DNA of 64,000 bases from a virus (taxonomy: Duplodnaviria > Caudoviricetes): the IMG/VR virus record IMGVR_UViG_3300011560_000001, positions 64,001-128,000 of that record; one strand, given 5' to 3'. The position numbers and the translations under genes were made by a program. Shown one piece after another: positions 1 through 64,000 of this stretch. Position 1 is the first letter of the stretch. Each line of letters opens with the position of its first letter. Below the pieces are notes generated by a model, which had not been told where the DNA came from, did not search any database, and saw only the letters and a program-made list of their open reading frames with translations.

Positions 1-169
1 CGTTTCCGTTGTTCCTAACGGTAACCAGTTAGAGCTGGAATTAACCATCCACAAGCAAGAGGATGATAAAGGACAGCGCGTTAATATCGGAACGATTACA
101 ACCAGCGATACCCAGATCTCTGTCATCAATCTCAATAAGACAACCAAATTAGGTACAGTCACGTTATAA
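1..169 (+). CDS. 3' end of an upstream gene (partial; probably virion/baseplate protein)
   Basis: Open frame from position 2 (VSVVPNGNQLELELTIHKQ...LGTVTL) ending TAA 167-169, just before the tail fibre gene. Confidence 0.6.
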   Translation, partial: VSVVPNGNQLELELTIHKQEDDKGQRVNIGTITTSDTQISVINLNKTTKLGTVTL

Positions 170-182
170 GGACCTCCAGGTT

Positions 183-2231
183 ATGTCAACACCAATTACC
201 CTGAAGTACCCCGAGGACTGGACCGGCACGCTCGATAGCAACCACATCGTTGGTGAAGAGCATACCGTTCCACGAACCGAGAATAAATGTTACGCCCTCG
301 ATGGCGGACCGTTCTTCACCGAAAGTCTGGTTATCACCGAAAAGCTTACCGGTAAGACACTGGTGCGAGGTGTGGATTATAAGCCCATCTTCTTGTATCA
401 GGACGCTACGCTTTACGCTGGTAAAGAAATCTGTGCAGCCATCGCCATCATCAACGATGATATCGAGGGTACATTAGTTAACGACTATCGTATCATCGGT
501 GGTGTTTACGTAAGTCTTATTGACGCGTTATATCAGGCTATCGAAGAACTCAAACTTGACGATCGTCCGATCAACTGGGATGACATCAAGAACAAACCGG
601 AACTTTATCCGCCTGAACCACACATCCACCACGTTAGCGCGATTTACGGTACCGAACATCTTTGCTTAGCGATCTATTCGTTAAAAGCCGCAATACTTAT
701 CGGTGATGCTGCGTCCGATAACCGTCTCTGGGCGGCAATCGATCAGTTACGCAAAGACATGCAAGCAGCGGATAAAGATCTAACCGATTTGCATTACGCG
801 CATGCTAACCGTACCGATAACCCGCACGAAGTAACAAAAGCCCAAGTCGGACTAGGTAATGTACAGAACTATCCTACCGCCAACAAGGCGGAGGCAGAAG
901 CCGGTACCGCACCAGACCGTTACATGACAGCACAAACGGTTGGATGGGCGATTGCTAAACTGGCGGGCGATCTGGTTAATGCTCACGCTAACCGTCGAGA
1001 TAACCCGCATAGCGTCACCAAAGCGCAGGTTAACCTCGGCAACGTTGATAACTTCCCGACAGCGTCGGACTCTGAAGCAAAAGCGGGTACAGCGAACAGC
1101 CGTTTCATGACGCCGCTACGCACCGTTGCAGCGATTGAACAGTTCGCATTGATTCCACTTAACGCGCATAAAACCGATTATAACAACCCACACAGAGTAA
1201 CCAAGGCACAGGTTGGGTTAGGGAATGTGCAAGACTATCCGATGGCTTCTGAAGAAGAAGCGCGTGCTGGTGTTGCAGCTAACCGATTAATGGCACCGAA
1301 CACAACCAAAGCGTCCATTGAGACCTTCGCGTTAGTTCCGCTTAATGCGCACATCGCCGACAAGAACAACCCACACCAAGTGTCTAAGGCACAAGTAGGG
1401 TTGGGAAGCGTTGAGAACTATCCAACCGCTAACCAAGCTGAAGCGCAAGGTGGTTCTGCAACTAACCGTTACATGACACCACAGTCTACCAACTGGGCAA
1501 TTCAGAAATTAGCGGGCGATCTGGTTAATGCTCACGCTAACCGTCGAGATAACCCTCACGCCGTTAACAAAGCCCAGGTGGGCTTAGGGAATGTTCAGAA
1601 CTACGGTATCGCTTCCGATGCGCAAGCGCAGCAAGATGTTAACACTGTGTATTCTACACCACGTAACGCCCGTCTCGCTGCAACACACATCATCGATACA
1701 CGCTTGTTCTGGGGTTCTTACAGCGGAAACAAACTGGTCTTCGTTGATGGTAATGGTGGTACGCGTTTAGGTAAACATGTCATCATCACGGAGAATGGGG
1801 GCGGTGAGATCACACGCTTCTATTGGGGGAACTCTGCCGGTGGTGGTAGTGCGCTGTACTTCAACAGCAACATCGATGTTCCTAACGCGTACATCCGTTC
1901 AGATGAGCGTAGTAAACACGACATCCGTTATCTGAAAGACCATCCGGAATCTTTCAGTGATCGTTTACGTGAAATGGCGTATACCGGACTTGCCCGTTTC
2001 CGTCACAACTACGATCCTGATGTCGAGAAGATCGGTGTTATCGCACAGCGTGTTCAAGAACAGTTCCCGGAAATGATCAACGTATCAGATAAAGGGCTGT
2101 TAAGTCTTGACACCATGGTGTATAGCGGGGTTCTGTTAGGTGGTTGGTATGAACACGACCAACAACTTCGTGCTCTGCGTGCAATGGTTGAAGAAATTGC
2201 ACATCACGTGAAAGGAACCAAGGGTATGTAA
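183..2231 (+). CDS. Tail fibre protein with five ~61-aa repeats and C-terminal intramolecular chaperone (peptidase S74-like)
   Basis: Five NPHxV(T/S/N)KAQV(G/N)LG(N/S)VxN/D(Y/F) repeats; C-terminal RSDERSKHDI...GVIAQRVQEQFPEMI motif then coiled coil, typical of S74 chaperones. Confidence 0.85.
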   Translation: MSTPITLKYPEDWTGTLDSNHIVGEEHTVPRTENKCYALDGGPFFTESLVITEKLTGKTLVRGVDYKPIFLYQDATLYAGKEICAAIAIINDDIEGTLVNDYRIIGGVYVSLIDALYQAIEELKLDDRPINWDDIKNKPELYPPEPHIHHVSAIYGTEHLCLAIYSLKAAILIGDAASDNRLWAAIDQLRKDMQAADKDLTDLHYAHANRTDNPHEVTKAQVGLGNVQNYPTANKAEAEAGTAPDRYMTAQTVGWAIAKLAGDLVNAHANRRDNPHSVTKAQVNLGNVDNFPTASDSEAKAGTANSRFMTPLRTVAAIEQFALIPLNAHKTDYNNPHRVTKAQVGLGNVQDYPMASEEEARAGVAANRLMAPNTTKASIETFALVPLNAHIADKNNPHQVSKAQVGLGSVENYPTANQAEAQGGSATNRYMTPQSTNWAIQKLAGDLVNAHANRRDNPHAVNKAQVGLGNVQNYGIASDAQAQQDVNTVYSTPRNARLAATHIIDTRLFWGSYSGNKLVFVDGNGGTRLGKHVIITENGGGEITRFYWGNSAGGGSALYFNSNIDVPNAYIRSDERSKHDIRYLKDHPESFSDRLREMAYTGLARFRHNYDPDVEKIGVIAQRVQEQFPEMINVSDKGLLSLDTMVYSGVLLGGWYEHDQQLRALRAMVEEIAHHVKGTKGM

Positions 2232-2357
2232 TTCAGCGTTCTAGAACGCGTTGTAACGCTTCGAAAAGTTTAATCTAGGGTTTGCCTGGGTTAAATCGTT
2301 TATCGCGTTCTAGACCCTTCCTGTTCCTCTAAATCGTTATTTAAACGAGGAGTTCTA

Positions 2358-2993
2358 ATGGCTAAGATTACTGAGAAAGATTTCACGTGCGAATTTATCA
2401 TTCGCGATAAAACCAGCATCGAAGCAGGTTACGTCGACGATCCCGATGATTCGGGTGGAATCACGAACCACGGCATTACGAAAACACTCGCCGATCAATA
2501 CAAAACCACGCTGAAAACGAAATTCGGCTGGGACGGTAACATGCGTAACCTTACCACGGAAATGGCGTTCTTTATCTACAAGACCCACTTCTGGGATAAG
2601 ATGAAACTTGACGAAGTCATGAAACGTTCTGTGTTCTTAGCTGACCGTCTCTTTGACTTGGGTATCAATGCTGGCAAAACCGTTCCGGTTAAGAACCTCC
2701 AACGTTATCTGAACGTCATGAACAACCGACAAACGTACTGGAAAAATATCAACGCCGACGGTTTGATGGGACCTGCGACGTTAAGCGCGCTCGACGCTTA
2801 CATCGCTAAGCGTGGTGCAACCGGTAAGGATTATCTCATCGATGCGATGCTGGATATGCAGAGCACCTATTACATCGAATTAGCGGAACGTCGTGAGAAA
2901 GATGAGAAATTCATCTACGGTTGGCAGGCACGCAAACGTCGTGAACGTAAGCGTTATGAAGCGATCATCTTGAACGGGTTCAGTGTTGAGTAA
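2358..2993 (+). CDS. Endolysin, glycoside hydrolase family 108 with C-terminal peptidoglycan-binding domain
   Basis: EAGYVDDPDDSGGITNHGIT (EGGY..P.D.GG.T..GIT) motif; DGLMGPATLSAL and EKFIYGW motifs; SD GAGGAG at 2347-2352. Confidence 0.9.
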   Translation: MAKITEKDFTCEFIIRDKTSIEAGYVDDPDDSGGITNHGITKTLADQYKTTLKTKFGWDGNMRNLTTEMAFFIYKTHFWDKMKLDEVMKRSVFLADRLFDLGINAGKTVPVKNLQRYLNVMNNRQTYWKNINADGLMGPATLSALDAYIAKRGATGKDYLIDAMLDMQSTYYIELAERREKDEKFIYGWQARKRRERKRYEAIILNGFSVE

Positions 2994-3056
2994 AACACCA
3001 TCATAAACCGTCCTAAAACGCTCCAGAACGAACGGAACGCATAAAGACGTATAAGA

Positions 3057-3089
3057 CCCCTCCTCAGCCCGATAAGGGCTGAGGAGGGG
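3057..3089. terminator. Bidirectional terminator-like hairpin
   Basis: 14-bp perfect stem CCCCTCCTCAGCCC/GGGCTGAGGAGGGG between convergent genes. Confidence 0.75.
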
Positions 3090-3288
3090 CTTAACATGTG
3101 TTTGTGTTTATTCAGGTTGGTCTGGGTCCCTGGCCGCTTGAGGAGATCCACAACCCTTTCAACACCACGCTTCATACGAAGCGTTCAATGAGAAAGATAA
3201 GCGTGCAACCACGCAGATTGTTACAACCAAATTGTAGAAGAGCAATAGCCGAGCTGTACAAAACCCATACTATTGCTCATTGCTTACA

Positions 3289-3819
3289 TTAGCCGCCGAT
3301 GGAGATGGTCGGTTTCTCGAAGCCTTCGGCAACGTTATTCGCCAGAACAGTAGCCAAGTCATCGCCTACCTGGATGTACTGCATCTTAACGACCAGCTGA
3401 CCGGTGTACACCAAACCACCCTCTTTTGCCTGGATGGTGATGGATTCCGGTTTGGACGATACGTCCATATCGCTAACAACGATATCATCCGCAGCAATAC
3501 CCAGTTTGAATGTGGTTGCGATGCTTGCGATAACATCGCCGGTGTTCACGGAAGTCCCGCTGGCGGTAAAGGTTACCTGATCCTGAACATCAGCGAATAC
3601 CGTGGTCAGGTCCAGACGGTTATAGAAGAAATCCTGTTGGCCAGACAGCGTCGGGGAATCTTCTACAGCAGACAGATGGATTTTGGTATTCTTTTCGTGT
3701 TCGGAAGATGTTTCAACAGCACCGAACTGCAGTTCGCCTTCTTCTAAAGTACGGGTTGCTTTAGTGTTAATCAGGTCCAACAGCAACGCTTTACTTTTCT
3801 TGCTAAAATCAAGAGCCAT
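3289..3819 (-). CDS. Putative virion structural protein (paralog of 3960-4853)
   Basis: SD GAGG; shares YNRLDL..VF and ITIQAKEGGLVYTG motifs with the neighbour (YHRLDL..WF, ITLEAKEDSLAWYG). Confidence 0.6.
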   Translation of the reverse strand: MALDFSKKSKALLLDLINTKATRTLEEGELQFGAVETSSEHEKNTKIHLSAVEDSPTLSGQQDFFYNRLDLTTVFADVQDQVTFTASGTSVNTGDVIASIATTFKLGIAADDIVVSDMDVSSKPESITIQAKEGGLVYTGQLVVKMQYIQVGDDLATVLANNVAEGFEKPTISIGG

Positions 3820-3959
3820 GTTTTATCCTCGTTTTTTCAGATGATCGAACAGGAGATTCGGAGTCGTTCTCCATAATATTCACATTTAATATAAAATATA
3901 TTGATTTCTGTAAATACTTACATCTTTTGAGAGTAATGTAACAACCATCGAGGAAGAAA

Positions 3960-4853
3960 ATGACAGCTCAAGTATCACTTACTTTAAAAACACCTTGGCA
4001 ACTTATCGTTGATGAGATCAACACACTCAACGCCGACACTGGTGCCAACTTCAAACCCACCGACCTTAAATACGTTCTTAAATCCAAAAGCGATTCTGCT
4101 CCAGATGCAACTTTAACGCTTAGCCCTGGTGAAGGTACTCCTTACTTCAATGACCGCGATGTTACCTACCATCGTCTGGATCTGGCTAAGTGGTTCCAGA
4201 AGATCGCCGTACGTGTTAACGTTAATAAAAACACCACCATCGGTGATGTGGTTGACCTTGTAGCTCAACGCTACGGTATGATCACACCTTCCGGTGAGAA
4301 GTTCCTGGATAAAACGAAAGACATCAAAGCCGATACGTTAAATACGCCGGTTACCTTTGAGCAGTCGGGTATCCAGACGATCACTTTGGAAGCCAAAGAA
4401 GATTCGCTGGCTTGGTATGGTTCCGTTGAAGTTAAAGTTTATAACACCACGCTGGATCTGGCTAACATCATCAAGGTTACCAACCTGGGTAACTTAACCT
4501 ACGTTGATGAAGGCGATGGCACCAAGACCTCAGCGCGTCTGTTAACCTATCCGTTAGACTTCAGTACCTACACCACAGGCCTACAGGCGATCATCAGTGA
4601 TGAAACCAAGATCGATGAAACCCTGGCAGGTAACCTGACCACGCTGATCAAAGAGCAGACGGGTGTAAGTGATGATATCATCAATGAACTGAAAACCAAT
4701 CTGCAAACAGCTACCTTTGTCTATAACGGTGCTACCACCGGGTCTACCGACAAGGGCGTTAACGCTACGTACAGCAATGTGCTAGTGGTGTCGTTAACCG
4801 ACGGTACCCACACCTACGGTAAAGCCGTATTCGGTTATAACGTTTCCGAATAA
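3960..4853 (+). CDS. Putative virion structural protein
   Basis: 297-aa ORF with SD GAGG; Thr/Asn-rich beta-type composition; paralogous motifs with 3289-3819. Confidence 0.6.
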   Translation: MTAQVSLTLKTPWQLIVDEINTLNADTGANFKPTDLKYVLKSKSDSAPDATLTLSPGEGTPYFNDRDVTYHRLDLAKWFQKIAVRVNVNKNTTIGDVVDLVAQRYGMITPSGEKFLDKTKDIKADTLNTPVTFEQSGIQTITLEAKEDSLAWYGSVEVKVYNTTLDLANIIKVTNLGNLTYVDEGDGTKTSARLLTYPLDFSTYTTGLQAIISDETKIDETLAGNLTTLIKEQTGVSDDIINELKTNLQTATFVYNGATTGSTDKGVNATYSNVLVVSLTDGTHTYGKAVFGYNVSE

Positions 4854-4864
4854 TTTAATCTCTC

Positions 4865-4896
4865 CCTTCCTCCTTCCCTGTTGGGTTGGAGGAAGG
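4865..4896. terminator. Terminator hairpin, family A (CCC-N4-GGG apex with TT/TT internal loop)
   Basis: CCTTCCTCC-TT-CCC-TGTT-GGG-TT-GGAGGAAGG followed by TTTATG. Confidence 0.7.
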
Positions 4897-4959
4897 TTTA
4901 TGTTTGTGTTTATTCTTCTCTTTATATTTTCTAATGATAAGATTAAGTACCTGGAGTAA

Positions 4960-5480
4960 AAGTTTACAGATGTTGTAAATGTATTTGGAAAGTAAAATTT
5001 CCACGACCTCGGCCCCTTCGGGGGACGGGGGAGGAGCGAAGTCCTTTAGAGACGAGCAACAGGATAACTCTAAGAAAAAGAAAAACTAAACGAGCGAAGC
5101 GAGTTTATGTTTTTATCCTTAGAGTTATCAAGCTATAAGCGTAGCGTTAGCGTATAACGGTTATGTCGTATACGAATGCAATGAGTATAGACGAGATACT
5201 CTGATGAACAACGTGAAGAAGAGTATCACAAATGGTTTTTTTTTGAGTTATCCAACTTATAAGCTTATTAACTTAGTTTAAATATACAAACAAGATAAAT
5301 AAAACAACTTAAACATACCAAGATAAAACGATTAAACCATTAAGACATAACCTAAGATAAACAAGATAACATAGACAATACACTTTTAACAAACACAGAT
5401 AACATCTTACTTAAATCAAAATACCTATTCTCGTTTACCTTCCTTGAAACACCTCTTCTAAATCCATCCCTTCTTAAAAC
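4960..5480. other. Large non-coding region: hairpin cluster followed by an A-rich, G-poor tract; candidate replication origin
   Basis: No ORF in 4854-5652; consecutive inverted repeats 4963-5227; repeated AGATAA in 5290-5402. Confidence 0.45.
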
Positions 5481-5510
5481 AAAACCCTTGCTTTAATGCA
5501 AATCCTTTCA

Positions 5511-5576
5511 CGACTATATTACCTTCATGATGCCATGCATCATGAACGCGACGCGTAAGCGTTACCTTCATGATGC
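5511..5576 (+). repeat. TACCTTC leader-hairpin repeat, copy A
   Basis: About 55 nt closely matching 31174-31230; TTACCTTCATGATGC occurs twice. Confidence 0.7.
5512..5530 (+). promoter_or_regulatory. phiKZ-type early promoter
   Basis: GACTATATTAC-N5-TG; TATATTAC is the described phiKZ early promoter core; lies upstream of a run of small + strand genes. Confidence 0.75.
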
Positions 5577-5652
5577 ATACGTACAATGTTCGTATTGCGT
5601 CAAATAGAAATCAATACGTTGTTTAATTAACGTGAAACAGAGGATCTTTTAG

Positions 5653-6402
5653 ATGAACGATGAATTAATTTTTGATGTGGTGTTTATTGAACATGATTAT
5701 CTAACGTTGCCTGAAGCGGTGCAAGCAGAATGCGTGAAGGTTAAACGTTGGTGGAACGGTTCGGAAGGAAGCATGATCGAAGGGATGGATGGTGAGGTTG
5801 GACGGTTCCGTCAGCGGGGTTGTTGCATCGCCCATCCGGTAGACTTATCTGTGGTGCAGTTGCGTGCGCATAAGAGCCAGCATCCGCAACGGATGAGCGC
5901 AAGCGGACTACGAGTACTTGCGTCGGGAGAGCAGCTTGGGGACGCATGGTTGTATCCTACCGCGGATGCTTTGCCACGGTCGATGGTGGACGCAGCGAAT
6001 CAGGTTGTTGGGACGGTGTATAGCGGTGAAGTGCACAACGTATCAGGAGCACTCGAAAATGACGTACGCGCACTTCCTGGTTGGATCAATCATACCATCG
6101 GAACGTATTACACCAAGCGGCTGGAACGGGTTGCCTTATTCGTTGGCGAGGGTTCCGATAAGCTTTATCAGCAAAGACTGATGGTGCTTAAACGTTACTA
6201 CCCTCGGGTTATCCATCCTTTCGGTTACGCCTGGGTTAGCGAAGCGCGCTACAATCCCCGCAAACAACGCCTGGAAGCGAAGGTACTTAACGAACGTTGG
6301 CTACCTGTCATGCATCCTAGAGTTAGCGTTGATATCGCGCAGAAGATGCTTGAGAAAAGCAAGCTGGTATGCTGGGATGTGACTATGTTGCGCCATCCCT
6401 AA
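5653..6402 (+). CDS. Hypothetical early protein
   Basis: 249-aa ORF with SD GAGG, first gene after the early promoter. Confidence 0.7.
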   Translation: MNDELIFDVVFIEHDYLTLPEAVQAECVKVKRWWNGSEGSMIEGMDGEVGRFRQRGCCIAHPVDLSVVQLRAHKSQHPQRMSASGLRVLASGEQLGDAWLYPTADALPRSMVDAANQVVGTVYSGEVHNVSGALENDVRALPGWINHTIGTYYTKRLERVALFVGEGSDKLYQQRLMVLKRYYPRVIHPFGYAWVSEARYNPRKQRLEAKVLNERWLPVMHPRVSVDIAQKMLEKSKLVCWDVTMLRHP

Positions 6403-6425
6403 TACAACCAAGGAGAAACATTCGC

Positions 6426-6725
6426 ATGATACGTGCAACGGGATACGAAAACAAAGGGAAGAACAGCGTGCAGCGTTACGTTGCCGACGAGGAAGGGAAA
6501 GCAGAATACCTGGATTGGTTCGATCGCTACAGTGCAAGCAAGGTACGTGATCCTAGCATCCTACGGCTACAGAGCAGTTTTCAATGGCAGGCTTCCGAAC
6601 AACGCTGGTACATCACGTTGGAAATCGGAACGGTACGGGAAGACCAGCTTCCCGCATGCTTAAAAGAACAACGGGAGCAGATCAACACACTACTCGCACA
6701 ACACAAAACGGAACCTAAACCTTAA
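6426..6725 (+). CDS. Hypothetical early protein
   Basis: Start reassigned to ATG 6426 after SD AGGAG. Confidence 0.6.
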   Translation: MIRATGYENKGKNSVQRYVADEEGKAEYLDWFDRYSASKVRDPSILRLQSSFQWQASEQRWYITLEIGTVREDQLPACLKEQREQINTLLAQHKTEPKP

Positions 6726-6765
6726 TCCAACACCAACAAGCGAAAAGGAAAATACAACAGAAATC

Positions 6766-7041
6766 ATGTTGATGAAACCGACAGCAAAGAACAAGGTTTA
6801 TAAAGCAATCTACGCGTCAGACACAGTCAGCCTGACGAAGATCATCAAATGCAAACTTGAGAAGGTGCTACGTGTTGAACCGAGCATAGGCTTAGTCCGT
6901 TATCGCCTGATTACCGAGAACGGTGAAGGGTATTACGCACCGTCGTCTCGAAGCGATAACGCCGTTATGTTAACCCGGGATGTGGTTGAAGCAATCAACA
7001 ACGGAACGAAGGCGTTCTACGCGCACAGAAAAGCCGTATAA
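6766..7041 (+). CDS. Hypothetical basic protein
   Basis: 91-aa ORF in tandem + strand cluster. Confidence 0.6.
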   Translation: MLMKPTAKNKVYKAIYASDTVSLTKIIKCKLEKVLRVEPSIGLVRYRLITENGEGYYAPSSRSDNAVMLTRDVVEAINNGTKAFYAHRKAV

Positions 7042-7118
7042 CGCAATAAACGAATCCAAAGAAGGGAAACTATACCTTAACTTAAAACGACGCTTAGAGA
7101 GCGTTACAGGAGCTTAGA

Positions 7119-7526
7119 ATGCAACATGATCAAACGAACACCACCGCAACGTCAATAGCCCTTGCCGATGCCGTCCAGGCGTGGAACGAGAACCCAGCCT
7201 GTCGAGCAAAGATGGAATTGGTGTACGAAGGATCAACCCGTGTCAGGACGGCTGATGACGTTCTGGTCGTACGAGGTGAATTCTTCGCCTTAGGTGTCAC
7301 GGACCGTGGTCCGTTAGATGCGCTTTGGATCGAGTTACAAACCTGCCCGCAGAGACCACGCTACGTGACCCGTGACCATCGTCCTGAGAACGCGTTAGTC
7401 GGAACCGGTTCCGTGGATATTTTCATCTGGCAGGATACCCTCGACAACATGAACAAGATCATCGATGTTGAGAACATCGTTGCAAATAAGTTAACCCAAC
7501 TTAAAGAACGTCTGATGCCGCTATAA
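7119..7526 (+). CDS. Hypothetical early protein (possible distant member of the 7639-8887 paralog array)
   Basis: 135-aa ORF with SD AGGAG. Confidence 0.65.
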   Translation: MQHDQTNTTATSIALADAVQAWNENPACRAKMELVYEGSTRVRTADDVLVVRGEFFALGVTDRGPLDALWIELQTCPQRPRYVTRDHRPENALVGTGSVDIFIWQDTLDNMNKIIDVENIVANKLTQLKERLMPL

Positions 7527-7539
7527 CGCATCAACATCA

Positions 7540-7569
7540 CCCGCCTGTACCCCATCGGGTACAGGCGGG
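7540..7569 (+). terminator. Terminator-like hairpin
   Basis: CCCGCCTGTACCC/GGGTACAGGCGGG 13-bp stem after stop codon. Confidence 0.6.
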
Positions 7570-7638
7570 GCAATAAGAAACCAAGGGGACATCGCCGTCC
7601 CCGTTACTATCATCAACCACTATCAAGAGGAACCTACC

Positions 7639-8082
7639 ATGGAAATTAAATTCTGTAAATCGATCGCGATTGTACCTGAACAACCTGCGGATGATCTCGA
7701 AAAGCTCGATCATCCCACACTGCAACATGCGCTGGAACGTTTAGCCTCTTTTGCGCCGTTAGAGAATCATCTTCACTGCGTTAATCTTGAAGCATCCGAC
7801 TTCGATGTGAAGCTTGGGTTCGTGTTTTCACAAACGGGGAAGGATGTGTTAGAAAACATATTCTGGTCTGCTGAGCATAAGGCGAGAAATGTGATGGCGA
7901 AGTTAGTTTATAACGTTAGCCTTAGTGAAGACGGCACCTATTGGACGTCAGAGGCTTGCTGGACGATTTCTGCGATTTCACGAATGGACAAAATACACTA
8001 TTTGCATCGTGTTGCTGATAGCATTGTACACCAACTGGATCGTTTTGATACCACCCGCTTATCGAATGGAACACAGTGTTAA
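7639..8082 (+). CDS. Hypothetical protein, paralog array member 1
   Basis: SD GAGG; MEIKFCKSIA / LQHALERL / LGFVFSQTGKDVLE align with the next two ORFs. Confidence 0.7.
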   Translation: MEIKFCKSIAIVPEQPADDLEKLDHPTLQHALERLASFAPLENHLHCVNLEASDFDVKLGFVFSQTGKDVLENIFWSAEHKARNVMAKLVYNVSLSEDGTYWTSEACWTISAISRMDKIHYLHRVADSIVHQLDRFDTTRLSNGTQC

Positions 8083-8097
8083 TACGAGGAATCGAAC

Positions 8098-8523
8098 ATG
8101 AAAATTAAATGGCCTAAATCAGTCGCCGAAGAGTGTATCGGTGAGTATAGCTCATCGGTTACCGAGCATACGCGGTTACATCACACGTTATTGCTTTTAC
8201 GTGAAGACGCCAAACTCCGCAAACATATTCAACCGATATCAGCAACCTACTGTAAAACGTCATCGTACCTGTACTCTTCCCGGTTAACATTTGCTTGCAC
8301 TGCGTTAGGGAAAGTATTGCTAGAATCCGCATATCTTCGTAGTTGCGAGAACATGAAATTGACGGGTGGTATGGTACTCTCAATCGATGTGCTTTGTTTG
8401 GACGATGGAACACATAAACCCCAGCTTGTGTGGGAAGTATATGGATTGAACCCAGCCATGATTAAGACGAAGTTCGACTGGATTACTGACGGTCTTAATG
8501 AGATTCTGAAAGAAGGAATTTGA
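8098..8523 (+). CDS. Hypothetical protein, paralog array member 2
   Basis: SD GAGG; MKIKWPKSVA / LHHTLLLL / LTFACTALGKVLLE. Confidence 0.7.
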   Translation: MKIKWPKSVAEECIGEYSSSVTEHTRLHHTLLLLREDAKLRKHIQPISATYCKTSSYLYSSRLTFACTALGKVLLESAYLRSCENMKLTGGMVLSIDVLCLDDGTHKPQLVWEVYGLNPAMIKTKFDWITDGLNEILKEGI

Positions 8524-8524
8524 T

Positions 8525-8887
8525 ATGCAACAACGTATCGGTTTATCGTTAGCTATTGACCGACTGATCAAAGTCTCATCGTTGCGAAGTGAATTTGTTG
8601 GCGTCCGTGAAGAAGCTGCGAATAATCGCTTTATTTTAACGTTTACGTGTACCAAGAAAGGCGTGACGGTTATCCGTGATGTTTGGAGTGCTGTGAACAA
8701 ACGCGAGGCCCGTTGTTCTACATCTGTCGTTGATTACAAAAACCTGGATAATACGTACACTATCCGTTTAGAATGGGAGCATCGCCTCAGGACATTTGTT
8801 GAAGTTCGGTCGAAGCTGTTAGCTGAATTGTTGAACGAAGCCTGTCTACGTGACGAGAACGCTACAGAACTCTTCAGAACGCTTTAA
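8525..8887 (+). CDS. Hypothetical protein, paralog array member 3
   Basis: Translationally coupled; LSLAIDRL / LTFTCTKKGVTVIR. Confidence 0.7.
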   Translation: MQQRIGLSLAIDRLIKVSSLRSEFVGVREEAANNRFILTFTCTKKGVTVIRDVWSAVNKREARCSTSVVDYKNLDNTYTIRLEWEHRLRTFVEVRSKLLAELLNEACLRDENATELFRTL

Positions 8888-8992
8888 TTCAATCTTAGAT
8901 AAGGAAACCCCTTAGAAATTAAAACAAACTGTTATACGTCGTTCTGTGACGTTTAAGCTATACATTGAACTCATTGTAATCGAGGAAAGAAA

Positions 8993-9382
8993 ATGTTAAA
9001 TTCAACTTTTACCCACTATCTCCACACCTATGCAAAATTATGCTGTGTTGATATGGAAGAGCTGGCGAACGATAATAGTGTTCGCGATTGTGAGATGCTC
9101 CCTAAGCGACAAGGTTTTCTACCTGGTTCGCGGTCAGCGGCGTTCTTCTTAATCGCTTACTTCATCGTTAGTCATAGTGCGGCGCTGTTGAGCCAAACCA
9201 AGAAACAGCGAAAGGATTACGCTACCGCAATCACTCAAGTCTATTTCGATCGTCTTCACGGACGTGCGGTGAGTATCGATACCGCGTTAACGACCGCGTT
9301 TCGTCATCGAGGCGCAACCGCTGTACAGATACCCGCTTTGGTTAAGATCGGAAAAGAAATCATCCAGAATGCAACGCGTTAA
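8993..9382 (+). CDS. Hypothetical protein
   Basis: 129-aa ORF with SD GAGG, followed by terminator. Confidence 0.65.
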   Translation: MLNSTFTHYLHTYAKLCCVDMEELANDNSVRDCEMLPKRQGFLPGSRSAAFFLIAYFIVSHSAALLSQTKKQRKDYATAITQVYFDRLHGRAVSIDTALTTAFRHRGATAVQIPALVKIGKEIIQNATR

Positions 9383-9397
9383 TAAATAAACTATAAT

Positions 9398-9432
9398 CCT
9401 CCTTCCCCGGCCTTGACGGCTAGGGAAGGAGG
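9398..9432. terminator. Bidirectional terminator, family B
   Basis: CCTCCTTCCC...GGGAAGGAGG between convergent genes; 29-nt core differs by one base from the reverse complement of the hairpin at 57146-57182. Confidence 0.75.
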
Positions 9433-9461
9433 TTGTATTGCATTTCTTTTTTTTCTTCTGT

Positions 9462-10550
9462 TTATTGGAACGGGTCTGTACGACCGCTACCACGATCTAC
9501 ACCACCGTGATCGTGGGTGTATACGTTTGTTCCGGTTGGTGAACGCCAAGAGCCTGCGATGTGTACGAAGTTCCCATTCAACGTCATCGTGTTTCCGTCT
9601 TCACCTGTGAAGCTTACAGCTCCAGTGAATACCGTATTCGGACATTTAAACGTGGTCTGTCCTGATACTTGCGCGGTGTAGCGATCACACTTCAAAGAAA
9701 CATTCTGACTCGTAACGCTTTCTGTTTTGCTGGTACGTTCAAAGTTCTCACATTCGGTATAAATGTTTTTTGCTTTCATTCGGATATCGTTCTTAGCGAT
9801 TGCTTTGAGCGTATCCTCGCACTGGAATGTGATGTTCTTTTTTGTCACGTCGATAATGCTGTCGTCCTGGTTTTGGTATCGCAGCATATGCTCGACAAAA
9901 TGGAGCAATAGTAGGTTTTGATGGACGCTGTCCGCAACCTGTAAGTAACCCTCGTCCAGATTAAGTTCCATGTAGACTTGGGTAACTTCACCAAGCTGTG
10001 CGCTTGTACCGATAACCGCTTTCTTAAGAAAGGTATCAACCATTAGGTAATAGCAGTCTTCCGTTGAAATCGATTTACGGTCCTTCTTAGCGCTAGGACG
10101 TGCGCTGACGGTGAGGATAACCGATTCCATGGTCATCAGCTCACTATCCCCTCCTTTGGGCTGCCAATAGAGTTGTTCTTCATCAGCAGTACGCCAGACC
10201 ACCACACGCTGACCTTTCCTCAAGTTAGGTGCCGTCATCCGGTTGCTACCAAAGGGTAACCAGTAACACTGTACGCTGGTTGTTGTTGCCGCTTTTGCCG
10301 TATAGCTGTTCCCTTGAGCGTCTGTTGCACTAACTTCTTTAACGCTTCCCGCCGCTTCAACTTTCCCATCAGCGCCTGACATCATCTCATCAAGAAAGAC
10401 CTCCAGCGCCTGGTTAGGATCTTCCTCCAGACTTTTATTGGAAAAGTCGGCCGCAACGGTACCCAAGGCAAAGATACGAAAAACGCTTACGTTGCTGTCT
10501 GGAGCTAACTGACTCCCTTTTGTGTGATTGTCTGTTGCCAGGTCGCTCAT
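9462..10550 (-). CDS. Baseplate central spike protein (gpV/phiKZ gp164-like)
   Basis: N-terminal WLPFGSNRMTAPNLRKGQRVVVW OB-fold-type motif, beta-helix-like repeats, C-terminal HxH metal motif THDHGG. Confidence 0.75.
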   Translation of the reverse strand: MSDLATDNHTKGSQLAPDSNVSVFRIFALGTVAADFSNKSLEEDPNQALEVFLDEMMSGADGKVEAAGSVKEVSATDAQGNSYTAKAATTTSVQCYWLPFGSNRMTAPNLRKGQRVVVWRTADEEQLYWQPKGGDSELMTMESVILTVSARPSAKKDRKSISTEDCYYLMVDTFLKKAVIGTSAQLGEVTQVYMELNLDEGYLQVADSVHQNLLLLHFVEHMLRYQNQDDSIIDVTKKNITFQCEDTLKAIAKNDIRMKAKNIYTECENFERTSKTESVTSQNVSLKCDRYTAQVSGQTTFKCPNTVFTGAVSFTGEDGNTMTLNGNFVHIAGSWRSPTGTNVYTHDHGGVDRGSGRTDPFQ

Positions 10551-10664
10551 GCTGTAATCTCCTACTGATTTAAATAACGATATAGAAAATAACGCTGAAG
10601 TATGGCTTCAGCTTCGCATTCTGAACCCGTGGTTCAGAAGGTATCGAAGAAGGATTATCATAGC

Positions 10665-13121
10665 ATGCGATGTACCTATCTCCACTTACGTGGATTCAAT
10701 CGTTTTGATACCGGGATGATTCGGGAGCTGGTCATCCGGCCAGATAATCCCGTACAACTCATTTTAGGCAGTAACGGTTCGGGTAAGAGTAGTCTACTGC
10801 CTTTGCTGTATCCAACCGTTCCCGAGCGCGCCGATTTTGATAAAGATGGGTATTACGAGTACCGCTGCGAACACCGTAATAAGCAATACCGTCTTATCAG
10901 TCGTTTAGAAAAAGGGTTTAAGCATGAGTTCTACGTTAACGACAGTGAGAACCTGAACGGTGGTGGTACACAACCAGCCCAGTGGAAACTGATCGAAGAA
11001 CATTTCGAACTTAATGACGACACCATTCGTTTGTTGTTAGGTTACGAAACAGCTTACCAGTTCACCGAAATGGGACCGATGAAACGACGCGAACGATTAA
11101 CACAGATATGTCCGGTTAACGTCGATTATGCGCTTGAGTTGTTTCAGGTGGTTAAGCAACAAGTACGTTCACTGAAAGCGGTGAATGAGCATACACTGAA
11201 TAAGTTGGTTGAAACGTCACAGCGAATTGAAGCGAAATACACTGGAACCGACCACCAGGGATTGGAAGCAGAGTTAAAGCAGCAACGCTCAGCGCTCGAA
11301 GCGATGATGGGATTGCCGTTATTCGATAGTGATGTCGATCAACGACAGCTTCTGGAATCCGCACAACGTGCCCATCATTTTAATCGCGAGCTTCTTCGTG
11401 CGGTTGTTCGTTACCAAGGAGGAACATCGCAACAAGAACAGCGGAATCTGGCTGAACTAAGAGAGCAACTCGCGAATGCGAATGCGAAACTCGAAAGTCA
11501 GGTTGACGAGCTGTTGGGTATCGATAATATCCTTGACCAGTTGAAACAGTCTGGAGAAGGCGATATCGATCAGATTAAAGCCCGTCTTGCCTGTTTGGAC
11601 GAACAACTTCAGCACGATCATCCAGGTGAGCTTTTAACGATGAATCTGGACGCTGCGGTTTGTTTACAACAGCTCACGCAAGTTCAGGCTCCGTTAACAG
11701 AACTGTTGCAAGAATGGATTGATACCGACAACACCTATCATGTTTACGATGCTGAAGCTTACATCAAGGAGGAAGAGGCGGCACGAATGCGTTTGCGTAA
11801 CGCGAAACATGCGTTAGCTGACTTGGAAGCGCATCTTGACCACCTTAACCATCAACCCCAGACCAGCTGTCCAAAATGCAATTATCGCTTTCATGTTGGT
11901 GAGACAGAAAAGACCAGCAAAGCGAGCATTGAACAACGTATTCAGAAGGGTCGCGCTTGGGTTGAAGAACAGGAGAAATCGTTATCCGAACTTAATGAGA
12001 AGGTGCAGCGTTATACGCTTTGGATGGAACAGCATCGTCAGTTAACGCGTTGGACGAAAGATTATTACGCTATTAAACCCATGTGGGATAATCTGCTGGA
12101 AGAAGGCCGCAAAAACGGTTTAGGATTCCGCAGTATTGGCATCATTAACGACTGGTTGCTTGCATTCGAGAAACTCGCGCGTTATACACATGCCGAGCAA
12201 GAACGTAAACATCTTCAAGATATGCTCGAACGCGTACAAGCGGTGGATGTTGAACCATTACAGCAACGTCGAGAACTGCTTTATAAGAACAGGACAGAGT
12301 TGTTAACAACCGTTGAACGGTTAACACAAGCCATCACGGCTACGGAAGGTAGATTGGAAACCATTACGGCGATTATGGAAGATCAGGTACGTTCTGATAG
12401 TAGCGATAAAGCGTTAACGCAACTGTGGTTAGAGTATCTACAGCATCTTTACACGAAATCACTACGTGCTGCGATGTCTGATACTGTTCGCCGAATAAGT
12501 CATGTTGAACAGCAGTTACAGGAAGCTAAAACCGACCAGCAGCTTCTGGCTCAGTTGGAAATAACGCAAAAAGAGGTGGAAGAACAGCTCAGTTACGCAC
12601 AACTTGTTTTGGATGAGTTGAGTCCATCCAACGGATTGATTGCCGAAACAATTGCTGGCCCAATCAACGCATTCGTTGAATACATGAACGGTATCATTGC
12701 GAGTATTTGGGAATACCAACTTCAGATACTCCCGTGTGCTATCGACGCGCAAGGATTGAACTATCGTTTTCCGCTTTTAACTGAGAAGTATCCGACACCG
12801 CGAAAAGATATTGTTTATGGGAGTAAGGGACAAAAGGAAATTATCAATATCGCGTTTATCATCGCGATGATGCATTACAAAGGGTTTACGGATTATCCGT
12901 TGATGTTAGATGAATTCGCATCAACATTTGATCCTCAGCACCAATCTAATGCCATGGATTTTGTTCGTCGTTTAGTCGATGGTCACCGTGTAAGCCAAGT
13001 GTGGTTCATCAGCCACTATGTTATCAATCACGCATCATTCCGTAAAGCCGAGTGTATGGTTCTCGACAAAACGAACATCATTCTCCCCGAAACGTATAAC
13101 GAACATGTCACGATTATTTAA
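10665..13121 (+). CDS. sbcC: SbcC/Rad50-like SMC ATPase
   Basis: Walker A GSNGSGKSS, long coiled coil, CPKC zinc hook, signature GSKGQ, Walker B LMLDE, H-loop ISH; start at 10665 preferred (SD AAGGA). Confidence 0.9.
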   Translation: MRCTYLHLRGFNRFDTGMIRELVIRPDNPVQLILGSNGSGKSSLLPLLYPTVPERADFDKDGYYEYRCEHRNKQYRLISRLEKGFKHEFYVNDSENLNGGGTQPAQWKLIEEHFELNDDTIRLLLGYETAYQFTEMGPMKRRERLTQICPVNVDYALELFQVVKQQVRSLKAVNEHTLNKLVETSQRIEAKYTGTDHQGLEAELKQQRSALEAMMGLPLFDSDVDQRQLLESAQRAHHFNRELLRAVVRYQGGTSQQEQRNLAELREQLANANAKLESQVDELLGIDNILDQLKQSGEGDIDQIKARLACLDEQLQHDHPGELLTMNLDAAVCLQQLTQVQAPLTELLQEWIDTDNTYHVYDAEAYIKEEEAARMRLRNAKHALADLEAHLDHLNHQPQTSCPKCNYRFHVGETEKTSKASIEQRIQKGRAWVEEQEKSLSELNEKVQRYTLWMEQHRQLTRWTKDYYAIKPMWDNLLEEGRKNGLGFRSIGIINDWLLAFEKLARYTHAEQERKHLQDMLERVQAVDVEPLQQRRELLYKNRTELLTTVERLTQAITATEGRLETITAIMEDQVRSDSSDKALTQLWLEYLQHLYTKSLRAAMSDTVRRISHVEQQLQEAKTDQQLLAQLEITQKEVEEQLSYAQLVLDELSPSNGLIAETIAGPINAFVEYMNGIIASIWEYQLQILPCAIDAQGLNYRFPLLTEKYPTPRKDIVYGSKGQKEIINIAFIIAMMHYKGFTDYPLMLDEFASTFDPQHQSNAMDFVRRLVDGHRVSQVWFISHYVINHASFRKAECMVLDKTNIILPETYNEHVTII

Positions 13122-13139
13122 GATAAATAAGGATTTCTG

Positions 13140-13955
13140 TTGATGAAAAAGCCCATGAAGAAGCTAGGCCACGCACGCAAGCATCGCTATTCCGATCTGG
13201 AGAAAATGTTTTTAACCCAACAGCCGTTTCTCCAGACATACTTTAACGGGATGGCAAAGAAGTTAGCCGATGAGTACCAGGAGCGTGGTACACCAGCACG
13301 AATTACAATCACCGTAATTCCGACGTTCGCTGAAAAGATCTATAACGTCATGACGGAGATTATTCCCGAAGACGCAAAATCCCAGGATGAAGTTCTGCGA
13401 TTAACACGTTACATCCGTTTTAAAGAACATCTGGACGCACAAGCGACCATCATTCTGGAAAACGATAAACCCGAACCCAACGTTGAGCTTATTGCTTCCC
13501 TCCTTCCTGACCGCCTATTACACGATTTTGTTACCGTGAAACGTATCGACGAACAAGGAAAAGAAGTTGAGGTTCAACTACGCCAAGAAACCGTGGTCGC
13601 TTTGGATTGGATTGAAGACCGTTGTAAAGCGCTGAGCAAGCTTCTGGATGATGAAGGGACGAATGCTCGTGTTGCCATCGATTTCGGTCATGAACCGGAT
13701 GACGCGGTAACCATGATGCGCGTGCTGTACGATCCCAAGGTTAATGATCATGCGATCATCGTTAAGCGCGAAGGCGTTAAAGGCGAAGTTACCCTGGTTA
13801 AAGACCTGGGTCCCATTCATGCGGTGGGTTTAACCGAGGACCAAACGCCGTTTGAAAAGCTTTCGGTGTATGAGCAAGCCGAAGTTGAACGCTTCCTGGA
13901 AGGTGTTGTTGCGAAAACCTTCCCATGGTCGGTGGAGGCTGTTGTAACGCCATGA
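13140..13955 (+). CDS. Hypothetical protein
   Basis: 271-aa ORF in operon; stop overlaps ruvC start (ATGA). Confidence 0.7.
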   Translation: MMKKPMKKLGHARKHRYSDLEKMFLTQQPFLQTYFNGMAKKLADEYQERGTPARITITVIPTFAEKIYNVMTEIIPEDAKSQDEVLRLTRYIRFKEHLDAQATIILENDKPEPNVELIASLLPDRLLHDFVTVKRIDEQGKEVEVQLRQETVVALDWIEDRCKALSKLLDDEGTNARVAIDFGHEPDDAVTMMRVLYDPKVNDHAIIVKREGVKGEVTLVKDLGPIHAVGLTEDQTPFEKLSVYEQAEVERFLEGVVAKTFPWSVEAVVTP

Positions 13956-14566
13956 TTCCACCAGAATACGCTTACGATATTCTGGCAATCGACCCCGGCA
14001 CCGATACGCTCGGTGCGTCGTTACTGCGTTTGGACGTGCGTGTCGAAGATATCGAACTGCTGTATGCGGGGACATGGCACGCCTCACGCCGATATGATCC
14101 TGATGGCGATATTGCTCTTGGATACGGTAACCGTGCCGCACGTATCCAAGAACACCGTCGTTCGCTGACGTCGTTATTGCAAGAGTACCAACCGCAAGCG
14201 GTCGCTTGTGAAACACCGTTTATCGGTCGTTTCAAGCAAAGCGGTATGGCGCTCAGCGAGCTGTTTTCAGCGATTCAGACAACGGTTATCGATTTTGACC
14301 CTACGGTGTCTTTCTTAGGGGTTGATAACCGAAGCGCAAAACGCGCCGTTGGGATCATGACGTCCCGTGTTGGTAAGGACGATGTTCGCCAGAAAGTGTT
14401 GAACCTCATGAACATCACACCCAGAAACGGTGTTGTGTTAGCGAATCTTGATGAGCATGCGATAGACAGTATCGCCGTAGGTTATTTCGCAGCTGAACTC
14501 CTGTTCGAAGAATGGCGTATTCTTGATGACCATCGAAATGGGAAGGTCGGTACAAAACGCCGTTAG
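13952..14566 (+). CDS. ruvC: RuvC-like Holliday junction resolvase
   Basis: ILAIDPG, VACE and HAIDSIAVG catalytic motifs; ATGA overlap fixes the start. Confidence 0.88.
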   Translation: MIPPEYAYDILAIDPGTDTLGASLLRLDVRVEDIELLYAGTWHASRRYDPDGDIALGYGNRAARIQEHRRSLTSLLQEYQPQAVACETPFIGRFKQSGMALSELFSAIQTTVIDFDPTVSFLGVDNRSAKRAVGIMTSRVGKDDVRQKVLNLMNITPRNGVVLANLDEHAIDSIAVGYFAAELLFEEWRILDDHRNGKVGTKRR

Positions 14567-14598
14567 CAGCATGTACAAAACCCAAGAAGGAAAACGTT

Positions 14599-15780
14599 AT
14601 GAATACTGTTGAATGGGGCCTAGTTGATCAATGCCCTCAAGTCCCGGTTATCTGTGGTACAGAGAAATACGGCGAAGATCGTTTTATCGTACCGTTGGTC
14701 AGTACGACGACAAAATATCCGGTTAGTGAAGATGCATTAACCGGTCTGTTGGCACATCTTAACGACGGTAAGGTGCCCGTCATTAGCAGTAAAATCGTAG
14801 CGGTGCTCGATGGCGCTGAAGTGTGCTTCCCGATTCGTGACGTGAATGATATCGTCGGTCGCGTTCTAACGGGATGGTTGGAAGACGATGGTGTGGTAAA
14901 AGCCTTGATTCATATTGACCGCGATACTCCTAATGCGGAACGTGTGAGACAAGCATTGAATTCGGATGCTACACGTTTGCAGATCACTGTCATGGACGTT
15001 GGTGCTGAAAACAAGTATATAGTTGAATACTTCGTTCCCGTGGTATCCATCGAACCTTTTGACCGCATTGCTGAGCAACCTGAACCTACCGCAGATAAAA
15101 TAGTGACGCCAGCGGTAATGCGAAGTATCACTGCAGACAACTCGGTATTGAACAATGAATCTATCATCCTACGTGGTATTGTTCCTACTGGATACAACGG
15201 TGAAGCATTATTAGTCAGAATTCCGGAACTTAATAACCGTCGTGTGTTTATTGGATGTGTTGGGTATGAAGTTCTGTACTTCGACGCCGAAGGTCGTGCT
15301 GTGATTGCGACAAAATCAAAGTTATTTAACCAGCATAAAGCGCAAGCGTCCGCAACCCAACCGTACCGGCTGGTGTATTCCGAATATAAAGTAACGATCT
15401 GGTTCGTGAACGGCAACGATACCCTTAATAGTGCTTTTCCAGAGAAAACATTTAAACCGGTGACGTTAATAGAAATGTTCGGCGGTGAGGTATGCTTAGC
15501 TAATTGCGCTAACGGTCAGTTCTGTCTACCCTCCTGTTGCGGGTTCAAGACGGATGACACCGTTACCGTAAACGATACGCGTGTACATTTAGTAAGAATT
15601 GATGTTAGCTCTGGTTTTGCGGTATTTGAAGCTTTCGGTGAGATTCTTGAAAATCTTAAAGAGGCTTGTAAGATCTCAGAACCATTCGGTGATGAACGCA
15701 GCCTTATCATCGTTAAACGTACCGATGTCGATCGGGTCGAGATTACAGTATCGCAGCCGATAACGGCGAAAACGAAGTAG
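14599..15780 (+). CDS. Hypothetical protein
   Basis: 393-aa ORF with SD AAGGA. Confidence 0.7.
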   Translation: MNTVEWGLVDQCPQVPVICGTEKYGEDRFIVPLVSTTTKYPVSEDALTGLLAHLNDGKVPVISSKIVAVLDGAEVCFPIRDVNDIVGRVLTGWLEDDGVVKALIHIDRDTPNAERVRQALNSDATRLQITVMDVGAENKYIVEYFVPVVSIEPFDRIAEQPEPTADKIVTPAVMRSITADNSVLNNESIILRGIVPTGYNGEALLVRIPELNNRRVFIGCVGYEVLYFDAEGRAVIATKSKLFNQHKAQASATQPYRLVYSEYKVTIWFVNGNDTLNSAFPEKTFKPVTLIEMFGGEVCLANCANGQFCLPSCCGFKTDDTVTVNDTRVHLVRIDVSSGFAVFEAFGEILENLKEACKISEPFGDERSLIIVKRTDVDRVEITVSQPITAKTK

Positions 15781-15796
15781 TTAATTGGAGCGGGGA

Positions 15797-16426
15797 ATGT
15801 CTCGTAATAAATATATCGTTATTGAAGGCCTGGATTATTCAGGAAAGAGTTCGGTTATCTCGTCTTTACACAGTCGTTTAAACAATGTCTGTGTCGTACG
15901 TGAGCCTGGTGGCACGCTCTACGGAGAAGCCATTCGTAAACTTATCCTGGAAGATCAGACGCCAACGAACAGATTCGATCCAGAAACTGAACTATTGGCG
16001 ATGATGTCACAACGTAATCATCTCTTCAACAAGGTGATTCATCCAGCCCTTAACGAAGGGAAGACCGTGCTTAGCGATCGTTCGATTGCTTCGACGTATG
16101 TTTATCAGGTTAATGATGCCAACGTTAAGTTGTTTGACGCATTGTTGCCGAACCTACCGTCGATTATCATGCCGTCTTACTACGTTTATCTGGATATTGA
16201 CTATCCTACGTATTTAAGGCGGTTCCGTGTTCGACACGCTAAACATCAGATGTTTGATAACATCGATGAAGCGACATTCAATGAACGACGTTATCGTTAC
16301 ATGGATTTTATGGACTATCTCGGCGACGCGAAAACGTTGTGTATAGACACCAGTAACACACATTCTCCTGTTGATGTCGCTAATCGTGTTTACGACAATT
16401 TGTTGAACGCGGGATTTGTTGAATAA
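15797..16426 (+). CDS. tmk: Thymidylate kinase
   Basis: IVIEGLDYSGKSS P-loop, REPGGT and SDRS...YQ motifs. Confidence 0.93.
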   Translation: MSRNKYIVIEGLDYSGKSSVISSLHSRLNNVCVVREPGGTLYGEAIRKLILEDQTPTNRFDPETELLAMMSQRNHLFNKVIHPALNEGKTVLSDRSIASTYVYQVNDANVKLFDALLPNLPSIIMPSYYVYLDIDYPTYLRRFRVRHAKHQMFDNIDEATFNERRYRYMDFMDYLGDAKTLCIDTSNTHSPVDVANRVYDNLLNAGFVE

Positions 16427-16443
16427 CATTTAACGGCATATTT

Positions 16444-16475
16444 CATCCTCCCTTCCCTTACGGGTTGGGAGGATG
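16444..16475. terminator. Bidirectional terminator, family A
   Basis: CATCCTCCC-TT-CCC-TTAC-GGG-TT-GGGAGGATG then TTTTTATG, between convergent genes. Confidence 0.75.
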
Positions 16476-16479
16476 GTTT

Positions 16480-16788
16480 TTATGCGCTTTCTACTTCAAC
16501 AATAAAACGACGGATCTCACCATCGGAGGCTTTCAATGTTTGCGTGTAGGTGAATTTTCCGATCCCTGATGGTAGCAACACATGATCGGTATTTTCTGTA
16601 TCGTGTTGGAAATCTTTATCGGAATCAAGATCGATACTGTTTAAGGCGTTACGTATACGTGGCATCAGTTGGTAAAAATCACCGAGATCACGTAATCCCG
16701 GAATGGGTTCTAATACGATCTTGGTTTCAGTACCAACACCATTCATGACAGGCGTTGTTGAAGTAAACTCAACATTCAAATTGCTCAT
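16480..16788 (-). CDS. Hypothetical protein
   Basis: Start reassigned to MSNLNVEF at 16788 (SD AAGG); the upstream extension is occupied by a structured element. Confidence 0.6.
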   Translation of the reverse strand: MSNLNVEFTSTTPVMNGVGTETKIVLEPIPGLRDLGDFYQLMPRIRNALNSIDLDSDKDFQHDTENTDHVLLPSGIGKFTYTQTLKASDGEIRRFIVEVESA

Positions 16789-16821
16789 GTTTATAACCTT
16801 TTGTTTTGTAGATGATAAATA

Positions 16822-16891
16822 GTCGCGCATAGGTGTTGGCCCTCGTGAAGACGGGGGCCTCGACGATTTCTCGTCATACACTAATGCAGAC
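16822..16891 (-). ncRNA. Candidate structured RNA (three-way junction) in the 5' leader
   Basis: On the minus strand GACGA-GAAA-UCGUC and GGCCCCCGU-CUUC-ACGAGGGCC hairpins are enclosed by GCAU..GUGU/ACAC..AUGC pairing. Confidence 0.4.
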
Positions 16892-16898
16892 ATTGTTT

Positions 16899-17015
16899 TC
16901 AGCGTAATACATTATGCGTATTACGCCTTTCTTCAGTCATGATAGCAACAGCGTGTTTAACAGAGAATGCGCATATACCCGCCAGCAATGCTCTCTCCAT
17001 TAGAATGAGTAACAT
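16899..17015 (-). CDS. Small hydrophobic peptide (38 aa), absent from the ORF track
   Basis: MLLILMERALLAGICAFSVKHAVAIMTEERRNTHNVLR preceded by AAAGGAGGGAG. Confidence 0.5.
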   Translation of the reverse strand: MLLILMERALLAGICAFSVKHAVAIMTEERRNTHNVLR

Positions 17016-17094
17016 AATCATCTCCCTCCTTTGTGTTATATTCACACCATTTTCCTATTTTGTTAATTCTTATTCCTGATATTTAACAGCATAA

Positions 17095-17118
17095 AAGCCT
17101 GCCCCGAAGGACAGGCTT
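17095..17118 (-). terminator. Terminator hairpin
   Basis: Minus strand AAGCCTGTCC-TTCG-GGGCAGGCTT followed by TTATG. Confidence 0.75.
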
Positions 17119-17123
17119 GATGA

Positions 17124-17945
17124 TTAATAACGACGTAAGCTATCTACGGTATTGCCATAGCAGTCAGTAATGTACACACTTTCATTGGGATAAATGAAAA
17201 TGAAACACGTGGTGTGCGTTGTTGTCGATGTATAATCGTCTACAACAGTGGGTTCGGTATAACGTAGAACACCAATCGCTTGACTTAAACGGTGATTATT
17301 TTCATCGTTTGTCATAGCGTAATGCTCATCACAACCATCGGATTTAACGACGAGGGTATGGTGTATTGCCCGAACCCCAGTAGGTTCTTGTTCTTTTAAT
17401 GGACCATCCAATTCGATATCATAACCACCATCGATGGTGGGTGTCGCTGTAGCAAGAACCGATCCGTATTTCTTTATCTGGCAGTTTAAGCGGGTGTTGA
17501 TCTTCGTATTCGGATCGACGCCGTTAAAAAGTACTTGATACGTTAACTTGGCGAATTCGGGATGAACATCTTTACCGAGCTGTTTGTTCAGGGCGGCAAG
17601 GTATTGTTCAAAAGTGTTCTCTGGATTAAACACGTAAACGTCATTAAAATCAACTAAAACGTTTGATAGAATTTCTGCGTTTTCGCGCACGACAATGGTC
17701 GTGAGGCTGATTTCCTGTTTTCTTGCATCCCGAACGAAGTGTCTAACAGCATCACCTAATAACTCTGCCCACGTGATACCATTGATACAGTCATCGGACG
17801 TCAGTGTTCTCACGGCTTTATTTTTAGCGTATTCGATAGCTTCTTTGAATACGGTACTGTTCCGATTACCCAGAACAGGATCGGTCAGATACATTGGTTG
17901 GCTATTGCCATTAGTAAACAACTTACAAACAAATACTTTTTCCAT
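17124..17945 (-). CDS. Hypothetical protein
   Basis: 273-aa ORF, SD AGGA, followed by terminator. Confidence 0.7.
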   Translation of the reverse strand: MEKVFVCKLFTNGNSQPMYLTDPVLGNRNSTVFKEAIEYAKNKAVRTLTSDDCINGITWAELLGDAVRHFVRDARKQEISLTTIVVRENAEILSNVLVDFNDVYVFNPENTFEQYLAALNKQLGKDVHPEFAKLTYQVLFNGVDPNTKINTRLNCQIKKYGSVLATATPTIDGGYDIELDGPLKEQEPTGVRAIHHTLVVKSDGCDEHYAMTNDENNHRLSQAIGVLRYTEPTVVDDYTSTTTHTTCFIFIYPNESVYITDCYGNTVDSLRRY

Positions 17946-18053
17946 GATAGGTTCCTGTTTCGTAGATGATGATTTCGAAGATGATTGGTTTAGGCTAAAA
18001 GCCTATAAAATTAGCTGCGGTTGCGGTATTTAACTTAATCCAACATTTTTCAC

Positions 18054-18072
18054 GGCTATATTACTTAAGTGA
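18054..18072 (+). promoter_or_regulatory. phiKZ-type early promoter
   Basis: GGCTATATTAC-TTAAG-TG. Confidence 0.75.
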
Positions 18073-18095
18073 AGTAAGCCAGCGAGATTTCATTC

Positions 18096-18752
18096 ATGGA
18101 TAAGACTTTCAGTCTCACCGATGTGGAACAACAATGGTTTCCTATCGAAGTGATTGAAAGATACTTTCGCTTGGCTAGGAAACTAGACATACCGCAACAG
18201 CTACACCGTTTGAGTGCTCGTGGATGGGTAATGCTGAAAGCCTTACGTGTAGGCGCAAAACGTTTTTACGCTTTCCTGCACGAGAAACTTAACTGCACAT
18301 GTAAAACAGAATACCGCCATCCACGATGGTTTAAATCAATTTCGTCTCAAAAATCGAAGGAGTCTATCATGACCAATAAAGATCAGAAAATGAACAACCA
18401 GCCGTTTGAACCATCTGAAACGACTGTTGACCAAGAATCCACTAAGCAATCAACTTCCAAACAAGAGGAAACCACCATGAACGTACGTTATGATAACCTT
18501 GACCGCGATACCTTAGCCCGCTTGGCTGAATCCGAAATTCATCGGAATGAAGCAGAGGCTGAATACATGCGTCGTATGGCTCTTGATCAAAAGCCCGACC
18601 GTAAATGGCAGTATCGTGCCGGGGTTGCGTTAACGGCGACGAGCGCAGCAGCAATGGGCGCTATCGCTCTCTTCTACCTGAAACATACGGGTCTGTTTGA
18701 CGGTTTGTTAGGGGGAAGCAAACCTGATACAAATGAAGAAGCTGCAAGCTAA
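18096..18752 (+). CDS. Hypothetical membrane protein (start may be 18369)
   Basis: Hydrophobic segment AGVALTATSAAAMGAIALFYL; strong SD AAGGAG before ATG 18369. Confidence 0.6.
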   Translation: MDKTFSLTDVEQQWFPIEVIERYFRLARKLDIPQQLHRLSARGWVMLKALRVGAKRFYAFLHEKLNCTCKTEYRHPRWFKSISSQKSKESIMTNKDQKMNNQPFEPSETTVDQESTKQSTSKQEETTMNVRYDNLDRDTLARLAESEIHRNEAEAEYMRRMALDQKPDRKWQYRAGVALTATSAAAMGAIALFYLKHTGLFDGLLGGSKPDTNEEAAS

Positions 18753-18758
18753 TTGATC

Positions 18759-18786
18759 CAAGGTCCTCTGATATCAGAGGACCTTG
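18759..18786. terminator. Perfect 28-bp palindrome, probable terminator
   Basis: CAAGGTCCTCTGATATCAGAGGACCTTG followed by a T-rich tract. Confidence 0.65.
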
Positions 18787-18847
18787 CTTTATATCGTTTT
18801 TTCTTTTGTTGTTTTTAACCGATCTTCAAGATGCGTATGTAGGGGAG

Positions 18848-19381
18848 ATGACAATGCAATACACGTTAATGATTTCTGTTTTGGCTATACTTGGTATCGT
18901 TGTTGTTTATGGCGCTTTTGCGCTTCTGAATAGCATGCAGACAACCCTACGGGTTACCCAATTACATTCTGATGGAGCGAGTACTATGACAACACCACTC
19001 ATCGATTTACATGAGCATATTTCCCGTAAACCTGCCGAACGTTTCGTGTCTCGCCCTGATCCAATCAGTGACGAAGATAAAGGCTATATCACCGCAACGG
19101 TTCAACGCACCGTCGAACGTATGTTACGCCCAGTGGAGCAACGTGCTGAGTGGTCAAACGACTTAGATATTGCAACACTGATGCCTGCTTGGTTGTCTGT
19201 ATTAACACAACAGGTTACTGCGTCTCTTGAACAGAGTAATCTTCTTCCTGGTCGATTTATTATTCGTTGGGAAAGAGACGATGATAAAATTGTTCTCTAC
19301 GCTGATGCGGATGTAGAGAACATCGGTAAAGTACAGTTGCCCATTAATAAGGTAAAACCGCTTGCCGACTATTGGGTATAA
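18848..19381 (+). CDS. Hypothetical protein with N-terminal transmembrane helix
   Basis: SD GGGGAG; YTLMISVLAILGIVVVYGAFALL. Confidence 0.65.
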   Translation: MTMQYTLMISVLAILGIVVVYGAFALLNSMQTTLRVTQLHSDGASTMTTPLIDLHEHISRKPAERFVSRPDPISDEDKGYITATVQRTVERMLRPVEQRAEWSNDLDIATLMPAWLSVLTQQVTASLEQSNLLPGRFIIRWERDDDKIVLYADADVENIGKVQLPINKVKPLADYWV

Positions 19382-19392
19382 GTGAGGTCGTT

Positions 19393-19806
19393 ATGGATAC
19401 TTACTATTGGTATATTGGTATCGGTACGATAATTTTTGTTGCTGCAGCTTTTGTCGCTGGCTTTTATCTCGGTCGCGGGTCACGAGAGTTCATCGTTATT
19501 GATACAAGCGATAACGGAACGACAACGGGTATCTCTGAGTGTTTGATTGAATCATTACGTCAGCTACATCGTCGTGGTCGTGGGGTTCCAATGAACCCCG
19601 GTAAAATTCAGCGTAAGTTTAATGAACTGTACGGTGCTTGGTTACGGTTACCTGAAGACGCACACCTCGACCTACGGATCGAACAGTCTAACAAAAATTA
19701 CTATTTCCACTTTCTCAATCATTACACCCATAACACGATAACAACGATTGTCCTTCCCATCGGTTGGATTACCGAGGGGATTGACGATGTGCATATTAAA
19801 ACATAA
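19393..19806 (+). CDS. Hypothetical protein with N-terminal transmembrane helix
   Basis: SD GAGG; YYWYIGIGTIIFVAAAFVAGFYLG. Confidence 0.65.
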   Translation: MDTYYWYIGIGTIIFVAAAFVAGFYLGRGSREFIVIDTSDNGTTTGISECLIESLRQLHRRGRGVPMNPGKIQRKFNELYGAWLRLPEDAHLDLRIEQSNKNYYFHFLNHYTHNTITTIVLPIGWITEGIDDVHIKT

Positions 19807-19820
19807 GAAGGATCCTTCCG

Positions 19821-20522
19821 ATGAACCCGTTAAAACACGCAGTGAGTATTATTCTTAATTTTATCCCAAACTACCAACGTACCGAAAGATACCGTCATTG
19901 GTATAATTTCGTTTACCAGCCGGTGGTAGAAGGGCATATTGCTAATCTCGAGAAAGTAGGAGGCGATAAGAAATACTTGATGGTTACGATTCCGGATATT
20001 ATCCGCAAGATATACGAAGACCAGGAAGAATTTCCTAACGTCGCTGATATTCTGTTGTTTATACAAGCATATCGCTTTCGTCTTACACCACCGAAATCTG
20101 TAGTACGTCCGTGGTTTGGAACAAAAACAGATGGTGTGGAACAAGCGATGAAACAGCGTTTTAACGACCAGTTCGCTCGCCATACTCCTCGCGCGTTACG
20201 GGTGATGATGGAAATCCTCAATCGTGCTGATTTATGCGTCATTCCGATGATCATTGAATCGGAACTGTTTTATTTGTTCAATAAACGATTCGAAGTTACC
20301 ATCGTTGAGTACGGCGATGGTCTTTTGGTATTCAGTTACGTTGATTGCGATGGTGTTGGTGACGTTCGTTACGTTGTTCTAGACGTAGAAGACCGCTCGT
20401 CAACGATGACGGCGGCGCAGTTACGTCGATTCGTTGCTTACCTCGAATGGCGTGACGAGGACGACGAAGTTCGCCGTAAGAACCATGTTCGCCAGAAGTA
20501 CGCGAGATTATCTGCATCTTAA
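19821..20522 (+). CDS. Hypothetical protein
   Basis: 233-aa ORF, SD AAGGA. Confidence 0.7.
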   Translation: MNPLKHAVSIILNFIPNYQRTERYRHWYNFVYQPVVEGHIANLEKVGGDKKYLMVTIPDIIRKIYEDQEEFPNVADILLFIQAYRFRLTPPKSVVRPWFGTKTDGVEQAMKQRFNDQFARHTPRALRVMMEILNRADLCVIPMIIESELFYLFNKRFEVTIVEYGDGLLVFSYVDCDGVGDVRYVVLDVEDRSSTMTAAQLRRFVAYLEWRDEDDEVRRKNHVRQKYARLSAS

Positions 20523-20529
20523 ACTGACG

Positions 20530-20580
20530 GTCACGGCTCTCCTTCATTGGAGAGCCTGTGACTATCATTTTTTTTTTTTT
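20530..20580 (+). terminator. Intrinsic terminator
   Basis: GTCACGGCTCTCC/GGAGAGCCTGTGAC stem followed by a long T run. Confidence 0.75.
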
Positions 20581-20594
20581 GCTTGGCGGCATAA

Positions 20595-20626
20595 CCCTCC
20601 TCCAACCCAACAGGGAAGGAGGAGGG
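20595..20626. terminator. Terminator, family A (reverse orientation)
   Basis: CCTCCAACCCAACAGGGAAGGAGG is the reverse complement of the 4865-4896 core; flanked by CATAA and TATG. Confidence 0.75.
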
Positions 20627-20632
20627 AATATG

Positions 20633-21265
20633 TTAAGGTGTCGGATTGATTCCGGCGTCCTGAAGCAATTTGATAAGTTGCTTTTGGGTTGCAAGTAAAG
20701 CCGTTATCTGCTTCTCTTGCGTTTCACAGCGTGCGTAAATGGTATCTCGCTCTTTTATCGCAGCCTGACGACGGGCTTCGTTTATCTGATGTTGTTCCTG
20801 AGTAACGGTATCATCGAGAGTGATTTCCATTATTTTAACTTCAGGTTCGACACCAAGAATATCACTGGCCTTACCTTTCAATATCGTTGTTAAATACGAA
20901 AGGTCAAGACCTGGAGGAAGAGGCCCGAAATCGATACCCAGAATAATGCGACGATACCGCAATGAATCGTTCTTTGGATACGACGTGATATACGTATCAG
21001 GTACCAGTACGGGCGCACCGTAATCCGGTTGCAGCGTAACGAGATATGCATTCGCTTCGAGATGTGCATCGAATGTGGATTTGTCTATCGATAACGGTTC
21101 GTACAGTTCCTTAAATAGATCGATTCCGCTACCAATAACTTCACTGAATCTACGCAACGCTGTAACGGTATAAAGCGTTGACGCACCAACGGTGAACGGC
21201 GCGGATACTGTGAATACCCCGACCGCACCGGGACTTGGCGTCATGCGTGTTACAGCCATAATCAA
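20633..21265 (-). CDS. Conserved jumbo-phage protein, probably virion-associated (phiKZ gp158-like by synteny)
   Basis: 210-aa ORF coupled to the upstream gene; VPDTYITSYP and IDFGPLP motifs. Confidence 0.55.
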   Translation of the reverse strand: MIMAVTRMTPSPGAVGVFTVSAPFTVGASTLYTVTALRRFSEVIGSGIDLFKELYEPLSIDKSTFDAHLEANAYLVTLQPDYGAPVLVPDTYITSYPKNDSLRYRRIILGIDFGPLPPGLDLSYLTTILKGKASDILGVEPEVKIMEITLDDTVTQEQHQINEARRQAAIKERDTIYARCETQEKQITALLATQKQLIKLLQDAGINPTP

Positions 21266-22602
21266 CCTCCAACAGGTGTGTCGGCTTCATCCGGCATTTT
21301 CTTCAGGAACGCTTCTTTTGTTAAGAAGAGATACTGAACATCGTTGTGGCTTTTCGCTAAGAAGTTATTGCTACCACGCGTAACACGACTATAACCCAAC
21401 GGTACCGGATCGTCTTCGGTGAGCGATTCTGCCAGTTTCAGCATTTCGTAAGTGAACGTGATGAATTCACGTGTTGCGTCGTCGATACGGTTAATATCGA
21501 TGCTGGTTGTGCTGATGAGTGCGTATTGCGGCCAACGATCGTAGAACTTAAGTTTACCATCACGGTTACGTGAGTTACCAACACTTAAGAAACTGATCGA
21601 ACGCCACAGCGTCGGCACCGCTTGAAGCGATTTACGGACTTCGGCGGTTTCACCGTAACCATCAGCAAAGTTTTTCAGGTAGGTATCCATCAACGAATCA
21701 TCGAAGATGGGACTATAGATACGTGCCTGATTGGTCATCTCCGGAGCGCTGTGGCGGTTCCAGATTGGGATGAAGATGTGTTCTGTCGGAATAAAAAGAT
21801 CAGGCAGAACGATTTCCCAGTCTGGGCGTCCATGCGTACTATTGCTAAGAATCCAGTTTTGCAGGAACTCCTTGATATTATCAATATTGTTACCTGCTGC
21901 ACCGTAGATAATCACCGTCCAATCGGTATCAATGTACTTCGAATCGTCGGTGTAATCGTACGCTTTATAGGTTTTCGTCCACAATTGTGTGTCTGGGAAT
22001 TGGTCGCGCACCTCATTGATTTCTTCGGTCAGTTTCTCGCTGCTTCGACTGTCAACCAGTTTCTTCAACGTTGCCAGATCTTCGAAGAAGGTGTCTAACT
22101 GGTCCTTAGGAACAGGAGGAACGACTTCGTATTCGTATTTTGGATATTGACTTTGGAATACGCTATCAGACAGCCATATCTTGACAACATCACCCGTGGC
22201 GGTTATCTTGAAACTGATCCACGCCGGTAGATAGACTTTCCCATCGGTGGTGGGTGTCGGGATGTCGATAGAATCCAAATACGTTGTGAAGTCGTCTTTT
22301 AGGTAGCTGATAACCTGGTCTCTGTCATCCTGGATTTCGCCCGATGAGGCTTTTTCCAGCAACCATTGACCAACCTGAAGAATCTGATTTGCGGTGTTGT
22401 CATCCAGCGTTTGTGCTTCACCAGCTTCGTTTTCTGCATTCAATACCAGCAGGGTCGTACGTGCGTACGCCGTGTTGGTATAGATGCCGATCTCGCGACT
22501 GAACGTAGCACTATGCTGGCTGAACTCACCGAATTTCGCCGTGGTTTTTGGGTGGTTATTAGCGTACCCTTTGTACGTATAAAAACCAAAAATACTAATC
22601 AT
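21262..22602 (-). CDS. Virion structural protein (phiKZ gp157-like by synteny)
   Basis: Long ORF; FGEFS..S.TFSRE, IWLSD..F.SQY and IYGAAGNNID motifs; start 22602 has SD GAGG. Confidence 0.65.
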   Translation of the reverse strand: MISIFGFYTYKGYANNHPKTTAKFGEFSQHSATFSREIGIYTNTAYARTTLLVLNAENEAGEAQTLDDNTANQILQVGQWLLEKASSGEIQDDRDQVISYLKDDFTTYLDSIDIPTPTTDGKVYLPAWISFKITATGDVVKIWLSDSVFQSQYPKYEYEVVPPVPKDQLDTFFEDLATLKKLVDSRSSEKLTEEINEVRDQFPDTQLWTKTYKAYDYTDDSKYIDTDWTVIIYGAAGNNIDNIKEFLQNWILSNSTHGRPDWEIVLPDLFIPTEHIFIPIWNRHSAPEMTNQARIYSPIFDDSLMDTYLKNFADGYGETAEVRKSLQAVPTLWRSISFLSVGNSRNRDGKLKFYDRWPQYALISTTSIDINRIDDATREFITFTYEMLKLAESLTEDDPVPLGYSRVTRGSNNFLAKSHNDVQYLFLTKEAFLKKMPDEADTPVGG

Positions 22603-22656
22603 TCGACGTCCTCGGTTAAGTTGTATTGGAAATTTCATACTATCAAGGACACACGC

Positions 22657-23208
22657 ATGTTTACTACACTCAAGGCGTTGCCCTGGCTTTTCCCTTTTCT
22701 TCGCGAGTTGTTTCGGCGAAGTAAGCGACCACCCACACGCTATCGTCGAGATGGAGCTCGACAGTCCTCGATATTCTTGATTACGGGTTTTTTCATCGTG
22801 TTGGGTATCGTGACGTTATTTGCTGGCGAAAAAATCTTTACCTTGATGGCTGAGGCGAATAGTTTACGTCAGGAAAATACAACATTGCGCTATGCGCGAG
22901 ACACCAACCGAGAACTGATTCATCAACTCTACACATCGAACGAAGTGCGAGGTCGTTTAATCGACAGTATGGTTGAACAGAACCGGATTCTCCAAGGTGA
23001 GGTCGATCGTGCATTACGAACTTTTGAAAAAGAGCAAGTTGCCAGGAGGAAGTTTCAAGAACGCGTTGAGCGTTTTATCGATACTTATTATGTCTGTAAC
23101 AGTCTGGCCTCCGTCGAACAGCGCAATCAGTGTGTAACTAATGGTGGAAAATTACGGTCAATGAAAATCGATCGCAATCAACCAACGTCAACTGACGGTA
23201 ATCGGTAA
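22657..23208 (+). CDS. Membrane-anchored coiled-coil protein
   Basis: Start reassigned (SD AAGGA); one TM (IFLITGFFIVLGIVTLFAG), coiled coil, two C-terminal Cys. Confidence 0.6.
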   Translation: MFTTLKALPWLFPFLRELFRRSKRPPTRYRRDGARQSSIFLITGFFIVLGIVTLFAGEKIFTLMAEANSLRQENTTLRYARDTNRELIHQLYTSNEVRGRLIDSMVEQNRILQGEVDRALRTFEKEQVARRKFQERVERFIDTYYVCNSLASVEQRNQCVTNGGKLRSMKIDRNQPTSTDGNR

Positions 23209-23258
23209 TACCGTACAACTTTGGGCTATCATACGGACAATGATTAATGAGGTTTACA

Positions 23259-24785
23259 ATGGCAGGAAATACTGAGCTTGGTGCCGTTTTCTACTGTGAT
23301 GGAGGATCCCGTCCAACATCGAGTGGGTATGGTGGCTATGGCGTGCATGGCTACACCTACGATATGGTGAAAGAAATAAAAGGCACCTTGGAACCTTCAA
23401 AAAGTGGAAAGCCCAAACCAACACAATACGGTTATGTTGACCCTAAACTCAACTTTCCTAAAGACGCCGTGTTGGTCGAACCCAAGGAATACGTGGATGA
23501 GTTAGAGGCTTTGGGTTTCAACGTAACGAACAATCAGGCTGAGTTGGATGCTGCAATACGTGCGATTGAACTTGGAAAAGCAAAGGGGGCAAAACGGATC
23601 CAGCTGTTGTCGGACAGCCAATATGTTGTTGTGGGTGCCACCAACCATCTTGCTAACTGGCGAGAGAACAACTGGGTTAAATCCGACAATAAACCGTTAA
23701 TGAATGCGGAACGGTGGCGGAAACTCGATAGTGCGATAAGGGATGCGAAGCGCGACGCTATCGATATTTCGCTGCGCTACGTTCCTGGACATGAGGGCAA
23801 TGTTGGTAACGAACGTGCGGATATGTTGGCAACGCGTGGAACATATCTATCACAAAACCAGGACTGGGCTGTAAGAACCCAAATACGTCGCGAACTTCCG
23901 GCTAAGGGGTATTGGAGTCCCGAACCGGAAATAAGTCCGTTCTTTACGTTCTCACGCTGCTACTTTACCACCAATCAGCAGCAAGAGCGCGCGAAAGATG
24001 GTCGCTACATCTATTTCGGTGGTAACACCGATAAAGACAACAAGGGACGTCTTGAGTTAGGGAAAAGGATTAGCGATAGCGCGTACAGTGTTATCTATTT
24101 AAGCAAGCCGGATGATGCTATTGAGATTATGCGTACGCATGCATCTCGGGTATTAGAGCACGGGACAACGGAGTCAGTGTATATTGCATACACGGATAAC
24201 CTTCATCATCGTCAACATCATCGCGATATTCTTGAGGGTGAGTGCGATCTTACGATGCGTCCGACAGGCCTCGGTAAGAGCGTGCATCTTCCGCTAGGTG
24301 GATCGAACACAGCCATTTTAATGGAAGCATGCAATCCGCCTAACCTTGCTTGGCGTGCGATTGATTCCTTGAACTTCTTAAAGACGTTACTGGATGAATG
24401 GCTTGACGCTAACCGCGAATCCACACCGCGTCTGGTCGTAACCGAAATTACCGACGTTCTTTTCGAAACAGAAAAGGATAAGAAAGGCAAAACGGTTACC
24501 AAAGTGCATAGTGCGATTACACAGGTTACGAAAAGCTTGAAGGTGGACGTGAATTACAGACTGACCCCCGATAAGCAGGGCGTTACGTCTTGTACCATGT
24601 CCTTGGGGTTAGACCTGCCTCAACGTCTGAACTTGAGCTATTTAGCATCACCGGAAACGAAAGCGTACGCGGTAACTTATCGCGAGTCTGATGTTGCGTT
24701 TCGTTTCGCCGTGATTATTGAGTCGGGGGACGACGTTGGTATATGGGCTAACATATACAGTAACCCACGTTATGTGTTGGAGTAA
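23259..24785 (+). CDS. rnhA: Ribonuclease HI with C-terminal extension
   Basis: YCDGG, TNNQAEL.A, SDSQYVV and VPGHEGNVGNERADMLA motifs. Confidence 0.9.
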   Translation: MAGNTELGAVFYCDGGSRPTSSGYGGYGVHGYTYDMVKEIKGTLEPSKSGKPKPTQYGYVDPKLNFPKDAVLVEPKEYVDELEALGFNVTNNQAELDAAIRAIELGKAKGAKRIQLLSDSQYVVVGATNHLANWRENNWVKSDNKPLMNAERWRKLDSAIRDAKRDAIDISLRYVPGHEGNVGNERADMLATRGTYLSQNQDWAVRTQIRRELPAKGYWSPEPEISPFFTFSRCYFTTNQQQERAKDGRYIYFGGNTDKDNKGRLELGKRISDSAYSVIYLSKPDDAIEIMRTHASRVLEHGTTESVYIAYTDNLHHRQHHRDILEGECDLTMRPTGLGKSVHLPLGGSNTAILMEACNPPNLAWRAIDSLNFLKTLLDEWLDANRESTPRLVVTEITDVLFETEKDKKGKTVTKVHSAITQVTKSLKVDVNYRLTPDKQGVTSCTMSLGLDLPQRLNLSYLASPETKAYAVTYRESDVAFRFAVIIESGDDVGIWANIYSNPRYVLE

Positions 24786-24788
24786 TCA

Positions 24789-25220
24789 ATGGTGATGGTC
24801 GAACAGGTAGAACGTGAGAAACAACCGTTGAAACACGCTCTCCTATCGTTCCTCTTAACCGCAAAAGCTAAACGTATACTTCTCTTCGGAAGTTTGTTTG
24901 GTACCTTGCACCAGCATGACGATAATTACGTCATGCTAAAAGGTCTTGCGGATATGAATGAGCGATTGGAGATAGCTGAGTCGGTTTCGGCGTTGATGTT
25001 TGCTGCGCGGCTTGGTATTACTGCATGGAAAGATCTGGATAGTGAGACGTTACTTAATGGGACGACAAACTACGATGAAGCGGTGCAGTGCATAATGCAG
25101 CGCGTTCCACCATGGCTTTATTATGATGATAAAACAACGATTCGTCAGGAGATTAAAAAGCTTCTGGTAAGAGTCTGCGTTCCTACGACACAACGAGTGG
25201 TACAACTATACGGCAAATAA
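24789..25220 (+). CDS. Hypothetical protein
   Basis: 143-aa ORF directly after RNase H. Confidence 0.65.
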   Translation: MVMVEQVEREKQPLKHALLSFLLTAKAKRILLFGSLFGTLHQHDDNYVMLKGLADMNERLEIAESVSALMFAARLGITAWKDLDSETLLNGTTNYDEAVQCIMQRVPPWLYYDDKTTIRQEIKKLLVRVCVPTTQRVVQLYGK

Positions 25221-25227
25221 ACCTTAT

Positions 25228-25263
25228 CCCACCCTACCGCCCTTAACGGGGTAGTAGGGTGGG
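25228..25263. terminator. Bidirectional terminator
   Basis: CCCACCCTAC...GTAGGGTGGG then TTATTATG, between convergent genes. Confidence 0.75.
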
Positions 25264-25271
25264 TTATTATG

Positions 25272-26114
25272 TTATTTTTTCGCGTTCTTTTTAACAGCGT
25301 CCCAAGTGTCGTTATATGCGATGATCGCCTCAGCCAAAGCGTTCACGAGAAACGCATACAGTTCAGCCTGCTTGGCTGTTTGGTAGATAGCGTCACTAAT
25401 ATCGCGAATCATCGCGTTGCTCACCGCACCTTCATTGTAGTCTTGAACCAGGATTTCGGTTAAGCGGTCAGCCACTTCCATGAAACGTTCGATTGCTTTC
25501 TTCACGTCTTTAGGATTAACGTCGAGCGCACGGATACGGGAAGCGTCCAGATCTTTTCCGATCTGACGGATATCGTCTTCGTTCTTATATGCGCGACCTA
25601 CAGTGGTCTGTGTTACCGTCCCACGTTTGAACATCGCACGTAACGTCTCTAAAACGTTCTCTGGGTCGTTTTTAGGTAGTGTTTGAGCCATACCACTACT
25701 ACGACGGAAGTTGACGTCATTGACGGCTTTAGCGCACGTTACGGTCAACTTATCTAAATCGGGTAGGATGGTGCCAATTACGTTATCCTGGCTCTGGGTT
25801 AGAGCAACAACATAATCTGACATCGGTGCATTTAAACCATTCGGAATAAAAGCACGATACCCAATGAGGTCGCTGTATGCGTTGTTGCTAAAGATGGTGT
25901 CGAGGTCATCGAAGACTTTAGGATAAACCGTCTCATCACGTTTCTTAAGCCAATCGGTAACAAACTTCTTACCGTTAGTAAACATACTACGAAGATTCGT
26001 TACTGCGGTAAGTGAAGCGAAGTCTTGCGCAAAGCCTTCCATTGATAGAGCACGATGTGAATCCCAAAGGGTCTGCAGCGTAATCGGATCTTCAGGAATG
26101 GTAAATTTATGCAT
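25272..26114 (-). CDS. Probable head/virion protein with protease-processed N-terminus
   Basis: 280 aa; ALSME|GF fits the S/A-X-E prohead protease site; position next to uvsX as in phiKZ-like phages. Confidence 0.55.
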   Translation of the reverse strand: MHKFTIPEDPITLQTLWDSHRALSMEGFAQDFASLTAVTNLRSMFTNGKKFVTDWLKKRDETVYPKVFDDLDTIFSNNAYSDLIGYRAFIPNGLNAPMSDYVVALTQSQDNVIGTILPDLDKLTVTCAKAVNDVNFRRSSGMAQTLPKNDPENVLETLRAMFKRGTVTQTTVGRAYKNEDDIRQIGKDLDASRIRALDVNPKDVKKAIERFMEVADRLTEILVQDYNEGAVSNAMIRDISDAIYQTAKQAELYAFLVNALAEAIIAYNDTWDAVKKNAKK

Positions 26115-26212
26115 GATAGTCCTCGTGGAAATAGCAGTTGTCAGTCTTAACTAAAAATAGTTATTCTCTGAACACTAAGAATTAGTCGAAGAATCGAAGG
26201 AGTTTTTACCCA

Positions 26213-27703
26213 ATGAATCTTAATAAGTACCTTTCTCCCGGTGAAGAGATGCGTTTTAATCTCAACATTGGTTGCTTAATGGATATTCCCACATCTGGTG
26301 GTCGGTACTACGTCGGTAAACACGGTGAAAGCATTTGTAACGGCGGTATGATGCTTGTTGAGGGCGCAGGCGCTCGCGGCAACATGAACAAAACCACGTT
26401 CATAATGTTTCGCTTGTTACGTGTTATCGACCGTTACGCGAACAGCAATAGTAGCGTTTACGACACAGAAATGTCATTAACGACAACACGTATCTTAACG
26501 CTTGCGATGAACATGTCTAATATCGCAGGTGTCGATCTTTTCGAAGAAGAACGTGTGTTTATCACCGATGCTGTTCAGATGAGTGGTAACATTTGGTTTG
26601 ATGCGATTAAGAAATTCCGTGACGACAAGGTCAAAGATAAATCCCAACGCAAAGCCGTTCCGTTCATTAATAAACATGGCGAGAACTATACCTGGTGGTT
26701 ACCAACCGTTGTACTCATCGACAGTTTCTCTGGATTACCAATCGATGCCGTTGACGCGCTGTTTGATAAAGAAACCGCGGGTGGTGCAAAACTGAATGCT
26801 GAAGCGATGCGTTCGGCAGCAGCAAAAAGCCAGATCCTATCGCAGATGCCGGTACTCACAGCGTCGGCAGGTATCTACATTACCATGACCGCCCACCTCG
26901 GCGACGGCGTAAACGTTGGTGGTATGCCGGGACAGCAGCCAGTACGAAAACTGAAAGGGTTTAAGGGCGATGAGAAGTTTAAGAACGTCCCGGAACGCTT
27001 CACGTTTTATACGAACAACCTCTGGAAAATCGATAAACTGACGATTCTTCAGAACGCTGATAAACGCGTTCTTTATCCGCGTGGGCCTGGTGATAACCTT
27101 ATCGGTGATACCGATCTACAGATGATCCAAGTCTTCAACATGCGTGCTAAAAACGGACCCACCGGCTTACCGTTCCCGATTGTGGTTAGTCAGAGCGAAG
27201 GGGTTAAACCATCATTAACGGAATACCACTACCTGCGTGATAAAGATTGGATGCGTGGTTGGGGTATGCATGCATCGGGTGGTAAGTCAGCTGATGGTGC
27301 TTCAACGGTGTATTTGGATATTTATCCGGATGTTGCGTTGCAGCGCACGACCATTCGTTCTCTCTGTGAAGAAGATGAGTATTTACAACGTGCTCTGGAA
27401 ATTACGTCGGAGCTATGTCAGATGCATAATCTCTGGCGTCAAGAGGTTTACGAAAATCCGCAATTGTATTGCACCCCGCAGGAACTGTACGACGATCTTA
27501 AAGCAAAAGGGTTCGATTGGGATGTGTTGTTAAACACACGCGGTTACTGGACATATCTGGATGATCCTAACCCGCTACCGTTCCTGTCCACAATGGACTT
27601 ATTGCGTATGCGTACCGGTGAGTACTTCCCGTACTGGATGGATGAAAAGACAAAGCAACCAAAGAACCCGGTACCCGCATTAAATCGTCCAAGCAAAAAA
27701 TAA
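26213..27703 (+). CDS. uvsX: UvsX/RecA-like recombinase
   Basis: Variant Walker A GARGNMNKTT, YDTEMS, Walker B VVLIDSFS, TAHLG and RAKNGPTG. Confidence 0.85.
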   Translation: MNLNKYLSPGEEMRFNLNIGCLMDIPTSGGRYYVGKHGESICNGGMMLVEGAGARGNMNKTTFIMFRLLRVIDRYANSNSSVYDTEMSLTTTRILTLAMNMSNIAGVDLFEEERVFITDAVQMSGNIWFDAIKKFRDDKVKDKSQRKAVPFINKHGENYTWWLPTVVLIDSFSGLPIDAVDALFDKETAGGAKLNAEAMRSAAAKSQILSQMPVLTASAGIYITMTAHLGDGVNVGGMPGQQPVRKLKGFKGDEKFKNVPERFTFYTNNLWKIDKLTILQNADKRVLYPRGPGDNLIGDTDLQMIQVFNMRAKNGPTGLPFPIVVSQSEGVKPSLTEYHYLRDKDWMRGWGMHASGGKSADGASTVYLDIYPDVALQRTTIRSLCEEDEYLQRALEITSELCQMHNLWRQEVYENPQLYCTPQELYDDLKAKGFDWDVLLNTRGYWTYLDDPNPLPFLSTMDLLRMRTGEYFPYWMDEKTKQPKNPVPALNRPSKK

Positions 27704-27715
27704 AAGGCTGAATAA

Positions 27716-28036
27716 ATGACCGCACCTGCTATCAAGCACGCGCACGAACTGGTTGATGTTATCGCACAGACAATTGCGTCGCATCAGCCAGCGATTGCCG
27801 AGCAATTTAAACACGATCTGCTGGCTCGTGTCCCTGAGTACATGACCTTAGAACACGCCCAAGCCGAAATCAATCGTTATTGGCGATTGCAGTTCGGTGT
27901 ACTAGAAGTAAGTACGTTCTCGGTGCGAGAGTGCTTACTAGACAATCAACCCATTAAAGGATGGATCCATAATTTCCGTGATTACGTTGCGCCCTTTATT
28001 GCACGCAACGTAAAGTCATTGCGCGGTGGAAGATAA
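27716..28036 (+). CDS. Hypothetical protein
   Basis: 106-aa ORF in operon. Confidence 0.65.
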   Translation: MTAPAIKHAHELVDVIAQTIASHQPAIAEQFKHDLLARVPEYMTLEHAQAEINRYWRLQFGVLEVSTFSVRECLLDNQPIKGWIHNFRDYVAPFIARNVKSLRGGR

Positions 28037-28431
28037 GCGAACCCTATCGTGTAGGGGTATCAGGATCACGCTACTGGGATGATTATCCCTTGTTCGAAAA
28101 GCGTATGAACCAGATGTTACATAACCTCCCTCACGACAAAGTTCATCTCATTGCTGGCGGTGCGCGTTCAGGTGCTGATTTGCATGTGCGCCGCTATGCG
28201 AAGGATTACGGGTTTAAATACACCACGTTTCCTGCCGATTGGGATGGCCCTTATCGTAAAGGTGCTGGATTCAGACGCAACGAGTGGATGGGCGATGTCA
28301 TTACGCATCTAGTTGCGTTCTGGGATTTCAAAAGTCCTGGAACAAAACACATGATTGACATCGCCAACCGCGAGGACAAGAACATCATCGTCCAGGTGTT
28401 TCGGGTATTTCCGCAACAGACACGACAATAG
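28033..28431 (+). CDS. SLOG-superfamily (YspA/DUF2493-like) nucleotide-binding protein
   Basis: GGARSGAD, PADW, AGFRRN..M and VAFWD.KSPGT.HMI motifs; N-terminal RVGVSGSR lies upstream of the TTG at 28090, implying a start at ATA 28033. Confidence 0.75.
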   Translation: MSEPYRVGVSGSRYWDDYPLFEKRMNQMLHNLPHDKVHLIAGGARSGADLHVRRYAKDYGFKYTTFPADWDGPYRKGAGFRRNEWMGDVITHLVAFWDFKSPGTKHMIDIANREDKNIIVQVFRVFPQQTRQ

Positions 28432-28440
28432 GAGACGTTT

Positions 28441-29115
28441 ATGTCCAACCGCGCTGCAGCAGAAAAATTCATTCTTGGGTATATCAAAGACTTGGTGGGG
28501 GGATCGAGTCCGACCTACGCTATTTACAAAAAACGTTTTGCTGAAATCGATGATGAGACGTTTGATGCGTATATGCGTTTATGCCGGGATAAGAAAGAGA
28601 TTCTACCCATCTGGGTACCCAATATGAACAAAAACGAGGTGACGATAAAACGCGCACTGGAAGTCGGCAAGAAATACGGTTTCCCCTTCTTCCAACGCGT
28701 TTATCTCACCGATCAGAAAACAGGGCAATTGGTGCTTCGTGACCGCCCAACCAGATTGTACCTGATTCCAAACCGCCGACAAGCCGAAACGCTGAGTGCT
28801 AAAATATCGATTCCGAAAAACAACAACACCAAGGACCAGCTCACCAATCAGCCGACGGGTGATAGTAAAGGTTCCACTTGGAGTCAGCCGGAAATGCAAG
28901 CAACGTTAGGACGATCGATGCCGAACGTGAACCGAGAGTTAATGCAGGCTCGTGGTGGCGATGATAAGAAGTTCAACGCGATGAACCGCATGCTGTTAGA
29001 AACGGGTACCGTAAGCTTGGAACAGCTACCCGAAGACAGCAAGGCAAAATCGGTTTCGGCAGTTGGTGTTATTCTCACCGCAATGCATCTCCAGAATAAC
29101 CTTGATGAGGGCTAA
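28441..29115 (+). CDS. Virion RNA polymerase beta subunit, C-terminal part (phiKZ gp149-like)
   Basis: RRQAETL..KISIP, DQLTNQPTGDSKG and ELMQARGGD match RpoB C-terminal motifs (T.QP..GK, E.L..KSDD). Confidence 0.8.
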   Translation: MSNRAAAEKFILGYIKDLVGGSSPTYAIYKKRFAEIDDETFDAYMRLCRDKKEILPIWVPNMNKNEVTIKRALEVGKKYGFPFFQRVYLTDQKTGQLVLRDRPTRLYLIPNRRQAETLSAKISIPKNNNTKDQLTNQPTGDSKGSTWSQPEMQATLGRSMPNVNRELMQARGGDDKKFNAMNRMLLETGTVSLEQLPEDSKAKSVSAVGVILTAMHLQNNLDEG

Positions 29116-29117
29116 TT

Positions 29118-29825
29118 ATGTTACGTAGTCGGCTATCACGACGTATCGCAGAAATAAAACGATCGTTCTCCCCAGAGAGCGATACAGCGTTCGAGCTTTT
29201 GTTAGAAGAGCTTGCTTCCGATCGTTACGTGCTTGTTTTAGATGCGACGATGCGAAAGGAAGTTATCGCGTTTACGAAACGTTGGGTGTATTTGTATTCC
29301 CCACCACAACAGTATTCCAGAGGTGCGACAATTCGTGATTGGATTACGAAATTCAGCGTAACGTTCATCCATGATTTGTTTATCCCCGAAAACATGCTCC
29401 GTCTTTGGCGTGAACTCCGTTCTGAAGAAACCCCTTCGTTAATGGGTTTTACGATGGACCTCACAACGCACGTTCGTCGTACGGTGTTCTCAACGGACGA
29501 TGACATCAGTATGCTTGTTGACCATCTTGCTGAAAGTTTTGCATGGATCCATGAAAGCGATCATAAACTGGTGGATGGTATCGCACGGGATTTATTTGCG
29601 GTAGACGAACAGTTCTTTACGGAGTTACCCACCGTTGACGATATTCAGGACATGCTTCGTGCGAATACCTGGATTATTCCGCTGCTTTATTTGCATACCG
29701 TCACCGTTGAAGAATTGGAAGAAATCGGTGAATTGGTATTCAAACAAACAAAAGAGTACGAGAAGAAAATTAAAACGTCTCCCGATATGCAGATGTTAAC
29801 CGGTGAAGCTGGAGAGCAACAATGA
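29118..29825 (+). CDS. Hypothetical conserved protein
   Basis: 235-aa ORF, translationally coupled. Confidence 0.65.
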   Translation: MLRSRLSRRIAEIKRSFSPESDTAFELLLEELASDRYVLVLDATMRKEVIAFTKRWVYLYSPPQQYSRGATIRDWITKFSVTFIHDLFIPENMLRLWRELRSEETPSLMGFTMDLTTHVRRTVFSTDDDISMLVDHLAESFAWIHESDHKLVDGIARDLFAVDEQFFTELPTVDDIQDMLRANTWIIPLLYLHTVTVEELEEIGELVFKQTKEYEKKIKTSPDMQMLTGEAGEQQ

Positions 29826-30610
29826 CTGGAAGTGCGGCGTTGGTGACGGTGTACGTAGAACTCGAAGCACTGCTTGATATCGAAATGGCGGTAGCAACAA
29901 CGTTGGATCCGGAGGCTATCAGAAAGTGGGGGAAGAAATGGCATTACCGACCCTATAACCTGGAGCCGGAGAAGCAGGCGGGCGTTACTTATACTTACGA
30001 AGAGTTTAAGGACGCGATGGCAAATATCGACGAAACCATTCTCGATAAATGCATCCCGACGGAGTTGATGTGGCGGCTGTGTTATGTGGTCGCGGATTAC
30101 ATGAAAGACCGCTTAACGGGGATTGCTACGCCGGATTTTTCGGTTCACGTGAACACGTACCCGTTTGAATTTGTGGGAGATGCAGCGACCGCATTAAAAG
30201 AAGGTATTCAGCAATACCTCGGTGCGCAAGATAGCGTCGAGATTATTTACCGTCATCCGGCCACACTGCATCCATCAGAAATCCGTAAGACATATAACGC
30301 AATGTTCTTTTACGATTTCAAACGCTGGCATCTCCCCAATCAGATGCTGTTAGAAGACAATCCGATTTGTAACGTGTTGGTTGTCGCCAGACGAATCAGC
30401 GAAACCATCCCTGATTCCGATCTGGCTTACGACAAACTTTACGAAGCAATCGAACTTTCTAACGCACCCGTGATGTTCATGCGGTTCTTTGGGATAAAAT
30501 GGTTCAGCTATTTTATCCCTCCTCGTGTGACGCCTCCGAAGACTGATGATCTGCAGCCATCTTCTGAGATACCTCCTCACGAACCGACTCCGTCAGTTGA
30601 GCCATTCTAG
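29822..30610 (+). CDS. Hypothetical conserved protein
   Basis: 262 aa; VYVELEALLD and VNTYPF motifs; ATGA overlap. Confidence 0.65.
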   Translation: MTGSAALVTVYVELEALLDIEMAVATTLDPEAIRKWGKKWHYRPYNLEPEKQAGVTYTYEEFKDAMANIDETILDKCIPTELMWRLCYVVADYMKDRLTGIATPDFSVHVNTYPFEFVGDAATALKEGIQQYLGAQDSVEIIYRHPATLHPSEIRKTYNAMFFYDFKRWHLPNQMLLEDNPICNVLVVARRISETIPDSDLAYDKLYEAIELSNAPVMFMRFFGIKWFSYFIPPRVTPPKTDDLQPSSEIPPHEPTPSVEPF

Positions 30611-31142
30611 CGTAGAAAGCATCACTGGTTTCTTCGACACGTCCCTGGATGAGAACGCCTGGTGAAAACTCCTTGCTATTAAACTCTTCCAACGATGCAA
30701 AACCAAGTCGACGATCGCGTTCTTCAGGCGTAACTGACTTCACGACTTCGCCATCGTAAACAGCCCCTGCTGCGAGAGGATGTTCATCTATCTGACCTAA
30801 GCGGCGCAGCATGGTTTCGGTTAGGGCCTGTGCTGTTTTCAATGCGCTGTCGTTCATAGCCTGGTCGGCGCTGATACGTTTCAACGTTAAGTCGACTTTA
30901 TCGTTATCACCCAACGATTTCAACAACAGCTTACCTATTCGGTCGACGTTTTCGACGTCAACAATGGCTTTATTATCTACACCGGGGTTACGCTCAAAAT
31001 CTTTGAATTCGCTATCTAACAGCATTTCGAGACGTTGAATAAATCGTTGACGGATGTTACGGGTTTCGTCAAGACGGACCTCGAATTTATCGGGTGTCTC
31101 TTGCGGTTCATCATCTACGGGGACAACACCGTATTCGCTCAT
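30513..31142 (-). CDS. Hypothetical protein
   Basis: 209 aa, SD GGAG; convergent 98-bp overlap with the previous gene. Confidence 0.65.
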   Translation of the reverse strand: MSEYGVVPVDDEPQETPDKFEVRLDETRNIRQRFIQRLEMLLDSEFKDFERNPGVDNKAIVDVENVDRIGKLLLKSLGDNDKVDLTLKRISADQAMNDSALKTAQALTETMLRRLGQIDEHPLAAGAVYDGEVVKSVTPEERDRRLGFASLEEFNSKEFSPGVLIQGRVEETSDAFYARMAQLTESVREEVSQKMAADHQSSEASHEEG

Positions 31143-31173
31143 TTTACATTCTCCGTATTGAAAAAAATAACAG

Positions 31174-31192
31174 GACTATATTACCTTCATGA
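31174..31192 (+). promoter_or_regulatory. phiKZ-type early promoter
   Basis: GACTATATTAC-CTTCA-TG with an upstream A tract. Confidence 0.75.
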
Positions 31193-31258
31193 TGACTGTC
31201 ATGGAGGCGACGTATAACGTTACCTTCTTGTGATGGTTTCATTGATGCCTGCAAGAAT
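31174..31258 (+). repeat. TACCTTC leader-hairpin repeat, copy B
   Basis: GACTATATTACCTTCATGATG..TCATGGAGGCGACGTATAACGTTACCTTC aligns with 5511-5570. Confidence 0.7.
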
Positions 31259-31275
31259 GATACATAGGTGATGCC

Positions 31276-31791
31276 ATGTTACATCGCTTTTTCTTGAGGC
31301 GTGCATTCCAACGTTATAAAAGGAAGACGTTTCAAGATGATAGGCAACGGTTAAACGAACTCTTGTTGCTTTATAAAACAACGTCCTGGGTTCACAACAT
31401 CTACGATATACGCGTTGCACGTAAAACGTATTTACCGTTGTGGTATATGGACGCTGAGTCGTTGATGCTTGACCTTCGCCGTTGGCATCAAGCGTTCGAT
31501 AACGAAGGCAACATAAACATAATAGCATTAGAGGAGAGAACATATGCGATACTAGCACCACAAATCACATTCAATCGTTGGCTTGCTGATGCCGATGGTC
31601 GTGTTATCCAGTTCGACGTTCTCATGCGCGACGTTATCGAGTATGGACGCATACTTGCGACGTGGTTAGACGCGCTAGCGGAACGTGACGATTTGGATGC
31701 GGCTTATGGATTACGCAAAACAAGGAAACTAGCGAGAGACTGTTGCGAACTCCTAACCTTCGCACTCAGTCAGTACACTGGTGTATTATGA
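31276..31791 (+). CDS. Hypothetical protein
   Basis: 171 aa, SD AGGTG. Confidence 0.65.
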   Translation: MLHRFFLRRAFQRYKRKTFQDDRQRLNELLLLYKTTSWVHNIYDIRVARKTYLPLWYMDAESLMLDLRRWHQAFDNEGNINIIALEERTYAILAPQITFNRWLADADGRVIQFDVLMRDVIEYGRILATWLDALAERDDLDAAYGLRKTRKLARDCCELLTFALSQYTGVL

Positions 31792-32300
31792 CAAATAAAT
31801 ATAATGAAGTCTCTTTCCGAGCACGCATTAATCCGCTTAAGCGTTGTGACGAAAACGATGATGAAAATCCTCAAAGTAATCGAGGACGAGCGACTAACTA
31901 CAATCACGGTAACAATTTCTGGACGCCTACGGGTAGACAGGATTTCCTTACGGAGTTCCTGTTGCAGATTTATACGGAGAGAGGGATCGGCGCAAATCAG
32001 CTCAATTCGTATATTACCCGACATATGCGTGATGTGAAGAAACGACATCCTGATAAAACGAATAAAGACATTTCCAGTATTCGGGGAAACGTCATTAAGG
32101 AGTTGAATCGGGGATCGATGCCGTTCCGTAACTTCATGAATAAACTACGCTTAATCCGTGCAAGGGAAGTCACGTTTACGATTTCCATCACAGATAGCGT
32201 AGGATATACAACCACGCATACGAAACGGTATTTTGATGCAACAATTCCTGTTGACGATCCAGATGCTGAATCATTAGGTTCAGAAAACGAAGAAGTTTAA
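31788..32300 (+). CDS. Hypothetical conserved protein, possibly nucleic-acid-binding
   Basis: ATGA overlap; basic SSIRGNVIKEL..GSM.F..F motif. Confidence 0.6.
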   Translation: MTNKYNEVSFRARINPLKRCDENDDENPQSNRGRATNYNHGNNFWTPTGRQDFLTEFLLQIYTERGIGANQLNSYITRHMRDVKKRHPDKTNKDISSIRGNVIKELNRGSMPFRNFMNKLRLIRAREVTFTISITDSVGYTTTHTKRYFDATIPVDDPDAESLGSENEEV

Positions 32301-32316
32301 CATCGATGTTGATCTT

Positions 32317-32344
32317 AGCCTACCCACCATTGTGTGGGTAGGCT
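32317..32344 (+). terminator. Terminator hairpin
   Basis: AGCCTACCCAC/GTGGGTAGGCT followed by TTATG. Confidence 0.75.
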
Positions 32345-32382
32345 TTATGCCGTATTTCTTTTTTCTTTTTCAGGAGGACGTG

Positions 32383-33450
32383 ATGAGTCTTTACGACAAA
32401 CTGCCGAGTATAGATACGTCCAAGATCAAAACCATCACCAGCGATTTTTCGACAGGGCGTGATACGCTCCTTAAAGCGGTTAGCGGTACCGCTGTTTCGG
32501 CGGCGGATGCGTTAACCAGTTTTCGCAGCAGTATTACGAACAGTATCAATAGTACATTATCGGCGTTAACAGGAAACCTGATTTCCATAAGCGATCTTAA
32601 TTCTTTCATCGATATCAGCGGAGGCAAAATCTCCCTGAATGAAAACGCGTTGATGAATAAGATCAAAGATGTTACTGGCCTGAATATATCGTCGACCGAT
32701 AACATCCTATCGCAAGTAAAAGACCAGATTTACAGCACCATTAACCAACAATCCAATGGTGCGTTAGGGAAGCTTATCGATAAAGATGGAAACGTTAAGC
32801 TTCTCGATAGTCTGATGTCGGGCGATGAGTATTATAAACTGTCGACGATTGTTGATCGGTATCTCGACGATCAAGGGAAAACGCGAACCGAATTCAGCTA
32901 CAACGACTATAAGACGAACCGGACGGTTGTCACGTCGTTGATTCGTCAAGCTGCATTAGCGGGTAACTATATCGATGTACGTAGCCTGTATGACTCTGGG
33001 TCAGCGGAGGATAAAGTAGCGATGGCAACCACCTTAGCGGAATCGTTAAGTAGCGTTGGTCTCAACGGCGATTTTCGTACGGCTGCTGTTATCACCGAAC
33101 TCATTACGGCTGAACGTGCCCGCAGTGTTGTCCCTGAACTCATTACGTTGTTGTTTCGTAACTACCGTATCCCATCGTACATTACCCTTAAAGAATACGA
33201 CGCTGAAGCCTCGCGTTTAATTGATTTTGCTGATGCGTTTAAACCTGGATGGGGTAAAACGAACTATCACGGTAACGATGCAGAACTCCTCACGATGTGG
33301 ATGGAAACATCCAGTGGGTTCTATTCTCTTTTCTCCCGCAGTAGGAAATACGCATCTCTTGCTGCGATAGGTAAGAATTATACAACTACCACCACGATGG
33401 CAGGCTTGAAGAAACTTTATCCTGATTTACCGACGGTGTCGTTAGGTTAA
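32383..33450 (+). CDS. Probable virion (tail/baseplate) protein
   Basis: Ser/Thr-rich ORF with SD AGGAGG; syntenic with the tail module. Confidence 0.6.
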   Translation: MSLYDKLPSIDTSKIKTITSDFSTGRDTLLKAVSGTAVSAADALTSFRSSITNSINSTLSALTGNLISISDLNSFIDISGGKISLNENALMNKIKDVTGLNISSTDNILSQVKDQIYSTINQQSNGALGKLIDKDGNVKLLDSLMSGDEYYKLSTIVDRYLDDQGKTRTEFSYNDYKTNRTVVTSLIRQAALAGNYIDVRSLYDSGSAEDKVAMATTLAESLSSVGLNGDFRTAAVITELITAERARSVVPELITLLFRNYRIPSYITLKEYDAEASRLIDFADAFKPGWGKTNYHGNDAELLTMWMETSSGFYSLFSRSRKYASLAAIGKNYTTTTTMAGLKKLYPDLPTVSLG

Positions 33451-33456
33451 CATAAT

Positions 33457-33488
33457 CCCTCTCCCAACCCAACAGGGAAGGGAGAGGG
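33457..33488. terminator. Bidirectional terminator, family A (reverse orientation)
   Basis: CTCCCAACCCAACAGGGAAGGGAG flanked by CATAA and TTTATG. Confidence 0.75.
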
Positions 33489-33505
33489 GGTTTATGCAGT
33501 GAATA

Positions 33506-35647
33506 TCAGAACGGTCGTTCTGTACGTTTCCATAACAGCCCTGATGCTATCCTGCCAGGCATGGTGTCAGACAACCAGCTAGCAAAATTACCTTTGCTCC
33601 AGAAACTATCGATATCGGCCATGGTTTTATGCATGCGGCGACTTAAATCAGGAATCATGTAAACTTGTTCCGTAAGCGTCAGTGCCGATAATACAGCAAG
33701 ATAGTTGTTGAGCGGCGTATCGTCAGCAAGAAGATCGCTTAAGAAGCCACGAGGATCCAGTTTTGCGATCGATGCGGCTGTCGTTGTGATCGGCATGGCG
33801 ACGATGGACGACAGGTCATAAACACTGAAGCTGACGTCGATACCCAACGGTAAACGCTCGCGTGTTGATGGTACGTTTCCAACATGACGCGTCACGGTGA
33901 TGTTATCGATAAGACCCATTTTAATCTGGACTTTACCTGGAATATAACACTCACACATGAACGGCATCCCGTAGGACGATTTACCGGTAGCCTGAGGTAA
34001 ACCACCTGCAAGGATCGCTAAAAGAGGTACCATGAGGTTCGTAAAGATCGACCAGCGGTCCCCACTCCAGGAACGCAATTCCATCGTCAGATCGGCACGC
34101 GGTAGACTTACTGACGACCCAGAATAGAATTTCGGAATGTCTGCGAAGCCGGAACCCATGAAGGCACCAAAAATACCATCCAGGCCCATCCCGGAAATAG
34201 CGCCATTAACGAGATCGGAACCGGCTTTGATTGCTTCGTCCAGTACAGCCCAACCCGTATTACCACCGGAGAGGGTGAAACGACGTTCGATGTTCGCTTG
34301 CGCGCGGCTATTCATCGTCTGTGCGATAGAACTTTCGGAAGCACTGTTTGAAAACGTTTCGGTTACACTGGTGACAGAATCGACTCGAAAACTGATGAAC
34401 TGAGCACCGTCGGCCAATTCAGCATCCATCAGATCAAGAAACGTAGCTTCTTCGGCTGCGTTCGTTTGCCCGATTCCTTTGCTCTGTACGTTCGCGCCTC
34501 CAGCTGTTGATGCTGCTGTTGAAGCCTGTGTTGTCCCTGACGTCGAATTGCCGACATTGGCTGTTGTGCCCTGACTCTGTGTTGACGTACCACCGTCGGA
34601 GGTAGCCGCCGAGACTTTGAAGTTGGCATCAGCATCCTTGTTGGTGTATGACGCCCTTCCGAATAAAAGGTCGTCCATCGTTTGTTTATTATCACCAGCT
34701 GTCGCACTGTAAACAGCAGACTTCTGTGTGTCGGCGAGATACTGCGTTAGCGTACGGCCGGTTACATCCGATGGAAACGCTCCGCTATCAAGTCGTTTAT
34801 CAAGATCGTTCCAGAACTCCTCGTAAGACGAGTAATCGTTTTCCATCATGGATTGAATACGACGTACCCATGCGTTCTGTATACGCTGACGACGTGTTGC
34901 AATCTGGTAGATATCGATCCCGCCACCTTTCTTATAAATCCCCGGTAGCGTCTTAGAGGCGTAGTTGATGAATTCTTCAACGTTCTGACCACCGATTGAA
35001 TATTGGTGGAGTACGGTACCCCCTTCTTCCACGTAGCCTTTATCTTTACCAGCACCGGCGATAAGACCCATGTTTATCGCTGTTTGGTTTACCAGCGTCT
35101 GGAAAGACGCCCAGTACACGTGCATGGTTGGTACTTGATAGTAATATTGACTGGTAGGCTTACCCAGGAAATATCGACCAATACGTCCAACCATATACAA
35201 GTAAGGTAGTGGTGTGAGGTAAGAAAGAACGGTGGTATACGCTTTGGCTGCGTAATAAAGAATACCGGGATCGCGACCGGTTTTAACCGTTACGGCAACA
35301 TCGGCATCGTAGAAATCAGTAAAGAAGATACTTGCGCCTGTAAAGCGAGGTTTACCGAATCGTAACGTAACGACTTCTTTAAAACTGTTAATGCTTTCAC
35401 TATAGCCCCGACCCATGCCCGTTGATCCCGGCATAACCGCACGTCGGCGTTCTTTGATGTCGGCAAATTTGGTATATTGCGGTGGTGGGTTAAGCACCCA
35501 GTTCCCGCCTAAGGTGGTATCATCGACGTTATCGTAGGAATACGGTGTATGTCTCGCTTTAATCATGTCAGCACTAAGCGTGCTGCTATCGCCCGGTAAT
35601 AAAAACGCCTGTTTGGTGATTAGGGCGTTTTGAACAAGAATACCCAT
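33506..35647 (-). CDS. Virion tail/baseplate hub protein (phiKZ gp182-like)
   Basis: DTTLGGNWVLNPPPQYTKFAD and GMGRGYSE motifs; directly downstream of tape measure. Confidence 0.7.
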   Translation of the reverse strand: MGILVQNALITKQAFLLPGDSSTLSADMIKARHTPYSYDNVDDTTLGGNWVLNPPPQYTKFADIKERRRAVMPGSTGMGRGYSESINSFKEVVTLRFGKPRFTGASIFFTDFYDADVAVTVKTGRDPGILYYAAKAYTTVLSYLTPLPYLYMVGRIGRYFLGKPTSQYYYQVPTMHVYWASFQTLVNQTAINMGLIAGAGKDKGYVEEGGTVLHQYSIGGQNVEEFINYASKTLPGIYKKGGGIDIYQIATRRQRIQNAWVRRIQSMMENDYSSYEEFWNDLDKRLDSGAFPSDVTGRTLTQYLADTQKSAVYSATAGDNKQTMDDLLFGRASYTNKDADANFKVSAATSDGGTSTQSQGTTANVGNSTSGTTQASTAASTAGGANVQSKGIGQTNAAEEATFLDLMDAELADGAQFISFRVDSVTSVTETFSNSASESSIAQTMNSRAQANIERRFTLSGGNTGWAVLDEAIKAGSDLVNGAISGMGLDGIFGAFMGSGFADIPKFYSGSSVSLPRADLTMELRSWSGDRWSIFTNLMVPLLAILAGGLPQATGKSSYGMPFMCECYIPGKVQIKMGLIDNITVTRHVGNVPSTRERLPLGIDVSFSVYDLSSIVAMPITTTAASIAKLDPRGFLSDLLADDTPLNNYLAVLSALTLTEQVYMIPDLSRRMHKTMADIDSFWSKGNFASWLSDTMPGRIASGLLWKRTERPF

Positions 35648-35664
35648 GTAACATTCCTCAAGAA

Positions 35665-35687
35665 GAGGGCGGGAATCTCCCGCCCTT
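35665..35687. terminator. Hairpin between tape measure and downstream gene
   Basis: AGGGCGGGA/TCCCGCCCT stem. Confidence 0.5.
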
Positions 35688-35696
35688 AACTAATGA

Positions 35697-38600
35697 CTAC
35701 TGCGCGTACCTTGTCCGTGTTGGAGAGATTCCTTGCGGACGATTAGGTAGCGACATCGCCTGTTGTTGAGAAGGACTTGCAGAACCCTTACCGATAGAAG
35801 AACCCTTAACGGCTTGGATTAATTCCGAAATAAGTTCATTCGTTCTACCGGTGTTCTTCTCGATGTTCTGCTGCGTGGTCAGCTGCTGTCGGAGAATTTC
35901 ACCTGCGCTACCGTAGAAGTTCTCACTCGCGGCCGATGTTTGTGTCGCAGACTGCGCGACCTGTGCAGGCGTATTCGGAACCGATATCCCTCGATTTGCG
36001 CCAGGGTTTGACGGCAAATCGCTAAGTGCTGGTGTTGATGTCGGTTGTCCTGCCGCAGCTTTCGCTGTTTCGAAACTTCCAGGTGCTGGTGATGCTTCTC
36101 CGGGTGCTGGAGCCGTACCGGCAGCCGCAGACGGTTTAGCTTCAGGGGTGGTAGAAGGTGCCGGGGCTTGCGGATCGTTGCTTACAGTTGGCGTTCCGTT
36201 TGCCTCTTGGGCTGCTTCATTCTTCACCTGCTCGGCGGTAGTCGGTCCTTCAGCTTGATCGCCTGATGTTGATCCCGATAACTCATCCATCATTTTCTTC
36301 AGGGTGCCATTCTTAGCCGCCTGAATCCAATAAGCAGAGCGCTGTTCAACGTCACGTAATCCATTATAGCCACCGTTAACCAGATAACGAACTTGGCGCA
36401 CATCACCCCGTTTCGCAGGATCGCGTAACACATTGCCTCGGTTGAGCCACCACGCGACACTACCTTCCGCCGCACCTTCCGGCGTTTCCAGGTATGATGG
36501 ATCGCTGACAAGATCTTTATTCAAGGTCTTGGACAGACGAGCGTAGTTAGCTTTACCGGTAACCTGAATGAAGCCACGTCCTAAATACTTCGCCCCGTCT
36601 CCTTTCTGCGTGTTCCCTAAGTCTTTACGATTACCGTACACGCGTTCGAACACCGCTTCCGGCCCCATGCTAATCGTCTGCGCTGCATCCTGCACGTCAC
36701 GGAATTTGTAAGGGAAGACCTGTTTAAGACGCTCTGGTGTCTTATAGTTCCCCTCACGTACGTGAGTGTAGTTCCCCGATTCATGTTCGATGTTTGCAAG
36801 GAACATCGCCATTTCCATTGGGTCGGTAATACCGCGTTTCACAGCGGATTTAACAAGCGCACGACGTCCAGCTTCGGGACCTGGTCCCGTTGCAGGTTTC
36901 TGTAAGCCCATGTTAGGCAATCCGGTAAGATCGCCGGTTGACCCCAATCCCGCACTGGAAGTAGCTGAAGCGGTAAAGCTGCTTGCACCGACTTTATTCC
37001 CATTGGGGTTGTAATTCGCTTCGGAGTTACTCATCCCGCCGGTAATGCGAGATTTCTTCTGCCAGACACCGTCTTTCTTCTCGTACCCAGCCTGCTTCAT
37101 CATCAGCTCTTGGATCTTCGATAATTTATCGGTATCCTCTTGCGATGCTTCCGCGTTCTTCTCACGAACCTTCTCTTTATCCGCATATTCTTTTAACAGA
37201 TCGAGCTGACTCTTTGTTGAACTGCTGGTGGTGTTAGCTTCAGTACCGGAGAAACCACAACTATTCCAGGACCATACAGGCTGGAGTGCACCCTTCTCAT
37301 CACGGTATTGCGTTGCGACAAGTGCTTCACCGATTTCCCAACGTTGGCTGTCTTTCAGGTTCTGTACCACGTCAGACAGAAGACCTTGACCGCCCATTTC
37401 GCTAACTTGTTGGTAGTAGGTTAAAAAGACGGGCAGGAAACGGTTATTCATCCAAGCAAACCAGATATCCTGATCCTGCTTGCTGTTAACGTCTCTTCCG
37501 AACTTCGTCGCGAATTTCTTGTAGAGTGTGACAAGATCGCCACCGTATTTAACACCTTTACCTTCAGCGACAACACCGGGTTCTACAGCGTCTTCGAGTT
37601 CCATCAGCACTTTTATCTGGCTTAGCAACGGAACCTTAATACCGTACGCACGAACACGGAGACTGGTGAGTTCATCGATGTACCCGCCAGCAACCCATTT
37701 CCTGCCACGGCGGTCTACGCTTTCAATAACCGCGGTTGCGTCAAGCTTCTGTCGTCCTTTAGCGCCAGCACTGTTGTAACGTTTATCGTTAAAACGTAAC
37801 GACGCTTTCTGACCGCGTAATGCGTTAGGCGCAACAGATTTACGTTGTGTGTCAGACATCCGTGACCAATCAGCAATAGCCTCATCATGAGAGTATTGCT
37901 TAATCTGATTCTGGTACTCTTTCTTGATGGCTTCGAGTTGTTTCAGCATCAAGGTTTTGACGTCTTGACCAGCAATATATCGCGTCGCACCAGAAGAACC
38001 CAACGGGTTAGCTTCGACGTAATACGGACCGTCAGGACTATCGGAAGGCCAGATAAACGCTTCCGACCATTTCACTTTGTTCTCACCGTTTGGATATTTA
38101 TCCATTTCCATGTATTTCTTCTCGTCCGGCATATGCTCTTTCCAGAGTTTGTACGCACGAGCGAAAACAGGAATAAAACGATGCAGATACCAGCGTTTCC
38201 ATTCGTTCATTCGGTCGGAATCTTCCAGAGACAATTCCCAGATTTCGAGAATCTTTTCCGAGTCGGCTTTCGGATCGAATCCGATGGTATCCCCGGTCAT
38301 AACCACGTGGTCGGTGAGGTATGTTTCTGTCGCAAGCAGCTTCTTATTGAAGTCTTTATCGTCCCCTTTTGCACCGTATGCAATAAGACGGAGCTTCTGC
38401 ATCGGGTCTGGCTTCTCGGCGAAATGCTGATAGATCTTCCATCCTGCATAAGCAGCCAATGCACCACCTGCAATAGCAAGCCCAACAGGTGATATAAGGA
38501 ATGCGCCTAATCCCGATAACCCGCCAACAGCGTTCAATGCGGCCCCGCCCGCCATTAACGCACCACGTCCTAACCATCCTGCCGCACTTAGTCCTCCCTT

Positions 38601-48754: not shown

Positions 48755-49047
48755 GGATCGTTGTGAAACGTTCTAGGGTGACGGTTCAACGACTAAGGGA
48801 TTCATCCCCCTGTACCCCTCGAGTGAGGCATTCTCCTTGGATAAGAGAATGGCGCTGGATGCGCTGGGAAGAAGTGAACTCTCGTTGAGGTGCTGAAGAA
48901 GCACCGTTTGAAACGAGATGTGATATAGTCTGCTCTTGCGTGAGAACGTAAGCGGGAGGTGATGCGCCTATCATCACCTCCGGGATAAGGCTAACGACCT
49001 TATCTGAACAATCCAGACGCACAGTAATTGTATTTTGCTGGATTTCG

Positions 49048-50187
49048 CCAAAGCGTCTCGTATTTATAGGTATCCAACACAACCGCATGATTGCTGCTGA
49101 AGGTTACGATGTACAACCGTGGCGTACTGGTGGCGAGACTGTCATCGCGCATCGTGTTGGTAAACTCTTCGCAGCAGCTGCCCAAGGCGACGGTGTTGTT
49201 AAGAAGGTCACCAAAACTGCGCTTACGATACAATACGACGATCCAGAGTTAGGGGAAGAGGTTTTCCAGCTCGGTACGATAATCGGGAAAGGACCAGGTA
49301 AGTATTATCCTCACGATCTCATTACCGATTATAAAGTCGGGGATCGCGTTAAGGATCAGGATGTGGTGGTCTTCCATCGTCTTTATTTTAAACGCGATTG
49401 GTGGAACCCAGGTCAGGTTGTTTGGCGCGCAGGTGTTCTGTCTCTTGTCGGTATTCTGGATATTCCAGAGACCCACGAGGACAGTTCGTATATCTTCGAC
49501 AATCTTGCTGATCGTCTCGTAACACCATCGATTAAGAGCCGTACGCTCATCGTTGACGCCCATCTCAACATTCGCGGTCTCGTGAAAATCGGCGATCATG
49601 TTGAACCTCGAACGATCCTTGCAACACTGGAAGAACCGATTGCAACCGATCTGAGCGATGAGAGTCAGGAAGCCGTTGAAGCATTACGTCGTATGAGTCA
49701 GTATAACCCACGTGCCGACGTTCATGGTGAAGTTGTACAGATCGATGTATTGTACCGCGCTCAGATTGAGGATATGAGTGAAACCATGGCGGCGCTCGTC
49801 GGTGAAGCGGATAAAGCACGAGCTAAACGCGTCAAGGAACTGAAACTCAACGAAGCAACTACGGGGCGTATCAATAACAGTAACGTGAGAATAGACGGTA
49901 ATCCGTTAGGCGAGAACCAGATCGCCATCCGTATTTTCATGCGTTACGACCTTGGTGCGGGGATGGGTGATAAAGGTACCTTCGCAGCACAAGCGAAATC
50001 CGTTGTCTCTTCCGTGGGTCATGGTGTGAACAAAACCGAAGACGGGCACACCCTTGATGCTATCTTCAGTGGCACCAGTATCGCTAACCGTATCATCGGT
50101 TCACCGGAAGTGGTTGGGACTGTGAATCTTGGTCTCCTCTACGCGACGGAACGAGCTGTTGATATTTACTTTAACGACGCTAAATAA
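49048..50187 (+). CDS. Virion RNA polymerase beta subunit N-terminal part, exon 2
   Basis: PKRLVFIGIQ continues DD (cf. RpoB HDDANRALMG); RTGGE, THEDS and GMGDKGTFAAQAKSVV motifs; spliced product 1448 aa. Confidence 0.9.
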   Translation, partial: PKRLVFIGIQHNRMIAAEGYDVQPWRTGGETVIAHRVGKLFAAAAQGDGVVKKVTKTALTIQYDDPELGEEVFQLGTIIGKGPGKYYPHDLITDYKVGDRVKDQDVVVFHRLYFKRDWWNPGQVVWRAGVLSLVGILDIPETHEDSSYIFDNLADRLVTPSIKSRTLIVDAHLNIRGLVKIGDHVEPRTILATLEEPIATDLSDESQEAVEALRRMSQYNPRADVHGEVVQIDVLYRAQIEDMSETMAALVGEADKARAKRVKELKLNEATTGRINNSNVRIDGNPLGENQIAIRIFMRYDLGAGMGDKGTFAAQAKSVVSSVGHGVNKTEDGHTLDAIFSGTSIANRIIGSPEVVGTVNLGLLYATERAVDIYFNDAK

Positions 50188-50213
50188 GAGCAGGGGGCTT
50201 CATGCCCCCGCTC
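50188..50213 (+). terminator. Terminator hairpin
   Basis: GAGCAGGGGGC/GCCCCCGCTC then GTTTATTT. Confidence 0.7.
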
Positions 50214-50229
50214 GTTTATTTCGCTGAAC

Positions 50230-50265
50230 GCAGTACCTTCTTGACGTATGTCAAGAATGCGATGC
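50230..50265 (+). repeat. TACCTTC leader-hairpin repeat, copy C
   Basis: GTACCTTCTTGAC-GTAT-GTCAAGAATGCGATGC. Confidence 0.55.
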
Positions 50266-50288
50266 TCTGACATTAAAAGGAAAAGTGA

Positions 50289-50522
50289 ATGAACCAAGAA
50301 CAACTTAACACGGCTCGGGCAGCGAGCTTTGTTGCGCTGACGAACGCGGTAACGTTGGTTGCTGAGGTCGTACGTCAAACCGTTGGTAACGATGCCGCCG
50401 ATCCTGACGTGAACAAAAAGGTTATGCCGTTGGGATTGGAAGATGCGGTTGCAGCACGCTTAAACAGCCGTCTGGAAACCAAAGAACCCGTAGGTAGTAA
50501 TGCGTTGGAGGGAGCGCAGTAA
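50289..50522 (+). CDS. Small virion-associated protein
   Basis: 77 aa, SD AAGGA, coupled to the next gene; syntenic with the small gene after vRNAP beta in SPN3US-like phages. Confidence 0.6.
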   Translation: MNQEQLNTARAASFVALTNAVTLVAEVVRQTVGNDAADPDVNKKVMPLGLEDAVAARLNSRLETKEPVGSNALEGAQ

Positions 50523-52045
50523 TGATCACCAATAAAACCGTTTATGCTGTTGAACCCATTGTCGAAGGGTTTATCAAACGTAATCAAATCGTCGCTGCCA
50601 TTCCGGGCACGCCGTTAGCCGCGGTTTGTGAAACCATGCATTGGAACCAGCCGCCGGAAGACGCGGATGCGTTGGTGCAGCTTAGTGCTGAACGTATGGT
50701 TGTTGCTGAAACACTTGATGAAACCGAAGATGGCGCTGTAGCACCTGCCAGCGAACGCGAGGTTTATATCCACGATGAAGTTTTACAGACCGCAGTTCAA
50801 GACGTGGTGGAAAAAGTGGTGTATGCCAAAGAGTTGGCGCGTAATACCATCCTGCCGAAATGCCGTGCGCTGTACCCGGAACTGGAAAAACGCATCGATT
50901 CGATCATCCTGGCACCGAAACTGATCCCGACGGTAAGCCTGAGTTACTATCCTGAGTTTTATAACTCCGAAGAGTACCAGGCATTAGTTAGCGATTATGA
51001 TCTCAACGGCTTGATTTCGATTAATAACGATTTCACCCCAACCGAAAAGCTCGCATTTATCACCGGCGATAAGCTGCGTACGTTGCTGTATACCGGTAAT
51101 GAAAACCTGGATCGTTTTGTACAGCAAGCAACGGAAGGGATGAGCGATCAGGCGCTGGAAGACATCTACAACTATTTCTTCCGTGGCTCCGCGCCTTCTT
51201 CGAACACCACCGCTTATCTGATTACGTACCCAGATAGCGATAACGTTGCATTCCATGGTTCGCGCGCTGCGGCAACTCCTGCATTCCTCTGCTATATGTG
51301 GGCCGTTAACCTGCTGGAAGATATCCAGGACGGCAACGACATGATGCTTGAAAACTACCGCGCTAAAATGCAACAAGCTCGTGCTGCGGCGATCAACGGG
51401 ATGGCGCGCGTCGGTCGTGATCGTATTCTGCGTATGGAGCGTGGCGAGCTGATTCTTTCTGCGCCGTCAGCTTCCCAGATTCAACGTGCTGAAGACGCGT
51501 CAACGATGACGATTTTCGTTAATGCGGATGTCTACATGGGTTATCTGCAAGAAGGTGGTTCGCCGGAAGCACTAACCGCAGCTGTCCTGTTAGAACGCGA
51601 ACTCATCAGTAAAGACGAACTGTTGGCTAACGGTGCGGGCTTCATGCAGCATTACCGTAACTACATCAACATGAAAGCCAGCCAGCAAGCCGCAAACCGC
51701 TTACGCGCATACGCGTTGGCATTGCAGGGTGTATTTGCTGACCTGATTACGGTGGACCTCGATGAAGATACCCGTAAGAAGGTTATGGAAATCGTACGTG
51801 GTGAAGTTGCTACTCTTACCGATACCGACGTAGCTAATTTCCAGCAGTATTTCCGCACGCTGTACGTGAAAACCATGCATCATGAAGACGCTCAAGGCGT
51901 TAACCGTCTCATCGACGAGATCGATTTGATTATGCGTGAACGTCCTGAACTCACGGTATTCGAAGCAGCGACCATCGCAACAATGCATCTGACCACCGAT
52001 TACGTGGCCCAGCAGCTTTACGTTATCCAGATTAGCGAGGTGTAA
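50522..52045 (+). CDS. Virion (head/ejection) protein
   Basis: 507 aa; PGTPLA, ARNTILP and VNADVY..YLQEGGSPEAL motifs; synteny between vRNAP and protease genes. Confidence 0.6.
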   Translation: MITNKTVYAVEPIVEGFIKRNQIVAAIPGTPLAAVCETMHWNQPPEDADALVQLSAERMVVAETLDETEDGAVAPASEREVYIHDEVLQTAVQDVVEKVVYAKELARNTILPKCRALYPELEKRIDSIILAPKLIPTVSLSYYPEFYNSEEYQALVSDYDLNGLISINNDFTPTEKLAFITGDKLRTLLYTGNENLDRFVQQATEGMSDQALEDIYNYFFRGSAPSSNTTAYLITYPDSDNVAFHGSRAAATPAFLCYMWAVNLLEDIQDGNDMMLENYRAKMQQARAAAINGMARVGRDRILRMERGELILSAPSASQIQRAEDASTMTIFVNADVYMGYLQEGGSPEALTAAVLLERELISKDELLANGAGFMQHYRNYINMKASQQAANRLRAYALALQGVFADLITVDLDEDTRKKVMEIVRGEVATLTDTDVANFQQYFRTLYVKTMHHEDAQGVNRLIDEIDLIMRERPELTVFEAATIATMHLTTDYVAQQLYVIQISEV

Positions 52046-52756
52046 ATGGCGCTTGTCCGCAACGGTGCTGCGGTGCTTGCGGACTGGGACATACAAGAAG
52101 ATAAATCTGTTGTTACTCGTGGCGGGTGTTCGATTCTGACACCCGTCCGTTACGAGGGATTGGGTTTATCTATCATCGGGAGTGAGAACCGGGTTTGTGC
52201 GTGCTGCCCGATTATTCTTCCTGATGGTCAGTATGGTGTCAGCCACGCATTGACCCAGCTCCATATCGACCCGTCTGACATCCGTGAGATTACCATGGAT
52301 GGTCAGCCGTTTTATGAATTTGTGTTTCTTCCCGGCGACACGGTGTTGGTGTCAACCGATGTCGTGATGCGAAACTCTTTCCCATGGCTGATGTATAACG
52401 AGATCTATACGCTCGGTAAAGTGCCGTGGTGGTACACTGAAAAAGAAAAATATCAGCTGCTCTATACGTCAGCGAAATTGGCTGGTGTTAAATTGAATGC
52501 GGATAGCAGCATCTATTCTGTTCTGGCTTCTATCACCACACGTGACCCCAACGATCGTCGTCGAGCATGGCGTTTGCTTTCGGATGAGGAACGCAGCACG
52601 TTAAAAGCCATCGATATCGGATTACGAAACATTATCGATAGTGGTACAAACACCATCACCAACTTAATGGGTGGCTACGTGAATAACGCAATCGATAGTA
52701 GTTTGGTTTATCCTGCAGATACGATCAGCGAAACAGAAGCGATTCTGAGGGGGTGA
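52046..52756 (+). CDS. Probable virion RNAP beta-prime C-terminal subunit (phiKZ gp176/SPN3US gp244-like)
   Basis: Synteny; ...SITTRDP...IGLRNI...TNLMGGY...SETEAILR resembles the RpoC C-terminal region. Confidence 0.6.
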   Translation: MALVRNGAAVLADWDIQEDKSVVTRGGCSILTPVRYEGLGLSIIGSENRVCACCPIILPDGQYGVSHALTQLHIDPSDIREITMDGQPFYEFVFLPGDTVLVSTDVVMRNSFPWLMYNEIYTLGKVPWWYTEKEKYQLLYTSAKLAGVKLNADSSIYSVLASITTRDPNDRRRAWRLLSDEERSTLKAIDIGLRNIIDSGTNTITNLMGGYVNNAIDSSLVYPADTISETEAILRG

Positions 52757-52757
52757 T

Positions 52758-53489
52758 ATGTTATCGTCTATCGAGACTATTGTCCCAAGAGCGATTATGG
52801 AACGTTGTGCGTGGGTGCCGAGTAAAACGCTTCCTTTCGGTTTATTGCATATCAGCACCGATACCGAACTGAAAACGATGATGCCACGTATCCCTCAACG
52901 CACCTTGCGTATGGAAGACGGGTCGTTTCCAAGGATCTGTGTATCCAGCAGTTTGATGGGGTGTATATACGGATACAGTACCGCAATCAGGCAGTACTAT
53001 TCCGGTGGTCACTTAGCCCATTGGTTAGGTGGGTACGTTATCTATCGTGTTCCGTTTGATATCGCCTTACGCCCACACCGTACGTTGTTATCCGATGTTG
53101 ATATTAGCGACGAACATTGGTTGTTTCACGATCCGCGTTATCCAAACGGGTACCAAACCGAGCGTATCGGAGAATGTTTTATCGCGGCTGTTCCCAAAGG
53201 GAAGATTACAGATAGCGATGGAAAGGAAAACTCTGTTACGACAGAATGTCCGGTGTTTTATATCCATGCGGAGGTTGACAACGTTCCGTTATGGTTGCGT
53301 CAAGGTGAGTTTCTGGTGGTAAAGAAAGGTTATTACCGGATGCAAATTAATCATTACGATCATCGCTTAGGCGTGATGGATTTCTCTAATGTGTCTGTTT
53401 CACGGATAACGTTAGAGAAATATCTGGCAGCCAAAGACGACGCGTTGGTACTATTGGGGCATCAGTGCGCCGGATCGTATGAATGGTGA
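52758..53489 (+). CDS. Hypothetical protein, possible ADP-ribosyltransferase fold
   Basis: LLHIS...PRIP...PRICVSSS...YVIYRV...DVDISDEHW motif order. Confidence 0.5.
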   Translation: MLSSIETIVPRAIMERCAWVPSKTLPFGLLHISTDTELKTMMPRIPQRTLRMEDGSFPRICVSSSLMGCIYGYSTAIRQYYSGGHLAHWLGGYVIYRVPFDIALRPHRTLLSDVDISDEHWLFHDPRYPNGYQTERIGECFIAAVPKGKITDSDGKENSVTTECPVFYIHAEVDNVPLWLRQGEFLVVKKGYYRMQINHYDHRLGVMDFSNVSVSRITLEKYLAAKDDALVLLGHQCAGSYEW

Positions 53490-53491
53490 TA

Positions 53492-53538
53492 TAACGCTTA
53501 CGCGTCGCCTTCTTGACGTAAACGTGGGAAGGTAACGC
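53492..53538. repeat. TACCTTC leader-hairpin repeat, copy D (inverted)
   Basis: Reverse complement reads GCGTTACCTTC...GAAGGCGACGCGTAAGCGTTA, sharing GCGACGCGTAAGCGTTA exactly with copy A. Confidence 0.65.
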
Positions 53539-53568
53539 TTTTTTCATTCAGTTGCTTATAAAGGGGTT

Positions 53569-54378
53569 ATGATGCAACCACCAATTAGTAATCTTGTTTG
53601 CACCAGTTATCTTGGTGTGAATAAGAAAGGTATTATCCGTCCTAATGCTGACGGTGCCTACACCTGTATCATAGGCGGATTTAACTGCTTTAACAATACC
53701 GAAGAATATTACGAGCTTGAGCGTTCGAAACCGCTATTCCTGGAAAACAGCTTATTGCAAACAAACGCACGCAATCGTTCGTTGAAAGGGGAATACGGTC
53801 ACCCTAAACCAGAGATCGGTCAGGATGCGACCAGCTTTTTGCAGCGAGCATTACGAATCGAAGAAACGAAGGTAAGCCATTGCTTTTCTAAGATTTGGTT
53901 AGAGGAAGCTGGACGTGATCGTCGTGGTCGTCCTGTCGTGATGGTGATGGGGGATGTTATTCCTTGCGGACCGTACGGTGATCCATTACGTAAAGATTTT
54001 GAAACGCCGCTGGTGAATGTGTGTTTTTCTGTTCGAGCGCTAACCGACCCGCAGATTTGGCAGCGCGAACGTCGTCGTGTTATGACCCGTGTCATGACTT
54101 ACGATTACGTTAACTTGCCTGGGATCGAGTTTGCAACCAAGTATGACTCTCCGACGATGGAAGGGTTTCAGAAAGACGTAGAACAGGAAGCTAAAGCGAT
54201 CATGGATGCGTACGATCTCCCGATTACAGCACCAATGGTTGACGAGCTTGTTATTCGTTCCGGTGGTCAGCACGCGTTAGCCATGTTGTCCGGCGACAGT
54301 CCGGTTATCTTCCTGGATCAGTTACGTAACCACCTACGTTGCGATGTTGTTAAAGCGGGCAGCTTTAATCATTGGTAA
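53569..54378 (+). CDS. Prohead (head maturation) protease, phiKZ gp175-like
   Basis: LKGEYGHP (catalytic His), PCGPYG, VCFSVR (catalytic Ser) and TYDYVNLPGI. Confidence 0.88.
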   Translation: MMQPPISNLVCTSYLGVNKKGIIRPNADGAYTCIIGGFNCFNNTEEYYELERSKPLFLENSLLQTNARNRSLKGEYGHPKPEIGQDATSFLQRALRIEETKVSHCFSKIWLEEAGRDRRGRPVVMVMGDVIPCGPYGDPLRKDFETPLVNVCFSVRALTDPQIWQRERRRVMTRVMTYDYVNLPGIEFATKYDSPTMEGFQKDVEQEAKAIMDAYDLPITAPMVDELVIRSGGQHALAMLSGDSPVIFLDQLRNHLRCDVVKAGSFNHW

Positions 54379-54530
54379 AAAATGTTACGTTATATTGTGT
54401 ACGGAAGTAATCGTTACCGTATTTAGGTGGTTTAGCTCAACTTACATCCTTTTTTGCTATCTTTAATGCCTGCTACCAGGGCCGTTATGGACACCGCGTC
54501 ACATAACGTCCTTCCGTCGTGATGGACGAG

Positions 54531-54556
54531 CCTCCTTACCCATGTGGGTAAGGAGG
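54531..54556 (+). terminator. Terminator hairpin
   Basis: CCTCCTTACCC/GGGTAAGGAGG then TACTTTTTATG. Confidence 0.75.
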
Positions 54557-54660
54557 TACTTTTTATGCCGCCATTTTGATGTAAGATCTTACCGGAACTC
54601 ATTATTCTACGGATACATACGCCGTATATGAACTTTATTGTTAAGTAGGAATTTAAAAAG

Positions 54661-55461
54661 ATGCAAGAAGAACGCGATATGCCTAAATCACCGGATGTTA
54701 TTATGCAAGCTTCTGAGAAAGCCACCAAGCTTGCTGTGAGCGTGTATGGGTCATGCCATCAAGAACAGTCTTATGTCGATCTGCTTCATGCGGCTGAGCG
54801 CGCATTAGCGTGGACACTGTATATCCACAAACACGCTTACCAGGCTTCTTTTAATGCGGTTAAAGAAGCTGTTTCACCGATGCTGATTGACCTTGCGGGA
54901 CGTAAAGCAATCGGGACGATATCCACCGAAGAAGAACGCTCGACCCTTCACGAAATCCTGGGCGTGGCCGATGCTTACGGTATTTCACTTGCGGTTATGG
55001 AACCACAGCAGATTACTTTCGATGTGTTGAGCGATCGTGCATCTATCGTGAGACAACAAATTGGTCGCGCGATGGAACATCCGTCATTACCTGCTGTTTT
55101 GACGTATTTTAACACCGTGTATTGGGGCTATACGTTACACCCAGAAATCGCATCACCAGGTTCTGTTATTCCGTGTGTTGATCTGCTCATTCGTCTGTTG
55201 TGTAATACGACCACAGAACCGCTGCGCTCACCGAACGTTCTGTTGACCGATGAAGAATTAGATGAGCTTCGTGCTATCTCCCCGACCGCACGCTGTATGG
55301 TGCAGCTATATCGCTATATTCAGAAAGCTGACGAACAAGACTTCATGTGGGAAGATCCGTCCGAAGAAGATAGCGATGGAGAAGAAGATGCCACACAAAC
55401 GCGCAATTACAAGGTGATTCGTTTCGCGCGGAACGTTGCGGCATTATTGGAAAAAAGTTGA
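54661..55461 (+). CDS. Hypothetical protein
   Basis: 266-aa ORF with an acidic C-terminal patch. Confidence 0.7.
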   Translation: MQEERDMPKSPDVIMQASEKATKLAVSVYGSCHQEQSYVDLLHAAERALAWTLYIHKHAYQASFNAVKEAVSPMLIDLAGRKAIGTISTEEERSTLHEILGVADAYGISLAVMEPQQITFDVLSDRASIVRQQIGRAMEHPSLPAVLTYFNTVYWGYTLHPEIASPGSVIPCVDLLIRLLCNTTTEPLRSPNVLLTDEELDELRAISPTARCMVQLYRYIQKADEQDFMWEDPSEEDSDGEEDATQTRNYKVIRFARNVAALLEKS

Positions 55462-55462
55462 G

Positions 55463-55481
55463 GTCTATATTACCTAACTGA
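55463..55481 (+). promoter_or_regulatory. phiKZ-type early promoter
   Basis: GTCTATATTAC-CTAAC-TG with an upstream A tract. Confidence 0.75.
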
Positions 55482-55596
55482 TAGAACGCAGGGAGTTTAA
55501 GAAGTAAACCTTAACCGACTTGTGTTTTCCCTATGAAGAAAGAATCTTCTGATTTTATCCTTTTGATCGATCGAAAAAACTAATTGGAGTATTAAC

Positions 55597-56076
55597 ATGT
55601 CTGAAGCTGTAGAAACCACCGTAGCGACTGAAACCACTTCTAACGTACGTCCGGAAGTTCAGGCGCTTTCTGATAAAATCGCCGCTGGTATTAAACTGGA
55701 CGAATCTGGTAGCCAGAAGTTAGGCAGTGATTTCCTGGGTACTCTGGTAACGCCGGAAGAAAAAGAAATCCTGGAAAAAGCACAGAAACTGACCACTGAC
55801 ATTGGTCTGGCTCACGGTCTGGCGGTTGGCCGCGTTGGCGCGCAGTTCATGGCGGATAACAAGCAGGTTGACGTTGTTTCTGTGACACTGCCGCTGGGCA
55901 AAGACGTTGTGTCTGCAACCGTTCAACGTAGCGCTGAAGTTGGTTTCGGCTCTAACGAGAAGAAACAGGTTTACGGACGTCTGACTACCGCGTATAAGAA
56001 ATCTTTCCCGACAACTCAGGTTAAGCATATTCGTGACAACATCAGTGCGTATGCGGCCGAGCTGCTGAAAGACTGA
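55597..56076 (+). CDS. Hypothetical protein, probably highly expressed
   Basis: SD GGAG; codon bias (CTG, GGT, GCT, AAA); flanked by its own promoter and terminator. Confidence 0.75.
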   Translation: MSEAVETTVATETTSNVRPEVQALSDKIAAGIKLDESGSQKLGSDFLGTLVTPEEKEILEKAQKLTTDIGLAHGLAVGRVGAQFMADNKQVDVVSVTLPLGKDVVSATVQRSAEVGFGSNEKKQVYGRLTTAYKKSFPTTQVKHIRDNISAYAAELLKD

Positions 56077-56104
56077 TTGTAACATAACACGTCTCTCTGT
56101 ATGA

Positions 56105-56140
56105 CCCCACCGTAGCCCTGTAATGGGGTTACGGTGGTGG
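56105..56140 (+). terminator. Terminator hairpin
   Basis: CCACCGTAGCCC/GGGTTACGGTGG then TTATG. Confidence 0.7.
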
Positions 56141-56180
56141 TTATGTTAAGGTTTTATTTTTATCCTTTGGGGTTAGCGCT

Positions 56181-56594
56181 GTGTTTTTATACACCCTTCA
56201 ATTGGCCAAATATCGTTGGCTTTCAGACACACGAGCGTTCCTACTGGACACGACGGTGAAAACAGGTAACCCGCTCTTCGCACCTTCATGGGAACTTGTT
56301 ACAGGAATCAAATCAAAAACGTTAACCGAGGATGAATATACCGCAGGCTACTACACGCTTATGCGCAAAAGCTTTGTTGATCATACATCGGAGTGGTTGG
56401 CTTTATTCTCTTATCCGGTTGTGGTGTTAGGGTGTTATTGTCCTGCAGGAAATTTCTGTCATCGTCATTTGCTTACCGATATCCTTGAAAAGATCGCGAT
56501 TCAAGAACGATTTCATTTTGTTAAGGGCGGTGAGATAACCAGTAAGGAACAGCTCGATTCGTTAATCGAGTTTTGGAATAAGGAGTTTGAGTAA
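56181..56594 (+). CDS. Hypothetical protein, DUF488-like
   Basis: FAPSWELV, Y...Y..LMR and LGCYC....FCHRHLL motifs. Confidence 0.6.
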   Translation: MFLYTLQLAKYRWLSDTRAFLLDTTVKTGNPLFAPSWELVTGIKSKTLTEDEYTAGYYTLMRKSFVDHTSEWLALFSYPVVVLGCYCPAGNFCHRHLLTDILEKIAIQERFHFVKGGEITSKEQLDSLIEFWNKEFE

Positions 56595-57133
56595 TGAGTG
56601 TTTTTCTTATCGGCGCAGCAAAACCGAACAACACCGAACTGATGGGTATCGCAGAAGAGTTAGATGAGCACGGCATGATCGTTTACTCTATCGACAAGGC
56701 ACTCAAAAGACTGGAACGATGGCGTAATCTCGTTACAGATACACTGGATCGACGTAGCATGGTCTACGGGTATGTGTTGGAACAGTACGATGTTGCCGAT
56801 AGAGCATCCACCACGCGTTCTGGCGCATTGTTTAAGACGACAATAGGAAGTTACCAGTTTGGCGGATTAGAACTGCTGGAAGCGTTATATAAACTCTCAG
56901 AGGGTATTCATCATGATGATCTCGATGACCTCCGGGAATATGTGAATGAAAGACTTCCATTCGTGATTCCAGACACACAGCTGATGTTATTAACGCAACG
57001 TGAGGAGGAACATCTTTACAAACTTGCCTGTACGGCGATGCGTCATATTCGTCGTTATCGTAATCCTGAATTCATTGAATCTCAAGAATATCCTGACGTT
57101 ATTTTCATTCGTGAAGCTAAGAACAAACAGTAA
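56594..57133 (+). CDS. Hypothetical protein
   Basis: 179 aa, TAATG coupling, SD AGGAG. Confidence 0.7.
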   Translation: MSVFLIGAAKPNNTELMGIAEELDEHGMIVYSIDKALKRLERWRNLVTDTLDRRSMVYGYVLEQYDVADRASTTRSGALFKTTIGSYQFGGLELLEALYKLSEGIHHDDLDDLREYVNERLPFVIPDTQLMLLTQREEEHLYKLACTAMRHIRRYRNPEFIESQEYPDVIFIREAKNKQ

Positions 57134-57145
57134 ATAAACCATAAA

Positions 57146-57182
57146 CCTTCCTTCCCTAGCCATCAAGGCCGGGGAAGGAAGG
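57146..57182. terminator. Bidirectional terminator, family B
   Basis: CCTTCCTTCCC...GGGAAGGAAGG flanked by CATAA and AATATG, between convergent genes. Confidence 0.78.
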
Positions 57183-57208
57183 GAGGTTAATATGCTTTTT
57201 TTTTTACG

Positions 57209-58099
57209 TTACACGCGAGGTGTTACGTTTTGATAAGCGTTCGGTACCTCAAAGGTATCGCTGTTATCAAAGTCGAAGGTGTAGCCAACCTTCTGCGCTG
57301 CCACAGCAGGATCGATGTCGCTCAGATAAGCCGGACGGAAATCCGGGTTCACTTTAAGCAGGTTCATCTTATCCAGCAGACGTTGTGCAAAAGCACGCAC
57401 GCCATAGTTGGTCTGTGTTAACGCAGTGAACTGAATGCTCAATTCTACCACGTTTGGCGCGTCGTTCTTGTTACGACGTGATGTCCAGTCGCCGGTGCCG
57501 TGAGGCATCATGTTCGTGCACAGCCAGGCGTTAACCACTTTCTTGTGTTGACGGTCTGGCTCAACGAACAGCATTGTTGCGCTACGATAATCCGCCAGCA
57601 GGTCGGTTGGACCACCGGTGGATACGATAGACGACAACATCGGATATTTGGCATCCGGGTCCATCAACAGATACGTGATCCATTGTTCCAGGAAGTAACT
57701 AACGGAACGGCCTTCTTTCTCGTAGATCCCGAAAGTCGGGTTAGAGCGAGGACGTTTAACGTCAGAGACTTCTTCCTGGATTTCACCGGAACCAGAAACC
57801 GGGACGCTAACGAATTCAACTTCCAATCCACGTTGCAGACCGGTAATCGAATGCGCAACCTCTTCTACCAGCGCCTTCAGATAACCAATCTGTACATCCG
57901 GGTTAGGCAGATAGTTGAAACCACGTGGTGCCTCCAGCAGGAGACAGAACATTTGGTTCGGAATGTAGTTGGCGTTAGCAACGTACGTACCGATATTGCT
58001 GATGTACCCGTTTTGGGCACCCGCACGAATATCGACCATAGCCGCGTTGCTAAGAGCACCAACACCCTGTTCACCGAGTAGGGTATTATCAGGACGCAT
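57209..58099 (-). CDS. Tail tube protein (phiKZ gp30-like)
   Basis: LLEAPRGF, WITYLLMDP, ATMLFVEPD and AWLCTNMMP motifs; directly downstream of the sheath. Confidence 0.82.
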   Translation of the reverse strand: MRPDNTLLGEQGVGALSNAAMVDIRAGAQNGYISNIGTYVANANYIPNQMFCLLLEAPRGFNYLPNPDVQIGYLKALVEEVAHSITGLQRGLEVEFVSVPVSGSGEIQEEVSDVKRPRSNPTFGIYEKEGRSVSYFLEQWITYLLMDPDAKYPMLSSIVSTGGPTDLLADYRSATMLFVEPDRQHKKVVNAWLCTNMMPHGTGDWTSRRNKNDAPNVVELSIQFTALTQTNYGVRAFAQRLLDKMNLLKVNPDFRPAYLSDIDPAVAAQKVGYTFDFDNSDTFEVPNAYQNVTPRV

Positions 58100-58114
58100 T
58101 ATGGACTCCTCTCA

Positions 58115-64000: not shown

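Follow-up and report, generated by a model that had tools for sequence, protein, structure and literature searches.

A conserved plus-strand hairpin array beside the least stable DNA of a Goslar-like phage genome, a candidate replication origin

In the oriF and oriG origins of phage T4 and in the primary origin of T7, a phage promoter is followed by an unwinding element, and the transcript serves as the primer. The complementary-strand origins of M13, G4 and phiX174, like the ssoA origins, use hairpins that form on one strand; mini-hairpins of the d(GCGAAGC) type, which are especially stable as DNA, occur there, and in M13 and ssoA RNA polymerase serves as the primase. The promoters of the N4 virion RNA polymerase consist of a stem of 5–7 bp and a 3-nt loop with a required purine at its centre.

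Chimalliviruses have no identifiable primase or sliding clamp, and it has been proposed that they initiate replication at RNA–DNA hybrids (PMC13648698). Their replisome comprises a split B-family polymerase, a DnaB-like helicase and an RNase H-clamp subunit; in Goslar the catalytic activity of RNase H is only partly needed for replication, and the work on the polymerase–RNase H complex leaves initiation open (PMC13648698). The AR9 nvRNAP carries out promoter-dependent transcription of single-stranded DNA (PMC7598289). Here we describe a hairpin element in a relative of Goslar, found in a window of 64,000 nt that spans bases 64001–128000 of a 237.5-kb virus record (the whole record is labelled G000). 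Across the gap that holds the element, the record shares about 89% identity with Escherichia phage Goslar, and we therefore assign it to the nucleus-forming chimalliviruses. Literature searches for a Goslar origin, a chimallivirus origin or a non-coding RNA like this element found none described.

An element between a late gene and an early operon

The gap with the hairpins spans 4854–5652. The earlier note had called it the largest non-coding gap; at 799 nt it is probably the largest that is truly intergenic, and the one longer ORF-free stretch in the genome is at G000 652–1483. On its 5' side lies a plus-strand late gene (3960–4853) encoding a homologue of Goslar gp22, which is an abundant late virion fibre protein (PMC13742148), and on its 3' side a plus-strand early operon of small genes, the first of which starts at 5653. 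Within the gap, the element itself occupies 4956–5244, that is, 289 nt of non-coding DNA with sharp edges, running from a palindromic 12-mer at the 5' end to a T-run at the 3' end (Table 1).

Table 1. Features of the gap, in window coordinates
Feature	Position	Strand	Remarks
Terminator-type hairpin of the upstream late gene	4865–4896	+	Outside the element; member of an 11-copy CCTCCTTCCC family; stem covaries in relatives (T>C with A>G)
AT-rich spacer	4899–4955		Variable; relatives 67–98% identical
Palindromic 12-mer GTAAAAGTTTAC	4956–4967	+	5' edge of the element; invariant in 17/17 versions
Two small hairpins, TTTACA/TGTAAA (4963–4979) and GGAAA/TTTCC (4987–5002)	4963–5002	+	
GC-rich hairpin with cUUCGg tetraloop (5007–5030), then GGA-G-C(GAA)G-TCC (5033–5044)	5007–5044	+	
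Hairpin 1 (12 + 6 + 5 bp), apex C-GA-GC-GAA-GC-GA-G at 5087–5107	5063–5129	+	Stem and apex invariant
Middle segment, GC-GTA-GC mini-hairpin (5139–5145) and tandem TAGCGT (5142–5153)	5135–5164	+	Fold uncertain
Hairpin 2, apex TATAC-GA-AT-GCA-AT-GA-GTATA (5169–5189)	5165–5192	+	Apex pairs covary
Hairpin 3, 8-bp stem, two tandem G.A steps round U-A, AC-AAC-GT apex	5195–5227	+	Invariant
T-run	5236–5244	+	3' edge of the element and start of the low-stability tract; 5–9 T in relatives
G-poor tract, candidate unwinding element	5245–5510	+	Indels among relatives
Early-promoter core TATATTAC (5515–5522) and leader hairpin (5524–5546)	5515–5546	+	Neighbour, outside the element

Read directly from the sequence, the three hairpins, the GC-GTA-GC mini-hairpin and both TAGCGT hexamers (5142–5147 and 5148–5153) lie where the earlier note had placed them. 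Hairpin 1, TAAAC-GA-GC-GAA-GC-GA-GTTTA, sits as described atop a long stem, in which 5063–5074 pairs with 5118–5129. Hairpin 3 is likewise in place but departs from the geometry that all three had been said to share: its stem pairs 5195–5202 with 5220–5227, and its interior (5203–5207 versus 5215–5219) is better read as two tandem G.A/A.G steps round a U-A pair. An additional C(GAA)G triloop at 5037–5041 is the fifth in the element. Counting both strands, the 237.5-kb genome contains 10 instances of the pattern of a stem of at least 4 bp, GA, 2 bp, 3 nt, 2 bp, GA and the closing stem strand, where Markov simulations give 4.7 ± 2.0, and on these counts we dropped the idea of a dispersed genome-wide family of such hairpins. 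With Watson–Crick stems of at least 5 bp, the pattern is found only in the two instances that lie within the element, 62 nt apart.

The 12-mer at the 5' edge has four exact copies in the genome (G000 2742 on the minus, 68956 on the plus, 144457 on the minus and 148127 on the plus strand), where about 0.03 would be expected by chance, and near-variants lie at G000 58267, 124264, 132444 and 186678. Copies and near-variants alike are intergenic only, often over the stop codon of the upstream gene. This excess, together with the placement between genes and over stop codons, marks the 12-mer as a signal of some kind, and we regard it as a candidate promoter or protein-binding site. Further into the element, 4994–5006 resembles the upstream half of the phage early promoter but lacks its TATATTAC core. 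That core is the commonest repeated non-terminator 8-mer in intergenic DNA, and the early-promoter family to which it belongs (consensus AAAWTTTCACGRC-TATATTACC-TAGGTGA) has about 13 copies in the genome, on the plus strand in every case and in both arms of the strand bias described below; those inside the window are at 5515, 18057, 31177, 47494 and 55466. The copy at 5515–5522 drives the early operon that starts at 5653. In the window, 5520–5562 also contains a 43-nt duplication of the early-promoter leader, with TTACCTTCATGATGC present twice.

Several ordinary assignments were tried on the element. A search of Rfam 15 with 4700–5800 at E ≤ 10 returned one chance-level snoRNA match, outside the element; nothing in the element reached an Rfam gathering score and a tRNA/tmRNA scan of it was empty, and a known RNA family was rejected on these scans. 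An intrinsic-terminator scan of 4700–5800 found none, the T-run lying 8 nt past the AU-rich hairpin 3, and neither a sigma-70 promoter nor an intrinsic terminator fits, the scan having yielded one weak minus-strand promoter match and no terminator. A 36-codon ORF at 4979–5089 was rejected as a protein-coding gene: it has no ribosome-binding site, single-base deletions occur further on in relatives, and its counterpart in a more distant locus (L018, below) shares the first two residues only. Elsewhere in the window, 48529–48952 (+) matches the Rfam group I intron model RF00028 with 51.4 bits and E = 3.9e-10, the gathering score being 50, and 22639–23246 is a stretch of 608 nt without an ORF of at least 60 aa, with a normal GC content of 0.45 and no excess folding, which may be a missed gene or intron rather than a regulatory region.

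A covariance model (R1) built on 5135–5244 found no second copy in the 237.5-kb genome and nothing in the loci of the clade whose gp22 homologue is 51–54% identical; in PCH45, CR5, pSal-SNUABM-04 and PA7 it found no element, the sole match (E = 0.43) being taken as chance. blastn against all phage records returned Goslar only, and an exact-word scan of GTDB genomes for the element returned nothing. Locus L018, from the 54% clade, keeps the 5' module alone, one gene further on, with a one-mismatch 12-mer at the head, AATGTATT, and the GC hairpin with altered sequence. At 1985–2260 of that locus the GC hairpin is followed by a GA-rich stretch (GTGAGAG-like repeats) with a possible 40-codon ORF, in the place of hairpins 1–3.

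Since the immediate neighbours of the element are a strongly expressed late gene and an early promoter, it might be a cis-acting RNA element of the neighbouring messages, either a 3' extension or stability module of the late fibre mRNA or a late/early insulator or processing site; long perfect stems like that of hairpin 1 could be processing substrates. We consider this unlikely. A strong terminator-type hairpin and a variable spacer stand between the upstream gene and the element, while the early promoter lies 270 nt downstream, so that the element is not in the leader of the early operon. Moreover, other late–early junctions in the genome carry no such element, as judged with R1, and the same junction in the 51% clade (locus L005) consists of the terminator and the early promoter only.

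Conservation and structure of the plus strand

To follow the element among relatives, 22 loci were collected by way of the upstream protein and an exact-word scan, and these gave 17 distinct versions of the element. The element is 95–100% identical to the window in 13 loci; identity elsewhere is 76–90% in the upstream gene, 66–83% with indels in the tract 3' of the element, and within the range of Table 1 in the spacer. The element is under strong purifying selection.

The changes that do occur follow the fold. In 17 of 17 versions, hairpins 1 and 3 are without change in stem or apex. In hairpin 2 the apex changes from U-A to C-G in four versions and, at another pair, from A-U through G.U to G-C, and its loop reads GCA, GTA or GAA. 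The middle bases of GNA triloops vary (5142 T>A; 5179 C>T or A), and T5142A, which alters nothing else than such a middle base, breaks a pair preferred by RNAalifold. Near the 5' end some relatives carry the loop change T4971C or the substitution A4977G, which turns U-A into U.G, and in the ~80% clade the swap C5008T plus T5009C shifts a G.U wobble by one pair. A deletion of C5129 is always paired with a deletion of A5154. On the plus strand, single-sided stem transitions give G.U and never A.C. Covarying pairs number 2 of the 31 in the 3' part (alignment 5135–5244), where most pairs are invariant since the sequence is nearly constant, and three wobble-compatible sites lie in the rest of the element; the observed covariation was matched by 2 of 500 shuffles and never reached by slid structures. 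Two changes disturb the motif itself: A5175/G5183 becomes C/A in one clade, making the tandem G.A of hairpin 2 a G.A plus C.A, and the stem pair A5172/T5186 becomes G/G in two loci (L022 and L030). Because changes preserve pairing or fall in loops and GNA middle bases, the structure of the plus strand appears to be selected, but its exact GA-NN-NNN-NN-GA geometry is not inviolable. The earlier note had asked whether relatives conserve that geometry with covarying stems: the element is kept, its apex pairs covary and the GNA middle base is free, but the geometry is not strictly maintained.

The flanks of the element are mosaic in relatives; locus L028, for example, combines a window-like element with a divergent upstream gene. 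The tract 3' of the element changes by whole modules, at 5257 and 5520–5562 in window terms, and Goslar (L001/L004) and several relatives have an 83-nt insert with a hairpin after the T-run. Close relatives differ in their first early gene (5653–6402), which comes in two or more unrelated forms (~250 and ~260 aa), and in many loci it is about 27% alignable despite an identical adjacent element, a pattern that points to frequent recombination at the junction of element and early gene. A Pfam and PHROG search of the early genes just 3' of the gap gave zero matches, and these adjoining genes, being without a Pfam or PHROG match, were dropped as initiators. Mosaic flanks, the palindromic 12-mer and the extreme conservation at every base, linkers included, would also suit some other signal in the DNA itself, for example a start point for packaging, a sequence by which the genome is moved or anchored within the phage nucleus, or a hotspot of recombination. 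We hold this to be the least probable reading: there is no terminase gene or packaging feature among the annotated neighbours, whose early genes match no known family, and such a signal would explain neither the strand-asymmetric structure and covariation nor the reversal of mutational strand bias at the gap.

Folding was compared between strands and with shuffled sequences. The segment 4956–5243 folds better than 200 of 200 shuffles on either strand, under RNA and DNA parameter sets alike, and the plus strand is the more stable both as RNA (−84.7 versus −67.3 kcal/mol) and as DNA (−42.1 versus −36.2 kcal/mol). Its RNA-like traits are the cUUCGg loop, the G.U-compatible changes, a promoter-like start and a T-run at the end. 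The sequence data fit an RNA reading of the plus strand and a single-stranded DNA reading equally well: the cUUCGg loop and G.U-compatible changes point rather to RNA, and mini-hairpins of the d(GCGAAGC) type are especially stable as DNA.

These traits also define the main rival to an origin, an independent structured RNA gene of ~280 nt on the plus strand that would extend from a promoter at or near the 12-mer to the T-run and work in trans, for instance by scaffolding proteins or as a decoy or regulator, with a coincidental position at the switch in strand bias. We rate this gene as possible, though doubtful. The conserved block has sharp, gene-like edges and runs in the direction of the flanking transcription units, between a terminator and the T-run; its consensus fold contains four G.U pairs besides the cUUCGg tetraloop; stem transitions produce G.U on the plus strand, with one pair passing from A-U through G.U to G-C; as RNA this strand is 17 kcal/mol more stable than the minus strand; and PhiKZ is reported to express non-coding RNAs (PMC13282480). 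On the other side, Rfam gives the element no match even at E ≤ 10, a T-run 8 nt beyond the last hairpin is unlike the phage's own terminators, and loops and linkers vary no more than stems do, which would be unusual if secondary structure were the only constraint on an RNA. The gene would moreover leave the skew reversal and the adjoining least stable tract, both described next, unexplained, and it is compatible with an origin if the RNA is a primer precursor.

Strand bias and duplex stability at the gap

A GC-skew analysis had been proposed in the earlier note as a check on an origin, and it reveals a reversal of strand bias at the gap at third codon positions (permutation p < 0.001). Raw GC skew, flat over the first ~70 kb of the genome and rising beyond, carries no information before the coding-strand term is taken out. 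At third codon positions, the cumulative skew of the top strand (GC3) falls to its global minimum just 3' of the upstream gene and peaks near 205 kb. We modelled top-strand GC3 skew with one term for the coding strand and another for two arms, trying every pair of gene boundaries. Of 243 boundaries, the best first one is where the gene that follows the gap begins, and the ~95% set comprises three boundaries, all within 4.5 kb. The position of the second boundary is diffuse, at 202–217 kb in genome coordinates. When gene order was permuted, the two-arm skew was significant at p < 0.001 both in the window's genome and in Goslar.

In a regression on coding-strand skew, the effect of the arm, that is, of the gene set, is 0.005 ± 0.008 (p = 0.53), whereas the arm-by-strand effect is 0.055 ± 0.008 (p = 2e-10). 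The difference between plus- and minus-strand genes is strong in one arm (p = 2e-6) and has the reverse sign in the other (p = 0.06). There is no overlap between the early operons of one arm and those of the other (p = 0.003), and the skew decomposes in the same way at 4-fold degenerate sites. The early-operon comparison and the regression rule out an explanation by gene class; the bias belongs to the DNA strand, not to the gene set. For the minus-strand genes taken alone (n = 34) p is 0.057–0.09, and independence of the bias from gene orientation, which rests on these 34 genes, is suggestive.

By itself the skew shows a reversal and not its cause, and does not tell an origin from a terminus. 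Given that the leading strand is usually G-rich and that the switch at the gap is the sharp one, we read the gap as an origin rather than a terminus. A fork moving leftward from the gap would be head-on to most genes of that arm (75 plus versus 14 minus). A published survey found the compared genomes of phages with chimallin and PhuZ to be without the typical skew pattern (PMC12625630). In PCH45, CR5, pSal-SNUABM-04 and PA7 the two-arm skew is not significant (p = 0.17–0.65), so that the four other genera without the element are also without the two-arm skew, despite having the same replication proteins. A dominant fixed origin may therefore be special to the Goslar lineage.

The tract that begins at the 3' edge of the element is the most easily melted DNA in the genome. 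The least stable 100-nt and 200-nt duplex segments start at 5236 and 5230, at the T-run, and are 4.9 and 5.7 SD below the genome mean, respectively; the tract 3' of the T-run also has the lowest G count in the whole genome. Within it, AGATAA occurs in five same-strand copies at 5293–5402 (110 nt), against 0.61 expected (p = 4e-4). These copies could be iterons; their number varies in relatives. A similar tract lies at another gap, at G000 135302–135609 (135.4 kb), beyond the end of the window. This stretch ranks second in the genome for low duplex stability, and in it strong hairpins are followed by an A-rich tract with the AGATAA and CATAACC words of window 5290–5400. Given this likeness, A-rich AGATAA tracts are perhaps promoter-upstream features, and the tract at 135.4 kb may be a second unwinding site or such a shared promoter-upstream feature.

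A proposed origin and its relation to known systems

Taken together, structure-preserving conservation, the reversal of strand bias and the adjoining unwinding tract, three independent kinds of evidence drawn from sequence, support the reading of the gap as a putative origin. On balance, the hairpin cluster probably forms the structured core of the principal origin from which Goslar-like chimalliviruses replicate, and that origin would, with the same degree of confidence, have two parts, the 289-nt element at 4956–5244 and the most easily melted tract that continues from its 3' end. The earlier note's reading of a structure-encoded plus-strand signal, probably an origin, is accordingly supported in part, by conservation, covariation and the skew reversal; not all of its specific claims hold, and those particular to single-stranded DNA stay putative.

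From the sharp switch at the gap and the diffuse opposite switch at ~202–217 kb, we infer that forks would depart from the gap in both directions. Initiation would rely on the structure of the plus strand. A transcript made by a phage RNA polymerase could start near the 12-mer and pass through the element into the T-run and the AT tract, and this transcript, or its R-loop, would then be the primer for rightward synthesis. Transcript priming is favoured because these phages have no recognisable primase; in the window's genome, neither the DnaG zinc-ribbon nor Prim-Pol gave a Pfam match, in searches that also missed the phage's diverged DnaB-like helicase. The plus-strand hairpins would act either in the RNA or in the displaced DNA strand, and in the latter they might stabilise the opening or mark a second priming site. 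We propose more tentatively that Goslar-like phages have one fixed bidirectional origin at which a one-strand hairpin array is recognised and one of their own multisubunit RNA polymerases primes. As part of the same joint and equally speculative reading, recognition would be of GNA triloops on tandem G.A pairs and not of double-stranded iterons.

Among candidates so far for a replication origin in this phage family, the element is the strongest. It offers a single precise locus of ~550 bp (hairpin element plus unwinding tract) in Goslar, a genetically tractable E. coli model for which deep RNA-seq has been published (PMC13648698). In the Goslar record NC_048170.1 the locus falls at 15.0–15.8 kb, with the element at about 15,430–15,720 on the minus strand, and the use of third-position skew minus the coding-strand term yields a clean two-arm pattern. 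The reading with one fixed bidirectional origin would, if true, account for the start of replication within the phage nucleus by a replisome that has no primase. If confirmed as an origin, the locus would make in vitro reconstitution of initiation possible, give a handle on how replication is started and kept inside the phage nucleus, and be of use as a part in the engineering of these phages. Should the element prove to be a free-standing RNA instead, it would represent a new phage RNA family, very strongly conserved and unusual in its motifs.

Among known systems, the promoters of the N4 virion RNA polymerase resemble the element in their short stems and 3-nt loops, which are extruded from double-stranded DNA and read on one strand. 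An N4-type promoter, which the earlier note had brought into play, nevertheless does not hold up, for the loop centre is free (A, C or T) and the apex stems have only 2 bp above the G.A pairs. Chimalliviruses, unlike N4, use multisubunit polymerases, and this phage has early promoters of another kind, with a linear motif; the single-subunit polymerase family PF00940 had no match in the genome, in a search whose control was silent too.

Single-strand origins such as ssoA belong to replicons with a fully single-stranded stage, whereas this phage has a double-stranded genome of 237 kb. In ssoA, which serves rolling-circle replicons, the CS-6 hexamer TAGCG(T/A) occupies a terminal loop and the RSB element a long imperfect hairpin. 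The TAGCGT hexamer, which fits the CS-6 consensus, is present twice (5142–5153), in a segment of uncertain fold, and one copy is changed to AAGCGT in a clade. No RSB element or rolling-circle Rep was identified, and a double-strand origin was not seen.

The T4 oriF and oriG and T7 primary origins share with the locus a promoter-like site followed by the least stable DNA, and a polymerase under phage control that would do the priming. They differ in having no long array of conserved hairpins; in the phage studied here, 270 nt of invariant structure lie in between.

ColE1-type origins, at which the pre-primer RNA II forms an R-loop and is processed by RNase H, come close in layout, although there is no sequence similarity and the antisense RNA I or Rom-like control is not seen in the phage. 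ColE1 replicates one way, whereas the phage skew has two arms, and on the phage side the comparison is one of sequence features. In both, a promoter-like start is followed by a few hundred nucleotides that are structured and conserved on one strand, and then by an A/T-rich zone. Neither would need a primase to begin the leading strand, and chimalliviruses depend on an RNase H-containing polymerase complex (PMC13648698).
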